From an uncultured Microthrixaceae bacterium (GTDB lineage: Bacteria > Actinomycetota > Acidimicrobiia > Acidimicrobiales > VFJN01), in assembly GCA_963717755.1 (NCBI GenBank), contig CAVQWY010000002.1:826013-890012 (forward strand): a stretch of DNA of 64,000 nt. Reading direction: 5' to 3'. Below are positions 1 to 64,000 of the stretch, piece after piece. Made by a program: the position numbers and the translations under genes. The stretch's first letter is position 1, and each line of letters begins with the position of its first letter. The notes beneath the pieces are model-generated. The model saw only the letters and a list, made by a program, of their open reading frames with translations. It had not been told where the DNA came from and searched no databases.

Positions 1-2
1 GC

Positions 3-626
3 CACGGCCGCAAGGGCCCGCTCGACTTCCGCAGCACGGTGCGCCACTCGCTCTCGTACGGCGGCGTGCCAGCGGAGCCCAAGTTCAAGTACCCGCGTCC
101 GTCCAAGCCGGAGATCATGGTGATCGCCGACATCTCCGGCTCGGTCGCCGCGTTCGCCCGCTTCACCCTGCACCTCGTGTACGCGATCTCCGGCCAGTTC
201 TCGAAGGTCCGCGCGTTCGTGTTCATCGACGGCATCGACGAGGTCACCCGGATGTTCGAGGGCGTCGAGGACATCTCCGAGGCGGTCCACCGAGTCAACA
301 CCGAGGCCGACGTCGTGTGGGTCGACGGCCACTCCGACTACGGGCATGCCTTCGAGGTCTTCTGGGAGCGGTTCGGCAAGGAGATCACGCCGAAGACGAC
401 GGTGATGATCCTGGGCGACGCCCGGAACAACTACCACGCATCCCAGTCATGGGTGCTCAAGGAGATCGAGAAGCGGGCCCGTCACCTCTACTGGCTCAAC
501 CCTGAGCCCAAGAGCTACTGGGACACCGGCGACTCGATCGTGGGCGAGTACGCGAACCACTGCGACGGCACGTTCGAGTGCCGCAACCTCCGCCAGCTGG
601 AGAAGTTCGTCGACTACCTGGCGTAG
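3..626 (+). CDS. VWA domain CoxE-like protein (5' end outside window)
   Basis: Frame open from window start (HGRKGPLDFRSTVRHSL...); MIDAS-like DISGS, GHSDYG, ILGDARNN and WLNPEP motifs typical of VWA_CoxE proteins. Confidence 0.85.
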   Translation, partial: HGRKGPLDFRSTVRHSLSYGGVPAEPKFKYPRPSKPEIMVIADISGSVAAFARFTLHLVYAISGQFSKVRAFVFIDGIDEVTRMFEGVEDISEAVHRVNTEADVVWVDGHSDYGHAFEVFWERFGKEITPKTTVMILGDARNNYHASQSWVLKEIEKRARHLYWLNPEPKSYWDTGDSIVGEYANHCDGTFECRNLRQLEKFVDYLA

Positions 627-790
627 GCGCTGAGGGGCTCGGCGACGAGCTGGCGTCGGCGCTCGGGCGGGCGCTTCAGCTCGTCAGCCCACGCGAGGAG
701 GTCATCATCGGTGGGCTGCGGCGGCAGGTGGTCGTCGGTGGTGCGATGGAGGGCGGCAAAGAGGTTCACCCCTCGTGGTTCGATGGCCAC
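614..790 (-). CDS. Small hypothetical protein, 58 aa (MAIEPRGVNLFAALHRTTDDHLPPQPTDDDLLAWADELKRPPERRRQLVAEPLSAYAR)
   Basis: GTG at 790 preceded by AGGAG with 8-nt spacing, immediately after the cysH stop; below the ORF-track size cutoff. Confidence 0.5.
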   Translation of the reverse strand: MAIEPRGVNLFAALHRTTDDHLPPQPTDDDLLAWADELKRPPERRRQLVAEPLSAYAR

Positions 791-805
791 GACGGTGACT
801 CCTGC

Positions 806-1480
806 TCAGTCGTGGAGGCCGCACTCCGTCTTGTTGCTGCCCACCCAGCGCCCGCTGCGGGGGTCGCTCGGGTCGGTGGGGAGGTGCGTGCAGGGCTGGC
901 AGCCGATGGAGAGGTAGCCCTTCGCCTTGAGCGGGTTGACGATCACGTCGTGGTCGGCGATGTAGCCGTCGACGTCGACGTCAGACCAGTTGGCCAGCGG
1001 GTTGACCTTCACCAGGCCGCGCAGGTCGCGAGCCACGATCGGCGCTTGCCCGCGTGTGGCCGCCTCGACCCGTCGCAGGCCGCTCATCCACGCCGCCTTT
1101 CCCTCGAGGGCTCGGTCGAGCTGGCCCACCTTGACGGCCGAGCAGCAGTTCTCCGGGTCGACCTTCCAGAGCTCCTCGTCGTGGTGGGGGACCGTCATCA
1201 TCCGGAGGTTGAGGCCGTAGTGGCGGCGCACCAGCTCCACCGTCTCGAGCGTCTCGGGGAAGTGGTAGCCGGTGTCGATGAACATCACCTCGATGCCGGG
1301 GTGCACCTTGGTGGCCAGATCGATCAGCACGGCATCGTTCATCGAGGCGCTCAGGCTGAGGTGCGGGGCGAAGCTGTCGACCGCCCACTGGATGATCTTG
1401 GACGCGGAGAGGTGCTCGAAGTCGCGGTTGAGCTCGGCCAGCTCCTCGTCCGTGAAGTCGGCGACCTCGACGAGGCTCAT
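806..1480 (-). CDS. cysH: Adenylylsulfate (APS)/PAPS reductase
   Basis: DTGYHFPET, CC pair (ENCCSAVK), GYLSIGCQPCT and C-terminal ECGLH; CC plus CxxC indicates the [4Fe-4S] APS-reductase type; start MSLVEVAD at 1480. Confidence 0.93.
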   Translation of the reverse strand: MSLVEVADFTDEELAELNRDFEHLSASKIIQWAVDSFAPHLSLSASMNDAVLIDLATKVHPGIEVMFIDTGYHFPETLETVELVRRHYGLNLRMMTVPHHDEELWKVDPENCCSAVKVGQLDRALEGKAAWMSGLRRVEAATRGQAPIVARDLRGLVKVNPLANWSDVDVDGYIADHDVIVNPLKAKGYLSIGCQPCTHLPTDPSDPRSGRWVGSNKTECGLHD

Positions 1481-1577
1481 CGGTGGGTCCTCGCCTGTGG
1501 TGACGACGGGCTCGTCGGCTGCTCGGGGGCCCGATGAGCCGTGCTCACTGTGCTGATTGGTTCGCTTGCAAGCTCGC

Positions 1578-3348
1578 TCACGTTGCGCACTCCGACTCAC
1601 CGGTCTCGGCAACGTAGGGGCCGGTCTCGCCGTAGTCGACGTAGTACTCGGGTCCGTCCTCGGGGGTCGGGAACTCGTCGAGGTCGCGGAGGTCGTCGGC
1701 GATGACCTTGGCGCCACCGGAGCGGTCCATCCACGAGCGGAACACCTCGCCGGCCTCGCGCTCGTCGTTGAACCGGCGGACGACTCGCACGACCGCCTCG
1801 GGAGCGTTCTTGGCCGGGAGGCGCAGCGCCTTCTCGCCGAAGTGGATCTTCTCCTGGCCGACGTACCCGCCGAGGAGCAGCTGGTAGCCCGGAGCGGACT
1901 TTCCGTGCGCCCGGCGCTCGGCCCCGAAGAACCCGATGTCGGAGATGTGGTGCTGGCCGCAGCTGTTGGTGCAGCCGGAGATGTTGGTGCGGATGCCGCC
2001 GACGTCGGAGAGGCCGGCCTCGTCGAGGGCGGCGCCGATGGCGTCGGCCAGGCCACGGCTCTGGGTGACAGCGAGGTTGCACGTGTCGGCACCGGGGCAG
2101 GCGACGACGTCGCGCGACAGCTCGGCGCCGGGCTCGGCCATGCCGATGGCGCTGAGGCGCTGGTGCAGGATCGGCAGCTGGCTCTCGGAGAGGCCGCGGA
2201 ACACGAGGTTCTGGCGGTTGGTGATTCGCACGTCGACGCCCAGCTCTCGCTGGATCGAGGCGAGCGCCCGGAACTGGGCGGTGGTGATGTCGCCGAGGCG
2301 GGCGTAGGCGATGGCGGACACGGTGCCCTTGGAGACGCCGCGGACCACGTTGGCGTCGTCCCAGGCCTTGTAGGGGTCGTCGCGCCGCAGCGTGACCGGG
2401 GTGCCCTGGCCGACCGGGGTGGGGGTGACGCCGAGGCCGAGACCGGCGGGGGCGTCACCGAGCTTCATGACCGCGTCGGGGATGCCGCCCGGCCAGGTGG
2501 ACGACGCCACGAGGAACTTCCGCTCCTTGATGATGCGGGCTTGCAGGTCGTCCCAGCCCATCGTGTCGACGAGCCACTTCATGCGGGCGCGGAGCTTGTT
2601 GTCGCGATTGCCGTGGTTCGAGAACACGCGCAGGATCGCTTCGAGCGTGGCCATCAGGTCCTCGCGGGAGGTGAACTCCTCGAGGGCGAGGGCGGGGTGA
2701 GGGTTGGCGCCGAGGCCGCCGGCCACGAACACCCGGAAGCCCGCCTCGCGGGTGCCGTCGTCGAGCGTGCGAGTGGTGGCGATCACGCCGACGTCGTTGA
2801 ACATCGCCTGGCCGCAGTCGGTCTCGCAGCCGGAGAAGTTGATCTTGAACTTGCGGGGGAGCCGCTGGCTGAGCGGGTGGTGGAGGAAGTGCTGGAAGGC
2901 GGCTTCGGCCCACGGGCTGATGTCGAGGGCTTCGTAGGGGCAGGCGCCGGCGAGGTGGCAGCCCATCACGTTGCGGACGGTGTCGCCGCACGCCTCGCGG
3001 GAGGTCAGGCCGACGGAGGCCATGTCGCGCAGGACGGCGGGGACCTGCTCGAGGTCGACGAAGTGGAACTGCACGTTCTGGCGCGTGGTGAGGTGGCCCC
3101 AGCCCCGGCTGTAGGTCTCGGCGATGTGGGCGAACATGTCGAGCTGCTCAGGGGTGATGGACCCGTAGGGGACCTTCACCCGCACCATCTGGTGGTGGCC
3201 GCCCTGGCGTTGTCCGTAGATGCCGTTGTTCAGGCGGAAGACCCGGAAGGCGTCCTCCTCGAGGTCGCCCGAGAGGTACCGAGCGAGCTGCTCCTCGAAC
3301 TTCTCGATGTCGGCACGTGACCTCGGGATCGATCTCTCGTTGCAGCAT
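1578..3348 (-). CDS. sir: Ferredoxin-dependent sulfite/nitrite reductase (Sir/NirA family); one-base frameshift near 3317
   Basis: FRLNNGIYGQRQ, HLTTRQNVQFH, LPRKFKI, CPGADTC...ISGCTNSCG siroheme/Fe-S ligands; N-terminus MLQREIDPEV is one base out of frame; adjacent cysH favours sulfite reduction. Confidence 0.88.
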
Positions 3349-3407
3349 GGCTGGCCTCGGTGCGATGGGATGCTCAGGAATCCTGAGCGGACGGCTCAAC
3401 AATGGTG

Positions 3408-4782
3408 TCAAACCCGAGTCAGCGGGTCAACATTCCCTGATCGCTGCAGAAGCTCAGCCACCCGGAAGGCCAGATCCAGGCTCTGGCGGCCGTTGAGCCG
3501 GGGATCGCACATGGTCTCGTAGCGGTCGTCCAGGTCGGCGTCGAGGATCTCCTCGGCCCCACCCAGGCACTCGGTGACGTCGTCGCCGGTGAGCTCGACG
3601 TGGACGCCGCCGGGCCAGGTGCCCTCGGCCCGGTGGGCGGCGAAGAACCCGGCGATCTCCCGCATCACCGCGTCGAGGTGGCGGGTCTTGCGCCCGCTCT
3701 CCGAGGTGAAGGTGTTGCCGTGCATCGGGTCGCATGCCCACACGACCGGGTGACCGGCGTCGCGGACCGCGGCGAGGAGCGGGCGCAGGACGTCCTCGAC
3801 CGCGTCCGAACCGATCCGGGTGATCAGCGTGAGGCGACCGGGGGTGCGCTCGGGGTTCAGCGCTTCGCACAGGTCGAGCACCTCGTCGGCGGTGGCCGTG
3901 GGCCCCACCTTGCAGCCGACCGGGTTGCCGACGCCGCGCAGGAACTCGACGTGGGCACCGTCGGCCTGCCGAGTGCGCTCACCGATCCAGAGCATGTGGG
4001 CCGAGCAGTCGTACCAGTCGCCGGTGAGCGAGTCCTGGCGGGTGAGGGCTTCCTCGTAGCCGAGGATGAGCGCCTCGTGGCTGGTGAAGAAGTCGACCTC
4101 GTGGAGGTTGGGCTGGGTCTCCGAGTCGATGCCGCACGCGCGCATGAAGCGGAGCGCCCGGTCGATCTCGTCGGCGAGGCTGCTCGTACCGCTGGCCCTC
4201 TCGGCTCGAGCTGACGAACCGCTGGTTCCACTCGTGGACTCGCGACAGGTCGGCGAAGCCGCCCTTCACGAAGGCGCGCAGCAGGTTCAACGTCGACGCC
4301 GACTGGTGGTACGCCTGGAGCAGTCGCTCGGGGTTGGGGACGCGTGCCGCGGCGGTCGGCAGGATGTCGTTGACGATGTGACCGCGGAACGACGGCAGCT
4401 CGACCCCGTCGATCATCTCGACGTCGGCGGAGCGCGGCTTGGCGAACTGACCGGCGATGCGACCGACCTTCACGATCGGCACACCCGACGAGTAGCTCAG
4501 CACGATCGCCATCTGGAGGATGACCTGCAGGCGATCGCGGATGCCGTCTGCCGAGAACGAGTCGAAGGACTCGGCGCAGTCGCCGGCCTGCAGCAGGAAG
4601 GCTCGCCCGTCGGCCACCTGGCCGAGGGCGCTGGTGAGGTTGCGGGCCTCGCCGGCGAACACCAGTGGCGGCAAGCTGGACAGCTGCTTGAGGGTGGCCT
4701 CGAGCGCGCCGTCGTCGGGCCACGTGGGTTGCTGCGCGGCGGGGTGGTCGCGCCAGGAGGAGGGGGCCCACGTCTCGCTCAT
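3408..4782 (-). CDS. aroG: Class II 3-deoxy-7-phosphoheptulonate (DAHP) synthase; frameshift near 4185
   Basis: LPPLVFAGE, QAGDCAESF, GRIAGQFAKPRS, TSHEAL, WIGERTRQ, CDPMHGNT and CDPRLN, split across ORFs 3979..4782 and 3408..4145. Confidence 0.93.
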
Positions 4783-4846
4783 CGGTGTCCAGCGTTGCCG
4801 GTGAGTGGCGTGAGGAGCAAAGCCAAATGGCGGACGGGCACCTCAC

Positions 4847-4960
4847 GGAAAAGGTCGATCGGCCGCCCCAGGCGGGTGGGGCGGCCGATCGGACAGGAAG
4901 CCGGGCGAGCGGGCGGTGCCACGGCTTCTGCTGCAGGGGCGGTGGGTGTGCCCCTACGTG
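4847..4960 (-). ncRNA. Candidate three-hairpin small RNA or structured 3' region, ending in an intrinsic terminator
   Basis: Stems 4935-4940/4950-4955, 4897-4903/4922-4928 and a perfect 15-bp stem 4856-4891 followed by ACCUUUUCC on the minus strand; all loops are C-rich. Confidence 0.4.
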
Positions 4961-5036
4961 ATGCCCATCTTGTACCGGCGAATGCCCGTTTGCCTACCGA
5001 AAATTCGGCCAGATCCGTTCGGTTCTCAGGAAAGGG

Positions 5037-5867
5037 TCAGGCCGCGTCGCTGCGAGCGAGCGCTTCCTCACGCACCGCGGTCACAGCTCGCTTGACGAGC
5101 CGTCGCGCGGCCTCGGCGGTGACCCCGAGGGTCTCGCCGACCTCGCGGTAGCTGCGCTTGCGGCCATCGGTGAGGCCGAAGCGCTGCTCCACCGCGGACC
5201 GCGCCCGGTCGTCGAGGACGCCGAGCAGATCGCCGACCAGCGCCTGCTCCTCGTTGTGCACGAGCATGGCCTCGGGGCCGGGCTTGTCGTCGGCGATGAG
5301 GTCGATCAGCTCGCTGCCGTCGTCGTCGCCGACGGTGCGGTCGAGGCTGGTGGGCGTGGTGAGCCGGTAGAGCCGAGCGTTCTCGTCGTCGAGCTCGTCG
5401 CCGTCGCCGGAGACCTGCCGGAGGGCGGCCCGGAGGCTCGCGGAGCGGTCGCCGGGGAGGCGCACGAGGGAGGCCTTCTGGTCGAGGGCGCGGCCGATGG
5501 CCTGCCGGATCCAGAACGTGGCGTAGGTGGAGAACTTGAAGCCCTTGCGCCAGTCGAACTTGTCGACGGCGTGCTCGAGCCCGAGGTTGCCCTCCTGGAT
5601 CAGGTCGAGGAGCTCCATGGCCGGCGGCAGGGGGTAGCGCCGCGCCACGGAGACCACGAGGCGGAGGTTGGCTCGGATGAAGCGGTCCTTGGCCGCCGCG
5701 CCCGTGCGGGACAGGCGGCGGTTCTCGGGGGTGTCGTCGCCGGCCTCGATCGCGGCGCGGGCCTTCACGCCGGCTTCGACGGCTTGGGAGAGCTCACGCT
5801 CTTCGGAGGCGGTGAGCAACGGCACGAGGCCGATCTCGTTGAGGTACTGACCAACTGAATCTGTCAT
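5037..5867 (-). CDS. RNA polymerase sigma-70 factor, compact RpoD/SigB-like
   Basis: Region 1.2 DSVGQYLNEIG, region 2 ANLRLVVSVAR...DLIQEGNLGL...FSTYATFWIRQA, region 4 HTH; RBS GAGGAG before ATG 5867. Confidence 0.92.
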   Translation of the reverse strand: MTDSVGQYLNEIGLVPLLTASEERELSQAVEAGVKARAAIEAGDDTPENRRLSRTGAAAKDRFIRANLRLVVSVARRYPLPPAMELLDLIQEGNLGLEHAVDKFDWRKGFKFSTYATFWIRQAIGRALDQKASLVRLPGDRSASLRAALRQVSGDGDELDDENARLYRLTTPTSLDRTVGDDDGSELIDLIADDKPGPEAMLVHNEEQALVGDLLGVLDDRARSAVEQRFGLTDGRKRSYREVGETLGVTAEAARRLVKRAVTAVREEALARSDAA

Positions 5868-6049
5868 GGCAACACTCCTCAACGATTGCTAGCGCTGGCA
5901 TCTTCCCCGGAGAAGCGAATTTCCACCATCCGGATAGGGCAAATGTCCACAACCAGCACCAGGATCCCGGGATTCCGGTCGTCCGGGTGACCCATGTCAC
6001 CTGCCCCGGCCGCTCGGAGCCCGAGCGGGGCAGGGAATAGGTTTCCGGG

Positions 6050-6661
6050 ATGGCGAGCGCGGGTCAGGGCGAGGGGGAGCGTCTCGGGCTCTTCGGCGGC
6101 ACGTTCGACCCGCCGCACGTCGGCCACCTCGTCTCGGCGGTCAACGTCCGTCACGAGCTCGCGCTCGACCGGGTGCTGCTCGTCGTGAACAACCTGCCGT
6201 GGCAGAAGACCGGCACCCGGGCGATCTCCCCGCCGGAGGAGCGCTACGGGATGGTGGCGGCCGCGGTCGCGGACGTGGACGGCCTCGAGGCCAGTCGCAT
6301 CGAGATCGACGCGGGCGGGCCGTCCTACACCGCCGACACCTTGGCGACCCTCCTGGCCGAAGACCCCACGCGGGAGCTGTTCGTGATCCTCGGGATCGAT
6401 GCGGCCGCCGGTCTCCTCACGTGGGAGCGATGCGAAGAGGTGCGCGACCGCGCCACGATCGTCGTGGTCGACCGGCCGGGCGCGTCACCCGCCCCCACGC
6501 CCGACGGGTGGCGGTGGACGCGGGTCGAGGTGCCGAGCATCGAGGTGTCGAGCACGGATCTGCGCGCGCGGGCGGTGGATGGTCGACCGCTCGACTACCT
6601 CGTCACCCACGAGGTGGCGGACTGGATCGAGGCGCACGGCCTGTACCGGGGCGACCCGTGA
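6050..6661 (+). CDS. nadD: Nicotinate-nucleotide adenylyltransferase
   Basis: GLFGGTFDPPHVGH, PSYTADTL, VSSTDLR. Confidence 0.95.
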   Translation: MASAGQGEGERLGLFGGTFDPPHVGHLVSAVNVRHELALDRVLLVVNNLPWQKTGTRAISPPEERYGMVAAAVADVDGLEASRIEIDAGGPSYTADTLATLLAEDPTRELFVILGIDAAAGLLTWERCEEVRDRATIVVVDRPGASPAPTPDGWRWTRVEVPSIEVSSTDLRARAVDGRPLDYLVTHEVADWIEAHGLYRGDP

Positions 6662-7824
6662 CCGACCTCGTCGACGACGTCGAAGCACCCCCGGCCGCGC
6701 ACCTCGCCAAGGAGCCGGCGCCGTCGCGTCGCTGGATGGTCGTGTTCACGTCGATCCTGCTGGCCGTGCTCGTGACGGCGGCCGGGCTCACCTACGTGGG
6801 CATCCGGACGGTGCGTGAGAGCCGGGCCGGGCGCAGCGTGTCGACGGTGACCGATCCCGCCCTCCCGGGCTTCGAGGCGTTCCTCGAGCCGACGCCCACC
6901 CTGCTCGTCCTCCACGCCTCTGGGAAGACGTTGCTGTCGGCGGCGGTGCTGGCGCTCAACTCCGGCGACACCGGCGGATCCGTGCTCCTCGTGCCGCCCG
7001 CCACCCGGATGAGCCGCGCCGACAACGCGCTGCCCCTGTCGGTCGTGTCCGCCTACGGCGGCGGGGCCACGGACGTCCGACCGCCGTTGCAGGACATGCT
7101 CGGGATCGGCCTCACGGAGGTCGTCGTGATCGACGACGCCCGCTGGGCCGAGCTGCTCGCCCCAGTCGCGCCGCTCGCGCTCGACAACCCCGACGCCCTC
7201 GAGGACTTCCCGGCCGGCCCGCTCTCGCTGGCCGCTGACCAGGTGGGGCCGTACCTGGCGGCTCGAAACGAGGGCGAGAGCGACCTCGCGCGGCTCTTCC
7301 GCCAGCAGCTGCTGTTCGAGGCGTGGGTCGATGCGGTGGCCGAGTCCTCGGAGCCAGCGGCCGTCCCCGGCGAGCTGGACTCGGGCATCGGGCGCTTCGT
7401 GCGAGGCCTGGCCGCGGGCCCCCGCCAGGTCGCCACGCTCCCCGTCGAGGAGACCCCGGCAGGAGAGGGAAAGCGCATCGACATCGACACGGATGCCGCC
7501 GCGTCGCTGCTGGCGACGCTCGTGCCGTTCCCCACCGCCTCGCACCCTGGCGCACGTACGAGGGTCCGGCTCCTCGACGGCACGGGTGACGCGCAGCACG
7601 TGATCACCGCCGCGCCGCTGATCGTGCCGGCCGGGAGTGAGATCGTGGTGGTCGGCAACGCCGACCGCTTCGACTACGAGGCCACCGAGATCCGGTACCA
7701 CGACCCGCTGCAGAAGGCGGCTGCCGAGGCGCTCCGAGCGGCCCTCGGCACAGGCCGCGTCATCGATGACGCTCGCCAGACCGACGCGTTCGATGTCACC
7801 ATCGTGCTCGGACCCGACGTGTAG
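6658..7824 (+). CDS. Membrane-anchored LCP-like protein with LytR C-terminal domain
   Basis: GTGA overlap with nadD; N-terminal TM helix; C-terminal VRLLDGTG...VGNADRFDY...DVTIVLGPD (LytR_C); nadD-LCP-rsfS order is typical of actinobacteria. Confidence 0.75.
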   Translation: MTDLVDDVEAPPAAHLAKEPAPSRRWMVVFTSILLAVLVTAAGLTYVGIRTVRESRAGRSVSTVTDPALPGFEAFLEPTPTLLVLHASGKTLLSAAVLALNSGDTGGSVLLVPPATRMSRADNALPLSVVSAYGGGATDVRPPLQDMLGIGLTEVVVIDDARWAELLAPVAPLALDNPDALEDFPAGPLSLAADQVGPYLAARNEGESDLARLFRQQLLFEAWVDAVAESSEPAAVPGELDSGIGRFVRGLAAGPRQVATLPVEETPAGEGKRIDIDTDAAASLLATLVPFPTASHPGARTRVRLLDGTGDAQHVITAAPLIVPAGSEIVVVGNADRFDYEATEIRYHDPLQKAAAEALRAALGTGRVIDDARQTDAFDVTIVLGPDV

Positions 7825-7835
7825 GAGCGATACCT

Positions 7836-8213
7836 CTGGCGAAGCAACCCCCCGAAGACGAGACCCGGCAGTGGGCGATCACCGCCGCCCGGGCCGCTGA
7901 CAGCAAGCAAGCCGACGACGTGGTGGTGCTCGAGGTCGCCGAGGTCCTCGCCCTGTGCGGCTGGTTCGTGATCGCCAGCGCCGGCAACGAGCGCCTGGTC
8001 AAGGCCATCTGCGACGAGGTCGAGCAGCAGATCCACCACGCCGGTGGGCCCAAGCCCAAGCGCATCGAGGGCCTCCAGGACCGGCAGTGGGTGCTGATGG
8101 ACTACGGCGACGTCGTCGTCCACGTGTTCCTGCAGGAGCAGCGCGACTTCTACGACCTCGAGCGCCTCTGGGCCGACGTCCCCCGCGTCGACTGGGCGGA
8201 ATCCGCCGCCTGA
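7836..8213 (+). CDS. rsfS: Ribosome silencing factor RsfS (Iojap); probable CTG start
   Basis: WVLMDYGDVVVHVF...FYDLERLW; conserved helix AARAADSKQADDVVVL lies upstream of the first GTG; AGGAG 8 nt before in-frame CTG at 7836. Confidence 0.9.
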   Translation: MAKQPPEDETRQWAITAARAADSKQADDVVVLEVAEVLALCGWFVIASAGNERLVKAICDEVEQQIHHAGGPKPKRIEGLQDRQWVLMDYGDVVVHVFLQEQRDFYDLERLWADVPRVDWAESAA

Positions 8214-8219
8214 ACGCCT

Positions 8220-8245
8220 GAAGGCCCGCCTCTCGGCGGGCCTTC
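8220..8245. terminator. Hairpin between convergent rsfS and tRNA-Ala
   Basis: Perfect 11-bp inverted repeat GAAGGCCCGCC-tctc-GGCGGGCCTTC. Confidence 0.7.
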
Positions 8246-8321
8246 TGGTGGAGCCGACGCGGATCGAACGCGCTACCCCCTCGATGCCATCGAGGTGCTC
8301 TACCAACTGAGCTACGGCCCC
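8246..8321 (-). tRNA. tRNA-Ala (anticodon GGC)
   Basis: 76-nt cloverleaf GGGGCCGTAGCTCAGTTGGTAGAGCACCTCGATGGCATCGAGG...GTTCGATCC...GGCTCCACCA; G3:U70 alanine identity pair; encoded CCA. Confidence 0.97.
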
Positions 8322-8377
8322 GTAGGGATCGGTCAGCCTACGGCAGCCCTGTCATACCTCGCCAATACCGTTTGCCG

Positions 8378-8785
8378 ATGGTCGCTGAAGCACCGTCGGT
8401 CATCGGAGCTCGAGCGGAGCTCGCCGTCGCGAGCGCCCTTTGGAAGCAGGGCATCGACGTCTATCTGCCGTTCTTCGGAGCTCACTCGCGGGTCGATCTG
8501 ATGGCCGTCACGCCCTCAGAGACACTGCGTGTGCAGTGCAAGACGAGTCGCCTCCTGGACGGGGTGGTGTACTTCCGCACCTGCAGCCTCACTCGAAACG
8601 TCGCCCTTGACTACCGAGACGAGATCGACGTGTTCGGCGTGTACTCGCCTGAGCTCGACCTCGTGTACCTCGTCCCGATCGGCGTCACTTCGATACGCGG
8701 GTGCAGCTTGCGGCTTGAACCAACGCGCAACAACCAGAAGGCGAAGATCCATTGGGCGGCTGACTACCTCATCGGTCCGCCATGA
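8378..8785 (+). CDS. PD-(D/E)XK endonuclease, group I intron-associated (PDDEXK_5-like) family
   Basis: GARAELAVA...RVDL...RVQCKT core, IDVFGVYSPELDLVYLVP and LRLEPTRNNQ pattern; less GC-biased codons than neighbours. Confidence 0.78.
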   Translation: MVAEAPSVIGARAELAVASALWKQGIDVYLPFFGAHSRVDLMAVTPSETLRVQCKTSRLLDGVVYFRTCSLTRNVALDYRDEIDVFGVYSPELDLVYLVPIGVTSIRGCSLRLEPTRNNQKAKIHWAADYLIGPP

Positions 8786-9444
8786 ACCGGCCGCCGAGCC
8801 AGGATGGGCCGATGTGGGCGCCCGGCGAGACGATCGTGCACCAGGAGGTCTGGCGAGATCGCGTGTGGGCGGCGCGTCCGCTGACGGTCGTCGAGGACAC
8901 CGACGATCGGCTCATGTTGTGGATGCCCAGAGGGACCCGGCGCAAGGTGCCCGTCACGCCGCCAGGCCGTACGGATCCGGGCTCGGTCAAGGACCGCACG
9001 ATCGAGAACCTGGCGCGTGGCGACTGGGTCCACGGCGACCACGTGTGGGACGTGTCGACGCTGTGGCTCGTGCGACCTGGTGACTGGCACTCGGTGTGGG
9101 TGTCCTGGCTGGAGTCCGGCGCGCACTTTGGCTGGTACATCAACCTCCAGCAGCCGTACCGGCGGACCGAGCTCGGGATCGAGGCGATGGACCTGATGCT
9201 GGACGTCGTCGCCGAGCCCGACCTCACCTGGCGGTGGAAGGACGAGGACGAGTTCGACGAGCTCCTCGCACGAGGCGTCTTCGACACCGCGACGGGGTTG
9301 CGCGTCCGCCAAGAGGCGGAGGCTGTGATCGGCCGCATCGAAGCGCGCGAGGCACCCTTCTCCGAACCGTGGCCGGCCTGGCGGCCCGACCCGGGATGGC
9401 CCCAACCCGCCCTCCCGGATGGATGGGACGTGGTCCCGGCCTAG
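8782..9444 (+). CDS. DUF402 domain protein
   Basis: GWYINLQQP...MDLMLDVV...WRWKDEDEF signature. Confidence 0.85.
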   Translation: MNRPPSQDGPMWAPGETIVHQEVWRDRVWAARPLTVVEDTDDRLMLWMPRGTRRKVPVTPPGRTDPGSVKDRTIENLARGDWVHGDHVWDVSTLWLVRPGDWHSVWVSWLESGAHFGWYINLQQPYRRTELGIEAMDLMLDVVAEPDLTWRWKDEDEFDELLARGVFDTATGLRVRQEAEAVIGRIEAREAPFSEPWPAWRPDPGWPQPALPDGWDVVPA

Positions 9445-10019
9445 CTCGCTGACCGGCGGGCGTGCTCGTCGAGGATCAGCCGGGCGGCCTCCTCCGCCGG
9501 GCGCGTGGTGGTGTCGAGCTCGTATGGATCGTGCGCCGACAGGTCGACCAGGGCGGCGCGCTCCATGAACGAGCGCACGGCGTCGGGATCGATCCACTTG
9601 TGGCGCTCACGCCGTTCCGGGCTCGGCACACGAGCGATCACCTCGTCGACTTCGCAGGTGAGCAGGACCGGCAGGTAGATCGAGCCCCTCGCGGCGGCGA
9701 CGTCGGCGAGGCGCCCAGGCGCGGCCTCGTCTTCAACGTCGCCAGCGACGAGCACGTTGGTGAAGACGAACGACCAGCTCGGCGGGCTGAGCTCGGCGAT
9801 GGCGTCGTACATCACCTCGCGGACCTGTCGCACGCGGTCCCACGTCCCGTCGGGTACGCCGTCGACGACGGAGAGGATGACGTTGCCGGTGAGGTGGTTG
9901 TCCGTGACGACGAACCGCTCGCCGCGAGCGTCGGCGGCGTGCGCGAGCGCCTTGGCGACGGTGTACTTCCCGGCCGCGGGGAACCCGATGAGGTGGACGA
10001 TCGCCGGCGTGGGCGACAT
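9441..10019 (-). CDS. P-loop small-molecule kinase-like (AAA_33/shikimate kinase-like) protein
   Basis: N-terminal Walker A-like GFPAAGKYT, R-x-x-S-P-E-R lid, C-terminal LDTT. Confidence 0.65.
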   Translation of the reverse strand: MSPTPAIVHLIGFPAAGKYTVAKALAHAADARGERFVVTDNHLTGNVILSVVDGVPDGTWDRVRQVREVMYDAIAELSPPSWSFVFTNVLVAGDVEDEAAPGRLADVAAARGSIYLPVLLTCEVDEVIARVPSPERRERHKWIDPDAVRSFMERAALVDLSAHDPYELDTTTRPAEEAARLILDEHARRSAS

Positions 10020-10024
10020 CCCGC

Positions 10025-12929
<2,905 letters not shown>

Positions 12930-13014
12930 GGGGCGAACGGTAGCGGTCACCCTCCGCTCCGCTGGAACCCTTACCGCCTGTAACGACGGGGGGCGTGGCG
13001 CGGTCGGAGCCGAC

Positions 13015-14667
13015 GTGCTGACCATGACCCAACGGATCGAGGCCGGGGCCGACCGAGGTCACGACCTCACCTTCGTCGTCGGCGGTGACCACGTCCGCGT
13101 CCCGTACCGCCAGCTCTACGACGAGGCCCTCGGCTACGCCGCCAACCTCCAGGCCCTCGGCGTAGGCCCCGGCAGCCACGTGGCGCTCCTCGGTCCCACC
13201 TCCCGGCCACTCGTCACCGCCATCGAGGCGATCTGGCTCTCCGGCGCCACCGTGGTCGTGCTCCCGCTCCCGATGCGCCTCTCGTCCATCGAGGAGTTCG
13301 TCGCCCAGACCCGGGTCCGGATCACCAACGCTGATGTGTCGTTGGTGCTCGTCGACCCTGAGCTGGCGCCCTTCATCGAGCCGATCCCCGGCGACCCGCC
13401 CATGGTCGGATGGGACGCCCTGCAGCCCGGCCCCGGCCGGGCCACGGCCGCCTCCTTCGAGCGCCCGGCGGACGACCTCGACCGGTTGGCGATCCTGCAG
13501 TTCACCAGCGGCTCGACGTCCGACCCCAAGGGCGTGATGCTCCCGCACCGCACGGTGGGCGCGAACCTCGATGCCATCGTCGACTCGACGTCGATGCACC
13601 CCGATCAGGACGTGCTCGTGTCGTGGCTGCCGCTGTACCACGACATGGGCCTGGTCGGGCTGTTCAGCCTGCCGATCTCCACCGGCACGCCGCTCGTGCT
13701 CGGTGCCCCCACCGACTTCATGGGTGGACCGGGCCGCTGGATGGAGTGGATCTCGACCTACGGCGGCACCGCCACCGCCGGCCCCAACTTCTCCTACGTG
13801 CTCGCCACCCGGGCGCTGCGCAAGGGCCCGGTCCTCGACCTGTCCCGCCTCCGGATCGCGCTCAACGGCGCCGAGCCGGTCGACCCGCAGACGGTCGCGG
13901 GCTTCGTGGAGGCGGGTGAGCGTCACGGGCTCCGGCCCGGGGCGGTGTTCCCCGCCTTCGGCATGGCCGAGGTGGCCATCGCCGGGACGTTCCCGGAGCC
14001 GATGTCCGGCCTCCGCACGGACGCCGTCGACCTGCGGGTGCTGGAAGGCGAGCGGTACGCCGCCCCGGTCGAGCCGGACCACCAGGGCGCGCGGCAGTTC
14101 GCGATCCTCGGCCGCCCGGTGGAGGGACTCGAGATCCGCGTCGTGGATCCGATCACCGGGGACGAGCTGAAGGAGCGCGAGGTGGGCGAGCTGGAGATCC
14201 GCGGCACGTCCGTCACGCCCGGCTACTACAAGCGCCCCGACGCCAACATCGAGCTCTTCCACGACGGCTGGCTGCGCACCGGCGACCTCGCCTACCTGCT
14301 CGACGGCGAGATGGTCATGTGCGGTCGCATCAAGGACATGATCATCGTGGGCGGGCGCAACGTGTACCCCGAGGACGTCGAGCGAGCCCTCGCCGGCATC
14401 GACGGCGTGCGCGCCGGCAACATCATCGCCTTCGGCGTCGATGGGGCGCAGGGCAAGGAGGGCCTGATCGTCGTGGCCGAGAGCAAGTCCGACGATCACG
14501 CCGAGGTGCGACGCTCGGTCGCCGAGCGCGTCCGCACGGCCATCGGCCTGCCCGCCAAGGAGATCGTCCTCGTCGAGCCCGGCAGCCTCCCCAAGACGAG
14601 CTCCGGCAAGCTCCAGCGCTCCCTCTGCAAGATCCGCTACCTCGGCAAGGAGCTCCAAGCGGTCTAG
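13015..14667 (+). CDS. Fatty acyl-AMP ligase (FAAL) family adenylating enzyme
   Basis: LQFTSGSTSDPKGV, VSWLPLYHDMGL, NGAEP, LRTGDL, LPKTSSGKLQR; RBS GGAG before GTG 13015. Confidence 0.85.
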   Translation: MLTMTQRIEAGADRGHDLTFVVGGDHVRVPYRQLYDEALGYAANLQALGVGPGSHVALLGPTSRPLVTAIEAIWLSGATVVVLPLPMRLSSIEEFVAQTRVRITNADVSLVLVDPELAPFIEPIPGDPPMVGWDALQPGPGRATAASFERPADDLDRLAILQFTSGSTSDPKGVMLPHRTVGANLDAIVDSTSMHPDQDVLVSWLPLYHDMGLVGLFSLPISTGTPLVLGAPTDFMGGPGRWMEWISTYGGTATAGPNFSYVLATRALRKGPVLDLSRLRIALNGAEPVDPQTVAGFVEAGERHGLRPGAVFPAFGMAEVAIAGTFPEPMSGLRTDAVDLRVLEGERYAAPVEPDHQGARQFAILGRPVEGLEIRVVDPITGDELKEREVGELEIRGTSVTPGYYKRPDANIELFHDGWLRTGDLAYLLDGEMVMCGRIKDMIIVGGRNVYPEDVERALAGIDGVRAGNIIAFGVDGAQGKEGLIVVAESKSDDHAEVRRSVAERVRTAIGLPAKEIVLVEPGSLPKTSSGKLQRSLCKIRYLGKELQAV

Positions 14668-14844
14668 GTCCCTCCGGGACCGCAAGGTCCGGCCACCTTG
14701 GTCAGTGGTCGGTGTCAGCACACGGTGTCCGGCCCCCTAGGACCTCCCGGGGGGCCGGCCCGCGATGTCATGCCGCTCCGGGCGTCGCTTCGCTCCTGCC
14801 TCCGCCGCCGTCTCGCGTGAGCGGCGCGCCTGGGCCTGGCGTCT

Positions 14845-15856
14845 CTAGACCGCGTGGAGCTGCTCCATGACCGCGCGCCAGCGGTCGGGGTCGCTGGCGT
14901 AGGGGGCGTAGAAGCTGATGCGCTGGACGGCGTCTCCGTAGCGCTCCTCGAGGCCGCCGGCGATCTTCTCGGGCTCGGCGACCACCGCGAAGGTGTGGAG
15001 GATCTCATCGGTGATGAGGTCGCCCATCTCCTTCCACTTGCCTTCCTTCGACATCTTGTTCAGGTCGTCCTGGAGACCGCCCCAGCCGTGCAGCTCGAGC
15101 ACGCCGCGGTAGGCCGGCGTCGACCCGTAGAACGCGATCTGCTGCTTCGTGCCGGCGATCGACCTCTCCATCTCCTCGTCGCTGGTGCCGGTGACGACGA
15201 ACGCCGGGCCGGAGATCTCGATGTCCGCAAGCGAGCGGCCCGCCTTGGCGGCGCCGCGCTCGAGGGCGGGGAGCGTGACCTCGCGCAGGTAGCGCTCGGT
15301 GGTGAAGCCGTGGCACAGGAACCCGTCGCACACCTCACCGGCGACCTCGGTCATCTTCTCGCCGACCCCGGCCAGCGCGATCCGTGCGTTGCCATGCGGG
15401 TTCGGGCCCGGGTTGAAGAACGGGGTCATGAGCGTGTGGGTGTAGAAGTCGCCCTGGAAGTCGAGCTTGGTGCCGTCGTTCCACGACGCCCAGATCGCCC
15501 GGATGGCCAGGATCATCTCCCGCATGCGGGCGGCCGGCGACGACCACGGCATCGAGAACCGCTTCGTGATGTGCGGCTTGATCTGGCTCCCCAGCCCGAG
15601 GATGAAGCGGCCGCCCGACGCGGCCTGCAGGTCCCACGCGATCTGGGCCAGGGTCATCGGGTTGCGCGCGAACGCCACCGCGATGCCGGTGCCGAGGTCC
15701 ACCCGCTCCGTCTCCTGGGACGCGAGGAGCAAGCGGGAAGAACGGGTCGTGGGCCGTCTCCGCCGTCCACAACCCGTCGTAGCCCTGCTCCTCCTGGACC
15801 TTGGCTGACGCCGTGGCCCCTCGCAGATCCGCTCCGATGCCTCCGTCGACCTTCAT
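14845..15856 (-). CDS. LLM-class probable F420-dependent oxidoreductase (TIGR03617-like); frameshift near 15733
   Basis: AETAHDPF, GIAVAFARNPM, GRFILGLGSQIKPHITKRFSMPWS, IAFYGSTPAY. Confidence 0.85.
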
Positions 15857-15896
15857 GCCGACGACCCTAGACCGAGACTTGACCGCGTGGTCTAGT

Positions 15897-16748
15897 TCAG
15901 CCTTGCTCGCGGAGGAACCGCTCGAGCTCGGCGGCCAGCTCGTCGCCGCTCGTGGCCGACAGCTCGCTGCTCGTGGCCTGGTGCTCGGCCTGGGCCTCGA
16001 GCTGCTCGAGCATGGCGGCGTGCTCCGGGTTCTGCGAGATCAGGTCGTTGATCCGCCGCCGGCTGGCGTCGGCCCGCTCGGCGAGGTCGCCGATCGGCAG
16101 GTCGAGCCCGGCGATGCGGTTGGCGCCCTGGAGGAGGGCCAGCGACGCGGCCGGGTAGGGCATGGCGGCGACGTAGTGCGGCACCTGGGCCCACAGCCCG
16201 AGGGCCGGCAGCCCGCGCAGCGCGGCCCGGCGCTCGATCATCCCCTGCACCCCGGAGGGGACGTCGACGGAGTTCTGCAGCAGGCCTTGGGCGAGGTCGG
16301 CGCTGGACGCGGACGCGGCCAGCAGCGGAGGACGCGTGTGGGGCACCGGGGTGGGGTAGGCGCCGAGGCCGAGCACCAGCCGGGCTCCGAGGTCGATGGC
16401 GAGGTCGACGACCTGCTCGGAGAACCCCAGCCACGCGTGGTCGGGCTCGTTGCCGAGGAGCAGCAGCAGGTCGTTGCCGCTGTCGTCCTTGGTCCACGAG
16501 AGCTCGGTCTCCTCCCACGTGAGCTGGCTGTTGATGCCGTCGACGAGGCGCATCGTGGGACGGCGGGCGCGCCAGTCGAGCAGCGCGTCGGCGTCGAAGC
16601 GGGCGACGGTGTGCCGCTCGAGCTTGTCGATCAGCACGTCGGCGGCGCCGTCGGCGCCGAGACCCGCATCGATCCATCCCTTGAGCACCATGATCAGCAC
16701 AGGCGTCTCGAGGTCAGGGTGATCGACCATCGAGTAGAGCGAGGTCAT
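15897..16748 (-). CDS. PAC2 family (proteasome assembly chaperone-like) protein
   Basis: GWIDAG, RARRP, PVPHTRP, WAQVPHY, ELERFLREQ. Confidence 0.88.
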   Translation of the reverse strand: MTSLYSMVDHPDLETPVLIMVLKGWIDAGLGADGAADVLIDKLERHTVARFDADALLDWRARRPTMRLVDGINSQLTWEETELSWTKDDSGNDLLLLLGNEPDHAWLGFSEQVVDLAIDLGARLVLGLGAYPTPVPHTRPPLLAASASSADLAQGLLQNSVDVPSGVQGMIERRAALRGLPALGLWAQVPHYVAAMPYPAASLALLQGANRIAGLDLPIGDLAERADASRRRINDLISQNPEHAAMLEQLEAQAEHQATSSELSATSGDELAAELERFLREQG

Positions 16749-16761
16749 CGGAGGGCGCGCC

Positions 16762-17796
16762 TCATCCCAGCCGCCCCATCGCCTCAGCCGCCGCCTCCGC
16801 GCACCGCTGCACCTGGACCTTGAACCCCTCGAACGCCGACGGGTCGTTGCTGCCCATGGCGCCGCCGAGGTAGCGGGCGTACACGCCCTCGACGATGCAG
16901 GCCAGCTTCCAGTACCCGAAGGCGGTGTAGTAGTCGATCTGCGACAGGTCGCGGTCGCTGCCCTCGGCGTAGCGGTCGAGCACCTCCTTGCGAGAGAGGA
17001 AGCCCTCCTGCGCGGTGGGCGCGGTGAGGAGCATCGGCGCGGAGTCGTCGGCCTCGGTCCAATAGACCATCAGCAGCCCGACGTCGGCGAGCGGGTCGCC
17101 CAGGGTGCAGATCTCCCAGTCGAGCACGGCGATGACGTTGCCGTCGTCGTCGGTCATGCAGTTGTCGAGCCGGTAGTCGCCGTGGACGATGGCGGCGGGG
17201 CCTTGGTGGGGGACCTTGGCCAGCAGCTCGTCGTGGATCTGGTCGACCAGCGGCAGCTCGCGCGTCTTGGACTTCTCCCACTGGCCGTACCAGCGCTTGA
17301 GCTGGCGGGGGATGTAGTCCTCCTTCTTGCCGAGGTCGCCGAGGCCGACCGCGTCGGGGTCGACGGCGTGGATCTTGGCGAGCGTGTCGGCGATGGAGTG
17401 GCTGGCGTTGCGGCGCGCGTCGCTGTCGATCTCGCGGGCGGCGGCGCCGTCGCGCAGCACCCGACCGTCGACGAAGTCCATGACGTAGAACGGCGCGCCG
17501 TTCACGGCGTCGTCGGTGCACAGGCCGAGGGCCGGCGCGACCGGAACGTCGGTGGGCCCGAGCGCCGAGATGATCTTGTGCTCGCGGCTCATGTCGTGCG
17601 CGGTGGCCAGAACGTGGCCCAGCGGCGGCCGGCGCAGCACGAAGTGGTGGCCCGCCGCATCCGTGACGCCGTACGTGAGGTTGGAGTGCCCACCGGCGAT
17701 GAGGTCGAACGTGAGAGGGCCCTGGGCGCCCGGCACGTTGGCCTCGAACCACGCCGTCACCGGTTCGACGTCGACGCCCTTGATGCTGTCGGTCAC
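16762..17796 (-). CDS. Phosphotransferase family protein (APH/ACAD10-11 N-terminal type)
   Basis: GGHSNLTY, VLRRPP, AHDMSRE, HGDYRLDN, LDWEICTLGDPLAD. Confidence 0.88.
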   Translation of the reverse strand: MTDSIKGVDVEPVTAWFEANVPGAQGPLTFDLIAGGHSNLTYGVTDAAGHHFVLRRPPLGHVLATAHDMSREHKIISALGPTDVPVAPALGLCTDDAVNGAPFYVMDFVDGRVLRDGAAAREIDSDARRNASHSIADTLAKIHAVDPDAVGLGDLGKKEDYIPRQLKRWYGQWEKSKTRELPLVDQIHDELLAKVPHQGPAAIVHGDYRLDNCMTDDDGNVIAVLDWEICTLGDPLADVGLLMVYWTEADDSAPMLLTAPTAQEGFLSRKEVLDRYAEGSDRDLSQIDYYTAFGYWKLACIVEGVYARYLGGAMGSNDPSAFEGFKVQVQRCAEAAAEAMGRLG

Positions 17797-17866
17797 TGCC
17801 TAGCCCTCCCGGCGGACGCCTCTGGCCCAGGTGGGCGAGGGTACTGCCGCCGGTAGATTGCCACCC

Positions 17867-18579
17867 ATGTCGATCGACGTCACCGACGCCACCTTCCCCA
17901 CCGAGGTGGTCGAGCGGTCCAAGCAGGTACCGGTGGTCGTCGACCTCTGGGCCGAGTGGTGCGGCCCGTGCAAGTCCCTGGGCCCGATCCTCGAGAAGGT
18001 GATCGACGAGACCGAGGGCAAGGTCGTCTGGCCAAGGTGGACGTCGACACCAACCGCCAGGTGGCGTCCGCGTTCCAGGCCCAGTCCATCCCGGCGGTGT
18101 ACGCCCTCAAGGACGGCAAGGTCGTCGACGGCTTCGTCGGTGCCCAGCCCGAGGCGAACGTCCGGGCGTTCGTGCAGGGCCTGCTCCCCACCGAGGAGGA
18201 GGACGCCCTCGCCGCGCTGCTGGCCGCCGGCGACGAGGCCTCGCTCCGCAAGGTGCTCGACGTGGAGCCTGGGAACGAGCAGGCGGTGGTGGCGCTCGCC
18301 GAGCTCCTCGTCGCCAAGGGCGAGGACGACAGCAAGGCGGAGGCGCTGGCCCTCCTCGAGCGCATCCCTGAGTCAGCGGACACCCGCCGAGTGGCGGCGC
18401 TGGCCCGCATCGGCCCCGACACCCACGACGACGTCTCCGACGAGCTCGACACGCTCCTCGATCGCGTCAAGGACGATGACGAGGCGCGCCAGCGGTTCAT
18501 CGACCTCCTCGAGGTGATGGGCCCGGACGACCCGCGCACCGCGGGCTATCGCAAGCAGCTCACCGCCCGCTTGTTCTGA
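17867..18579 (+). CDS. Thioredoxin-TPR chaperedoxin (YbbN/CnoX-like); frameshift near 18028
   Basis: [14 protein letters not shown], then QSIPAV...GFVGAQPE and helical C-terminus [10 protein letters not shown]. Confidence 0.85.
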
Positions 18580-18593
18580 AGCTGAGGTCGCCC

Positions 18594-18896
18594 GTGCGCA
18601 TCGAACGACGCGACGGTGCGGTGGTGGTGCTGTCGAGGTGGGCGGCTCCCGGCGCCGCCGCGACCACGCTCGGTCGGTTCATCTTCATGCGTGAGTCCGT
18701 CGCGGGCTCGGAGCGGCTGCTCCGGCACGAGCTGGTGCACGTGCGCCAGTGGCGGCGCCTCGGGGTCGCCGGCTTCGGCGTCCGCTACCTCGGCTCGTAC
18801 GCGAGGTGGCGCCTCCGTCGCTACGGGCACTGGGCGGCGTACCGCCGCATCCCGCTCGAGATCGAGGCGGACTGGGAGGCCAGGACGCCGGAGTAG
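18594..18896 (+). CDS. Small HExxH protein (DUF4157-like metallopeptidase motif)
   Basis: ATTLGRFIF...LLRHELVHVRQW...PLEIEA. Confidence 0.65.
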   Translation: MRIERRDGAVVVLSRWAAPGAAATTLGRFIFMRESVAGSERLLRHELVHVRQWRRLGVAGFGVRYLGSYARWRLRRYGHWAAYRRIPLEIEADWEARTPE

Positions 18897-18979
18897 GCCG
18901 TTTCGCCGCGGGGCGCGGTCACTACGATCGGCCTGGTCCTTCCCCCGTGTGGCTGCCTCGTCGCGCCCCGGGAGGGACC

Positions 18980-19693
18980 GTGCCCGACACCTCCGCTCCG
19001 CCGTCCGACGACGGCGATGGGCTCCTTCGCCGACCGCCGCCCCCGCGCACGTGGCGGGAGCGTCTCGAAGCACTCGCGGACGCCACCGGCTCGTCGCCCG
19101 CGCGGATCGTCGCCGGAGGCGCGGTGGTGGCGATCGCGGTGCTGGCCGCCCTCTGGCTCCTGCGGCCACCGCCGGACCCGCCTGAAGCGTCCCTGCCGTT
19201 CGCGAGCACGACGGTCCCGGCGGCGACCTCGAGCTCCTCCACGGCGCCGCTGGTGCTCGTCGTGCACGTTGCCGGCGCGGTGGCCAGGCCCGGCCTGCAC
19301 GAGCTGCCCGTCGGCGCGCGGGTGGCTGATGCCATCGACGCGGCGGGCGGCTTGACATCGGAGGCCGACGCCACCCGCATCAACCTGGCCGCGCCGGTGA
19401 CGGACGGGGCGCGCGTCTACGTCCTGGCGGTGGGCGAGCAGGAGCCATCGGTGGCGGTCGGGGGCACGGGGTCGTCGGGTGACGTCGGAGCTCCGGGGTC
19501 GGGCCTGGTCAACCTCAACACCGCCGACGCCACCGCCCTCGACGCGCTCCCGGGGGTCGGACCGGCCACCGCGGCCGCCATCATCGAGCACCGAGGCACG
19601 GCCGGCGGGTTCACGTCCGTCGACCAGCTGCTGGACGTCCCCGGCATCGGCGAGGCCAAGCTCGAGGCGCTGCGCGACCTCGTCACCGTGTGA
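18980..19693 (+). CDS. comEA: Competence DNA receptor ComEA
   Basis: TM anchor, SLBB VHVAGAVARPG, HhH VNLNTA...LPGVGPATA...GIGEAKL; RBS GGAGG. Confidence 0.92.
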   Translation: MPDTSAPPSDDGDGLLRRPPPPRTWRERLEALADATGSSPARIVAGGAVVAIAVLAALWLLRPPPDPPEASLPFASTTVPAATSSSSTAPLVLVVHVAGAVARPGLHELPVGARVADAIDAAGGLTSEADATRINLAAPVTDGARVYVLAVGEQEPSVAVGGTGSSGDVGAPGSGLVNLNTADATALDALPGVGPATAAAIIEHRGTAGGFTSVDQLLDVPGIGEAKLEALRDLVTV

Positions 19694-21492
19694 TGAGCGA
19701 TCGAGCGGCCGTCGGTCTCGCCATCAGCGCGGTGGCAGGAGCCCTGCACCCGTGGCGCCCCGCCTTGCTGCTGGGCGCGCTGGTCCTCACCGCCGCCGTG
19801 CTGTCCCGGCCGCGCCGGCTGGTGCTGCTGGCCGCCGCGGTGGGGCTCGTCGCCAGCGGCCTGGCTCAGCGCGCGCTCGACGGCCTCGACGGGACCGAGG
19901 CGCGGTCGGTGGAGGGAGAGGTCACCCTGCTCAGCGACCCCACCCCGTCCTTCGGTGGGTTGCGCGTCGACGTGCGGTTGGGCGGGCGCCGGCTCGAGGC
20001 GCGGGCGGACGGCTCCGCCGTCCGCGACCTGGAGGACCGCCTGGCGGGGGAGGTGCTGCGCATCCACGGCACCGTGGCGCCGCTGGAGGGCGACCAGCCG
20101 TGGATGATCGCCCGCCACCTGAGCGGCCGCCTGCGAGTGCTCCGGGTCGACAGCTGGCGGGCCGGCGATCCCACCGCCCGCGTGGCCAACGGCTTGCGTC
20201 GCACGCTCGTGGCCGGCGCCTCACCGCTCAGCGACCGGCAGCGATCGCTGTTCACAGGCCTCGTCATCGGTGATGACCGACGGCAACCGGTCGACCTGGC
20301 CGACGCCTTCCTCGGCGCGGGGCTCACCCACCTGCTGGCGGTGTCCGGTCAGAACGTCGCCTTCGCCCTCGCGATGGTCGGGCCGGTCCTGCGCCGCCTC
20401 GGGCTCTGGCCTCGCTTGCTCGTCACGCTCGGGGTGATCGGGCTCTTCGGGGTGATGACCCGCTTCGAGCCGTCTGTGCTGCGCGCGTCGGCGATGGCGG
20501 CGCTGGCCACGGCCCTCGCCATCGGCGGGCGCCCGACGTCGCGGGTGCGGGTGATCGCGCTCGCCGTCGCGGGGCTTCTGCTCGTCGACCCCCTGCTCGT
20601 CCGGGCCGTCGGGTTCCAGCTGTCCGTGTCGGCCGCGCTTGCCATCGTCGTCGTGGTGCCTCGCATCGCGCCGGTCCTGCCCGGCCCCTCGGCGCTGCGG
20701 GAGGCCCTGGCGGTCACGCTCGCCGCGCAGATGGGGGTGGCTCCGGTGCTGCTCGCCACCTTCGGTCCCATCCCGGTGGCGTCGATCCCGGCCAACCTCG
20801 TCGCGGTCCCGGTGGCCGGCTTCGTGATGGTCTGGGGCCTCACCGGCGGACTGGCGGCGGGCCTGGTCGGGCAGCCCGTGGCGTCGGTGCTGCACGGACC
20901 CACCCGGGCGGCGCTGGGGTGGCTGGAGCTGGTGGCCGACCAGGCGGCCGGTGCGTCGCTGGGCGAGCTGCGATCCGCGCACGTGATGGGGCTCGCGCTC
21001 GGGCTCGGCGTCGCGGTGCTGGCGCGGCAGGGGTCCCACCTCCGCCCGATCGCCCTCTCGCTCGCCGCGGGGATCGTGCTCTCGGCCGTCGTCGTGGCGC
21101 ACGCGCCGCCCCCGCTGCGGACGTCGCCGCTCACCGGCGTCGTCCGGTGGCACGCAGGGGCCACCGACGTCGTGGTCCTCGGCGGCGCGGGTGGTCGCAC
21201 CAGCTTGGCGGCACCGGTGCTCCTCGAAGCGCTGCGGCGCGCGGAGGTGGGTGACATCGACCTGCTGGTCGTCGCCGACCCTTCAGTGCCCGAGCCGGTG
21301 GTGGACGTGGTGACGCGGGTCCATCCCACCGCCGTGGTGCTCGCCCAGGGTGCCGTGCTGCTCGACGCGCCGCCTGGCGCGGTGGTCCGTCCGCCGGCGG
21401 ACGGCACGACCTTCGAGCTCGGTGCGCTCCTCGTCCGGCTCGTCGTGGTGCCTGACCGACTGGTCGTCGACGCCGTGCCTCGGCCGGGCTGA
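19693..21492 (+). CDS. comEC: ComEC/Rec2 DNA uptake channel
   Basis: GLTHLLAVSGQN, EPSVLRA, GFQLSV, multiple TMs; TGATG coupling to comEA. Confidence 0.9.
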   Translation: MSDRAAVGLAISAVAGALHPWRPALLLGALVLTAAVLSRPRRLVLLAAAVGLVASGLAQRALDGLDGTEARSVEGEVTLLSDPTPSFGGLRVDVRLGGRRLEARADGSAVRDLEDRLAGEVLRIHGTVAPLEGDQPWMIARHLSGRLRVLRVDSWRAGDPTARVANGLRRTLVAGASPLSDRQRSLFTGLVIGDDRRQPVDLADAFLGAGLTHLLAVSGQNVAFALAMVGPVLRRLGLWPRLLVTLGVIGLFGVMTRFEPSVLRASAMAALATALAIGGRPTSRVRVIALAVAGLLLVDPLLVRAVGFQLSVSAALAIVVVVPRIAPVLPGPSALREALAVTLAAQMGVAPVLLATFGPIPVASIPANLVAVPVAGFVMVWGLTGGLAAGLVGQPVASVLHGPTRAALGWLELVADQAAGASLGELRSAHVMGLALGLGVAVLARQGSHLRPIALSLAAGIVLSAVVVAHAPPPLRTSPLTGVVRWHAGATDVVVLGGAGGRTSLAAPVLLEALRRAEVGDIDLLVVADPSVPEPVVDVVTRVHPTAVVLAQGAVLLDAPPGAVVRPPADGTTFELGALLVRLVVVPDRLVVDAVPRPG

Positions 21493-21533
21493 CCCAGCCG
21501 GGTCGTGGGCTCGCCGCGGTAGGTTCGACCTCC

Positions 21534-22423
21534 GTGGACACGGCGCCCTGGTCGGTGGTGTGGGAGGTGCCCTGTCCGGAGGTGGCCCTCGGGCCCCATC
21601 GCTTCGACGTCCGGCATCGGGCCCTCGTGATGGGCATCCTCAACCGCACGCCGGACTCCTTCTTCGACCAAGGCCGCTACTTCGACTTCGACGGCTTCCT
21701 CGTCAAGGCCGAGCAGCTGGTGGCGGACGGCGCCGACTTCCTAGATGTGGGCGGGGTCAAGGCCGGCCCCGGCCCGGAGGTCACCGCCGAGGAGGAGCTC
21801 GAGCGGGTGATCCCCGCCATCGAGGCCCTTCGCACCCGGTTCGACCTGCCGATCTCCGTCGACACGTGGCGAGCATCGGTGCTGCGTGCTTCGCTGGCCG
21901 CAGGCGCGGTCGTCGGCAACGACATCAGCGGCTTCGCCGACCCGGACTACCTGCCGATCGCGGCGGCGGCCGGCGCGTCCGTCGTCGCCACCCACATCCG
22001 CATCGGGCCCCGCGTCCCCGACCCCGAGCCCGTGTACGACGAGCCGGTCGTGGACGCCGTCTGCCGCTTCCTCCGCGCGCGGGGGAGGCGGCCGAGGCGG
22101 CCGGGATCCCGCGGGAGCGCGTGATGGTGGACGCCGGTCTCGACCTCGGCAAGACCGAGCCGCAGTCGCTGGAGCTGCTCCGTGCCCACGACCGCCTCGC
22201 CGCGCTCGGGTGGCCACTGTTCCTGTCCGCGTCGAACAAGCGGTTCCTCGGCGACCTGGTGGGCACTTCCGTCGACGACCGACGAGAGGCGTCCCATGCC
22301 GCCCACGCGCTCGGGATCGCGCTCGGGAGCCGGGTGCTGCGCGCCCACGACGTCCGGGGTGCCCGCCGCACCGCCGACGTCATGGCCGCCATCCTCGCCG
22401 CCCGCTCGGAAGCTGTCGGATGA
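21534..22423 (+). CDS. Dihydropteroate synthase family protein, FolP2-like; frameshift in G run near 22082
   Basis: MGILNRTPDSF, DVGGVKAGPG, ISVDTWR, SASNKRF, LRAHDV. Confidence 0.85.
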
Positions 22424-23403
22424 GCACCATTCCGGTCACGTTGCTGAAGGGCGACGACGAAGTGGTGCTGCGCGACGCCGTGAAGCTGCTGGTGGACGAG
22501 CTGGTCGGTGACGAGGATCGCTCGCTCATGGTCGAGGAGCTCGACATCGGCGCGTCGGGCGACGACGGTGATCCGCTCCTCGCGCTGGTCGATGCCGCCC
22601 AGACGCCTCCGTTCCTCACGGAGTTCCGCGTGGTCCTCGGACGCTTCACCGAGAAGCGCGAGCGCAACGAGCTGGTGGAGCCGCTCGTCGACTACCTCGT
22701 GGACCCGCTGCCGTCGACCCTCCTGGTGCTGGAGTGGCGCACGGGAAAGGTGCCCAAGGCGCTGCTCGAGGCCGTCACCCGCGTCGGGGGCGCGCAGGTC
22801 GACACGAGCCCCGGTCGCAAGGTGGGGGAGTGGGTGGCCGAGCACCTGGCCGAGGCCGGCCTCAAGGTCGACCCCGAGGGTCGCAGCCGGTTGGTCACGT
22901 GGGTCGGTGACGAGCCGAGCCGCTTGCTCGGACTGATCGACCTGCTCCGGTCCACCTATGGCACGGGCACCAAGATCAGCGCCGCCGAGATCGAGCCGTT
23001 CCTCGGGGACGACGGCGGGGTGCCGCCGTGGGACCTCACCGATGCCATCGACCGCGGCGATCGGGCGAGCGCCCTCGAGCTGCTCCAGCGCATGATCGGC
23101 CAGGGCGAGCGCCATCCGTTCCAGGTGCTGAGCACGCTGCACTCGCACTTCGCCCGGATGCTCCGACTCGACGGCGCCGACGTGGCCGGCGAGAAGCAGG
23201 CTGCCGAGCTGCTCGGGATGAAGGGCTCGACCTTCCCGGCCAAGAAGGCCATGGGGCAGGCCCGCCGGCTGGGTCACGACCGCATCGTCCGAGCCGTCGA
23301 CCTGCTCGCCCAGGCCGACCTCGATCTGCGCGGCGGCAAGGCCTGGCCCGACCACCTCGTCCTCGAGGTGCTCGTCGCGCGGCTTGCCACCATGTCGAAG
23401 TGA
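22420..23403 (+). CDS. holA: DNA polymerase III subunit delta
   Basis: AQTPPFL, PPWDLTDAI, LAQADLDLRGG; com-holA-rpsT synteny. Confidence 0.88.
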   Translation: MSTIPVTLLKGDDEVVLRDAVKLLVDELVGDEDRSLMVEELDIGASGDDGDPLLALVDAAQTPPFLTEFRVVLGRFTEKRERNELVEPLVDYLVDPLPSTLLVLEWRTGKVPKALLEAVTRVGGAQVDTSPGRKVGEWVAEHLAEAGLKVDPEGRSRLVTWVGDEPSRLLGLIDLLRSTYGTGTKISAAEIEPFLGDDGGVPPWDLTDAIDRGDRASALELLQRMIGQGERHPFQVLSTLHSHFARMLRLDGADVAGEKQAAELLGMKGSTFPAKKAMGQARRLGHDRIVRAVDLLAQADLDLRGGKAWPDHLVLEVLVARLATMSK

Positions 23404-24006
23404 CGCACCTCGTCGACGGGCACTGGAACCACAACATCCACCACCTGCCCGTCCTGCTGCGCGCGCTGCCAGCTCCGTGCCGCGTCGCCCTCGACGTCGG
23501 GTGCGGTCAAGGGTTCCTCCTGCGGGACCTGGCGGCGCGCGCCGGACAGGTCGTGGGCATCGATCAGCACGCGCCGAGCCTGACCGAGGCGGCGCGGCGC
23601 GTCGAGGGCCTGTCGAACGTCCGCCTCATCGACGGGGACGTCATGACCCACGCCTTCGACGAGCGCTTCGACGCGGTCCTGAGCGTCGCCGTCCTCCACC
23701 ACCTGCCGCTGGAGGCCGGCCTCGAGCGCATGAAGGCCTTGACCGCGCCTGGCGGCGTGGTCGGTGTGGTGGGCCTCGCCCGAAGCCGCCGACCTCGCGA
23801 CTACGCGGTCGACGCCGTCGGGGCGGTGGAGACGCGGCTCCGCCGGCTCCGGCGACCGCACACGATGGTCACGGCGCCGATCTGTGACCCACAGGAGACG
23901 TACGCCGAGGTCGTCGACGTCGCCGCGACGCGTGCTGCCGGACGTGCGCGTCCACCGGCACACCTTGTTCCGCTACTCGCTGGTCTGGACGAAGCCCTCG
24001 TCCTGA
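23400..24006 (+). CDS. Class I SAM-dependent methyltransferase; frameshift near 23928
   Basis: WNHNIHH N-terminus, ALDVGCGQG motif I, VAVLHHL, C-terminal RHTLFRYSLVWTKP in the next frame. Confidence 0.8.
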
Positions 24007-24017
24007 CGGGACCGACG

Positions 24018-24287
24018 TCAGTCGGTGGCGGGGCCCTGGTTCAGCTTCTTGGCCAGGCGCGACTTGCGGCGGGAGGCGGCGTTCTTGTGGATGACGCCCT
24101 TGGAGGCGGCCATGTCGATCCGCTTCTGCGCGGCCCGGGCCAGGTCGACCGCGTTGTCGGCGCCGTCGGAGGCGGCCTGCTGGGCGTTCTTCATGCGCGT
24201 CTTCAGCTCGCTGCGGACCGCCTTGTTGCGCTCGGTGCGCACGATGGTCTGGCGGTTGCGCTTGATCTGGCTCTTGATGTTTGCCAC
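24018..24287 (-). CDS. rpsT: 30S ribosomal protein S20
   Basis: [13 protein letters not shown]...[16 protein letters not shown]. Confidence 0.97.
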
Positions 24288-24388
24288 GGGAGGTCCTGCT
24301 CATCTGCTGGGATCGAACCGGGAGAGGCTACCCGGATGCCCGGATTCTCGTCACATCCAGGCCCACCGGTACCGTTGTGGGCTCGCCT

Positions 24389-26173
24389 ATGGACCTCAGC
24401 CGCCTCCGCAACCTGTCCATCGTGGCGCACGTCGACCACGGCAAGAGCACGCTCGCCGATCGCCTCCTCGAGCTGTGCGGCGCCGTCGATCCCCGGGACA
24501 TGCGGGCCCAGTACCTCGACTCCATGGACATCGAGCGGGAGCGGGGCATCACGATCAAGCTCCAGTCGGTCCGGCTCGACTACCGCGACCACGTCATCAA
24601 CCTCATCGACACCCCTGGCCACGTGGACTTCGGCTACGAGGTGTCCCGGTCGCTGGCCGCCTGCGAGGGGGTGGTGCTCCTCGTCGACGCCGCCCAGGGG
24701 ATCGAGGCCCAGACGCTCGCCAACTGCTACCTCGCCCTCGAGAACGACCTCGAGATCGTGGCGTGCCTCAACAAGCTCGACCTGCCGGCGGCCGAGCCCG
24801 ACCGCTGCGCGGCGGAGATCGAGCAGGTGCTGGGCATCCGGGCCGACGACATCCTCCGGATCAGCGCCAAGACCGGTGACGGGGTGCCCGAGCTGCTCGA
24901 CGCGGTCATCCAGCGCATCCCGGCGCCGACGGGCGACCCGGCCGATCCGCTCCAGGCGCTGATCTTCGACTCGTACTACGACAGCTACCGAGGGGTGGTC
25001 TCGTCGGTGCGCGTGATGACCGGCACCCTCAAGACGGGCAGCCGCGTGAAGTTCATGCAGGCCAACGCCGTCCACGACGCCGACGAGATCGGCGTGCGCC
25101 GCCCCGATCACACCCCGATCGCCTCGCTCGGTCCGGGCGAGACCGGCTATCTCATCGCCGGCATCAAGGACGTCCGCGAAGCCCGCTCCGGTGAGACGGT
25201 CACCGACGCGCTGCGCCCGGCCTCGTCGCCCCTGGAGGGCTACCGCGAGCCGAAGCCGATGGTGTTCTGCGGCCTGTACCCGATCGACGGCGACCAGTTC
25301 TCCGACCTGCGCGACGCGCTCGAGCGGCTGCGGCTCAACGACGGCAGCTACACGTACGAGCCCGAGACCTCCGGCGCGCTGGGCTTCGGCTTCCGGTGCG
25401 GCTTCCTCGGGCTGCTGCACATGGAGATCATCCGTGAGCGCCTGGTGCGCGAGTTCAACCTCGACCTGATCGCCACCGCGCCGTCGGTGGCCTACCTCGT
25501 GCACAAGACCGACGGCGAGGTGATCGAGGTGGCCAACCCGTCGGCGCTGCCGGAGATGGTGAGCATCGAGTACATCGAGGAGCCGATGCTCATGTGCACG
25601 ATCCTCACGCCGAAGGACTACACGGGCACGATCATGGAGCTGTGCCAGCAGCGCCGTGGCGACATGGTCAAGCTCGAGTACCTGTCACCGGAGCGCATGG
25701 AGCTCATCTACAAGGTCCCGCTGGCCGAGGTCGTGCGCGACTTCTTCGACCAGCTCAAGAGCCGCACGCAGGGCTACGCCTCGCTCGACTACGAACCGGC
25801 CGGGTACGAGCGCTCCGACCTGGTGAAGGTCGACGTGCTCCTCAACGGCGTCCCGGCCGACGCCTTCTCGAACATCCTGCACAAGGACAAGGCCCAGGAG
25901 TACGGCCGGCGCATGTCCGAGAAGCTGAAGGAGCTGATCCCGCGGCAGATGTTCGACGTGCCCATCCAGGCCGCCATCGGCGGGCGCATCATCAGCCGTG
26001 AGACGGTCAAGGCCAAGCGCAAGGACGTGCTGGCCAAGTGCTACGGCGGCGACATCACCCGCAAGCGCAAGCTCCTCGAGAAGCAGAAGGAGGGCAAGAA
26101 GCGCATGAAGAACATCGGCAGCGTCGAGGTGCCCCAGGAGGCCTTCATCTCCGCCCTCCGCCTCGACGACTGA
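24389..26173 (+). CDS. lepA: Elongation factor 4 (LepA)
   Basis: [57 protein letters not shown]. Confidence 0.97.
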
Positions 26174-26176
26174 ACC

Positions 26177-27149
26177 TCAGCCGAGGCCGCGGGCGTCCTG
26201 CTTGAGGGAGACGTCGATCGCCAGCGGCGTGGCGAGCACGAGCTGCCGCATCCCGTAGGGGAGCGGCTCGTGGATCCGGAGGACGTACCGGTCCGCTCGG
26301 GTCCACGCCGTCCGGGCCCACCCCTCCCACGACTTCACGATCGTGGCCACCTCGCGCTCGAGGTGGTCGACGACGTGGAAGTCCCACGCCGCGGACGTTC
26401 TTGGCGCGCAGGTGACCCACGACCCGCCCGGCGGGGTCGAGCAGCTGGAAGCGGATCTTCCAGAACACGTTCTGCTGCTTGATGGTCCCGAGGAACCGGT
26501 CCTGGCCGTCGAAGACGTGGACGCGGCTCACGAAGATCTTGGTGGGACGAGTGAGGCGCAGGACATCGTTCCCCTCGAGGTCCTCCATCTCGAAGTGGTG
26601 CGTGAAGAACTGGTCGAAGGCGGTGAGGACGCGGAACGCCTGCTTGGCGCGGCTCTGCCCGATCTGCTTCACGTGGCCGAGCGGCTGCGCATCGCTGCCG
26701 AAGAGGTCGTACGCGGTCTCGATCTCGAGGACCTTCGGGAGCTGGTCGAGCACCAGGATCGACGCCCCCTCGATCGTCCCGTCCTCAGGGAAGGCCGGAG
26801 GGAGGAGCCCGCTGTCCGTCAGCTGCTTTCGGACGTCCTCGGGGGTGATCTCCTTCCCGCCGCGCCGCCGGGCCCGGCGGCGTTGCTCGAGGCGCCACAG
26901 CAGCACGATGCCGACCGCCGCGACGATGACGCCGAACAGCCCGAGGAAGCCCCACTTGGAGAACGCGAAACGCTCAGCGACCTCCCGGAACCCCCGAAGC
27001 CCGATCACCGCGAAGATCACGTAACCGAACTTCGGCCGCCCCTTCGGAGCGTTGGCGGGGCGCGTCGGTGACGGGATCGGCGCAGGAGGCGGGGGCAACG
27101 TCGAAGATGCCGCGGGTGGCCGTGCGCCGGGCGGCTCCGTGCTGGTCAT
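26177..27149 (-). CDS. Membrane protein with scramblase/LURP-one-like domain; frameshift near 26390
   Basis: Two N-terminal hydrophobic segments, then QIGQS...DQFFTH...LTRPTKIF...AWDF...KSWEG...DRYVL...LKQD. Confidence 0.72.
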
Positions 27150-27229
27150 GTGCCCGCCAGCGTACCGACGGCCAGATCGACCCGAGAACCGAGCGGTCGC
27201 CGACGGCACCTCGGCGATCGCGGTGGCGG

Positions 27230-28129
27230 TCAGCCAGAGAGGATCGACGTGATGAGCGCGGTGGTGCGTTCGAGATCACCGAACGGCGCCACGTTGAGGT
27301 CGGTCACGCCGGCGTCGGCGTACAGCGCGATGCCCCTGCGCACGGTGTCCTCGTCGCCGACGAGCGCGATGTCGCCGGGGCCGGCCGCTCCCTCGCGGTC
27401 GAGCATGGCTCGATACGACGGCAGCGTGCCGTAGATGGCGAACACGTTCTCGGCCTCGACGCGAGCCGCGTCGGGATCGTCGGTGACCGACACCGGGACG
27501 CCGGCGATCACCATCGGCGCCGGTCGGCCGGCCTCCTCGGCCGCCTTGGAGATCGTCGGCGCGATGTGGTCGGCGATCGTGTGCGGCCCGGTCATCCAGG
27601 TGGCGGTGCCGTCGGTGAGCCGCCCGGCGAGCTTGAGCATCACCGGGCCCAGCGCGGCGACGACCACCTTCGGCGGCGTGGTGCCCATGCGCTCGAGCGG
27701 GACGAACGTGTTGTTCACGCGGTACACCTCGCCCGAGTGGTCCACGCCGCCCTGGTCGAGGATCGGCATGAGCACCTCGAGGTACTCGCGCATGTGGCGG
27801 GCCGGCTTCTCGAACGAGAGCCCGAGCATCCCTTCGATCACGATCTGGTGGCTGAGGCCGATGCCGAGGATGAAGCTCCCACCGGTGGCGGCCTGGGTGG
27901 TCATCGCCTGCTGCGCCATGTAGAGGGGATGGCGGCTGTAGGTGGGCACCACGAACGTGCCGAGCGTGATGTCGGGAACCTCCCGCCCGGCGACGGCGCA
28001 CGCGGTCATGCCGTCGAGGCCGAAGATGTTGCTGAACCAAGCCGAGCTGTAGCCGATGGCCTTGGCCTGCCGGACGCTGTCCACCGCGGCGTCGATCGTG
28101 CCGCCGCCACCACCGATCCCGATGCGCAT
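27230..28129 (-). CDS. LLM-class probable F420-dependent oxidoreductase (TIGR03564-like)
   Basis: VVPTYSRHP, LGIGLSHQ, AALGPVML, YGTLPSYRAMLDREG. Confidence 0.85.
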   Translation of the reverse strand: MRIGIGGGGGTIDAAVDSVRQAKAIGYSSAWFSNIFGLDGMTACAVAGREVPDITLGTFVVPTYSRHPLYMAQQAMTTQAATGGSFILGIGLSHQIVIEGMLGLSFEKPARHMREYLEVLMPILDQGGVDHSGEVYRVNNTFVPLERMGTTPPKVVVAALGPVMLKLAGRLTDGTATWMTGPHTIADHIAPTISKAAEEAGRPAPMVIAGVPVSVTDDPDAARVEAENVFAIYGTLPSYRAMLDREGAAGPGDIALVGDEDTVRRGIALYADAGVTDLNVAPFGDLERTTALITSILSG

Positions 28130-28206
28130 GTCCGCGACGCTAACGGGACGCCGCCTCGAGGTGCGTCGTCGAGGGTGGATTGGCCACCCGGATCGGGTCG
28201 GGTTCG

Positions 28207-28737
28207 TCAAGCGCGGCGGACGGCCACTCGCTCGACGATGAGGACGCGGCCGTCCGTCGGGGGTGGGGGCCTGAACGCGCGGCGGGGGACGGTCGGTCCG
28301 GCGTGGAAGCGGTGGCGGTTGGCGTGGCCCAGGTCGGCCCAGCGGCGCGCGGCGCTGCGCTTGAGGAGCAGGTCCGCCCGGATCAAGCGGCTACCGGGGT
28401 GGAGCAGGCGTCGGAGCAGCGGCTCGGTGATGACCCACGGAGGGTTGGCGACGACCCGGAACGGGCGACGCGGGAGGCGCAGGTCGGTCGCATCCGCTTG
28501 CACCACCCGCACGTCGTCGCCGAAGCGGCGGCGCAGAGCCGCCGCGCGGCCCGGATGGAGCTCGATCGCGATCACGCGCGCGCCGAGCTCCAGCAAGGGC
28601 GCGGTGAGGGCGCCGTCGCCGGCGCCGATGTCGAGCACGAGGTCGCCCCGGGCCACGCCCGACGCGGCGACGAGCCGCTCAGCCCAGGAACGGTCGAGTC
28701 GGTACCAGCCCCAGGCCGGAGGACGTCCCCCGGCCAC
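28207..28737 (-). CDS. Short Erm-family 23S rRNA adenine N6-methyltransferase, Erm(37)-like
   Basis: AWGWYRL, VLDIGAGDGALT, IELHP, RLPRRPFRVVANPP, PRRAFRPPP; 176 aa, lacking the C-terminal domain as in mycobacterial Erm(37). Confidence 0.85.
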   Translation of the reverse strand: MAGGRPPAWGWYRLDRSWAERLVAASGVARGDLVLDIGAGDGALTAPLLELGARVIAIELHPGRAAALRRRFGDDVRVVQADATDLRLPRRPFRVVANPPWVITEPLLRRLLHPGSRLIRADLLLKRSAARRWADLGHANRHRFHAGPTVPRRAFRPPPPTDGRVLIVERVAVRRA

Positions 28738-28768
28738 GAAGGCGCACCACCAGCATCACCATCGGCAT
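28679..28768 (-). CDS. Putative leader peptide of the erm-like gene (MPMVMLVVRLRGRGTSSGLGLVPTRPFLG)
   Basis: ATG 28768 with GGGAGG 8 nt upstream; RLR motif overlapping the erm GTG. Confidence 0.55.
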   Translation of the reverse strand: MPMVMLVVRLRGRGTSSGLGLVPTRPFLG

Positions 28769-28829
28769 CTGAGCAGCCTCCCGCCGGCACCGGCGGGAAG
28801 CCAGCGAGTTCCCGGTCTAGACAGGGCTC

Positions 28830-29487
28830 GTGCCCGAGCTCATCGACCTCAGCCATCCCTTCGCCGACGGGACCATCACGTATCCCGGCCTGCCCGGGCC
28901 CGGTGATCAGCGACCACCTGAGCCGGGAGGCGTCGAGGGAGCGGTACGCGCCGGGGTTCGAGTTCCAGATCGGGCGGATCGACATGGTGGCCAACACGGG
29001 GACCTACCTCGACACGCCGTTCCACCGCTTCGGCGACGGTCACGACCTGGCGGGGCTCGACCTGGCCCGCGTGGTGGGCGTCCCCGGCATCCTCATCGAC
29101 GCCACGGCGGTGCCCGAGGCCGGCCCCGAGCTGCTCGATGGGCTCGACGTGCGGGGCCGCGCGGTGCTGTTCCGCACTGGGTGGGACGTCCACTGGGCGA
29201 CCGATCGCTACGGCGACCCTGAGCATCCCTACCTGGCCGAGGCCACCGCGGTCCGCCTGGTCGATGACGGCGCGGCCGTGGTCGGCATCGACTCGGTGAA
29301 CATCGACGCCACCAGCACCGGTGAGCGTCCGATCCACACGGCGCTGCTCGGCGCGGGCATCCCGATCGTCGAGCACCTGTGCCGCCTCGGCGACATCGGC
29401 GAGCGAGCGTTCACGTTCACGGCCGCGCCACCCGCGGTGGTGGGCATGGGCACGTTCCCGGTGCGAGCCGTCGCGTCCGTCGGCTGA
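28830..29487 (+). CDS. Cyclase/kynurenine formamidase family protein; frameshift near 28902
   Basis: IDLSHP...TYPGLP, NTGTYLDTPFH, VGIDSVNID, IVEHL, FPVRAVA. Confidence 0.82.
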
Positions 29488-29493
29488 GGACGC

Positions 29494-30370
29494 TCAGGCG
29501 TACCGCGCGATGGCGGCCTCGGCGCCGTCCACGTAGCCGCCGCCGAACTTGATGGCGTGCACGACGAGCGGGGCGATCTGGTGGAGCAGCACTCGATCCT
29601 GCCAGCCGTCCGCCAGGGGGTGGACCTCCGCGTAGGCGTCGAAGCACGCGGCGCCGAACCCGCCGAACAGCCGCATCATCGCCAGATCGAACTCGCGGTG
29701 GCCGCCATGGGCAGCAGGGTCGATCAACCAGCAGTGCCCTCCGGAGCCCACCAACCGGTTGCCGGCCCACAGGTCGCCGTGGAGGCGCGCCGGCGGCTCG
29801 TCGGTGTCGCCCAGCCGCTCGAGGCGCCCCGGCTCCAGGCGCTCGAGGCCCGCGATGGCCTCCTCCGACAGGGCTGCCGCGTCGCGGGCCAGGTGGGCCA
29901 ACGGGAGGAGGCGCTGTGTGGCGTAGAACTCCGCCCAGCTCGAGCACGGCTCGTTGGGGAGCCCACGGCTGCCGGTGGTGCGCCGGTCCTCGCGGCCGAA
30001 CCGCGCCGGTGACGCCTGGTGGAGACGGGCGAGGCCGCGTCCGAGCTCGGGCTCGGTGCGCTCTGTCGGCGTGCCGTTGTCGATCCACTCCAGCGCGAGG
30101 AACGGGGGTTCGTCCGCCGTCTCCGTCGGACACCGCCAGCACCTCGGGCACCAGGACGGCTTCCGGCTCGCGCAGCCAGCGGAGGCCCTCCGCTTCCGTG
30201 CTGAAGAACCCCGGCGGCGGGTTCGGATGGGTCTTCGCGAACACGCGCCGTGCGTCGTCCAGCTCGAACCGGTAGGCCTGGGCGACGTCACCGCCCCGCA
30301 CCACCGCGACCGCGGCGACGGAGCCTTCGAGCGCGCCCTCGATCGCGGCTCGCAGCGCTTCCACCTGCAT
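29494..30370 (-). CDS. Fructosamine kinase family protein; frameshift near 30120
   Basis: VFAKT...EAEGLRWL, PARLHGDLWAGN, LIDPAAHGGHREFDLAM. Confidence 0.85.
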
Positions 30371-30569
30371 CCAGGGTACGGGCCGAGACCCAGAATCGCA
30401 CCGGCCCGCGGCGGCGCAGGCGAGCTGAGCGCGAGCGGGCGCCGAGGCAGCCAACTACCTTGATCGCCACCGGGCGGACCACAGATCGGACAGGTGTGCG
30501 ATCCAGCAGCCACGTGTGCGGGCCCGAGGTTGATCAGATCGTGCGCCTCTCGTAGGGGGAGCACACCAC

Positions 30570-31715
30570 ATGGCCCGAACCACCCGAGTCCGCCACCTGC
30601 TGGCGGCGCTGCTCGCGCTCACGCTCGTCGGCACCGCCTGCAGCAGCGATGACGACGAGCCCAACGCCAGCGACGAGGGCGAGCAGACCGACGAGGCTGC
30701 AGGAGACGACGGTGGCGAGGAGCCCAGCGGCGACGGATTGCTCGCCGAGGTCCGCGACCGCGGCACGCTGAACTGCGGCGTGAACAACGCCGTGCCCGGC
30801 TTCGGTGTCGTCGACGACGCCGGCGAGTTCTCTGGCTTCGACATCGACTTCTGCCGGGTCATCGCCGCCGCGGTGCTCGGTGACGCCGAGGCCGTCGAGT
30901 TCGTGCCGCTGACGGCCGAACAGCGCTTCACCTCGCTGGCCGCTGGCGAGATCGACGTGCTGGTCCGCAACACGACGCGCACGGCGAGCCGGGAGGGCAC
31001 GGAGAACGCGGCCTTCACGGCCACCACGTTCTACGACGGCCAGGGGATGATGGTCACCGCGGAGTCCGGCATCGGCGGGCTCGACGACATGGACGGCGCC
31101 ACCGTGTGCGTGCTCTCCGGCACCACCACGGAGCAGAACCTCGCCACGGTGTTCAACGCTCGCGGCCTCAGCTTCGAGCCGCTCACCTTCGACGAGGTCG
31201 ACCAGATCCGGGAGGCCATCCTGCAAGGCCAGTGCGACGGGTGGACGTCCGATCGTTCGCAGCTGGCGGGCCTGCGCTCCGCATGGCCCGAGGCCGAGGG
31301 CGGCCCCGACGGCCTGGTCATCTTCGACGACATCATCTCGAAGGAGCCGCTCGGCCCGGCGGTGCGGGACGGGGACGACGAGTGGTTCGACGCCGTGAAC
31401 TGGGCGGTGATGTCGACGATCCTCGCCGAGGAGCTCGGGATCACCTCGGAGAACATCACCGAGCAGCTCGAGAGCGAGGACCCCGCCGTCCGAGGGTTCC
31501 TCGGCCAGCCCACCGGTGATCCGCCCACGGCGATCGACCCTGGCCTGAACCTCGAACCGGACTTCGCGGTCGCGGTGATCACCGAGGTCGGCAACTACGC
31601 CGAGATCTTCGACCGCAACGTCGGACCGGACACGGCGCTGGGCCTGGAGCGCGGGCTGAACGCGCTGTGGAACGCCGACGAACCGGGCCTCCTCTACGCC
31701 CCGCCGTACCGCTAG
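30570..31715 (+). CDS. aapJ: General L-amino acid ABC transporter substrate-binding lipoprotein
   Basis: Lipobox VGTAC, GFDIDFCR, FYDGQG, GTTTEQN, ISKEPLGP, VGNYAEIF, RGLNALW. Confidence 0.88.
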   Translation: MARTTRVRHLLAALLALTLVGTACSSDDDEPNASDEGEQTDEAAGDDGGEEPSGDGLLAEVRDRGTLNCGVNNAVPGFGVVDDAGEFSGFDIDFCRVIAAAVLGDAEAVEFVPLTAEQRFTSLAAGEIDVLVRNTTRTASREGTENAAFTATTFYDGQGMMVTAESGIGGLDDMDGATVCVLSGTTTEQNLATVFNARGLSFEPLTFDEVDQIREAILQGQCDGWTSDRSQLAGLRSAWPEAEGGPDGLVIFDDIISKEPLGPAVRDGDDEWFDAVNWAVMSTILAEELGITSENITEQLESEDPAVRGFLGQPTGDPPTAIDPGLNLEPDFAVAVITEVGNYAEIFDRNVGPDTALGLERGLNALWNADEPGLLYAPPYR

Positions 31716-31733
31716 CGCTCCACCACCACATCG

Positions 31734-32915
31734 ATGACGGCCACCACCGTGCCGGCGAGCCCGGCGCGCCGCCCGCCGCCCTGGCGGGACGTGCGCCTGC
31801 TGCGGCTCGCCGTGCAGGTGGCAGTGGTGGCCGCCGTCGTGGGGATCCTGGGCTACCTCTACGACAACCTCGTCACGAACCTGCGCATCCGCGGGATCCC
31901 GACCGACTTCGACTTCCTCGACCGGCCGGCGACGATCGAGGTGGCGTACTCGGACTTCCGAGCGAGCCAACCAGTGCGGGACGCGATCGTGCTCGGGGTC
32001 AAGAACACGCTCCTCGTCGCCGCGGTCGGCATCGTCCTCACCATCGTGCTGGGAACGATCGTGGGAGTCGCGCGGTTGTCGACCAACCTGCTCGTGCGGT
32101 CCGCCGCTGGGCTCTACGTCGAGACCCTGCGCAACCTGCCACCTCTCCTGGTGATCGTGTTCGTGAACTCCGCGGTGTTCCTCGAGCTCCCGGTCATCGC
32201 CGACGCCATCGACATCGGGGGGCTGCTGGTGCTGTCCAACCGCGAGCTGGCGGCTGCGTCACCGATCGCCGGTGATCAGGCGGGGGTCTACGCCCTGGTC
32301 GTGGCCGTGTCGCTGGTGGTGGCTGCGATCGTGTGGCGCGCCAGGACGAAGATCAGCGAGTCCACCGGCGCGCCGCACCACCGGGTGCTGTGGTCCTCCG
32401 TGCCGCTCCTGGTCGGGGCCATCGGCGGCTACCTCCTCCTCGATGGCCCGGTGACCGTGTCCCACGCCGAGGTGGTGGGCCGTGGCATCTCGGGCGGGGT
32501 GGCCATGAGCATCGGCTACGGCGCCGTCGTGACCGGCCTCGTCCTGTACACGTCCAGTCACGTGGCCGAGATCGTTCGGGGATCGATCCAGGCCGTCGAC
32601 CGCGGGCAAGGCGAGGCGGCCGAGGCCCTGGGGCTGTCGCCGGGACAGCGGCTTCGCTACGTCGTGCTGCCGCAAGCGTTCCGGATCGCGGTGCCACCGA
32701 TGATCAACCAGTTCCTGAACCTGACCAAGAACAGCTCGCTGGCCATCGCGGTGGGCTACGCAGAGCTCTCGGCGCTCACCCTCGTGCTGATCTCGCAGTC
32801 CAACCCCGCGCCCCAGATGGTCGTGATCCTGATGGCCATCTACCTCGGCATCTCGATCGTGATCTCGGTCGTCGCCAACGTCGTCAACCGTCGCCTGCAG
32901 CTGGTGGAGCGGTGA
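31734..32915 (+). CDS. aapQ: Amino acid ABC transporter permease
   Basis: YVETLRNLP, AEIVRGSIQAVDRGQGEAAEALGL, NLTKNSSL. Confidence 0.88.
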   Translation: MTATTVPASPARRPPPWRDVRLLRLAVQVAVVAAVVGILGYLYDNLVTNLRIRGIPTDFDFLDRPATIEVAYSDFRASQPVRDAIVLGVKNTLLVAAVGIVLTIVLGTIVGVARLSTNLLVRSAAGLYVETLRNLPPLLVIVFVNSAVFLELPVIADAIDIGGLLVLSNRELAAASPIAGDQAGVYALVVAVSLVVAAIVWRARTKISESTGAPHHRVLWSSVPLLVGAIGGYLLLDGPVTVSHAEVVGRGISGGVAMSIGYGAVVTGLVLYTSSHVAEIVRGSIQAVDRGQGEAAEALGLSPGQRLRYVVLPQAFRIAVPPMINQFLNLTKNSSLAIAVGYAELSALTLVLISQSNPAPQMVVILMAIYLGISIVISVVANVVNRRLQLVER

Positions 32916-34152
32916 CGGCCACCCTCGAACCGCCGGCGCGGGTCGCCTCGCGGCGCGATGGGCGCGCGAGAACCTCGCCCGGACCCCCTTCGACGCCGCG
33001 CTCACGGTTGCCTTTGGCGTCGTGCTCGCGTGGGCGACGTACCGAGGCCTGCGGTTCCTGCTCGTCACCGCCGACTGGGAGATCGTGCGACGGAACCTGC
33101 GGATCTTCATGGTCGGACGGTTCCCGTCCGACCAGCTGTGGCGACCCTGGGCGGCCGGCTACGTGCTGGCGGCGGCCCTCGGGCTGTGCGTCGGGGTGGC
33201 GAGCGCGGTGGCGGCGACGGACCCCCGCCGCCCGGGCGCCAACCTCCCTGCGCGGACCATCGGCTCGTCGGTTCGATCCGGCCTGCGCCGGTTCTGGCCG
33301 CTCGTGCTGTTCGTGCTCGCCATGCTCACGCTGATCCGCACCCCGCTGCCGGGGCTCCTCCTCGTGGGCCTGGCGGCCACCGTCGTCGCCATGCGGGTCG
33401 CGGGGCGACGGCTGCCGGGGCTGGCCCGATGGCTGTGGCTGATCGTCGCGGTGGCGGTCGTCGTCGCCCTCCAAGTCGTGGTGGCGGCGGGGGGTGTCGG
33501 GTGGGACGACTGGGGCGGCCTGCACCTCACGCTGTTCGTGACCGTGGCCGGGATCCTGCTCGCCTTCCCGCTGGGCCTGCTCGCCGCGCTGGGACGCCGG
33601 TCGAACCTGCCGGCCGTTCGGGTCGTGTCGATCGGCTACATCGAGCTGTTCCGCGGGGTGCCGCTCGTCGCGTTCCTCTTCGTCGGGCGCTACCTCGTGC
33701 TGTACGCGTTCCCCAGCTTCGTCGACCCGCCGAGCATCCTCGTGCGAGCGCTGCTGGTGATCGTCCTGTTCGAGAGCGCGTACATCGCCGAGATCGTGCG
33801 GGGCGGCCTGCAGTCGATCCCCGCGGGGCAGGTGGAGGCCGCCCAGGCGCTCGGGCTCGGGCCGTTCCAGACGATGCGGCGCATCGTGCTCCCGCAGGCG
33901 CTGCGCAACGTGATCCCCGCCATCGTCGGGCAGTTCATCAGCCTCTACAAGGACACGTCCCTGCTCTTCATCGTCGGGTTGTTCGAGGTGCTGGAGGTGG
34001 CCCGCAGCGTGCCGAGCCAGTCGGACTTCGTGGGGCAGGGCCTGGCCTCGATCACCTTGGCGTTCGCCGGGTTCGTCTACTGGGTGGGGTCGTTCACGAT
34101 GTCGCGCGAGAGTCGCCGGCTGGAGTCGAGGTTGGGGGTGGGGACGAGATGA
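32912..34152 (+). CDS. aapM: Amino acid ABC transporter permease; frameshift near 32950
   Basis: WARENL N-terminus, [28 protein letters not shown]. Confidence 0.85.
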
Positions 34153-34940
34153 CGGACGCGACCGAGCCGACCGACCTGACCGAGGCGGCCACCGTCGCCG
34201 GTGGCACGGGAGAGGCGGTGATCACCTGCGAGGGGGTGGTGAAGCGGTTCGGCGACTTCACCGCGCTCAAGGGCGTCGACCTGGTCGTCGGCCGGCAGGA
34301 GGTCGTGGTGGTGATCGGCCCGTCCGGGTCCGGCAAGTCCACGCTCATCCGCTGCATCAACCGCCTCGAGCAGCACGACGGCGGCCGGATCGTGGTCGAC
34401 GGCACCGAGCTCACCAACGACGTCAGGGGCGTGCAGGCCATCCGCCGCGAGGTGGGGATGGTGTTCCAGAGCTTCAACCTCTTCCCGCACCTCACCGTGC
34501 TGGAGAACGTGATGCTGGCCCCGCGCCAGGTACGCCGCTGGGACAAGGCCAAGGCGGAGCGGATCGCGACGGAGCAGCTCGAGCGGGTGCACATCCCCGA
34601 GCAGTCCCAGAAGTACCCGGGGCAGCTGTCCGGCGGTCAGCAGCAGCGCGTCGCGATCGCTCGCGCCCTCGCGATGGAACCGCGTGTGATGCTCTTCGAC
34701 GAGCCCACGTCAGCCCTCGATCCAGAGATGATCGCCGAGGTGCTCGACACCATGAAGGAGCTCGCCCGGTCCGGCATGACGATGGTGGTCATCACCCACG
34801 AGATGGGCTTTGCCCGGGAGGTGGCCGACCGGGTCGTGTTCATGGCCGAAGGCGAGGTGGTGGAGGTGGGCACCCCCGAGCACTTCTTCACCGACCCGAC
34901 CGAGGCGCGCACCAAGCTGTTCTTGAGCCAGATCCTCTGA
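34149..34940 (+). CDS. aapP: Amino acid ABC transporter ATP-binding protein
   Basis: [35 protein letters not shown]. Confidence 0.92.
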
Positions 34941-34981
34941 CGCGCGGTCCGCAGGGCGAGGTGTTCGGGTAGGAAGCCCGC

Positions 34982-36340
34982 GTGCTGACGACGATCCTCT
35001 GGCTTCGGCGCGACTTGCGCCTCGAGGACAACCCGGCGCTCCTCGAGGCCGCCCGGGCTGCCGGGCCACACGGAGGGGTGGTGCCGCTGTTCTGCCTCGA
35101 CGCGCGGCTGTGGGGACCCGCCGGCGCGAACCGCCGGGCGTTCCTGGTCGGCTGCCTCCGGGCCCTCGACGAGGACTTGTCCGGCCATCTGGTCGTCCGT
35201 GCCGGCGACCCATCGCGGGTGATCCCGTCGCTGTGCGCGGAGGTCGGCGCCACCACTGTGTTCGCCAGCGCCGACTTCGGGCCGTATGGCAGCGAGCGAG
35301 ACGCCGCCGTGGAGCAAGCGCTGGCTGACGGTGGGCGGGCCCTGGTCCGGGTCGGCTCGTCGTACGCCGTCGACCCCGGCCAGGTGCGCACCGGATCTGG
35401 TGAGCCCTACAAGGTCTTCACACCGTTCTCGAAGGCGTGGGTCGCGCACGGGTGGCCCGATCCCGAGCCTGCGCCTGAGCGGGTGCCGTGGGCGACCGGC
35501 ATCCGGTCGGAGCCGATCCCGGATGCGCCCGCGTCGGACGCCATGCTCCCCGCGCCCGGTGAGCTCGCCGCGCACCAGGCGGCCGACCGGTTCTGGGCGA
35601 CGCACCTGGAGGAGTACGACGAGCAGCGTGACCGGCCGGGAGCCGATGCCACCTCGCGCCTGTCGCCGTACCTCAAGTGGGGCTGCGTCCACCCCCGGCA
35701 GCTCCTCCATCGGCTCGGCGACACGCCGGCGGAGCGCCGCTTCCGGACGGAGCTCGCCTGGCGGGAGTTCTACGCCGACGTGCTCCACCACCGCCCTGAG
35801 TCCGCGCGCGAAGCCCTCGACACGCGGATGGCACGGATGCCGGTCGATGGTCGCGGCACCGCTCGGCGCTTCGCCGCCTGGTGCGAGGGGCGCACCGGCT
35901 ACCCGATCGTCGACGCGGGCATGCGACAGCTCGTGGCCGAGGGGTGGATGCACAACCGCGTGCGGATGCTCACGGCCAGCTTCCTGGTGAAGGACCTGCA
36001 CCTCGACTGGAGGCGTGGCGCGCGCTTCTTCATGGCGCACCTCGTCGACGGTGACCTCGCGTCGAACCAGCACGGTTGGCAATGGGTGGCCGGCACAGGC
36101 ACAGACGCGGCGCCCTACTTCCGGATCTTCAACCCCGTGACGCAGGGCCAGAGGTTCGATGGGGATGGCAGCTACGTGCGGCGGTGGATCCCAGAGCTGG
36201 TCGACGTTGCGGACCGCTTCATCCACCGCCCGTGGGACGACCCGGCGGGTCAGCCCGCGGGCTACCCCCGGCCGATGGTCGACCATGCCGACGAGCGGAT
36301 CGAGTCCCTCCGCCGCTTCGACGAGATCCGCCGCCTCTGA
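34982..36340 (+). CDS. phr: Deoxyribodipyrimidine photolyase (cryptochrome/photolyase family)
   Basis: WLRRDLRLEDNPAL, TSRLSPYL, GRTGYPIVDAGMRQL, WMHNRVRM, PYFRIFNP. Confidence 0.93.
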   Translation: MLTTILWLRRDLRLEDNPALLEAARAAGPHGGVVPLFCLDARLWGPAGANRRAFLVGCLRALDEDLSGHLVVRAGDPSRVIPSLCAEVGATTVFASADFGPYGSERDAAVEQALADGGRALVRVGSSYAVDPGQVRTGSGEPYKVFTPFSKAWVAHGWPDPEPAPERVPWATGIRSEPIPDAPASDAMLPAPGELAAHQAADRFWATHLEEYDEQRDRPGADATSRLSPYLKWGCVHPRQLLHRLGDTPAERRFRTELAWREFYADVLHHRPESAREALDTRMARMPVDGRGTARRFAAWCEGRTGYPIVDAGMRQLVAEGWMHNRVRMLTASFLVKDLHLDWRRGARFFMAHLVDGDLASNQHGWQWVAGTGTDAAPYFRIFNPVTQGQRFDGDGSYVRRWIPELVDVADRFIHRPWDDPAGQPAGYPRPMVDHADERIESLRRFDEIRRL

Positions 36341-36346
36341 TCGGCC

Positions 36347-37309
36347 TCAGCCGAGACGGGCGAGCAGCTCCGCCTCGGTCATCGACGCGGGCGGCGCCTG
36401 CGTGCGGGCGAGGTCGTTGGCGACCCGTTGGAGCATCGCGTTCACGGGGGTGGGCACGTCGTGGAGCCGACCCAGCAGCACGATCTCGCCGTTGAGCAGG
36501 TCCGTCTCGATGCTGCCGGTGCCGCGCGCCAGGCTCTGCCATGACGAACCGCCGCCGCGGCGCTGGCCGTCGATGGGGCGCAGCGAGATGAGGTCGCCGC
36601 GCCGCTCGGTGTCCTCCTCCAGCGACGCGCAGTCGATGCCGGCGGCGGCGAGCACGGCCTCCGCCTCGGCACGGGCCCTGGCGTAGAGCTCGCTGCCTCG
36701 CCCGATCGGGCCGACCGCGGCCTCGAGGGAGTTGCCGAGGTTCATCAGCAGCTTCGACCACTTGAACCGCATCACCGTCGGGTTGGTGGTGGAGCTGAAG
36801 GTGGACGACGCGAACGCCGCCGAGATGGCCTCCGCTCGATCGTCGACACCGGTGGGGTAGCGCCCGACGTCGAGGATGCCCGTGATGGGCGCCGACGACG
36901 CCTCGACGACCCCGGGCTCGAGGTACGTGCCGGGGAGCATCACCGGCACCGCGTAGGTGTTGGGCGTGCGGCGCAGGACCTGGCGCTCGTTGTCCACGCC
37001 GTTCTGCAGGCAGGCGACGGCCAGGTCGGGCGGGCCGCCGGCGAGGGTGTCGAGGGCGGTGCGGGTGTCCTGGCCCTTCACGGCGAGGAGGACGACGTCG
37101 TCGATGTCGAGGTCGAGCTCGTCGGCATGCCCGACCACCGGCACCGGCACCCGGACCTCGTCGTCAGGGGAGCGGACGAGCAGCCCGTCGGCGGCGATGG
37201 CATCTCGATGCGCGCCGCGGGCGACCAGCACGACGTCGTGGCCGTGCTGGGCCAGGCGCCCTCCGACCACCCCGCCGATCGCCCCGGCGCCGAGCACGAC
37301 GAACCGCAT
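36347..37309 (-). CDS. Ketopantoate reductase (PanE/ApbA) family protein
   Basis: VLGAGAIGG, LAVK, LQNG, KWSKLLMN, SSWQSL...ETDLLNGEI. Confidence 0.85.
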   Translation of the reverse strand: MRFVVLGAGAIGGVVGGRLAQHGHDVVLVARGAHRDAIAADGLLVRSPDDEVRVPVPVVGHADELDLDIDDVVLLAVKGQDTRTALDTLAGGPPDLAVACLQNGVDNERQVLRRTPNTYAVPVMLPGTYLEPGVVEASSAPITGILDVGRYPTGVDDRAEAISAAFASSTFSSTTNPTVMRFKWSKLLMNLGNSLEAAVGPIGRGSELYARARAEAEAVLAAAGIDCASLEEDTERRGDLISLRPIDGQRRGGGSSWQSLARGTGSIETDLLNGEIVLLGRLHDVPTPVNAMLQRVANDLARTQAPPASMTEAELLARLG

Positions 37310-37347
37310 GGCCCCACCCTGCCAGGTCTCGGAACTGCTTGGCCGCG

Positions 37348-37374
37348 CTGGCACTCGGTAGCATCGAGTGCCAG
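37348..37374. promoter_or_regulatory. CIRCE element (HrcA operator)
   Basis: CTGGCACTC-N9-GAGTGCCAG, matching TTAGCACTC-N9-GAGTGCTAA, 8 nt before the hrcA start. Confidence 0.92.
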
Positions 37375-37382
37375 GACCCACC

Positions 37383-38384
37383 ATGCTCGATGAACGCAAG
37401 GCCGCCATCCTCCGGGCCGTCGTGGAGGAGTACATCGACACCGCCCAGCCGGTGGGGTCGGCGCACGTCGTGCGGTCCTCGGGCGTGCAGGTGTCCTCGG
37501 CGACCGTGCGCAACGACATGGCCACCCTCGAGCAGGAGGGCTACCTGCGCCAGCCCCACACCAGCGCCGGCCGGATCCCCACCGAGAAGGGCTACCGGTT
37601 CTTCGTCGACAACCTCGGCCCGCCGGCCAGCCTCCGGCGCAACGACGCGGTGCAGGTGCGGTCGTTCTTCGACCACGCGCACGGCGAGCTCGAGCAGATG
37701 CTCCAGGACACCTCCCGCCTGCTCGGCGACCTCACCACGTACGCCGGGGTCGTCGTCGGCCCCGCCGCCGCCGAGGCCTCCGTGCGGTCCGTGCAGCTCG
37801 TGGGGATCACGCCCACCACCGCGCTGGTGGTGATGGTGCTGTCCAACGGCGCCGTGGAGAAGCACACGATCGAGCTGGCCGATCCGGTGGGGGAGGAGCG
37901 GATCGGCGCCGCCACCGCCCACCTGGCCGCCCACCTCACCGGCTCGTTGCGCAGCGGGCTGGCCGCCCTCCCCGCCACCGGCGACGCGGCCACCGACGCG
38001 CTGTGCGCCCAAGCCGCCGCGTCGCTGCGCGGCGCGCCCGGCAGCGACCCCGACCAGGTCTTCGTGGGCGGCACCTCGCAGGTCGCCCGCGCCTTCGACG
38101 CCATCGAGACCGTGCGCGAGGTGCTCGGCGTCCTCGAGCAGCAGTACGTGGTGGTCACCTTGCTGCGCGACGTGATCGACCGCGGCCTGCAGGTCGCCAT
38201 CGGCACCGAGACGGGGATGGCCCCGCTGGCCGAGTGCGCGCTCATCGTCGCCCCCTACCAAGCCGACGGCGAGCCGGCCGGCACCATCGGCGTGCTCGGG
38301 CCGAGCCGCATGGACTACCCACAAGCCATGGCCGCCGTGGCCGTCGTGAGCCACCGCCTCTCGCAGCGCCTCACCGAAGGGTGA
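37383..38384 (+). CDS. hrcA: Heat-inducible transcription repressor HrcA
   Basis: [36 protein letters not shown]. Confidence 0.96.
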
Positions 38385-39500
38385 CAGTGGCCACCGACTA
38401 CTACGCCCTCCTCGACGTGGCGCGCGACGCCTCGTCGGACGACATCAAGCGGGCCTACCGGCGCCTCGCCCGCCAGCTGCACCCCGACACGAACGCCGAC
38501 CCCGCCGCCGAGGCGCGCTTCAAGGAGGTCGCGGTGGCCTACGAGGTGCTGTCCGACCCGGACAAGCGCCAGCGCTACGACCGCTACGGGCCCGACGGCG
38601 TGAACGCCGGGGATCCGTTCGGCGGTGGCGGTGGGATCAACGACATCTTCGATGCCTTCTTCGGCGGGAACAGCCCCTTCGGGGGTGGCGGCCGCCGGGG
38701 ACCCACCGGCCCGCCTCGCGGTGTGGATCTCGAGGTGGTCGCCGACCTCGCCTTCGAGGACGCCATCTTCGGCACGCGCCATGCGGTCGACGTGCGCACC
38801 GCGGTGGCCTGCGACGCGTGCGAGGCGACGGGCGCCAAGCCCGGCACGCAACCGATCACCTGCCTCGAGTGCGCCGGTGCCGGCCAGGTGCAACGGGTGC
38901 GCCAGAGCTTCCTCGGGCAGATGGTCACCAACTCGGTCTGCCCACGATGCAACGGGCAGGGTCAGGTCATCAGCGACCCGTGCGCCACGTGCGGAGGCGA
39001 GGGCCGCTCGGTCGAGGAGCGCACCTACACGGTCGACATCCCCGCGGGCGTCGACACCGGCTCCACCCTGCGCCTCACCGGGCGCGGGGCCGCGGGGCCA
39101 CGCGGCGGTGCCAACGGCGACCTCTACGTCCACGTGCGCGTGCAGCCGCACGAGCGGTTCACCCGCGAAGGCATCGACATCCACTGCGACCTGCCCGTGT
39201 CGTTCGCGCAGGCGGCACTGGGCGCGCACATCGAGTTCGACACCCTCGACGGCGTGGAGGACCTCGTCGTCCCCCGTGGCACCCCCTCGGGCAAGGAGTT
39301 CCGGTTGAAGGGCCGTGGCGTCCCGCACCTCGAGCGCCGCCATCGCGGCGACCTCATCGTGCGCGCGCTGGTCGACGTCCCCACCGACCTCACCCCCGAG
39401 CAGGAGGACCTGCTGCGCTCGTTCGCGGACCAGCGCGGCGACGACGGTCGCGCCCGCCGACGCCGGCTTCCTGTCCCGCATCCGCTCCGCCTTCCGATAG
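38381..39500 (+). CDS. dnaJ: Chaperone DnaJ; frameshift near 39445
   Basis: J domain with HPD, G/F region, four CxxCxGxG-type repeats. Confidence 0.94.
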
Positions 39501-39505
39501 GCACC

Positions 39506-40219
39506 GTGGCCGCGGCATCCCGCGGAGCACCCCGGACCGTTCGTGCTGGTCGACGACCTCGACGCACCGCACCTGCGCGCGGACGACGCGCACCACCTCG
39601 AGCGCGTGCTGCGCCTCCGGGCCGGCGATCCTCTCGTGCTGGGCGACGGCGCCGGGCGGTGGCGACCGGCCCGGTTCGGTTCGGACGTCGAGCCCACCGG
39701 AGCCGTGGAGCGCTCCGCCTCGGTCGAACCCACCATCGGCGTGGCGTTCGCGCTCGTGAAGGGCGACAAGCCGGAGCTGGTGGTGCAGAAGCTCACCGAG
39801 CTCGGCGTCGACCGCATCGTGCCCGTTCCGCGCCGCTGCACTCCGTGGTGCGTTGGGACGACGCCAAGGCCGGGCGAGGCGGGCGAGCGACTGCGCGCCG
39901 TCGCGCGCGCCGCGACCATGCAGTGCCACCGCCCTTGGCTGCCAGCGGTGGAGGACGTCACCGAGTTCGGCACGCTGCTTGGCCGGCGGCGGGGTCGCGC
40001 TGGCCGATCGCACGGCGGGTCCCGCCGAGCCTCGACCACCGTCTGGTGCTCGTCGGCCCCGAGGGCGGTTGGGCGCCCGAGGAGCTCGAGGCCGCCGCCG
40101 ACGCGGGCGTACCGCGGGTAGCGGTGGGGGCGCACGTACTGCGCGCGGAGACGGCCGCGGTGGCCGCCGGAGTCCTGCTGACGGGGTTGCGGGCGGGCCT
40201 CGTGACGCCGTCGGGATAG
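39506..40219 (+). CDS. rsmE: 16S rRNA m3U1498 methyltransferase RsmE; several indels, start uncertain
   Basis: [32 protein letters not shown]. Confidence 0.88.
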
Positions 40220-40232
40220 TTGACGACACAAA

Positions 40233-40277
40233 GGTCACGCAGGGTGGTTGCCCGTGACCACGCATCGCGCGTACATT
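40233..40277 (+). promoter_or_regulatory. Putative bldD promoter (TTGCCC-N18-TACATT) overlapped by an inverted repeat
   Basis: -35 at 40248-40253, -10 at 40272-40277; GGTCACG-N13-CGTGACC at 40233-40259 spans the -35. Confidence 0.45.
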
Positions 40278-40344
40278 GTCCCGAGCGGACCCGGACGTGG
40301 GCGGCTTGCCCCAGATTGGGGCGTCCTGGGGAGGACAAGGGCAC

Positions 40345-40918
40345 ATGAGCGACATCGACGACGTCGACGCGGCAGGCGCCTACGCAGGCAAGGTCGGCAC
40401 GCGCCTGCGTGCCATCCGGCGCCAGAAGCGGCTGTCGCTGCAAGACGTCGAGTCGTCGTCCAGCCAGGAGTTCAAGGCCTCGGTGCTCGGTGCCTACGAG
40501 CGTGGCGAGCGCGCCATCTCCGTTCCCCGGCTGCAGCGCCTGGCTCGCTTCTACCGGGTGCCCGTCGACCAGCTCCTCCCCGGCGACGACGGCCCCGACT
40601 TCGGCCCCCGCCCCGGCGACGCCGACATCCTCATCGACCTCACCGCAGCCGCGGGCGACCCGCACCGAGGAGCGCTCGGTGAAGCTCGACCTCACCGCCA
40701 TGGAGCGCCTCGACGGCACCGACGCCGAGATGCTCACCCGCTACCTGCGGATGATCCAGGTGCAGCGCGGCGACTTCAACGGCCGCGTGCTCACCGTGCG
40801 CCGGGACGACCTCCGCGCCATCGCCTGCATCCTCGACGTCACGCCCGACCTCGCCGTCGATCGGCTCGAGGGCCTCGGCGTGATGTACGTCGGCGTCCCT
40901 GCCACATCGGCGAGCTGA
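40345..40918 (+). CDS. bldD: BldD-like XRE-family transcriptional regulator; frameshift near 40660
   Basis: N-domain VGTRLRAIRRQKRLSLQDVE...GAYERGERAISVPRL...FYRVPVDQLLP; C-domain IQVQRGDFNGRVLTVRRDDLR with RxD-X8-RxxD. Confidence 0.85.
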
Positions 40919-40947
40919 ACCCCGCCGGTTCCGGGCACGATGGAGGG

Positions 40948-42024
40948 GTGACCGAGCCCTTCGGCGTCTACCTCCACGTGCCGTTCTGCGCGGCCCGGTG
41001 CGACTACTGCTCGTTCGCGACGTGGACGGATCGGCACCACCTCACCGACGCGTACCTCGCGGCGTGCCGCACGGACGCCGATCGACTCGTGGCCGCTGGC
41101 CTGCCGGAGGCGACGTCGATCTTCGTGGGCGGGGGCACGCCGTCGATGGTGCCGCCGACCGACCTCGTCGCCGTGCTCGACCGCATCCCGCGCGCCGGCG
41201 ACGCCGAGGTGACCGTCGAGTGCAACCCGGACAACGTCACCCGCGAGCTCGTCGACACCTACCGGGCCGGCGGCGTCAACCGGCTGTCGTTCGGCGTGCA
41301 GTCGACCTCCGCCCACGTGCTCGCCGCCCTCGGCCGCACCCACGACCGCGCCAACGTCGAGCGGTCGCGTCGAGCTGGCCCGCGACGGCCGGCTTCGACT
41401 CGTTCAACCTCGACGTCATCTACGGCGGCGCCGGCGAGTCGCTCGAGGACTGGACGCCGCACCGTCGACGACGTCGTCGCCCTCGACCCGCCGCACGTGT
41501 CCGCCTACGCCCTCACCGTCGAGGCCGGCACGCCGCTCGCCCTCGACCCCGACCGCCATCCCGACGATGACGACCAGGCCGACAAGTACCTGGCCGCCAC
41601 CGAGCGGCTCGGGGCCGCCGGCTACGACTGGTACGAGATCTCCAACTGGGCCCGGCCCGGCCACGAGTGCCGGCACAACCTCCTCTACTGGACGATGGGG
41701 GAGTACCAAGGCGTCGGCTGCGCGTCCCACTCCCATCGTGACGGCCGGCGGTTCTGGAACCTGCGCACCCCCGACCGCTACATCGACGCCGTCACCTCCG
41801 GCGACTCGGTCGAAGCGGCCGACGAGCGCCTCGACCCCGACGCCCGTGCCCTCGAAGCGCTTCAGCTGTCCCTCCGCACCCGGGCCGGCGTTCCCGCCAC
41901 CTCGCTGGACAGCGACGCCCTCCCTGGTCTGGTCGAGCCGCACCCGCACGACCCCGACCGCGTCGTGCTCACCGTCGCCGGCCGCCTCCTGGCCAACGAG
42001 GTCGCCCTCCGGCTCCACGGCTGA
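40948..42024 (+). CDS. hemW: Radical SAM heme chaperone HemW (HemN-like); two compensating indels 41365-41460
   Basis: YLHVPFCAARCDYC, GGGTPS, YEISNW, HNLLYW. Confidence 0.88.
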   Translation: MTEPFGVYLHVPFCAARCDYCSFATWTDRHHLTDAYLAACRTDADRLVAAGLPEATSIFVGGGTPSMVPPTDLVAVLDRIPRAGDAEVTVECNPDNVTRELVDTYRAGGVNRLSFGVQSTSAHVLAALGRTHDRANVERSRRAGPRRPASTRSTSTSSTAAPASRSRTGRRTVDDVVALDPPHVSAYALTVEAGTPLALDPDRHPDDDDQADKYLAATERLGAAGYDWYEISNWARPGHECRHNLLYWTMGEYQGVGCASHSHRDGRRFWNLRTPDRYIDAVTSGDSVEAADERLDPDARALEALQLSLRTRAGVPATSLDSDALPGLVEPHPHDPDRVVLTVAGRLLANEVALRLHG

Positions 42025-42088
42025 CCATTGCCCTTCGGGCGTCCACCGGCGCGCAGACTCTGGCCCGAGAGCAACCGAGGAGGCACTC

Positions 42089-42682
42089 ATGTTCGTGCAG
42101 ATCATCGAAGGACAGACCAGCAAGCCGGAGGCATTGAAGGCCGCGGGCGACGCGTGGCAGGACGAGGTGCGGCCCGGAGCCATCGGCTACCTCGGGGTCA
42201 CCGCCGGCACCGCGGCAGACGGCAAGGCCTTCACCCTCGTCCGCTTCGAGGACGAGGCGTCGGCCCGTGCCAACAGCGAGCGCCCCGAGCAGAGCGCCTG
42301 GTTCCAGAAGCACCTGGCCACCGCCTACGACTCTGAGCCCACCTTCACGGAGTCGAGCGACACCACCGAGTTCATGGGCGGCGGCTCCAACGACGCCGGC
42401 TTCGTGCAGGTGATGAAGTCCACCGGGGTCGACCGAGCCGAGCTCGAGCGGCTGGACGCCATCTTCGAGACGCACGTCGGCGAGCGGCCCGACATCCTCG
42501 GCGGCATCCGGGTGTGGACCGGCGCCGACAGCTGCACCGACGTGATGTACTTCTCCAGCGAGGCCGAGGCCCGCGCGGGCGAGCAGGCCGAGGTGCCGGA
42601 CGACCTCAAGGCCGCCATGGCCGACTTCGAGATGGCCGGCGTGACGGAGTACATCGACCTCACGGATCCGCAGCTCCACTAG
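42089..42682 (+). CDS. Conserved actinobacterial hypothetical protein with two internal repeats (dimeric alpha+beta barrel-like)
   Basis: RBS GAGGAGG; two halves starting FVQII and FVQVM, each with RP and FxxExxAR. Confidence 0.7.
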   Translation: MFVQIIEGQTSKPEALKAAGDAWQDEVRPGAIGYLGVTAGTAADGKAFTLVRFEDEASARANSERPEQSAWFQKHLATAYDSEPTFTESSDTTEFMGGGSNDAGFVQVMKSTGVDRAELERLDAIFETHVGERPDILGGIRVWTGADSCTDVMYFSSEAEARAGEQAEVPDDLKAAMADFEMAGVTEYIDLTDPQLH

Positions 42683-42795
42683 CCCTCCGGCTCCCCGCGG
42701 GCCCCTGAAAACGACCGGTTGCGGCCCATTCGCCCCAGTGGTTCGATGGGCGAGCACGGCGCGTTTGGGGGGCAGTGCCGCCGGAGGGAGTCGCG

Positions 42796-44113
42796 GTGGA
42801 GAGGGACCTGGGTCCTCTCGAGGAGATCGAGCGCTCGGTGCAGGAGCGCGCCAAGGACATCTCGCTGGAGATGTCCGGCGCCGGCAAGGACAAGCTCCGG
42901 GCCCTCATCGCGGACGAGGTGGCGCGGTGGACGCTCGATCACCGGCGCGGCCTGCACCCGTACGACCTGAGCGACCCCGCGCTCGTCGCCGAGCGGGCCT
43001 ATCGCAACCTGGCCGGCTACGGCCCGCTCCAACCCCTCCTCGAGGACGACGACGTCTGGGAGGTGATGGTCAACGGCCCCGACGCCATCTTCGTGAAGAG
43101 GCACCGAGGCACCTCCGGCTACCACGACGAGGTCTTCCACGACGACGACCACGTCCTGCGGACCCTCACCAAGATCCTCGACGACGCCGTCGGGATCGCA
43201 CCGCAAGCTCGACGCGTCCGAGGGGCTCCAGGACGCGCAGCTCGACAACGGGGCTCGCCTCCACATCGTCCACGGCGACATCAGCCGTGGCGGCCACGTG
43301 ATGGTGAACATCCGGAAGTTCACCGGCGTGGCGTTCCGCCACCTCGACCAGCTGGTGGAGCGCGACATGCTCCCTGCCACCGCGGCGGCGTTCCTGGCGG
43401 GCTGCGTGCAGGCCCGCCAGACGATCGTGGTGGCAGGTGCACCCGGCTCGGGCAAGACCACCTTGCTGTCGTGCTGCGCCGCCGAGCTGGACCCTTCGCT
43501 GCGCGTGGTCGTGGCCGAGGAGGTGTTCGAGGCGGACGTGCCGCTGCCCAACGTCGCCAGCATGCAGACCCGCGCCGCCCGCCCCGACCGTCCGGCCGTC
43601 GACCTCCGCAAGCTCGTCGCGGGCTTCCTCCGGATGGCGCCCGACGTCGCCATCGTCGGTGAGGTGCGAGATCGCGAGGCGTTGCCCCTCCTGCTCACCC
43701 TCTCGTCCGGCGTCAAGGGGTTCACCACCATCCACGCCGGCTCCGCCCGCCAGGCGCTCACTCGGTTGCGGTTCATCTGCCAGCTGTCCGACTCGTCGAG
43801 CGAGCTGCCGCTGGGGGCGCTCAACACCCTCGTGAGCGAGAGCATCGACGTGGTGGTCCACTGCTCGCGGGGCCCCCACGGACCCAGGGTCACGGAGATC
43901 GTCGCCGTGGAGGATCTCGCGTCCGGACCCGATGCCGCGCAGTTCACGGTCACGCAGCTGTTCGCACGTCCTGGCGGAGACGACCAGCTCCGCTGGACCG
44001 GGAACCTGCCGGTGCGGCTCGGCCGCGCCCTCCACGAGCATGGGCGCTCCGTCCACGACCTGCTCGGCCACGAGCTGCCCGCCGATGGAGTCGTCGGATC
44101 GGTGCTGCGATGA
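42796..44113 (+). CDS. tadA: CpaF/TadA pilus assembly ATPase; frameshift near 43195
   Basis: GYGPLQPLLEDDDVWEVMVNGP, NIRKF, GAPGSGKTT, RMAPD...VGEVR, TTIHA. Confidence 0.9.
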
Positions 44114-44991
44114 CGGGCCTGCTGCTCGCCATCCTGGCGGGCGCGGGCGCCTACCTGATCTTCACCGACGTGGCGCTGGGATGGCGGGGTGTGCGGATCC
44201 CCGTGGTGGTGCAGAGCGGACGAGGTCGGTCGCACCGCCGCGACTGGCTCGTGCAGGCAGGGTTGGCCGACATACCCGTGCGTGAGCTCATCGCAGTCAT
44301 CGCGGCGCTGGCCCTCCTCGGAGGTGTCTCGGCCTACGCCGTGTTCGGCGGTCCGCTCCCGGCGGTCGCCACCGGCTTGTTCGCGGGATCGTTCCCGCTG
44401 GCCTCGTACCGGCTGCGCCGAGCGGCGCGGCGGTCGGCCGCGATGGATGCGTGGCCGCGCCTCCTCGAGGAGCTTCGGATACTCACGTCGTCGTTGGGGC
44501 GGTCGATCCCGCAGGCGCTCTTCGAGGTCGGTCGCCGTGCGCCCGACGAGCTGCGGCCAGCCTTCCTGGCCGCACAGCGAGAGTGGCTGCTGTCGACGGA
44601 CTTCGCTCGCACGCTCCAGGTGCTGAAGGCGCAGCTCGCCGACCCGACCGCGGACGCGGTGTGCGAGACGTTGCTCGTGGCTCACGAGGTGGGAGGGACC
44701 GACCTCGACCGTCGGCTCGAAGCGCTGATCGATGACCGCGTGCAGGACACCCAGGGCCGGAAGGACGCGCGTGCCAAGCAGGCGGGGGCGCGGTTCGCTC
44801 GCCGCTTCGTCCTCATCGTGCCGGCGGGGATGGCTCTCGCAGGGATGTCCGTGGGCACCGGCCGGGCCGCCTACCAGACCTCGTCGGGACAGGTCCTCGT
44901 GGTCGTGGCCATCGGGCTGGTCATCGTCTGCTGGGTGTGGGCCGGCCGGATCATGCGGCTCCCGGAGGAGGAGCGGGTGTTCGATGCCTAG
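44110..44991 (+). CDS. tadB: TadB-like (T2SS F family) pilus platform protein
   Basis: TM pairs flanking AWPRLLEEL...GRSIPQAL...EVGG; follows tadA. Confidence 0.8.
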   Translation: MTGLLLAILAGAGAYLIFTDVALGWRGVRIPVVVQSGRGRSHRRDWLVQAGLADIPVRELIAVIAALALLGGVSAYAVFGGPLPAVATGLFAGSFPLASYRLRRAARRSAAMDAWPRLLEELRILTSSLGRSIPQALFEVGRRAPDELRPAFLAAQREWLLSTDFARTLQVLKAQLADPTADAVCETLLVAHEVGGTDLDRRLEALIDDRVQDTQGRKDARAKQAGARFARRFVLIVPAGMALAGMSVGTGRAAYQTSSGQVLVVVAIGLVIVCWVWAGRIMRLPEEERVFDA

Positions 44992-45895
44992 GTTGCTCGC
45001 CGCCTCGAGCGTGGTGCTGTTCGTGGGGGCGACGCTCGTGCTGTCCGAGCTCCGGTGGTTCAACCGACAACCTCTGGTCGACCGTCTCCGGCCCTACAGC
45101 CCGGGTGGCATGCGACGAACGCCGTCCCCCGGAGGGGTCCTGTCTGTCGCCTCCTTCCGAGAGGTGGTGGGGCCGCTCGCACGACGGGTGGGCGAGCGGG
45201 CGGCGTCGTTGCTCGGTGTGAGCGAGGAGCTGAGCGTCCGTCTCCTCCGCGTCCACTCGGCCATGGACGCCACCGCGTTCCGCGTGCGGCAGCTCGGTTG
45301 GGCTGCCGCTGGCCTCGCCGTGGGTGCCCTGTTGGCGGCCGCCGTGCAACCACCCCTGGCCGCGGCCCTGCTGTTCGTGCTGGGCGCGCCGCTCCTCGCG
45401 TTCCTCGTCGTCGAGCAGCAGCTGGCCTCCGCCTCCGAACGGCGGAAGCGGCGCATCTTCCTCGAGCTACCGGTCCTCAGCGAACAGCTCGGCATGCTGA
45501 TCGGTGCCGGCTACTCGCTCGGCTCCGCCTTGAACCGCCTCGCGGCCCGCGGCGTCGGCGCGTGCGCAGAGGATCTGGCGGGCGTGTGCGGCCGCATCCG
45601 GCAAGGGCTCACCGAGGTGGAGGCGCTGCGGGAGTGGGCGGCGGTGGCAGATGTCGATGCGCTCACGAGGCTGGTCGCGGTCCTGGCGTTGAACCGCGAG
45701 GCGGGAGACCTGGGCCGGCTCGTCGCGGACGAGGCTCGGGCGATCCGACGGGAGGTCCAGCGAGGGCTCATCGAGCAGATCGAACGGCGGGCGCAACAGG
45801 TCTGGATCCCGGTCACGGTCGCCACGCTCGTCCCAGGCGCCGTCTTGCTCGCCGTTCCGTTCATCGAGGCGCTCCGCCTCTTCTCCACCACCTGA
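44984..45895 (+). CDS. tadC: TadC-like (T2SS F family) pilus platform protein
   Basis: LELPVLSEQL...AGYSL, C-terminal WIPV TM. Confidence 0.8.
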   Translation: MPRLLAASSVVLFVGATLVLSELRWFNRQPLVDRLRPYSPGGMRRTPSPGGVLSVASFREVVGPLARRVGERAASLLGVSEELSVRLLRVHSAMDATAFRVRQLGWAAAGLAVGALLAAAVQPPLAAALLFVLGAPLLAFLVVEQQLASASERRKRRIFLELPVLSEQLGMLIGAGYSLGSALNRLAARGVGACAEDLAGVCGRIRQGLTEVEALREWAAVADVDALTRLVAVLALNREAGDLGRLVADEARAIRREVQRGLIEQIERRAQQVWIPVTVATLVPGAVLLAVPFIEALRLFSTT

Positions 45896-45931
45896 TCGCT
45901 GCTCGGCGCAGCGATCGGAAAGGAAGCTCCC

Positions 45932-46150
45932 ATGTTGCACGCAGTGAGGAGTAGCTACGCACGGTTCGCCGGTTGGTGGACGATGCCGCCCGAGCGAGTC
46001 CGTGGAGATCGAGGCGAAGGAGTGATCTCGGCCGCCATCGCCGTCCTGATCATGGCGGGCCTCGGCGCCCTGATGTGGGTGGGGTTCAAGGCGATCTGGG
46101 AGGACACCGAGGACAACACGCGGGACAAGGTGACCGAGATCGGCGAGTGA
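45932..46150 (+). CDS. Flp-like major pilin
   Basis: 72 aa; DRG|EGVISAAIAVLIMAGLGALMW prepilin-like cleavage site plus hydrophobic helix; RBS AAGGA. Confidence 0.72.
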   Translation: MLHAVRSSYARFAGWWTMPPERVRGDRGEGVISAAIAVLIMAGLGALMWVGFKAIWEDTEDNTRDKVTEIGE

Positions 46151-46151
46151 G

Positions 46152-46565
46152 GTGACGGGCGTGCCCACGCCGCGCGATCGGGGGGCGGGACTGCTCTCCA
46201 CCATCGCGGGGGTGGTCGTGTTCCTGGTCTTCCTGTTGTTCGCGGTCCAGCTGCTGTTCGCGCTCTATGCGTCGTCGACCGTGAACGCGGTCGCGAACGA
46301 CGCGGCAGTGCGAGCGGCCAGCGCCGGCGCGCCACCGCTGTCGGAGATCGAAGCGGAAGCGCGGCGGAACCTCGGCGAGGTGGGTTCGTCGGCGTCGTTC
46401 ACGTGGTCGCTCGACGACTCGGATCGCGACGGGGAGGACGACACCGTCGTCTTGGAGGTGGTGGCGGAGCCACCGAGGTTCATCCCCCGGTCGATCGGTG
46501 GAGCGATCGGTCTGGACGAGATCCGTCGCACGGCCCGAGTGCGAGGCGAACGGGTGCAGACGTGA
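46152..46565 (+). CDS. TadE-like minor pilin
   Basis: RDRG|AGLLSTIAGVVVFL...VANDAAVRAA. Confidence 0.68.
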   Translation: MTGVPTPRDRGAGLLSTIAGVVVFLVFLLFAVQLLFALYASSTVNAVANDAAVRAASAGAPPLSEIEAEARRNLGEVGSSASFTWSLDDSDRDGEDDTVVLEVVAEPPRFIPRSIGGAIGLDEIRRTARVRGERVQT

Positions 46566-47023
46566 GCCACCCGCGCGGCCGGGGCGATGCCGGCCAGGTA
46601 GGAGGCATCGAGGCGCTGCCGTTCGGGCTGCTCATCTTCGTGGTGGGCTCGCTGCTCATCACGAACGCGTGGGCCGTGGTGGACGCCAAGTTCGCCACGG
46701 ATGCCGCCGCCCGCCAGGCCGTGCGGACCTTCGTCGAAGCGGACGACGCGGACACCGCTGAGGCGGAGGCGCGTGAGGCCGGGTTGGCATCCATCGACGC
46801 GCACGGACGAGACCCCGCACGAGCGATCGTGCGCCCGGTCGGGGACGCGTCGCTCGTCCGGTGCGAGCGGGTGACCTTCGAGGCCGTCTATGAGGTGCCG
46901 GCCTTGTCGCTGCCGTTCATCGGCGGCTACGGCGACGCCCCGTTCCGCGTGCGGTCCGCCCACAGCGAGGTCGTCGACCCCTTCCGCAGTGGCGTGGCTG
47001 GTGAGGCCGAGGCCTGCTTGTGA
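46562..47023 (+). CDS. TadE-like minor pilin
   Basis: GDAG|QVGGIEALPFGLLIFVVG...AAARQAVR. Confidence 0.68.
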   Translation: MSHPRGRGDAGQVGGIEALPFGLLIFVVGSLLITNAWAVVDAKFATDAAARQAVRTFVEADDADTAEAEAREAGLASIDAHGRDPARAIVRPVGDASLVRCERVTFEAVYEVPALSLPFIGGYGDAPFRVRSAHSEVVDPFRSGVAGEAEACL

Positions 47024-47451
47024 CCCCGCCGCGGGGTGGCGATCGGGCGAGCGTCCTGATGCTGATGCCGGCTGGGGTGCTGGTGGTGCTCCTGCTGGGG
47101 GCGATCGCCTTCGACCTGTCGCTGGTGTTCTTGCGCCAGCGTGAGGCGAGCTCGGTGGCCGTCGACGTCGCCAACGACCTCGCGTCCGCCGCCCTCGACG
47201 AGGCGGCGTTCCGTGCCGACGGCATCTTCCGGCTCGACCCGGACCGAGCGGACGATCTCGGGCGGTCTCTGGTGGCGGCGAGCGACCTCGGTCCGGAGGT
47301 CCTCGAGGTGGAGGTGTCGGTCATCGGTCTCGACACCGTCGAGGTGCAGGTCGTCGCGCGGGTCGACTACGTCTTCGCCAAGGCGATCCCCGGGGCGTCG
47401 GACGGCACCACGGTCACCGCCACGGCCACCGCGGTCGCGACCCCCGCCTGA
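47020..47451 (+). CDS. TadG/Tad-domain minor pilin
   Basis: GDRA|SVLMLMPAGVLVVLLLGAIAFD, C-terminal TVTATATA. Confidence 0.65.
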   Translation: MTPPRGGDRASVLMLMPAGVLVVLLLGAIAFDLSLVFLRQREASSVAVDVANDLASAALDEAAFRADGIFRLDPDRADDLGRSLVAASDLGPEVLEVEVSVIGLDTVEVQVVARVDYVFAKAIPGASDGTTVTATATAVATPA

Positions 47452-47480
47452 CTCGCCGCGGCCGCTGGCATGCTGCTCGG

Positions 47481-48282
47481 GTGCCCGAGCTGCCCGAGGT
47501 CGAGACCGTGCGCCGCCAGCTCGAGCCGGTGGTGGTGGGGCGGCGGATCACCGAGGGGTGGGGGCACCCGTCGGCCAAGTTCTCGTCGGCGCCGTTCGCA
47601 GCCGGCGCCACCATCGGGTCGGCGGGCCGCCGCGGCAAGTACCTGCTGCTCGGGCTCGACGACGAACGAGAGCTGATCGTCCACCTCGGCATGACCGGGC
47701 AGCTGCGGCTCCGGCCGGGCGAGCTCGACCCGTATGTGCGGGCCTGGTGGGCGCTCGACGACGGCCGCGTGCTCGAGCTGCGCGACGTGCGCCGCTTCGG
47801 TCGCATCGGTGTCGTCCCGGTGGGGGAGTACGCCTCGCTGCCCACCCTCGCCACCCAGGGGCCCGAGCCGTGGGACCCCGTCCTCGACGATGGCGGGCTG
47901 TGGCGCAACCTGAAGCGCAGCCACGTGCGCATCAAGACGCAGCTGCTCTCGCAGCGCCCCCTCGCCGGTGTCGGCAACATCTACGCCGACGAGGCCCTCT
48001 GGCGGTCGGGTGTCCACCCCGCTCGGCGCACGATCACCCGGCGGGAGGCCGATGCGCTGCTCATCGAGCTGCGGAACGTCCTCGAGCAGGGCATCGCCAA
48101 CGGCGGCACCACACTGCGTGACTACCGCAACGTCGACGACGAGCCCGGCCGCAACCAGCTCGAGCTCGGCTGCTACGGGCGAGCCGGCGAGCCGTGCGGC
48201 CGCTGCGGCACCGAGCTCACGCGCAGCGTGATCGACGCCGCGCGGCACCACCCACTGCCCCACCTGCCAGCCCCGCCGCTGA
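47481..48282 (+). CDS. mutM: Formamidopyrimidine-DNA glycosylase; frameshift near 48240
   Basis: PELPEVET, RRGKYL, HLGMTG, AGVGNIYADE; zinc finger CGRC...CPTCQ, last part in the next frame. Confidence 0.93.
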
Positions 48283-48286
48283 ACCT

Positions 48287-48343
48287 CCAACGTCTGTGGT
48301 CGATTTCGTCCGCTATGCGAGCGAAATCGACCACAGACGTTGG
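48287..48343. repeat. Perfect 22-bp inverted repeat (long hairpin)
   Basis: CCAACGTCTGTGGTCGATTTCG-N13-CGAAATCGACCACAGACGTTGG. Confidence 0.85.
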
Positions 48344-48461
48344 TGAAGGTGTGATGGGACGGCTCGATCTGCTGCATCGGCCGAGCTCTCCGGGTTCGGG
48401 ACCGGCGCCGCCGCCTGTTTCCGCTGTTGCAGGTGGGGCTACTGGTACGGTTGTGGGCACT

Positions 48462-50850
48462 GTGGCTACGACCCAACGTCCCCGCAGCGGGGGGACCAAG
48501 CGCGCGCCAGCGAAGCGGAAGGCCGCACCGCCGCCGCCGACCTTCGTCGACCGGCTGGTCCGCGGGCTGGCCTCGGCCCTCGGTGGTCACGCCGCCGACC
48601 TCGCGGGCCTCCTGTGCATCTCGGTCGGTCTCGTGTCGGGCATGGGCGTGTACGCCGACGCGGCGGGTCCCGTGGGCCGCGGCCTCGACACGGGGATCGG
48701 CACGATCGTCGGGTGGGGCCGCCTGCTCGTGCCCGTCGCCCTCCTGGCCAGCGGCGTCCTGCTGGTGCGGGGTGCGCCGGAGCCGGAGGACGGCGACCCC
48801 GAACCCGCGCCGCGCTCCTACCTGTGGGTCGGCGGCCTGATGGTCGCCATCGCCGGCTGCGGGCTCCTGCACCTCACCGGCGGCACGGCCCGGCCTCGAC
48901 GCCCCCACCGACGACCTCGTCGGCGCGGGTGGCCTGCTGGGCGTGGCCGCCGCCGGCCCGCTCGCCTCAGGCCTCGCGCCGTGGGGCGCCGGGCTCATCC
49001 TCGGCACCGTCGCCCTGGCTGGCCTGGTCGTGCTCACCCGCGTGCCCGTGCGCGTCGCGGCGGAGAGCACTGCGGACGGCCTGCGACCGGCCGGCGCCGC
49101 CATCGCCGACACCGTGCGGCGGCTGACGGGCAACCTCTTCTCGCTCGGTGGCGCGGCGGACGACCGCGCCTCTGGGCCAAGCCTGTTCGACCAGGACGCC
49201 GACAGCGACGTCGACCGAATCGATCTCGATGATCCCGACGCCGCCCCTCGTCGCAAGCCGGGGCCGCGCAAGCCCAAGGTCCTCGTCCCCGAGCCCGACG
49301 AGCCGGTGGAGGCCACGCAGCTCGAGATCGAGCTCGGACCCGCCGTCAAGGGCTCGCCCTGGAAGCTGCCGCCGCCGTCGATCCTCCACACCACCAGCAC
49401 CCAAGAGGTCGACAAGGCCGCCACCCTCGCCGCCGGTCACGTGCTCGAAGGCGCGCTGGCCCAGCACGGGGTCGAGACGAAGCTCGTCGGCATGGTGGTC
49501 GGTCCGTCGGTCACCCGCTTCGAGCTCGAGCTCGGGCCCGGGGTGAAGGTGGCCCGCGTCACCAGCCTCCACAAGGACATCGCCTACGCGATGGCGTCGC
49601 CCGACGTCCGGATCCTCGCGCCGATCCCCGGGCGCCAGGCGATCGGCATCGAGGTGCCGAACACCGACCGCCAGATCGTGGCCCTCGGCGACATCCTCCT
49701 GTCGGCCGAGGCCCGGCGCGCCAGCCACCCGCTCGAAGTGGCGGTGGGGCGCGACATCAACGGCAAGGCCGTGATGATGAACCTCGCCACCATGCCCCAC
49801 CTCCTCATCGCCGGCGCCACCGGTGCGGGCAAGTCGAGCTGCCTCAACTCGATCATCACGTCGATCATCATGCGGTCGACGCCCGACCAGGTGCGGATGA
49901 TCCTCGTCGACCCGAAGCGGGTCGAGATGGGCCAGTACGACCGCCTGCCCCACCTGCTCACCCAGGTCGTCACCAACCCGAAGAAGGCCGCCAACGCGCT
50001 GGCCTGGGCCGTGCGCGAGATGGAGCGGCGCTACGACCTGCTGGCCGAGGTCGGCTTCCGCGACATCACCGGCTACAACGCCGCCCACGACCGCGGCGAC
50101 CTGCCCGACGAGGTGTCACCCAGCGGCGAGGTCACCCGCTCGTTCCCGCGGCTGCCCTTCATCCTCATCGTGATCGACGAGCTGTCCGACCTGATGATGG
50201 TCGCGGCCCGTGACGTGGAGGACTCGATCTGCCGCATCGCCCAGATGGCGCGGGCGGTCGGCATCCACCTCGTGATCGCCACGCAGCGCCCGTCGGTGAA
50301 CGTCATCACCGGCGTCATCAAGGCCAACGTGCCGGCCCGGCTCGCCTTCGCGGTGTCCAGCGCCACCGACAGCCGCGTGATCCTCGACCAGCAGGGTGCC
50401 GAGCGGCTCATCGGGGCCGGCGACATGCTGCTGCTCGGTCCCGCCTCGTCCGCCCCCACCCGCATCCAGGGGTCGTGGGTCACGGAGGAGGAGGTCCGCA
50501 AGGTCGCCTCCGTGTGGAAGCGCCAGGCCCCCGAGATCACCTACGACAGCGAGGTGCAGGGCGCCGAGGACGGCGGGCACTCTGCGATGGGCATGGGCAG
50601 CGGAGGCGGCGGCACCGACGGCGACGACGAGGACCTCACCCGCCAGGCCATGGAGCTGATCGTGCGCTCGCAGCTCGGCTCCACCTCGATGCTCCAGCGC
50701 AAGCTCAAGGTCGGCTTCGCCCGCGCCGGACGGCTCATGGACCTGCTCGAGCAGCGCGGCGTGGTCGGCCCGTCCGAAGGCTCCAAGGCCCGCGCCGTGC
50801 TCATGTCGGTCGAAGAGCTCGAGAACGCGATGGAGCAGGGCGAGGTCTAG
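48462..50850 (+). CDS. ftsK: DNA translocase FtsK; frameshift near 48885
   Basis: N-terminal TMs, GPSVTRFE, PHLLIAGATGAGKS, IDELSDLMM, ATQRPSV, gamma domain STSMLQRKLKVGFARAGR. Confidence 0.93.
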
Positions 50851-50864
50851 AGGGGGCTGAACCC

Positions 50865-51593
50865 TTACTGGATCGTCTTCACGAAGGTGCCGTCGAGCGT
50901 GTACTGCACGTAGCCGCCACCGCTCCGACCGTCGGTGGGCGACGCGTACACCCGGATCAGCACCCGCCGGTCGAACGGCAAGAACCGGTTGATGATGATG
51001 TGGGTCACGGACACATCGAGGTCGAACCGCGACGGCGCGTCGCCGGTGAGCTGCGCGATCACGCTCAGGTCGAGCTCGCTGAGCGGCCAGAGGCTGGGCT
51101 CGGTGTCGGCGTTCACCCGATCGTCGATCGGGTTCGGGTCGGCGTCACCGACCTCGCCGGCCCGCCACATGCGCCGGTCGATGTTGCCCGCGTTGTCGGG
51201 ATCGCGGTAGGCGAGGAAGGCGTACTCGGGGTACAGGCTCACCTCCATGGCCTGTGTCGGGTTGCCGGCCGCGTCCGAGAGGTCGGCTAGGACCTCGGGG
51301 GCGCCGCTGGTGAACAGGTCGACCGGCTCGTCGGGCGGCTCAGCGGCGGCGGTGGTGGTCGACTGCTCCGACGGCTCGCCCTCGGCCCCCTCGACGGTGG
51401 TGGTGGAGCCCTTGTCCTTCACCTTCGTGGTGGTCGTGGTGGCGCTGGCGTCCACCCCGCTGTCGTCGTCGCCGCTCGGCCACAGGAGCACGATGCCAAC
51501 CACGAGGGCGAGCGTCGCGAGGATGCCGCCGGCGAAGAGCAGCATCGTGCTGGAGCGGGAGTCGTTGGAGCTGATCGCGGGGGGTCCACCCAT
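50865..51593 (-). CDS. Single-pass membrane protein with Thr/Glu-rich linker and extracellular domain, function unknown
   Basis: TM LLFAGGILATLALVVGIVLLW, low-complexity linker, globular C-terminus; TAGTCT 8 nt before ATG. Confidence 0.7.
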   Translation of the reverse strand: MGGPPAISSNDSRSSTMLLFAGGILATLALVVGIVLLWPSGDDDSGVDASATTTTTKVKDKGSTTTVEGAEGEPSEQSTTTAAAEPPDEPVDLFTSGAPEVLADLSDAAGNPTQAMEVSLYPEYAFLAYRDPDNAGNIDRRMWRAGEVGDADPNPIDDRVNADTEPSLWPLSELDLSVIAQLTGDAPSRFDLDVSVTHIIINRFLPFDRRVLIRVYASPTDGRSGGGYVQYTLDGTFVKTIQ

Positions 51594-51644
51594 GGCGCCA
51601 GAGACTAGAGGCAGCGGACCGTCGGTCCCGGTACGGTCCGACTC

Positions 51645-53081
51645 GTGTTCGACCTCGCCACCGCCGCCGTCGAAGCGGCCCTCGCGGCGGGAGCCCGCTA
51701 CGCGGACGCTCGCATCATGATCGTGCGCTACGAGTCGATGAGCGCCAAGAACCGCGTGATGGAGGGCCTCACCCAGACCGAGACCGCCGGCATCGGCGTG
51801 CGGGCGCTGATCGGCTCGTCGTGGGGGTTCCAGGCCACGCCGGAGCTCACCGACGCGGCGGCGCGGCGCGCGGGGGAGCGGGCCGCCGAGGTGGCTCGGG
51901 CCAGCGCCCGCGTCACCGGCGCACCGGTGGACCTCGCCCCCGCGCCGGTGGTCGAGGCGAGCTGGGCCAACCCGTACGACGTGCACCCGCTCGACGACGT
52001 GAGCATCGGCGAGCGCGCGGACCTGCTCGTGGAGATCACCGGCACCATCGCCGACGCGGGCATCCCGCTGGCCCAGGCCAGCCACCAGATCTGGGACACC
52101 GAGAAGTGGTTCGCGTCGAGCGAGGGCAGCCGGATCGACCAGCACATCGTCGAGTGCGGGGCGGTCATGGACGCCACCGCCATCGGTGACGGCGAGACGC
52201 AGCGGCGCAGCTACCCGGGGGTGCGCGGCCAGTACGGCACCCGCGGCTGGGAGCTCGTGCGGGAGTGCGACTTCATCGGCAACGCCCCCCGCATCGCCGA
52301 GGAGGCCCAGGCGCTCCTGGCGGCGCCGCAGTGCCCGGAGGCGACGACGACGCTGATCCTCGGCAGCGAGCAGATGGCGCTGCAGATCCACGAGTCGGTC
52401 GGGCACGCCATCGAGCTCGACCGCATCCTCGGGTGGGAGGCCGCCTTCGCCGGCACCTCGTGGCTGGACCCCGCCCAGCTCGGATCGATGCGCTACGGCT
52501 CCGACCTCATGAACATCACTGCCGACGCCACGCTGCCCGGGGCGCTCGGCAGCTTCGGCTACGACGACGAGGGGGTCCCGGCCCAGGCCGTCGACATCGT
52601 CAAGGACGGCACGTGGGTCGGCGTGCTGTCCGGACGAGACTCCGCGCCGCTCGTCGGGCTCACGTCCGGCGGCATGGTGCGCGCCGACGGCGCCGCGCGG
52701 CTCCCGATGGTCCGCATGACCAACGTCGGCCTGCTCCCCGGTGACAGCAGCCTCGACGAGATGATCGCGGCCACCGACGACGGCATCTACATGGACACGA
52801 ACCGCTCGTGGTCCATCGACGACAAGCGCCTCAACTTCCAGTTCGGGTGCGAGATCGCCTGGGAGGTGAAGGACGGGCAGCTCGGCCGGATGCTCCGCAA
52901 CCCCACCTACACGGGCATCGGTCCGCGGTTCTGGGCCTCGATGGACATGGTCGGTGGCCAGGACGAGTGGGTGTTCTGGGGCACCGCGAACTGCGGCAAG
53001 GGCCAGCCGATCCAGGTCGGCCACACGGGCCACCCGTCCGTGCCCGCCCGGTTCGCCAACGTGCGGGTGGGGGTCCGCTGA
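51645..53081 (+). CDS. tldD: TldD metalloprotease subunit
   Basis: HESVGHAIE, YDDEG, RMTN, NCGKGQP. Confidence 0.92.
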   Translation: MFDLATAAVEAALAAGARYADARIMIVRYESMSAKNRVMEGLTQTETAGIGVRALIGSSWGFQATPELTDAAARRAGERAAEVARASARVTGAPVDLAPAPVVEASWANPYDVHPLDDVSIGERADLLVEITGTIADAGIPLAQASHQIWDTEKWFASSEGSRIDQHIVECGAVMDATAIGDGETQRRSYPGVRGQYGTRGWELVRECDFIGNAPRIAEEAQALLAAPQCPEATTTLILGSEQMALQIHESVGHAIELDRILGWEAAFAGTSWLDPAQLGSMRYGSDLMNITADATLPGALGSFGYDDEGVPAQAVDIVKDGTWVGVLSGRDSAPLVGLTSGGMVRADGAARLPMVRMTNVGLLPGDSSLDEMIAATDDGIYMDTNRSWSIDDKRLNFQFGCEIAWEVKDGQLGRMLRNPTYTGIGPRFWASMDMVGGQDEWVFWGTANCGKGQPIQVGHTGHPSVPARFANVRVGVR

Positions 53082-54451
53082 TGGCCTGGGACCCCACCTC
53101 CGACCCGATCGCCCAGCGCGGGTTCGCCACCTGCGACCGCGTGCTGGAGCTGGTCCACGACCGCGCCGATGCGTTGGTCACCTGCGGGCAGGGCGCGAAC
53201 ACGCTCACGCGCTTCGCCAACAGTCGCATCCACCAGAACATGGCCAGCGACGACGACCACGTGCGCCTGCGCGTCGTCGTCGACGGCGGGCGGATCGCCC
53301 AGGCCTCCACGACGCGCGTCGATGCCGACGGTCTCGAACGACTGGTCGAGAGCACGATCGCCGCCGCTCACCTGTGCCCACCCGACCCCGAGTACCCCGG
53401 CCTGGCCGAGCCGGCCGCCGTCGCGGACGTCGACCACTTCGATCCGGCCACGGCGGCGGCGTCGCCCGACGCGCGGGCCGAGGTGGTGGCCGACTTCGTC
53501 GGCGCCGGCCCGGACCTCGAGGCGGCGGGCTACTGCTCGACCGATGCCGACACCCACGTGATGTGCTCCACCAGCGGCATCCGCTACGCCAGCCAGACGA
53601 CGATGGCCCAGCTCGACGGCATCCATCGGGCGGCGGCGCTCGAGGGGCCACCCACCGACGGCTACGGCCAGATCACGTCGAAGCGCCTGGCCGACCTCGA
53701 CGGGCGCCGCATCGGGGACATCGCGGCTGCCAAGGCCACCCGCGGCGCCAACCCGGTCGAGCTCGAGCCCGGCACCTACGAGGTGGTGCTCGAGGCGAGG
53801 GCGGTGGCCGGCATGCTGCTGTTCCCGGCCTGGCTCGGGTTCAACGGCAAGGCGTACGCGGAGGGCACCAGCTTCGTCCACCTCGGCGAGGCGCAGTTCG
53901 ACGAGCGGATCACGCTGTGGGACGACGGCACGGACACTCGGTCGCTCGGTCGTCCGTACGACGCCGAGGGCACCCCGAAGCACCGGGTCGACCTCGTCAC
54001 CGCGGGTGTCACCGTCGGCCTCGCCCACGATCGGCGCAGCGCAGCGCTCGCTGGGGTCGAGCCGTCCGGGAACTCGATCGGCCAGGAGTCGTTCGGGGGC
54101 TACCCGGGCGACCTGTTCCTGGATGCCGGCGACGAGACCCTCGAGCAGCTGATCGCGGGGGTCGAACGGGGACTCCTCGTCACCGACTTCTGGTACAACC
54201 GCATCCTCGACCCCAAGACCCAGGTGGTGACGGGCCTCACCCGCAATGGCCTGTTCCTCATCGAGGGCGGCGAGATCAGCACGCCGGTCCAGAACTTCCG
54301 CTACACCCAGTCGGTCGTCGGGGCGCTCGCCCCGGGGCACGTGCTCGGCATCGGCAACGACGCCCAGCTGGTGGGCAACGAAGGCGGCATCGTCCACGTC
54401 CCGAGCCTCCGCCTCCGCTCCTGGGCCTTCACCGGAGGCGCGCAGGGCTAG
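53081..54451 (+). CDS. TldE/PmbA subunit
   Basis: TRFANSRIHQN, EPGTYEVVLE, YDAEG, TGLTRNG; TGATG coupling to tldD. Confidence 0.88.
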   Translation: MAWDPTSDPIAQRGFATCDRVLELVHDRADALVTCGQGANTLTRFANSRIHQNMASDDDHVRLRVVVDGGRIAQASTTRVDADGLERLVESTIAAAHLCPPDPEYPGLAEPAAVADVDHFDPATAAASPDARAEVVADFVGAGPDLEAAGYCSTDADTHVMCSTSGIRYASQTTMAQLDGIHRAAALEGPPTDGYGQITSKRLADLDGRRIGDIAAAKATRGANPVELEPGTYEVVLEARAVAGMLLFPAWLGFNGKAYAEGTSFVHLGEAQFDERITLWDDGTDTRSLGRPYDAEGTPKHRVDLVTAGVTVGLAHDRRSAALAGVEPSGNSIGQESFGGYPGDLFLDAGDETLEQLIAGVERGLLVTDFWYNRILDPKTQVVTGLTRNGLFLIEGGEISTPVQNFRYTQSVVGALAPGHVLGIGNDAQLVGNEGGIVHVPSLRLRSWAFTGGAQG

Positions 54452-54784
54452 TCAGCTCCGCCTCGCCACGGCCATCTTCGGCCATCACGCGCACGTCGTG
54501 ACATCGCGCACCAGCCAACAGCCGCCACAGTTCGTCTGCGTGAACGCTCGAAGGGTCACCCCGTCCGCGATGAAGTACGCGCCCCCCTGATCGGCGTCTA
54601 CGGCGTCCGTAGCGTCATGGGCACCGGCACCGACATCGCCCGATCAGGGCCGTCTCGGATCGGCAGGTAGGGACACGAGGCTACGTCCCGTTGGGGTGCG
54701 CCACCGCCTGACGAATGTCGTTCTCGGGCGATCCGTGGCGATGTGGGTGCCACAGTTCGCCCCAGGACGATCAGCCCTCAGCCG

Positions 54785-55885
54785 TCACTCCACCGTGGCG
54801 GTGAAGCCGCAGCACTCGAAGAGCTGGAAGCTCGGGCCTGAGATCTGTTGGATGACGACGTCGCCGAGGTCCGCGTGCGTATCGACGGACGCCGCGACCA
54901 CTGCCACGCCTCCGTGCCCGCCCGAGATGCGGTCGCCGTGCAGGGTGAAGGTGCCGTCCTGCAGTGCGATGCCGAAGTAGTCGTTGTTGCTGAGGAGGTT
55001 GTTGGCGATCTGCGCCTCCTCGCCCACGTAGATGCCGACCTGGTTGCGGAAGATGACGTTGCCCTCGATCACGGTGCCAGGCCCGCCGCCCGACACGCCG
55101 GCCACCTGGAACTCCTCGAAGAAGTCAGGACCGCATCCCAGGTTGCGTGAGCCGCAGGTGTTGCCGCTGATGGCGTTGCCGCGCACCTCGGCGCTGCCTC
55201 CGATCACCATCTCGATGCCGCCGGAGGCGAGGTGCCGCTTGGGCCCCGCACCGGCGACGATGTTGTCCTCGATCGTGGCGAACGAGCCCGCGCCCATGAC
55301 GATGATCCCCACCGCCTGGTAGCGCTCGACGACCGTGTGGCGGATCGTGGCGGTAGCGGTGGTGCTGGGACCGCCGACGCGGATGCCGTGGCCGCTGCGG
55401 AAGCACTCGACGAAGGGCTTGTCGTGGATGTCGGTCACCCGCGCATCGTGGAGGTCGAGGTCGGCGTTGGCGAGCACCAGGATCCCGTCCCTCAGCGCGC
55501 CGTTCGCGCACGTGCCCGAGCCCGGTCCGCTCACGGCCAGGTCTGACATCTCGACGTGTGCGCCGCTGCGGAGCTCCACGATCGCGGTGTCACCGCGGGG
55601 GTTCGGGGTGAGCGTGGCGGGAGCCCGCACCGTCGTCTTGGTGGCGCCGGCTCCCACGATCCGGAGGTTCTTGAGGATCGTCACCTGCTCGACATAGGTG
55701 CCTGCGCGCACCTCGATCGTGTCGCCCGAGTGCGCGGCATCGACGGCCGCCTGGATGGTCGGGTGGTCGTCGGGGACCACCAGGACCTCGGGCACCGCGG
55801 CTCCGGCGGTCGCGGCCACAGGGGCACCCCATGTGAGGGCGAGAAGCGCGCTGGCGACCAGCGCGCGAGCAGCTGAGATCCTCAT
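54785..55885 (-). CDS. Secreted right-handed beta-helix protein (pectin lyase-like/CASH/NosD-like fold)
   Basis: Signal peptide, VPDDHPTIQAAVDAA...GDTIEVRAGTYVE cap, repeated GI/NxI beta-helix turns; RBS GGAGG. Confidence 0.78.
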   Translation of the reverse strand: MRISAARALVASALLALTWGAPVAATAGAAVPEVLVVPDDHPTIQAAVDAAHSGDTIEVRAGTYVEQVTILKNLRIVGAGATKTTVRAPATLTPNPRGDTAIVELRSGAHVEMSDLAVSGPGSGTCANGALRDGILVLANADLDLHDARVTDIHDKPFVECFRSGHGIRVGGPSTTATATIRHTVVERYQAVGIIVMGAGSFATIEDNIVAGAGPKRHLASGGIEMVIGGSAEVRGNAISGNTCGSRNLGCGPDFFEEFQVAGVSGGGPGTVIEGNVIFRNQVGIYVGEEAQIANNLLSNNDYFGIALQDGTFTLHGDRISGGHGGVAVVAASVDTHADLGDVVIQQISGPSFQLFECCGFTATVE

Positions 55886-55954
55886 CGAATGACCTCCGAT
55901 CACGACGTGGACGTAAGTGTGCCATCGTCCACCGTGTCCGGCCCGAGGCCGACA

Positions 55955-56746
55955 TCACGTCGAGGCGACGACGTCCCGCCGCGAGAAGCTCACCGTCGCG
56001 ATGACGGCGATCGCCGCCACGTAGGCGGCCAACGTGAGCCCGGCCGTCAGCGTCCCTCGCGTGAACTGTTCCGTCTCGAGGTCGGCGCCGGTGACGAAGA
56101 TGGCGCCGTTCGGTCCGAGCAGGAACCGCGCCGCCCACGGCTTCCACGCGTGCACGATGTTCTCGACGACCATCAGGTAGCCGAACGCCACCCCCAGCGC
56201 CGCCGCGGTGTTGCGCCCGAGCATCGCGATCGACGCCATGAGCATGGCCGCGAGTCCCGTCAGCGCCGCGATGCGCAGGCACGCCCCGATGAGGGTCCAG
56301 AGCCACGCCGCGTCTGCGCCCTCCGTCGTGCCCGGCCCCAAGGCGGTGGGCAGGAAGGCGATGCAGAACAGTGCCAGCAGGACGACGGCGATCACGAAGG
56401 CCACGAGCCCGCACGCGATGACCTTGGCGGCTACGACTCGCCGCCGGTTCGGCTCCCAGGTGAGGAGGGTCACGAAGGTCCCGGCTCGCCACTCCGCACC
56501 GATCATCGATGCTCCTCCGAGCACGGCGCCGATCACCAGGAGCATCGCGCCGATCCCGATGATCGGGTCCTCCCCGTGCAGCCACAGGTCCACGAGGTGG
56601 AACTCCCCTGAGGTGCCGGCCGGGCCTGCCTCGCGCCGGGCGATCACGCCGGCGAACGCACACCCGACGACGGCGATGGCGACCAAGCCGCGCACCAACG
56701 GCCGGGAGAGGTAGCGGCGGATCTCGACGTCGAGCATGGTGATCAT
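55955..56746 (-). CDS. ABC-2 type exporter permease
   Basis: About six TMs, GAEWRAGT...LTWEPNR...K motif. Confidence 0.85.
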   Translation of the reverse strand: MITMLDVEIRRYLSRPLVRGLVAIAVVGCAFAGVIARREAGPAGTSGEFHLVDLWLHGEDPIIGIGAMLLVIGAVLGGASMIGAEWRAGTFVTLLTWEPNRRRVVAAKVIACGLVAFVIAVVLLALFCIAFLPTALGPGTTEGADAAWLWTLIGACLRIAALTGLAAMLMASIAMLGRNTAAALGVAFGYLMVVENIVHAWKPWAARFLLGPNGAIFVTGADLETEQFTRGTLTAGLTLAAYVAAIAVIATVSFSRRDVVAST

Positions 56747-57678
56747 CGCAGGGCCTCCTCGGCCGGGGGGTTGGCGGTCAGCTCGAGGAACACGTCCTCG
56801 AGGGTCACCTCGTCGATCCGGAGCTCGGTCACCCAGAGCTCCCGCTGGGCGAGCACCCGGGACACGCGCTCGGCGTCCGACGGCGGGAGGTCCACCGTCA
56901 GCGTCGTGTGGTTCCGCGACGCGGGGATGCCGGCGTCGTGCAGGGCGATGAGCCCGGCGTCGAGGTCGGCCATGCCCACCCGCAGCGTCGACCGGCGGCC
57001 ACGACGCAGGACGTCGCTCACCGGCCCTGCGGCCACGCACCGGCCTTGCGACAGGATGGCGACCCGATCGCACGTGTGCTCGATCTCCACGAGGAGGTGG
57101 CTGGAGACGAACACGGTGCGGCCCTCGTCGCCGAGCGAGCGGAGCAGCTCACGGATCTCCTTGATGCCGGCCGGGTCGAGGCCGTTGGCGGGCTCGTCGA
57201 GGAGGAGCACCTCAGGGTCCTTGAGCAGCGCCTGGGCCAGGCCGAGGCGCTGCCGCATGCCGAGCGAGTAGGTGCGGACCAGGTCCTCGCCGCGCTCCGC
57301 GAGACCAACGCGATCCAGCACGAGGTCCACCGCCGCGGGGCCGATCCCCTCCGTCCGCGCGAGCAGGCGGAGGTTCCGCCGCCCCGTCATGGTCGGGAAC
57401 AGGGCGGGGGTCTCGACGATGGCCCCGACCCGGCGGATGACCGTGCCGACGTCGGCGGGTGTCGCGACGCCCAGCAGCCGGCACGACCCCGCCGTCGGGC
57501 GGGCCAGGCCGAGCAGGCAGCGGATCGTCGTCGTCTTGCCCGACCCGTTCGGTCCGAGGAAGCCGAACACCCCGCCCTCGGGCACCTCGAGGTCGAGCCC
57601 GTCGATCGCCACCTGCCGCCGACCCCGCAGGTGGCGGTACTCCTTGCGCAACCCCGAGATCTCGATCACCGATGTCAT
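56743..57678 (-). CDS. ABC exporter ATP-binding protein (BcrA-like signature)
   Basis: GFLGPNGSGKTT, YSLGMRQRL, LDEPANGLDP, SSHLL. Confidence 0.92.
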   Translation of the reverse strand: MTSVIEISGLRKEYRHLRGRRQVAIDGLDLEVPEGGVFGFLGPNGSGKTTTIRCLLGLARPTAGSCRLLGVATPADVGTVIRRVGAIVETPALFPTMTGRRNLRLLARTEGIGPAAVDLVLDRVGLAERGEDLVRTYSLGMRQRLGLAQALLKDPEVLLLDEPANGLDPAGIKEIRELLRSLGDEGRTVFVSSHLLVEIEHTCDRVAILSQGRCVAAGPVSDVLRRGRRSTLRVGMADLDAGLIALHDAGIPASRNHTTLTVDLPPSDAERVSRVLAQRELWVTELRIDEVTLEDVFLELTANPPAEEALR

Positions 57679-57718
57679 GGCCGGAGCGTCGCGGAGGGGC
57701 GTCCCGAGATCGTTACGG
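57679..57718 (-). promoter_or_regulatory. Putative SARP-activated leaderless promoter, copy A
   Basis: CCGTAACGATCTCGGGACGCccctcCGCGACgctccggcc-ATG; near-identical, identically spaced copy at 60612-60651. Confidence 0.6.
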
Positions 57719-57789
57719 CGCCTGGCGATCCGGCCGTTTCGTTGCGGTACGGGACCAGGAGGCGTACAACGGCTCCGGGAGGTGGGCGC

Positions 57790-60687
57790 ATGGTGGGGGG
57801 ACCGGCTGCCGCTGACATCGTCATCTCGGTGCTCGGATCGCCGCGCGTCGAGTGCGGCGGCGCCGCGGTCAAGTTCGACACCCGCAAGGCCACCGCGCTG
57901 CTCGCCTACCTGGCGGTGACCGATCAGCCGCAGCGGCGCGAGACCCTTGCCGCCCTGCTCTGGCCCGACGCGGACGAGACCCGCGCCCGCTCCGCCCTCC
58001 GCCGGACCCTGTCGGTCGTCAAGCAGGGCCTCACCGATCGAGGCCTGAGCGTCACCCGTGACGAGGTCGCCCTGCTGGACGGCGACGGCATCGCGATCGA
58101 CGTGCGAGAGCTCCTCACCGGGTTGGCCTCCACTGACATCGAGGAGGTGGCTGCCGCCGCGTCGTTGTGGCGAGGCGATCTGCTGGCCGGCTTCGCGCTC
58201 CGCGACAGCGCCGCGTTCGACGAATGGCAGGTGCGCGAGGCGGAGCGACTTCGTCGGGCGTTGGCCACCGCCTCCGCCCGTCTCGTCGACGCGCTCGCCG
58301 CCGAGGGTCGGGTCGACGAGGCCACCGATCACGCCCAGCGCTGGCTCGACCTCGACCCGCTGCACGAACCCGCGCACCGGGCCCTCATGCGCCTCCACGC
58401 GCAGCGAGGGGACCGGGGCGCCGCGGTCCACCAGTACCGAGCGTGCGTGCGCACCATGGACGAGGAGCTCGGCGTCGCCCCTCTGGAAGAGACGACGGCG
58501 CTCTACGACGCCATCGCCGCTGGCGACGTGGCCTCGGTGCCCGCTCCCTCGAACGGCACCGCGATCCCCGCCGGGCTCGGTCGCTACCCGTTCACCGGTC
58601 GGACCCGTGAGGTGGCCGCCCTCGACGCGGCGATCGGAACCGGTCGGGTCGTCGTCGTGGACGGCGAGCCGGGCGTGGGCAAGACCCGTCTCGTCGAGGA
58701 GGTCCTCGCCGGGCGAGGAGCAGCCCCGCTCGTGGTGCGCTGCTACGAGAACGACGGGGACGTCCCGTACGGCCCCCTCGTCGAGCTGCTGCGCCTGGCG
58801 GCGGCCGATCCCGCGGCGGCGGCGCGGCTCGCCGCGCTCCCGGACGCGTGCGCCGCGGCGGTGGTCCGGCTGGTGCCCGAGCTCGGCCCGATCGACGAGG
58901 ACGAGCCGTCGGCTGGGCCGGGGGCCGAGGCTCGGTTCCTGGACAGCGTGGCTCGGGCGGTGACGGCAGCGGGAGGCACGCCGGCGGGCGTCATCGTGGT
59001 CGACGATGCCCAGTGGGCAGATCATGCGACCCAGCAGGTGCTCGCCCACCTCGTGCACCGGTCCGGCCCCCACGGCCCGTGCCTCGTGGTCATCCTCCGC
59101 ACGGGTGAGGTGGGCGACTCGGGGCCGCTCGGCCACGCGTTGGCCGACCGGCTGCGCGAGAGGGGCGGCGTCGCCGTCCGGCTCGACCGCCTCGACGCCA
59201 GCGCGGTGACGCAGCTCATCGAGGGGGCGGTCGACCCGGACACCGCGGCGCGGGTGACCGACGAGGTCGTTCGGGAGAGCGAAGGCCTGCCGTTCCTCGT
59301 GGTGGCCTACCTCGACGCGCTGTTGGGAGGGCAGGCCGCTCCGGTGGGGGTCGGCGATCTCTTGCACAACCGCCTCGCGACGCTGACCGACGGCGCCGCC
59401 CAGCTGCTCGCCACCGCGTCCGTCATCGGTCGCTCCTTCTCGTTCGACGCGGTCCGCACCGCCAGCGGGCGCAGTGAGGACGAGGCGGTGGTGGCCCTCG
59501 ACGAGCTGATCGCACGCGGGCTGGTGGACGAGCGCGACGCCCCCGACGGCCTCGCGTACGACTTCACGCACGGGCAGGTCCGCACCTTCGTGTACGACCG
59601 CACGTCACTCGCGCGGCGGCGCCTGCTCCACCACCGCGTGGCGGAGGCGTTGCTGGCGTCCGCGCGGCCGGTCGGCGATCCCGCCTCCACGGCCGCGGCG
59701 GTCGCGCACCACGAGCGTCAGGCCGGCCACGACGACCTGGCCGCAGAGCACTTCCGGCGAGCCGGCGACCACGCCCGGGCCGTCTACGCCAACGCCGACG
59801 CGCTCGGGCACTACGACGCCGCCCTCGCCCTCGGGCACCCCGCCGTCGCGGACCTGCACGAGGCCATCGGTGACCTCGAGACGCTCGAAGGCCGCTTCAT
59901 CGATGCGGTCGCGAGCTACGAGCGGGCCGCCGCCCGGCTCGGCCCTGAGGACGCCGCGCGCCTCGAGGGGAAGCTCGGCGGCGTGCACCAGCGCCGCGGC
60001 CACTGGCCGGCGGCCGAGGGCCACTACGCCGCAGCTCTCGCGGCCCTCGGCGAGCACGGGCCGGTCACGGCCCGAGCGCGGATCACGGCGGACCTGGCCA
60101 TCACCGCCCACCGCCAAGGGAGCACCGAGCGAGCGGGCCTGCTCGCCTACGAGGCGGTGCAGCTCGCCGAGCAGGCGGCGGACGAGCCGGCCCTGGTCCA
60201 CGCCGGCACCGTCGCCGGTCTCCTGGCCGCCGGACGGGGCGATGGCGCCGCCGCCCGTGAGCAGCTGGTGCGCACCTTCGACCTCGCGACGCGGGTGGGC
60301 GATCCCGCCGCCCGGGTTGCGGCGGCCAACGCCCTCGCCAGGATCGAGCGGACCTCCGGAGATCTGGGGCGGGCCGAGGCCCTGGTGGTGGAGGCCCTCG
60401 AGGTGTGCGTGGCGATCGGGGACCGTCACCGCGAGGCGGCGTTGCGGGACCTCCTCGCCCAGGTGCTCCATGAGGCGGGCCGGGCCGACGATGCCATGGA
60501 GCAGCTGAAGCGGGCCGTGGCGATCTTCGCCGACATCGGGGTGGAGGGCGGCTCCATCCAGACCGAGATCTGGCGGCTCAGCGAGTGGGTCGACCAGAGC
60601 TCCAGCCCGCTCCGTAACGATCCCGGAACGCTCGGGCGCGACAACGCCCAGATGGTGAGTGGTCCCGGGAGGCGGTGGCAGGGCTGA
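57790..60687 (+). CDS. Large SARP-family regulator (winged HTH + BTAD + AAA/STAND NTPase + TPR)
   Basis: VLGSP...KATALLAYLAV...RETLAALLWPD, LWRGDLL, DPLHEPAHRALM, GEPGVGKTRL, VVDDAQWAD, SEGLPFLV, TPR-like helices; RBS GGAGGT. Confidence 0.9.
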   Translation: MVGGPAAADIVISVLGSPRVECGGAAVKFDTRKATALLAYLAVTDQPQRRETLAALLWPDADETRARSALRRTLSVVKQGLTDRGLSVTRDEVALLDGDGIAIDVRELLTGLASTDIEEVAAAASLWRGDLLAGFALRDSAAFDEWQVREAERLRRALATASARLVDALAAEGRVDEATDHAQRWLDLDPLHEPAHRALMRLHAQRGDRGAAVHQYRACVRTMDEELGVAPLEETTALYDAIAAGDVASVPAPSNGTAIPAGLGRYPFTGRTREVAALDAAIGTGRVVVVDGEPGVGKTRLVEEVLAGRGAAPLVVRCYENDGDVPYGPLVELLRLAAADPAAAARLAALPDACAAAVVRLVPELGPIDEDEPSAGPGAEARFLDSVARAVTAAGGTPAGVIVVDDAQWADHATQQVLAHLVHRSGPHGPCLVVILRTGEVGDSGPLGHALADRLRERGGVAVRLDRLDASAVTQLIEGAVDPDTAARVTDEVVRESEGLPFLVVAYLDALLGGQAAPVGVGDLLHNRLATLTDGAAQLLATASVIGRSFSFDAVRTASGRSEDEAVVALDELIARGLVDERDAPDGLAYDFTHGQVRTFVYDRTSLARRRLLHHRVAEALLASARPVGDPASTAAAVAHHERQAGHDDLAAEHFRRAGDHARAVYANADALGHYDAALALGHPAVADLHEAIGDLETLEGRFIDAVASYERAAARLGPEDAARLEGKLGGVHQRRGHWPAAEGHYAAALAALGEHGPVTARARITADLAITAHRQGSTERAGLLAYEAVQLAEQAADEPALVHAGTVAGLLAAGRGDGAAAREQLVRTFDLATRVGDPAARVAAANALARIERTSGDLGRAEALVVEALEVCVAIGDRHREAALRDLLAQVLHEAGRADDAMEQLKRAVAIFADIGVEGGSIQTEIWRLSEWVDQSSSPLRNDPGTLGRDNAQMVSGPGRRWQG
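60612..60651 (+). promoter_or_regulatory. Putative SARP-activated promoter, copy B (inside the 3' tail of the regulator gene)
   Basis: CCGTAACGATCCCGGAACGCtcgggCGCGACaacgcccag-ATG. Confidence 0.6.
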
Positions 60688-62537
60688 TGGCTCCCCTCAT
60701 CCCGCTGCTCCTGCTCGGTGCCGTCGCCTGGTTGGTGGTCAAGTCTCGCCAGGAGACACGCCTCGGCGCGAGGCTGCGGCGGGTCGGCCGCTTCCTGCTC
60801 TGGGCCTTCTCGGTCATGACGATGCTCCTCGTCGGCCTCATCGCCGTGCTCGAGCTGGCGGACGCATCGCCGGTGGTGTGGGCGGCCGTCGCGACGGTCG
60901 CCATCGCAGGTGGGCTGGCCTGGAAGCTCCGACGCCGGGCGGCCAGTCGCTCGCCGCACCAGGTCGTCCGCATCGACCGGATCGCCTTCGTCGTCGCCTT
61001 CACCCTCTACGCCGGTGCCGCGATCGCCTGGCTGCTCCTCGGCCTCGTGCCGGCCCTCGCGGCAGCCATGCCGAGCTTCGCCGACCAGCTGCGCGAGTGG
61101 GGGAAGGGGGACGGCGTCTTCGCCGACATGGCGCACCAGGGGGCCGCGGCCTCGCGCAACTCCTCGAGCGGCGTGCAGGTGGTGCTCGACTACGCGTTCA
61201 GCGGGTTGAACCTCGGCCTGGCGGCCTTCCTCGTCGTCAAGGTGCGGGGCAACCGCACCGCCAACCTGCTGGCGATCGGGATGGTCGGGACGGCGGTGGC
61301 GTTCAACCTCCAGTCCCATGCGGCCCTCGGGCTGATCGGTCGCCACCTCGGCGACGCCACGAGCCTCTGGCACGATCTCGGCGTGCACGTGCTGGCGGGC
61401 ATCGCCTACGTGTTCGCGCTGCTCCTCTTCCCCGACGGGGAGGTCGATCGGACGAGAGGCCCGCACCTGATGGCTCTCGCCATCTTCTTCGGTCTCGTCT
61501 CGTTCACCGCCATCCCGAACCACACCAGCGCGCTTGTGCTGCTGTTCGGCGTCCTCGTCCCGGCGGCCGCCCTGGTCGCCCAGTCCCGGAGCTTCCGCGA
61601 GGCGCAGCGTCCCGAGCTGCGTCAGCTCTTCCGTCTGCTCCGGGGCGCGATGGGGTTGTCGCTCGCCGGTGCGATCGCGGTGCTCACGGTCACGAGCGTC
61701 CTCAACTCGCGCGACGATCGCTTCAGCGAGACCACCGTCGACTACGAGGTGGAGCCACTCCAGGTCGGCCGCTACGTCTTCTACTGCGACCCGCACACCG
61801 ACGACATGCGGGGGACGGTGCTCGTGCGCGAGCCGTTGGCCTCAGATGACGACACGCCGGTCGTGTCGATCAAGGCGCATGGCTCGAAGTTCGACAAGAG
61901 CCGACTCGAGCTGGTGGCTGATCGCCCCAACGTCATCCGCTTCACCAACACAGACGGCACCGAGCACAACGTGGCGATCTACCGGGCGGCGGTGCAGCAG
62001 GGCGAAGAGTTCGACGGCGAGCTGTTCAGCGGTCAGGACCTGGCCACGTTCACGTTCCGCGTCTTCCGGTTCGTGTTCGGGATCATCCCTGTCGCCCTGT
62101 TCGTGGCGATCCTGCGGTTCCACCTGTGGGATGTCGACCGGCTCGTGAACCGGGCGATGGTGTACGGCGCCCTCACCGGCCTCCTCGGGCTCGTGTACGG
62201 GGCCGGCGCCCTCGTGGTGGGGCTGGTGCCCGGACGGATCTTCAACCAGGGCGAGCTCGTGGCGGTCTGGGTCCTGGCCGCCGCGCTGCTCTTCCGGCCG
62301 GCCCGTCGGCGGCTCCAGGGCGCGATCGATCGGCGGTTCTACCGCGAGAAGCTCGACACGATCCGCACCCTGGAGACGTTCGCCACCCACGTGCGCGACC
62401 AGATCGACCTCGACGACCTCGCCGAGGAGCTCGTCTCCGTCGTGTCGACCACGATGCACCCCGAGCACGTGTCGCTGTGGATCCGTGAGGCCGAGGGGTC
62501 GGCGGCTCGCGAGCCTGTGTCAGGTGGTGCGCCGTGA
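60687..62537 (+). CDS. Polytopic membrane sensor with inserted cupredoxin domain and C-terminal partial GAF (start uncertain: 60652, 60675 or 60687)
   Basis: More than ten hydrophobic segments; LLLFPDG, AILRFHLWDVD, LFRPARRRLQGAIDRRFYR motifs of actinobacterial/Chloroflexi sensor TM domains; YCDPHTDDMRG and FTNTDGTEHNV cupredoxin motifs. Confidence 0.8.
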   Translation: MAPLIPLLLLGAVAWLVVKSRQETRLGARLRRVGRFLLWAFSVMTMLLVGLIAVLELADASPVVWAAVATVAIAGGLAWKLRRRAASRSPHQVVRIDRIAFVVAFTLYAGAAIAWLLLGLVPALAAAMPSFADQLREWGKGDGVFADMAHQGAAASRNSSSGVQVVLDYAFSGLNLGLAAFLVVKVRGNRTANLLAIGMVGTAVAFNLQSHAALGLIGRHLGDATSLWHDLGVHVLAGIAYVFALLLFPDGEVDRTRGPHLMALAIFFGLVSFTAIPNHTSALVLLFGVLVPAAALVAQSRSFREAQRPELRQLFRLLRGAMGLSLAGAIAVLTVTSVLNSRDDRFSETTVDYEVEPLQVGRYVFYCDPHTDDMRGTVLVREPLASDDDTPVVSIKAHGSKFDKSRLELVADRPNVIRFTNTDGTEHNVAIYRAAVQQGEEFDGELFSGQDLATFTFRVFRFVFGIIPVALFVAILRFHLWDVDRLVNRAMVYGALTGLLGLVYGAGALVVGLVPGRIFNQGELVAVWVLAAALLFRPARRRLQGAIDRRFYREKLDTIRTLETFATHVRDQIDLDDLAEELVSVVSTTMHPEHVSLWIREAEGSAAREPVSGGAP

Positions 62538-64000
62538 AGTCGCGCTGGTCACGGTGGCGCCGGGTCGGCCTGCGAGTCGACGACGGTGCTGACGAGAGCC
62601 TTGACGCATCCGTGCCGTTCGACGTCGCCGAGGACGATCAGCTGCTCCTGTACCTGCAGGAGCACCCCGGCACCGTCGCGGTGAGCGAGCTCGACCTCGA
62701 CTCGCCTGCGCTGGAGGCCATGCGCGCCGCTGGCATCGAGGTCGTCGTGCCGCTCGTCTCCCAAGGCGAGCTCATCGGCGTGCTCAACATGGGCCCGCGG
62801 CGCAGCGAGCGGCCGTACAGCCTCGACGACCGTCGCCTCCTCGACAACCTTGCCGGCAACGCGGCGGCGGCGATCCGAGTTGCTCACCTCGTGCGCAACC
62901 AGGAGCAGCAGGCCCGGGTCCACGAGCGGATCGACCAGGAGCTCAAGGTCGCCCAGCTCATCCAGCAGCAGTTCCTCCCGCAGGAGGCACCGGCGCCGGA
63001 CGGGTGGAGCGTCATCCCGCACTACCGGCCCGCCCGCGAGGTGGGTGGCGACTTCTACGACTTCATCCCGCTCCCGGAAGGGCGGATCGGGCTCGTCGTG
63101 GGCGACGTCACCGACAAGGGCGTGCCGGCCGCCATGGTCATGGCGACGACGCACAGCATCCTTCGCACCGACGCCCCCCGGCTCGTGGATCCCGGCGCCG
63201 TGCTGAGCCGGGCCAACGACCTGCTGTGCGCCGAGATGCCACCGAACATGTTCGTCACGTGCCTCTACGCCGTGCTCGACCCGGCCACCGGCCACCTCCG
63301 GTTCGCCAACGCCGGTCACAACCTCCCGTGCATCCACACCGCTGACGGCGTCGTGGAGCCCAGGGCGACCGGCATGCCGTTGGGCCTGCTCCCGGGGCTG
63401 ACGTACGACGAGCAGGAGGTCACGATCGAGCCGGGGAGCTTCGTGCTGCTCTACAGCGACGGGATCGTCGAAGCGCACAACCCCGAGCGAGACCTCTACG
63501 GGTTCCCGCGGATCCGCGCGCTGGTCGGGCGCACCGAGTCGGGCGACGAGCTGGTGCAAGCCGTGCTCGACGACCTCGAGAGCTTCACCCGTCCCGGCTG
63601 GGAGCAGGAAGACGACATCACGCTCGTGTCGATCTCGCGGGCGGCCTCCCACGCGACCGTGGGTGCGGCCAACGGCTCGCGGTCGCTGACCACGTTCGAG
63701 GTCGCCAGCGACATGGGCAACGAACGCATCGCCGCGGACCGGGTCGTGGAGGCCGTCGCATGCCTCGACCTCCCGCAACCCGTCGTCGACCGGCTCCGGA
63801 CGGTCGTCGCCGAAGCGACCATGAACGCGATCGAGCACGGCAACGAGTGCCGGTCGGAGGTGCCCGTCGGGCTCACGGTCAGCGCATCGGGGAGCACCCT
63901 CACGGTGCAGGTGGTGGACCAGGGAGGGGCCATCGACCTCCCGGAGGCGGAGACGCCGGACATCGAAGCCAAGCTCGCCGGCCTCCAGACACCCCGCGGG
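62534..64000 (+). CDS. Partial GAF + PP2C (SpoIIE/RsbU) phosphatase + HATPase_c (RsbW-like) protein; runs off window end
   Basis: Not in ORF track (no stop). GTGA overlap; VVPLVSQGELIGVL, AQLIQQQFLP, VGGDFYD, GDVTDKGVPAA, NAGH, YSDGIVEA, DDITL, EATMNAIEHGN, VVDQG. Confidence 0.9.
   Translation, partial: MKSRWSRWRRVGLRVDDGADESLDASVPFDVAEDDQLLLYLQEHPGTVAVSELDLDSPALEAMRAAGIEVVVPLVSQGELIGVLNMGPRRSERPYSLDDRRLLDNLAGNAAAAIRVAHLVRNQEQQARVHERIDQELKVAQLIQQQFLPQEAPAPDGWSVIPHYRPAREVGGDFYDFIPLPEGRIGLVVGDVTDKGVPAAMVMATTHSILRTDAPRLVDPGAVLSRANDLLCAEMPPNMFVTCLYAVLDPATGHLRFANAGHNLPCIHTADGVVEPRATGMPLGLLPGLTYDEQEVTIEPGSFVLLYSDGIVEAHNPERDLYGFPRIRALVGRTESGDELVQAVLDDLESFTRPGWEQEDDITLVSISRAASHATVGAANGSRSLTTFEVASDMGNERIAADRVVEAVACLDLPQPVVDRLRTVVAEATMNAIEHGNECRSEVPVGLTVSASGSTLTVQVVDQGGAIDLPEAETPDIEAKLAGLQTPRG

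Follow-up and report, generated by a model that had tools for sequence, protein, structure and literature searches.

The erm gene of the window (the whole stretch of 64,000 nucleotides analysed here) starts with a GTG that lies inside the putative macrolide-arrest motif of an overlapping leader peptide. This overlap of two reading frames is real and far beyond chance, and the same layout recurs in 82 of 86 related loci. From the comparative sequence data, we suggest that it may form a two-layer inducible switch, in which a WhiB7-type leaderless promoter is combined with R-x-R arrest on the GTG and subsequent re-initiation of erm. We regard this reading as plausible, at somewhat below an even chance. 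A more specific version, in which R-x-R would serve as a drug-conditional stop after ~10 codons of leaderless mRNA, followed by in-place re-initiation on GTG in the +1 frame, and which would be used across Actinomycetota, is possible but on balance doubtful. An earlier note on this DNA had described the leader ORF, its R-L-R motif and the overlap with an erm GTG in the +1 frame that has no obvious SD of its own; these features are real and are conserved far beyond this genome.

The leader ORF is located on the minus strand (28768..28679, ATG at 28768) and comprises 29 codons (MPMVMLVVRLRGRG...; full translation MPMVMLVVRLRGRGTSSGLGLVPTRPFLG). Over this range (28679..28768), Met and the hydrophobic prefix PMVMLVV are followed by R-L-R-G-R, and the TGA stop lies inside erm. 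Two overlapping +x+ arrest motifs, R9-L10-R11 and R11-G12-R13 (28730..28744, minus strand), have the R11 codon CGT in common. The respective codons are CGC for R9 (28744-28742), CTT for L10 (28741-28739), CGT for R11 (28738-28736), GGC for G12, and CGG for R13. The erm gene (28207..28737, minus strand) encodes a 23S rRNA adenine methyltransferase of 176 aa that resembles Erm(37)/Erm(41). Its start codon GTG (28737-28735, minus strand) is composed of bases 2 and 3 of the R11 CGT and the next G, and is in the +1 frame of the leader. A TGA six codons 5' of this GTG closes the erm frame; therefore, GTG 28737 is the earliest possible erm start. No SD-like 4-mer was found at -18..-5 of the erm GTG in the window. 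Within about 40 nt, three codes overlap, namely the leader peptide, the Erm N-terminus, and the start signal. The GC content of the genome is 71.3%, and CTT, called rare at this GC content in the earlier note, accounts for 1.3% of Leu codons in 1096 long high-GC3 ORFs of the genome. Its sole reader in the genome is tRNA-Leu(GAG). CGT makes up 6.5% of the Arg codons in the genome.

According to profile scores, the window Erm is a relative of Erm(37)/Erm(41) that is distinct from the named alleles. It reached 169.6 bits with the NCBIfam profile Erm41 and 164.4 bits with Erm37 (allele cut-off for both 350 bits), aligned to positions 9-172 of the 173 positions of the Erm41 profile, and matched Pfam RrnaAD with 56.9 bits. 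The protein fits the short-Erm layout (class ~175 aa), which consists of the RrnaAD domain alone, without a C-terminal RNA-binding domain. None of 10 proteins from relatives passed the 350-bit allele cut-off, and none exceeded the Erm41 cut-off among 401 genomes drawn from the order to which genome G041 belongs; the 14 control genomes include no mycobacterium. The Erm37 profile aligns from residue 1 with the relatives' proteins when these are begun at GTG. Based on this alignment of the N-terminus, arrest followed by re-initiation, if real, would probably apply also to the mycobacterial erm(37)/erm(41) genes.

Conservation of the arrangement was assessed among the 86 related loci across Actinomycetota. 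The 82 loci with the same design (Met, 5-9 hydrophobic residues, R-x-R) comprise 72 ATG leaders, 9 more leaders (1 ATG, 8 GTG-started), and 1 TGTG variant. The erm GTG lies inside an invariant CGTG in all 72 ATG-leader loci, and in 81 of the 86 loci overall. Furthermore, the arrangement is present at all 8 places in the genomes of 7 relatives, and the design was also found in 17 of 17 further loci from another order, three of which are duplicates of earlier loci. Leader start and erm start are 19-40 nt apart, and the leader frame stops 41-116 nt downstream in nearly all loci. A loose scan for other genes of this genome with the same leader design gave 21 matches, none of which appeared family-like by eye, with a filter that also missed the erm locus itself.

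The leader residues from -4 to +2 relative to the CGT Arg are strongly conserved at the amino-acid level, with varied codons (consensus ..[V/T]-M-V-R-R-[V/G/A]-R). A motif R/K-x-R/K including this Arg occurs in 70 of the 72 loci, and R is found at +2 in 88% of loci versus 3-25% at +3 to +9. The leader prefixes are rich in V (27%), M (25%), T (13%), and F (10%), and R/K is absent before -2, bar one residue at -7. The invariant Arg is encoded by the rare CGT in 72/72 loci, and the following codon is always G-initial (V 30, G 26, A 16). None of the 72 loci has GGAG, GAGG, AGGA, GGGA, or AAGG at -18..-5 of the erm start. The register R-x-R(CGT) is found in 17 and the register R(CGT)-x-R in 63 of the 72 loci; depending on the register, the GTG is at -2 nt or +4 nt from the predicted P site. 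With the leader, its motif and the overlap conserved to this extent, the reading of the leader as a macrolide-sensing arrest peptide, put forward in the earlier note, is sound.

Two variants deviate from the common pattern. In locus L095 (same as L109), the leader reads MFVIVMARV* and its TGA lies 5 nt past the GTG, so that a true stop replaces the arrest motif of the others. In locus L052 the GTG is kept and the Arg is replaced by Cys (TGT). The earlier note had also asked whether an indel might fuse the two frames. Two environmental contigs from relatives cover the junction without a frame-fusing indel, each being a single, low-depth, small-share contig from soil or sediment DNA. One (X4 record 15) aligned to 28598-28769 without gaps, and the other (X2 record 9) aligned to 28616-28769 with a frame-keeping 3-nt deletion at 28751 as its sole gap. 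The two-frame layout of the 82 loci points in the same direction.

Upstream of the leader, an AT-rich box followed by 3 nt and a -35-like hexamer (GGGAAC-TCG-CTGGCT; 28799..28813, minus strand) and a -10-like hexamer (GAGGCT; 28775..28780, minus strand) were recognized. The latter ends 6 nt before the leader ATG and overlaps the sequence GGGAGG (28782-28777). The window's own elements are weak, as the AT-rich part is degenerate and GAGGCT is a poor -10-like hexamer; the family-level equivalent of the upstream element is gAAATTCGgTTGg. The upstream box block is kept in the two closest relatives, with a differing spacer. Relative to the leader ATG, A prevails at -43/-42 and T/G at -37..-34 in the 72 loci. 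The distance from the end of NANNNT to the ATG is 6 nt in 35 and 7 nt in 22 of the 72 loci, with other spacings totalling 8 (a locus may count twice); for the full TANNNT, a spacing of 6 occurs in 16 and a spacing of 7 in 18 of these loci. GTG-started leaders carry the same -10-like hexamer.

In WhiB7 sites, the -35 element is preceded by an AT-rich sequence at a distance of 3 bp, and in M. abscessus WhiB7 directly targets erm(41) (PMC10727445). The family-level box agrees with this published description and resembles the WhiB7 regulon in having its AT-rich box 3 nt before the -35; the window, which belongs to an Acidimicrobiia (Microthrixaceae-like) genome, has a degenerate version. A WhiB7 homologue is encoded in this genome (G000:C1:451846-452022, L107), with the segments ..EPWGVWGG.. 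and ..RRRGRPPK.. (EPW, RGRP AT-hook). Because the -10-like hexamer lies 6-7 nt before the leader start, with a WhiB7-type AT-rich box and -35 upstream, the leader probably sits on a leaderless mRNA. Leaderless regulatory short ORFs exist in mycobacteria, according to the available part of a preprint (bioRxiv 10.1101/834739). The long-form Erm loci L124 and L125 have GGAGG before the leader, so that leaderlessness is not universal.

The earlier note had described GGGAGG-N8-ATG on the minus strand, which is present (GGGAGG at 28782-28777, then 8 nt to the ATG at 28768), and had placed this leader SD in a 10-bp hairpin. An inverted repeat does exist (28773..28805), with a core of 12 bp instead (28802-28791 / 28786-28775) and a folding energy of -26.8 kcal/mol as RNA; the repeat occupies what is presumed to be the promoter spacer. 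The role assigned to it is not borne out, as the repeat is absent at the 84%-identical locus of a relative (G022) and the presumed SD overlaps the -10-like hexamer. A related environmental contig has 65 other letters in place of the inverted repeat (joint 28769->28823). The supposed SD within a hairpin probably belongs to the promoter of a leaderless transcript. GGGAGG at a distance of N8 could be a true SD if transcription began further upstream.

A second structure, a 9-bp hairpin (GGCCGGGGG-ACGU-CCUCCGGCC; 28714..28735, minus strand; -19.7 kcal/mol), starts with the final G of the GTG. Its fold lacks conservation, and RNAalifold returned 0 pairs for 70 sequences. In single-sequence folds, CGUG is often paired in a stem and mean pairing peaks near the GTG, in a region that is GC-rich. 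Pairing of CGUG was similar with shuffled downstream sequence (0.801 vs 0.786, 39/72 loci higher, p=0.19), and the 221-nt fold was unexceptional (z = -1.6). A conserved attenuator hairpin was thus rejected as a composition effect, given the absence of RNAalifold pairs and the unchanged shuffle control.

Classical attenuation of the ErmC/ErmD type, as judged from this geometry, is unable to explain the switching of erm, because 2-4 nt at most separate the GTG from the predicted P site, an SD is absent, and there is no conserved alternative pairing. The earlier note had sensed this poor fit. The leader does resemble the ErmDL type (+x+), in which a short ORF ahead of erm has a hydrophobic N-terminal part and then R-x-R; R-L-R itself is the motif at which ErmDL arrests, there with the P site occupied by Leu and the A site by Arg (PMC8298421). 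Unlike in ErmDL and ErmCL, where the erm RBS lies downstream in a hairpin that is opened by the stalled ribosome, the arrest motif in the window encloses the erm start codon, and a stalled ribosome would cover it. Also unlike these systems, erm has no SD in the family (0/72) and no conserved alternative hairpins, and the leader is apparently leaderless.

The reading we prefer keeps initiation at GTG, which the earlier note had mentioned as its alternative and which the comparative data favour. In a first layer, suggested by the motifs, the WhiB7-type promoter would fire and the transcript would begin at, or 1 nt before, the leader ATG. In the second layer, the arrest motif, which is superimposed on the SD-less erm GTG in CGT-G, would act on the ribosome that translates the leader. 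Each step, from the transcription start site through arrest and drop-off to re-initiation, is proposed here from the arrangement of the sequence. A ribosome arrested at R-x-R, which is known to occur with x in the P site (PMC8298421), would hold the GTG in its E/P or A-site region. As the GTG would be inside the arrested ribosome, the start would not be freed for another ribosome, in contrast to classical attenuation. The arrest might instead work as a drug-dependent pseudo-stop, at which the short peptidyl-tRNA drops off or a rescue factor splits the ribosome. Without leaving the mRNA, the ribosome or its 30S subunit could then re-initiate at the GTG a few nt away, by analogy with termination-reinitiation coupling at overlapping stop and start codons, and Erm would be made via GTG initiation rather than by frameshifting. 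Without the drug, the ribosome would read through and terminate downstream, leaving erm nearly silent.

Macrolides promote the drop-off of short peptidyl-tRNAs, and drop-off followed by re-initiation was seen in vitro and in cells (PMC8934632). The published drop-off-reinitiation occurs in the same frame and from the A-site tRNA, not with an initiator tRNA in another frame (PMC8934632), which counts against the proposal. Stalled +x+ complexes are stable in vitro (PMC8298421), which disfavours fast drop-off. Many relatives have Arg-rich Erm N-termini, so that a ribosome that is still drug-bound might stall again; this also counts against re-initiation. Further points against the two-layer reading are that the offset of the GTG from the P site differs by register, that L052 has Cys in place of Arg, and that the promoter elements of the window itself are weak. 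L095, with its true stop near the GTG, was counted as a natural variant in favour of the pseudo-stop. In this respect, the design is like termination-reinitiation at ATGA or TGATG, where the ribosome restarts a few nt away without an SD. Unlike there, the other loci have no stop at the site, and the drug-dependent arrest motif would have to fill that role.

The mechanism proposed in the earlier note was a +1 frameshift, in which macrolide arrest, with the P site holding Leu-CUU and the A site Arg-CGU, would let tRNA-Leu slip to UUC, so that GUG is read as Val and a leader-Erm fusion results. Several features of the window suit this model. The candidate slip site CUU_C (Leu10 CTT, then C; 28739..28741, minus strand) is present and its codon is rare, and by base-pairing rules the fit of tRNA-Leu(GAG) to UUC would be at least as good. 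R-L-R places CUU in the P site, and +x+ arrest is relieved by small A-site residues such as Val (PMC8298421); moreover, the 9-bp hairpin begins 4 nt past CUU. Drug-induced regulatory frameshifting in an erm leader also has a precedent (Gupta 2013, in the account available from PMC5009743). There, ketolides induce frameshifting in the ermC leader, and the drug likewise alters leader decoding and turns erm on. According to the same partial account, the shifted ribosome only unfolds the mRNA for normal ermC initiation, without translating into erm, and there is the further difference that here the shift site is unconserved and the start codon conserved. Alignment of the upstream regions, which the earlier note had recommended, showed that R-x-R is conserved and CTT-CGT-G is not. 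CTT occurs in 3 of the 72 loci (L001, L017, and L018), which form one clade with near-identical leaders, whereas the sister R-L-R lineages L003, L020, and L030 use CTC. The P-site codon of the 17 R-x-R(CGT) loci is CGC in 4, CTT in 3, CTC in 3, TTC in 2, CGT in 2, and GTC, CAC, and CAT in 1 each. In the register R(CGT)-x-R (63/72), a tRNA on P-site GTC, GGC, or GCC is unable to re-pair in the +1 frame. A prfB-like internal SD stimulator was found in 0/72 loci, and the invariant GTG, the CGT codon, and the G-initial next codon are left unexplained. As a start codon needs GTG and a frameshift does not, the invariance of GTG in the erm frame favours initiation. We therefore consider frameshifting very improbable as the general mechanism; at most, a +1 slip could operate as a supplement within the clade to which the window belongs.

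Three further explanations were considered. In one, activation is indirect: a ribosome stalled near the 5' end would shield the leaderless mRNA from 5'-end-dependent decay and keep the region unfolded, and GTG would be used de novo after clearing. The arrest site is 24-35 nt from the presumed 5' end, the GTG region is GC-rich and predicted to be mostly paired, and macrolide-induced mRNA stabilisation goes with erm induction in other systems, as described in the available parts of PMC5118997 and PMC9178857. We judge this explanation unlikely, considering that it does not account for the single-nucleotide placement of the GTG in the arrest codon (81/86 loci), that drug-free passing ribosomes would expose the GTG equally, and that the structure detected is no more than composition gives. 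A drug-independent decoy, in which ribosomes that began at the 5' ATG would pass across the GTG and hold down Erm translation, with induction being wholly transcriptional via WhiB7, seems a rather poor candidate. It is consistent with the WhiB7-type promoter and the WhiB7 homologue, with erm(41) being a direct WhiB7 target in M. abscessus (PMC10727445), and with starts that, at 19-40 nt apart, are mutually exclusive. A decoy needs no conserved peptide, yet residues -4 to +2 are conserved and +x+ occurs in 70/72 loci. Hardly credible is an untranslated leader, the conserved bases of which would be promoter or processing signals for a leaderless erm mRNA beginning at GTG, made from an internal -10 or by an RNase E cut before the C of CGTG. 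An ATGGTG-like sequence (GATGGT) does occur ~6 nt before the GTG in many loci, and the mycobacterial RNase E site RR|CNU, cleaved 5' of the cytidine (PMC10641625), is matched by CGU in its CNU portion. However, it is the amino acids that are conserved, with varied codons, and the putative -10 is missing from loci that have ATGTTC, ATGCTC, or ACGGTC. Furthermore, the leader start is at a fixed distance from the upstream -10, and the indel of the relative is frame-keeping. RNase E processing was rejected, as 0/72 loci have purine-purine before CGTG and RR|CNU is thus unmet.

No description of an erm start codon within a leader arrest motif was found in the searchable literature. A comparable actinobacterial case is the putative erm(55)/erm(46) leader of mycobacterial and Rhodococcus plasmids (MGITSVAVIRIRRF-stop), which, in the available part of the report (10.64898/2026.07.08.737060), likewise has Met, hydrophobic residues, and R-I-R-R. 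Unlike in the window, that leader stops before erm and is followed by predicted stem-loops, a separate RBS, and an ATG. Its authors, as far as the available text of the report goes, required an ORF not overlapping erm, so that an overlapping design would have gone unreported (10.64898/2026.07.08.737060). In the same part, mycobacterial erm induction is attributed solely to transcription driven by WhiB7, and characterisation of the upstream regions is called poor (10.64898/2026.07.08.737060). Dataset S2 of PMC4974804 contains ribosome-protected short ORFs of M. abscessus and could include an erm41 uORF.

In actinobacteria, inducible resistance to macrolides is mainly due to inducible Erm methylases. 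With a conserved arrest-type leader joined to the start of erm, a general stress promoter would gain a translational checkpoint specific to macrolides. If true, arrest-coupled re-initiation would mean that a nascent-peptide sensor can turn on a gene in a new way. As the geometry excludes the textbook hairpin switch, the system can be used to ask what becomes of a drug-arrested ribosome, and whether it can restart. Carriers of the design include many Acidimicrobiia MAGs, and among cultured organisms Kribbella, Cellulosimicrobium, Luedemannella, Catelliglobosispora, Occultella, Ruania, Myceligenerans, and Desertimonas. As it occurs in genera that are cultured and harmless, the design is directly testable.

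On the minus strand of the window, a leader ORF of 29 codons runs from an ATG at 28768 to a TGA at 28681-28679 and encodes the peptide MPMVMLVVRLRGRGTSSGLGLVPTRPFLG, with GGGAGG (28782-28777) located 8 nt before the ATG. The next long ORF, erm (28737..28207, minus strand), encodes 176 amino acids and starts at a GTG made up of the last two bases of leader codon 11 (CGT) and the first base of codon 12, that is, in the +1 frame. A TGA six codons upstream closes the erm frame, so the GTG at 28737 is the first possible start. The leader, its R-L-R motif and the +1-frame GTG, as described in the earlier note, were all borne out by this reading of the minus strand, and the motif is present in both registers (R-L-R-G-R). 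The erm product scored 169.6 bits against NCBIfam Erm41 and 164.4 bits against Erm37, under the allele cut-off of 350 bits for both, and matched Pfam RrnaAD with 56.9 bits. By its sequence, the gene is a short Erm(37)/(41)-like 23S rRNA methyltransferase outside the named alleles. Leu10 is encoded by CTT, which is indeed rare (1.3% of Leu codons in 1096 long ORFs; genome 71.3% GC) and is read solely by tRNA-Leu(GAG) in this genome; CGT accounts for 6.5% of Arg codons. A 9-bp hairpin (28735-28714, minus strand) begins at the last G of the erm GTG.

Divergent from erm, a gene for a putative cyclase (Pfam Cyclase) starts at 28830 on the plus strand, with just 61 nt between it and the leader ATG, and a luciferase-like monooxygenase gene (27230-28129, minus strand) lies downstream. 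No mobile-element genes adjoining erm were seen in the window. A second RrnaAD-family gene of the same genome (G000:C2:398285-398671, L015/L098), a 290-aa open frame 40% identical over residues 15-134, most likely encodes the housekeeping KsgA/RsmA.

The leader/erm junction is covered by two environmental contigs from relatives, each single and of low depth. An indel fusing the two frames was found in neither: one contig is gap-free across the junction, and the only change in the other is a 3-nt deletion at 28751, by which one leader codon is lost and the frame kept. In one of these contigs, 65 different letters stand in place of the interval 28769-28823, and similarity therefore starts exactly at the leader ATG. 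Of 41 genomes of relatives, seven contain Erm-like genes (50-84% identical), at eight places in total, and at each of these an ORF begins upstream and runs across the erm start with the frame offset seen in the window. A larger set of 86 loci comprised the best 80 of 170 relatives (one genome per species), the window, and five relatives. In 72 of these 86, the leader ORF starts with ATG and the erm GTG overlaps its Arg codon CGT. The remaining 14 include one with the same ATG leader, overlooked through a partial hit, eight with GTG-started leaders, and one TGTG variant; nothing comparable was found in four, one truncated and three distant. Within this set, which includes the best 80 of 170 relatives, the design is present in 82/86 loci and CGTG in 81/86. 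A second sample, 401 genomes of the order that includes a Pseudonocardiaceae MAG, yielded 17 usable loci, with one further locus, of an unpublished genome, excluded. All 17 carry the design, long-form Erm genes of 257-277 aa among them, and three duplicate already counted loci. Cultured carriers include Kribbella, Cellulosimicrobium, Luedemannella, Catelliglobosispora, Occultella, Ruania, Myceligenerans, and Desertimonas; many MAGs of Acidimicrobiia, Microthrixaceae included, are carriers as well, and the window itself evidently falls within the Microthrixaceae. Judged from these comparisons, neither a faulty assembly nor coincidence accounts for the two overlapping frames.

The TGTG variant, from a Micromonosporaceae MAG (L052, about 1470-1500), is the sole locus keeping the erm GTG with TGT (Cys) in place of CGT (..FVMVR-C-VRG). 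The closest relative, G022, has two near-identical erm loci, leaders included (L002, at a contig end, and L014), which could reflect a duplication or an assembly split.

Across the 72 loci, the leader consists of Met and 5-9 mainly hydrophobic residues (prefix composition V 27%, M 25%, T 13%, F 10%), followed by Arg residues. With the invariant CGT Arg set as position 0, V or T stands at -4, M or V at -3, and V or R at -2, and +1 is restricted to V (30 loci), G (26), or A (16). Arg occupies position -1 in 57% and position +2 in 88% of the loci, versus 3-25% R/K at +3 to +9. An R/K-x-R/K motif including the CGT Arg is present in 70/72 loci, as R(CGT)-x-R in 63 and as R-x-R(CGT) in 17, with both registers in ten, the window included. 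R/K-x-R/K is known as the motif on which macrolides and ketolides arrest the ribosome; on ErmDL, the P site of the halted ribosome holds the middle residue and the A site the second Arg, with an influence of the N-terminal context (PMC8298421). The Arg codon is invariably CGT and the following codon invariably begins with G, so that selection acts at the same three bases on the Arg and on the out-of-frame GTG alike. In line with the earlier note, which saw no obvious SD for the window's erm GTG, an SD-like 4-mer between -18 and -5 of the GTG was found in 0/72 loci. In 66/72 loci, the erm frame is closed within the leader by a stop that in most cases precedes the GTG by 3-4 codons; relatives' proteins begun at this GTG align from Erm37 profile position 1. 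Very probably, the conserved element is an arrest-type leader that is translated and overlaps an erm initiated at GTG.

Ahead of the leader start, a NANNNT hexamer ends at a distance of 6 nt in 35/72 loci and of 7 nt in 22/72, other spacings totaling 8. The -10-like hexamers include TAGAGT, TACGGT, TAGCGT, and CACAGT, and the same pattern precedes GTG-started leaders. A spacing of 6-7 nt is the geometry expected of a leaderless transcript, and these motifs suggest a leaderless start. Upstream of the hexamer lies gAAATTCGgTTGg, an AT-rich element followed by 3 nt and a -35-like TTG. WhiB7 sites are described as an AT-rich element, 3 nt and a -35, and erm(41) as a direct WhiB7 target, in PMC10727445; the motifs point to a WhiB7-type promoter for the leader transcript. 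One of six WhiB-like genes in the window's genome (L107, G000:C1:451846-452022, outside the window) encodes a WhiB protein with EPW (..EPWGVWGG..) and a C-terminal RGRP AT-hook (..RRRGRPPK..).

The window's own promoter elements match poorly, which is a weak point for the mechanism proposed below. They comprise a degenerate AT-rich box and -35-like element (GGGAAC-TCG-CTGGCT, 28813-28799, minus strand) and a -10-like hexamer GAGGCT (28780-28775, minus strand) 6 nt before the leader ATG. A 12-bp inverted repeat around GGGAGG (28802-28791/28786-28775) is present where the earlier note had placed the leader SD in a 10-bp hairpin, but its nature is probably different. Since GGGAGG overlaps the hexamer, and the repeat occupies the stretch separating the -35-like from the -10-like element and is missing from the closest relatives, including the 84%-identical one, the region is more likely promoter DNA than an SD-bearing RNA hairpin. 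The repeat (28773-28805) could be the operator of a lineage-specific repressor, or chance. Two loci with a 257-aa long-form Erm (L124 and L125, upstream of 1444 and 1465) have a very short leader (MIMVRRAR..) after a GGAGG 7 nt upstream; by this layout, these leaders are SD-led, not leaderless.

We propose that the leader is transcribed without a 5' untranslated region from the WhiB7-type promoter and that, given the family's known behavior, a macrolide would arrest the ribosome at R-x-R after about 10 codons. The arrest would act as a conditional stop. The vacated ribosome, or the 30S subunit remaining after splitting, would then lie within a few nt of the erm GTG and restart there, at a site that free ribosomes could not find because it lacks an SD. 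The overlapping stop/start codons of coupled genes present the same situation. A literal overlap of this kind occurs in a Pseudonocardiaceae MAG (L095:1416-1470, the same as L109), in which a 9-codon leader, MFVIVMARV, is closed by a TGA lying 5 nt past the erm GTG, a real stop replacing the R-x-R motif; this fits the analogy. Macrolides are known to favor the drop-off of short peptidyl-tRNAs, and a restart after drop-off was demonstrated in vitro and in cells; however, the known restart is in frame (PMC8934632), and R/K-x-R/K complexes are stable in vitro (PMC8298421), both of which weaken the proposal. The anatomy and its conservation are the observed part of this mechanism. The whole chain, from WhiB7-type leaderless transcription through R-x-R arrest and conditional stop to restart at the GTG, is a tentative reading to which we give somewhat less than an even chance. 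WhiB7 reacts to many translation stresses; if the mechanism is true, the leader would confine costly ribosome methylation to macrolides.

Classical attenuation requires a stalled ribosome that makes the erm start accessible. In the present design, the stalled ribosome would itself cover the GTG, which would lie either 2 nt before or 4 nt after the first base of its P-site codon, so this model, which the earlier note had also set aside, does not fit. No conserved alternative structure was found (RNAalifold, 0 pairs in 70 sequences), and CGUG pairing (0.80) equaled that with shuffled downstream sequence (0.79; 39/72 loci higher; p = 0.19). RNase E cleavage 5' of the C of CGTG was likewise rejected: only the CNU half of the RR-CNU site fits, two purines being present in 0/72 loci. 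The earlier note had favored a drug-induced +1 slip on CUU_C leading directly into Erm. With tRNA-Leu(GAG), this is chemically plausible in the window, but a slip-capable codon occurs in only 3/72 loci, all of one clade with almost identical leaders; conservation, which the note had proposed to check, extends to R-x-R and CGTG and not to CTT. Other R-x-R(CGT) loci have CTC, TTC, CAC, CAT, CGC, CGT, or GTC as P-site codon, and the GTC, GGC, and GCC of the commoner register are unable to re-pair in the +1 frame. Moreover, an SD-like stimulator is lacking, and a frameshift does not need an invariant start codon. The slip therefore fails as a general route into Erm and is very unlikely even as a clade-specific extra. 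Drug-induced leader frameshifting is known from ermC, but there it merely opens the mRNA (PMC5009743).

R-x-R leader peptides ahead of erm genes are already well known. For erm(55)/erm(46), a similar peptide, MGITSVAVIRIRRF, was recently proposed; its ORF stands apart from erm and is followed by hairpins, and the study considered solely ORFs without an overlap with erm (10.64898/2026.07.08.737060). Neither an erm start codon embedded in an arrest motif nor a leaderless erm leader was found described in the full-text literature, the coverage of which leaves out key older papers and supplements. The coupling mechanism is possibly new, and an earlier description may exist.

In many Erm relatives (e.g., L111, L108, and L119), the first 5-8 residues are Arg-rich with R-x-R-like runs (..RSRRAWGW..), and the drug-bound ribosome might stall again there; the N-terminus of the window's Erm (VAGGRPPAWGW) is not Arg-rich.
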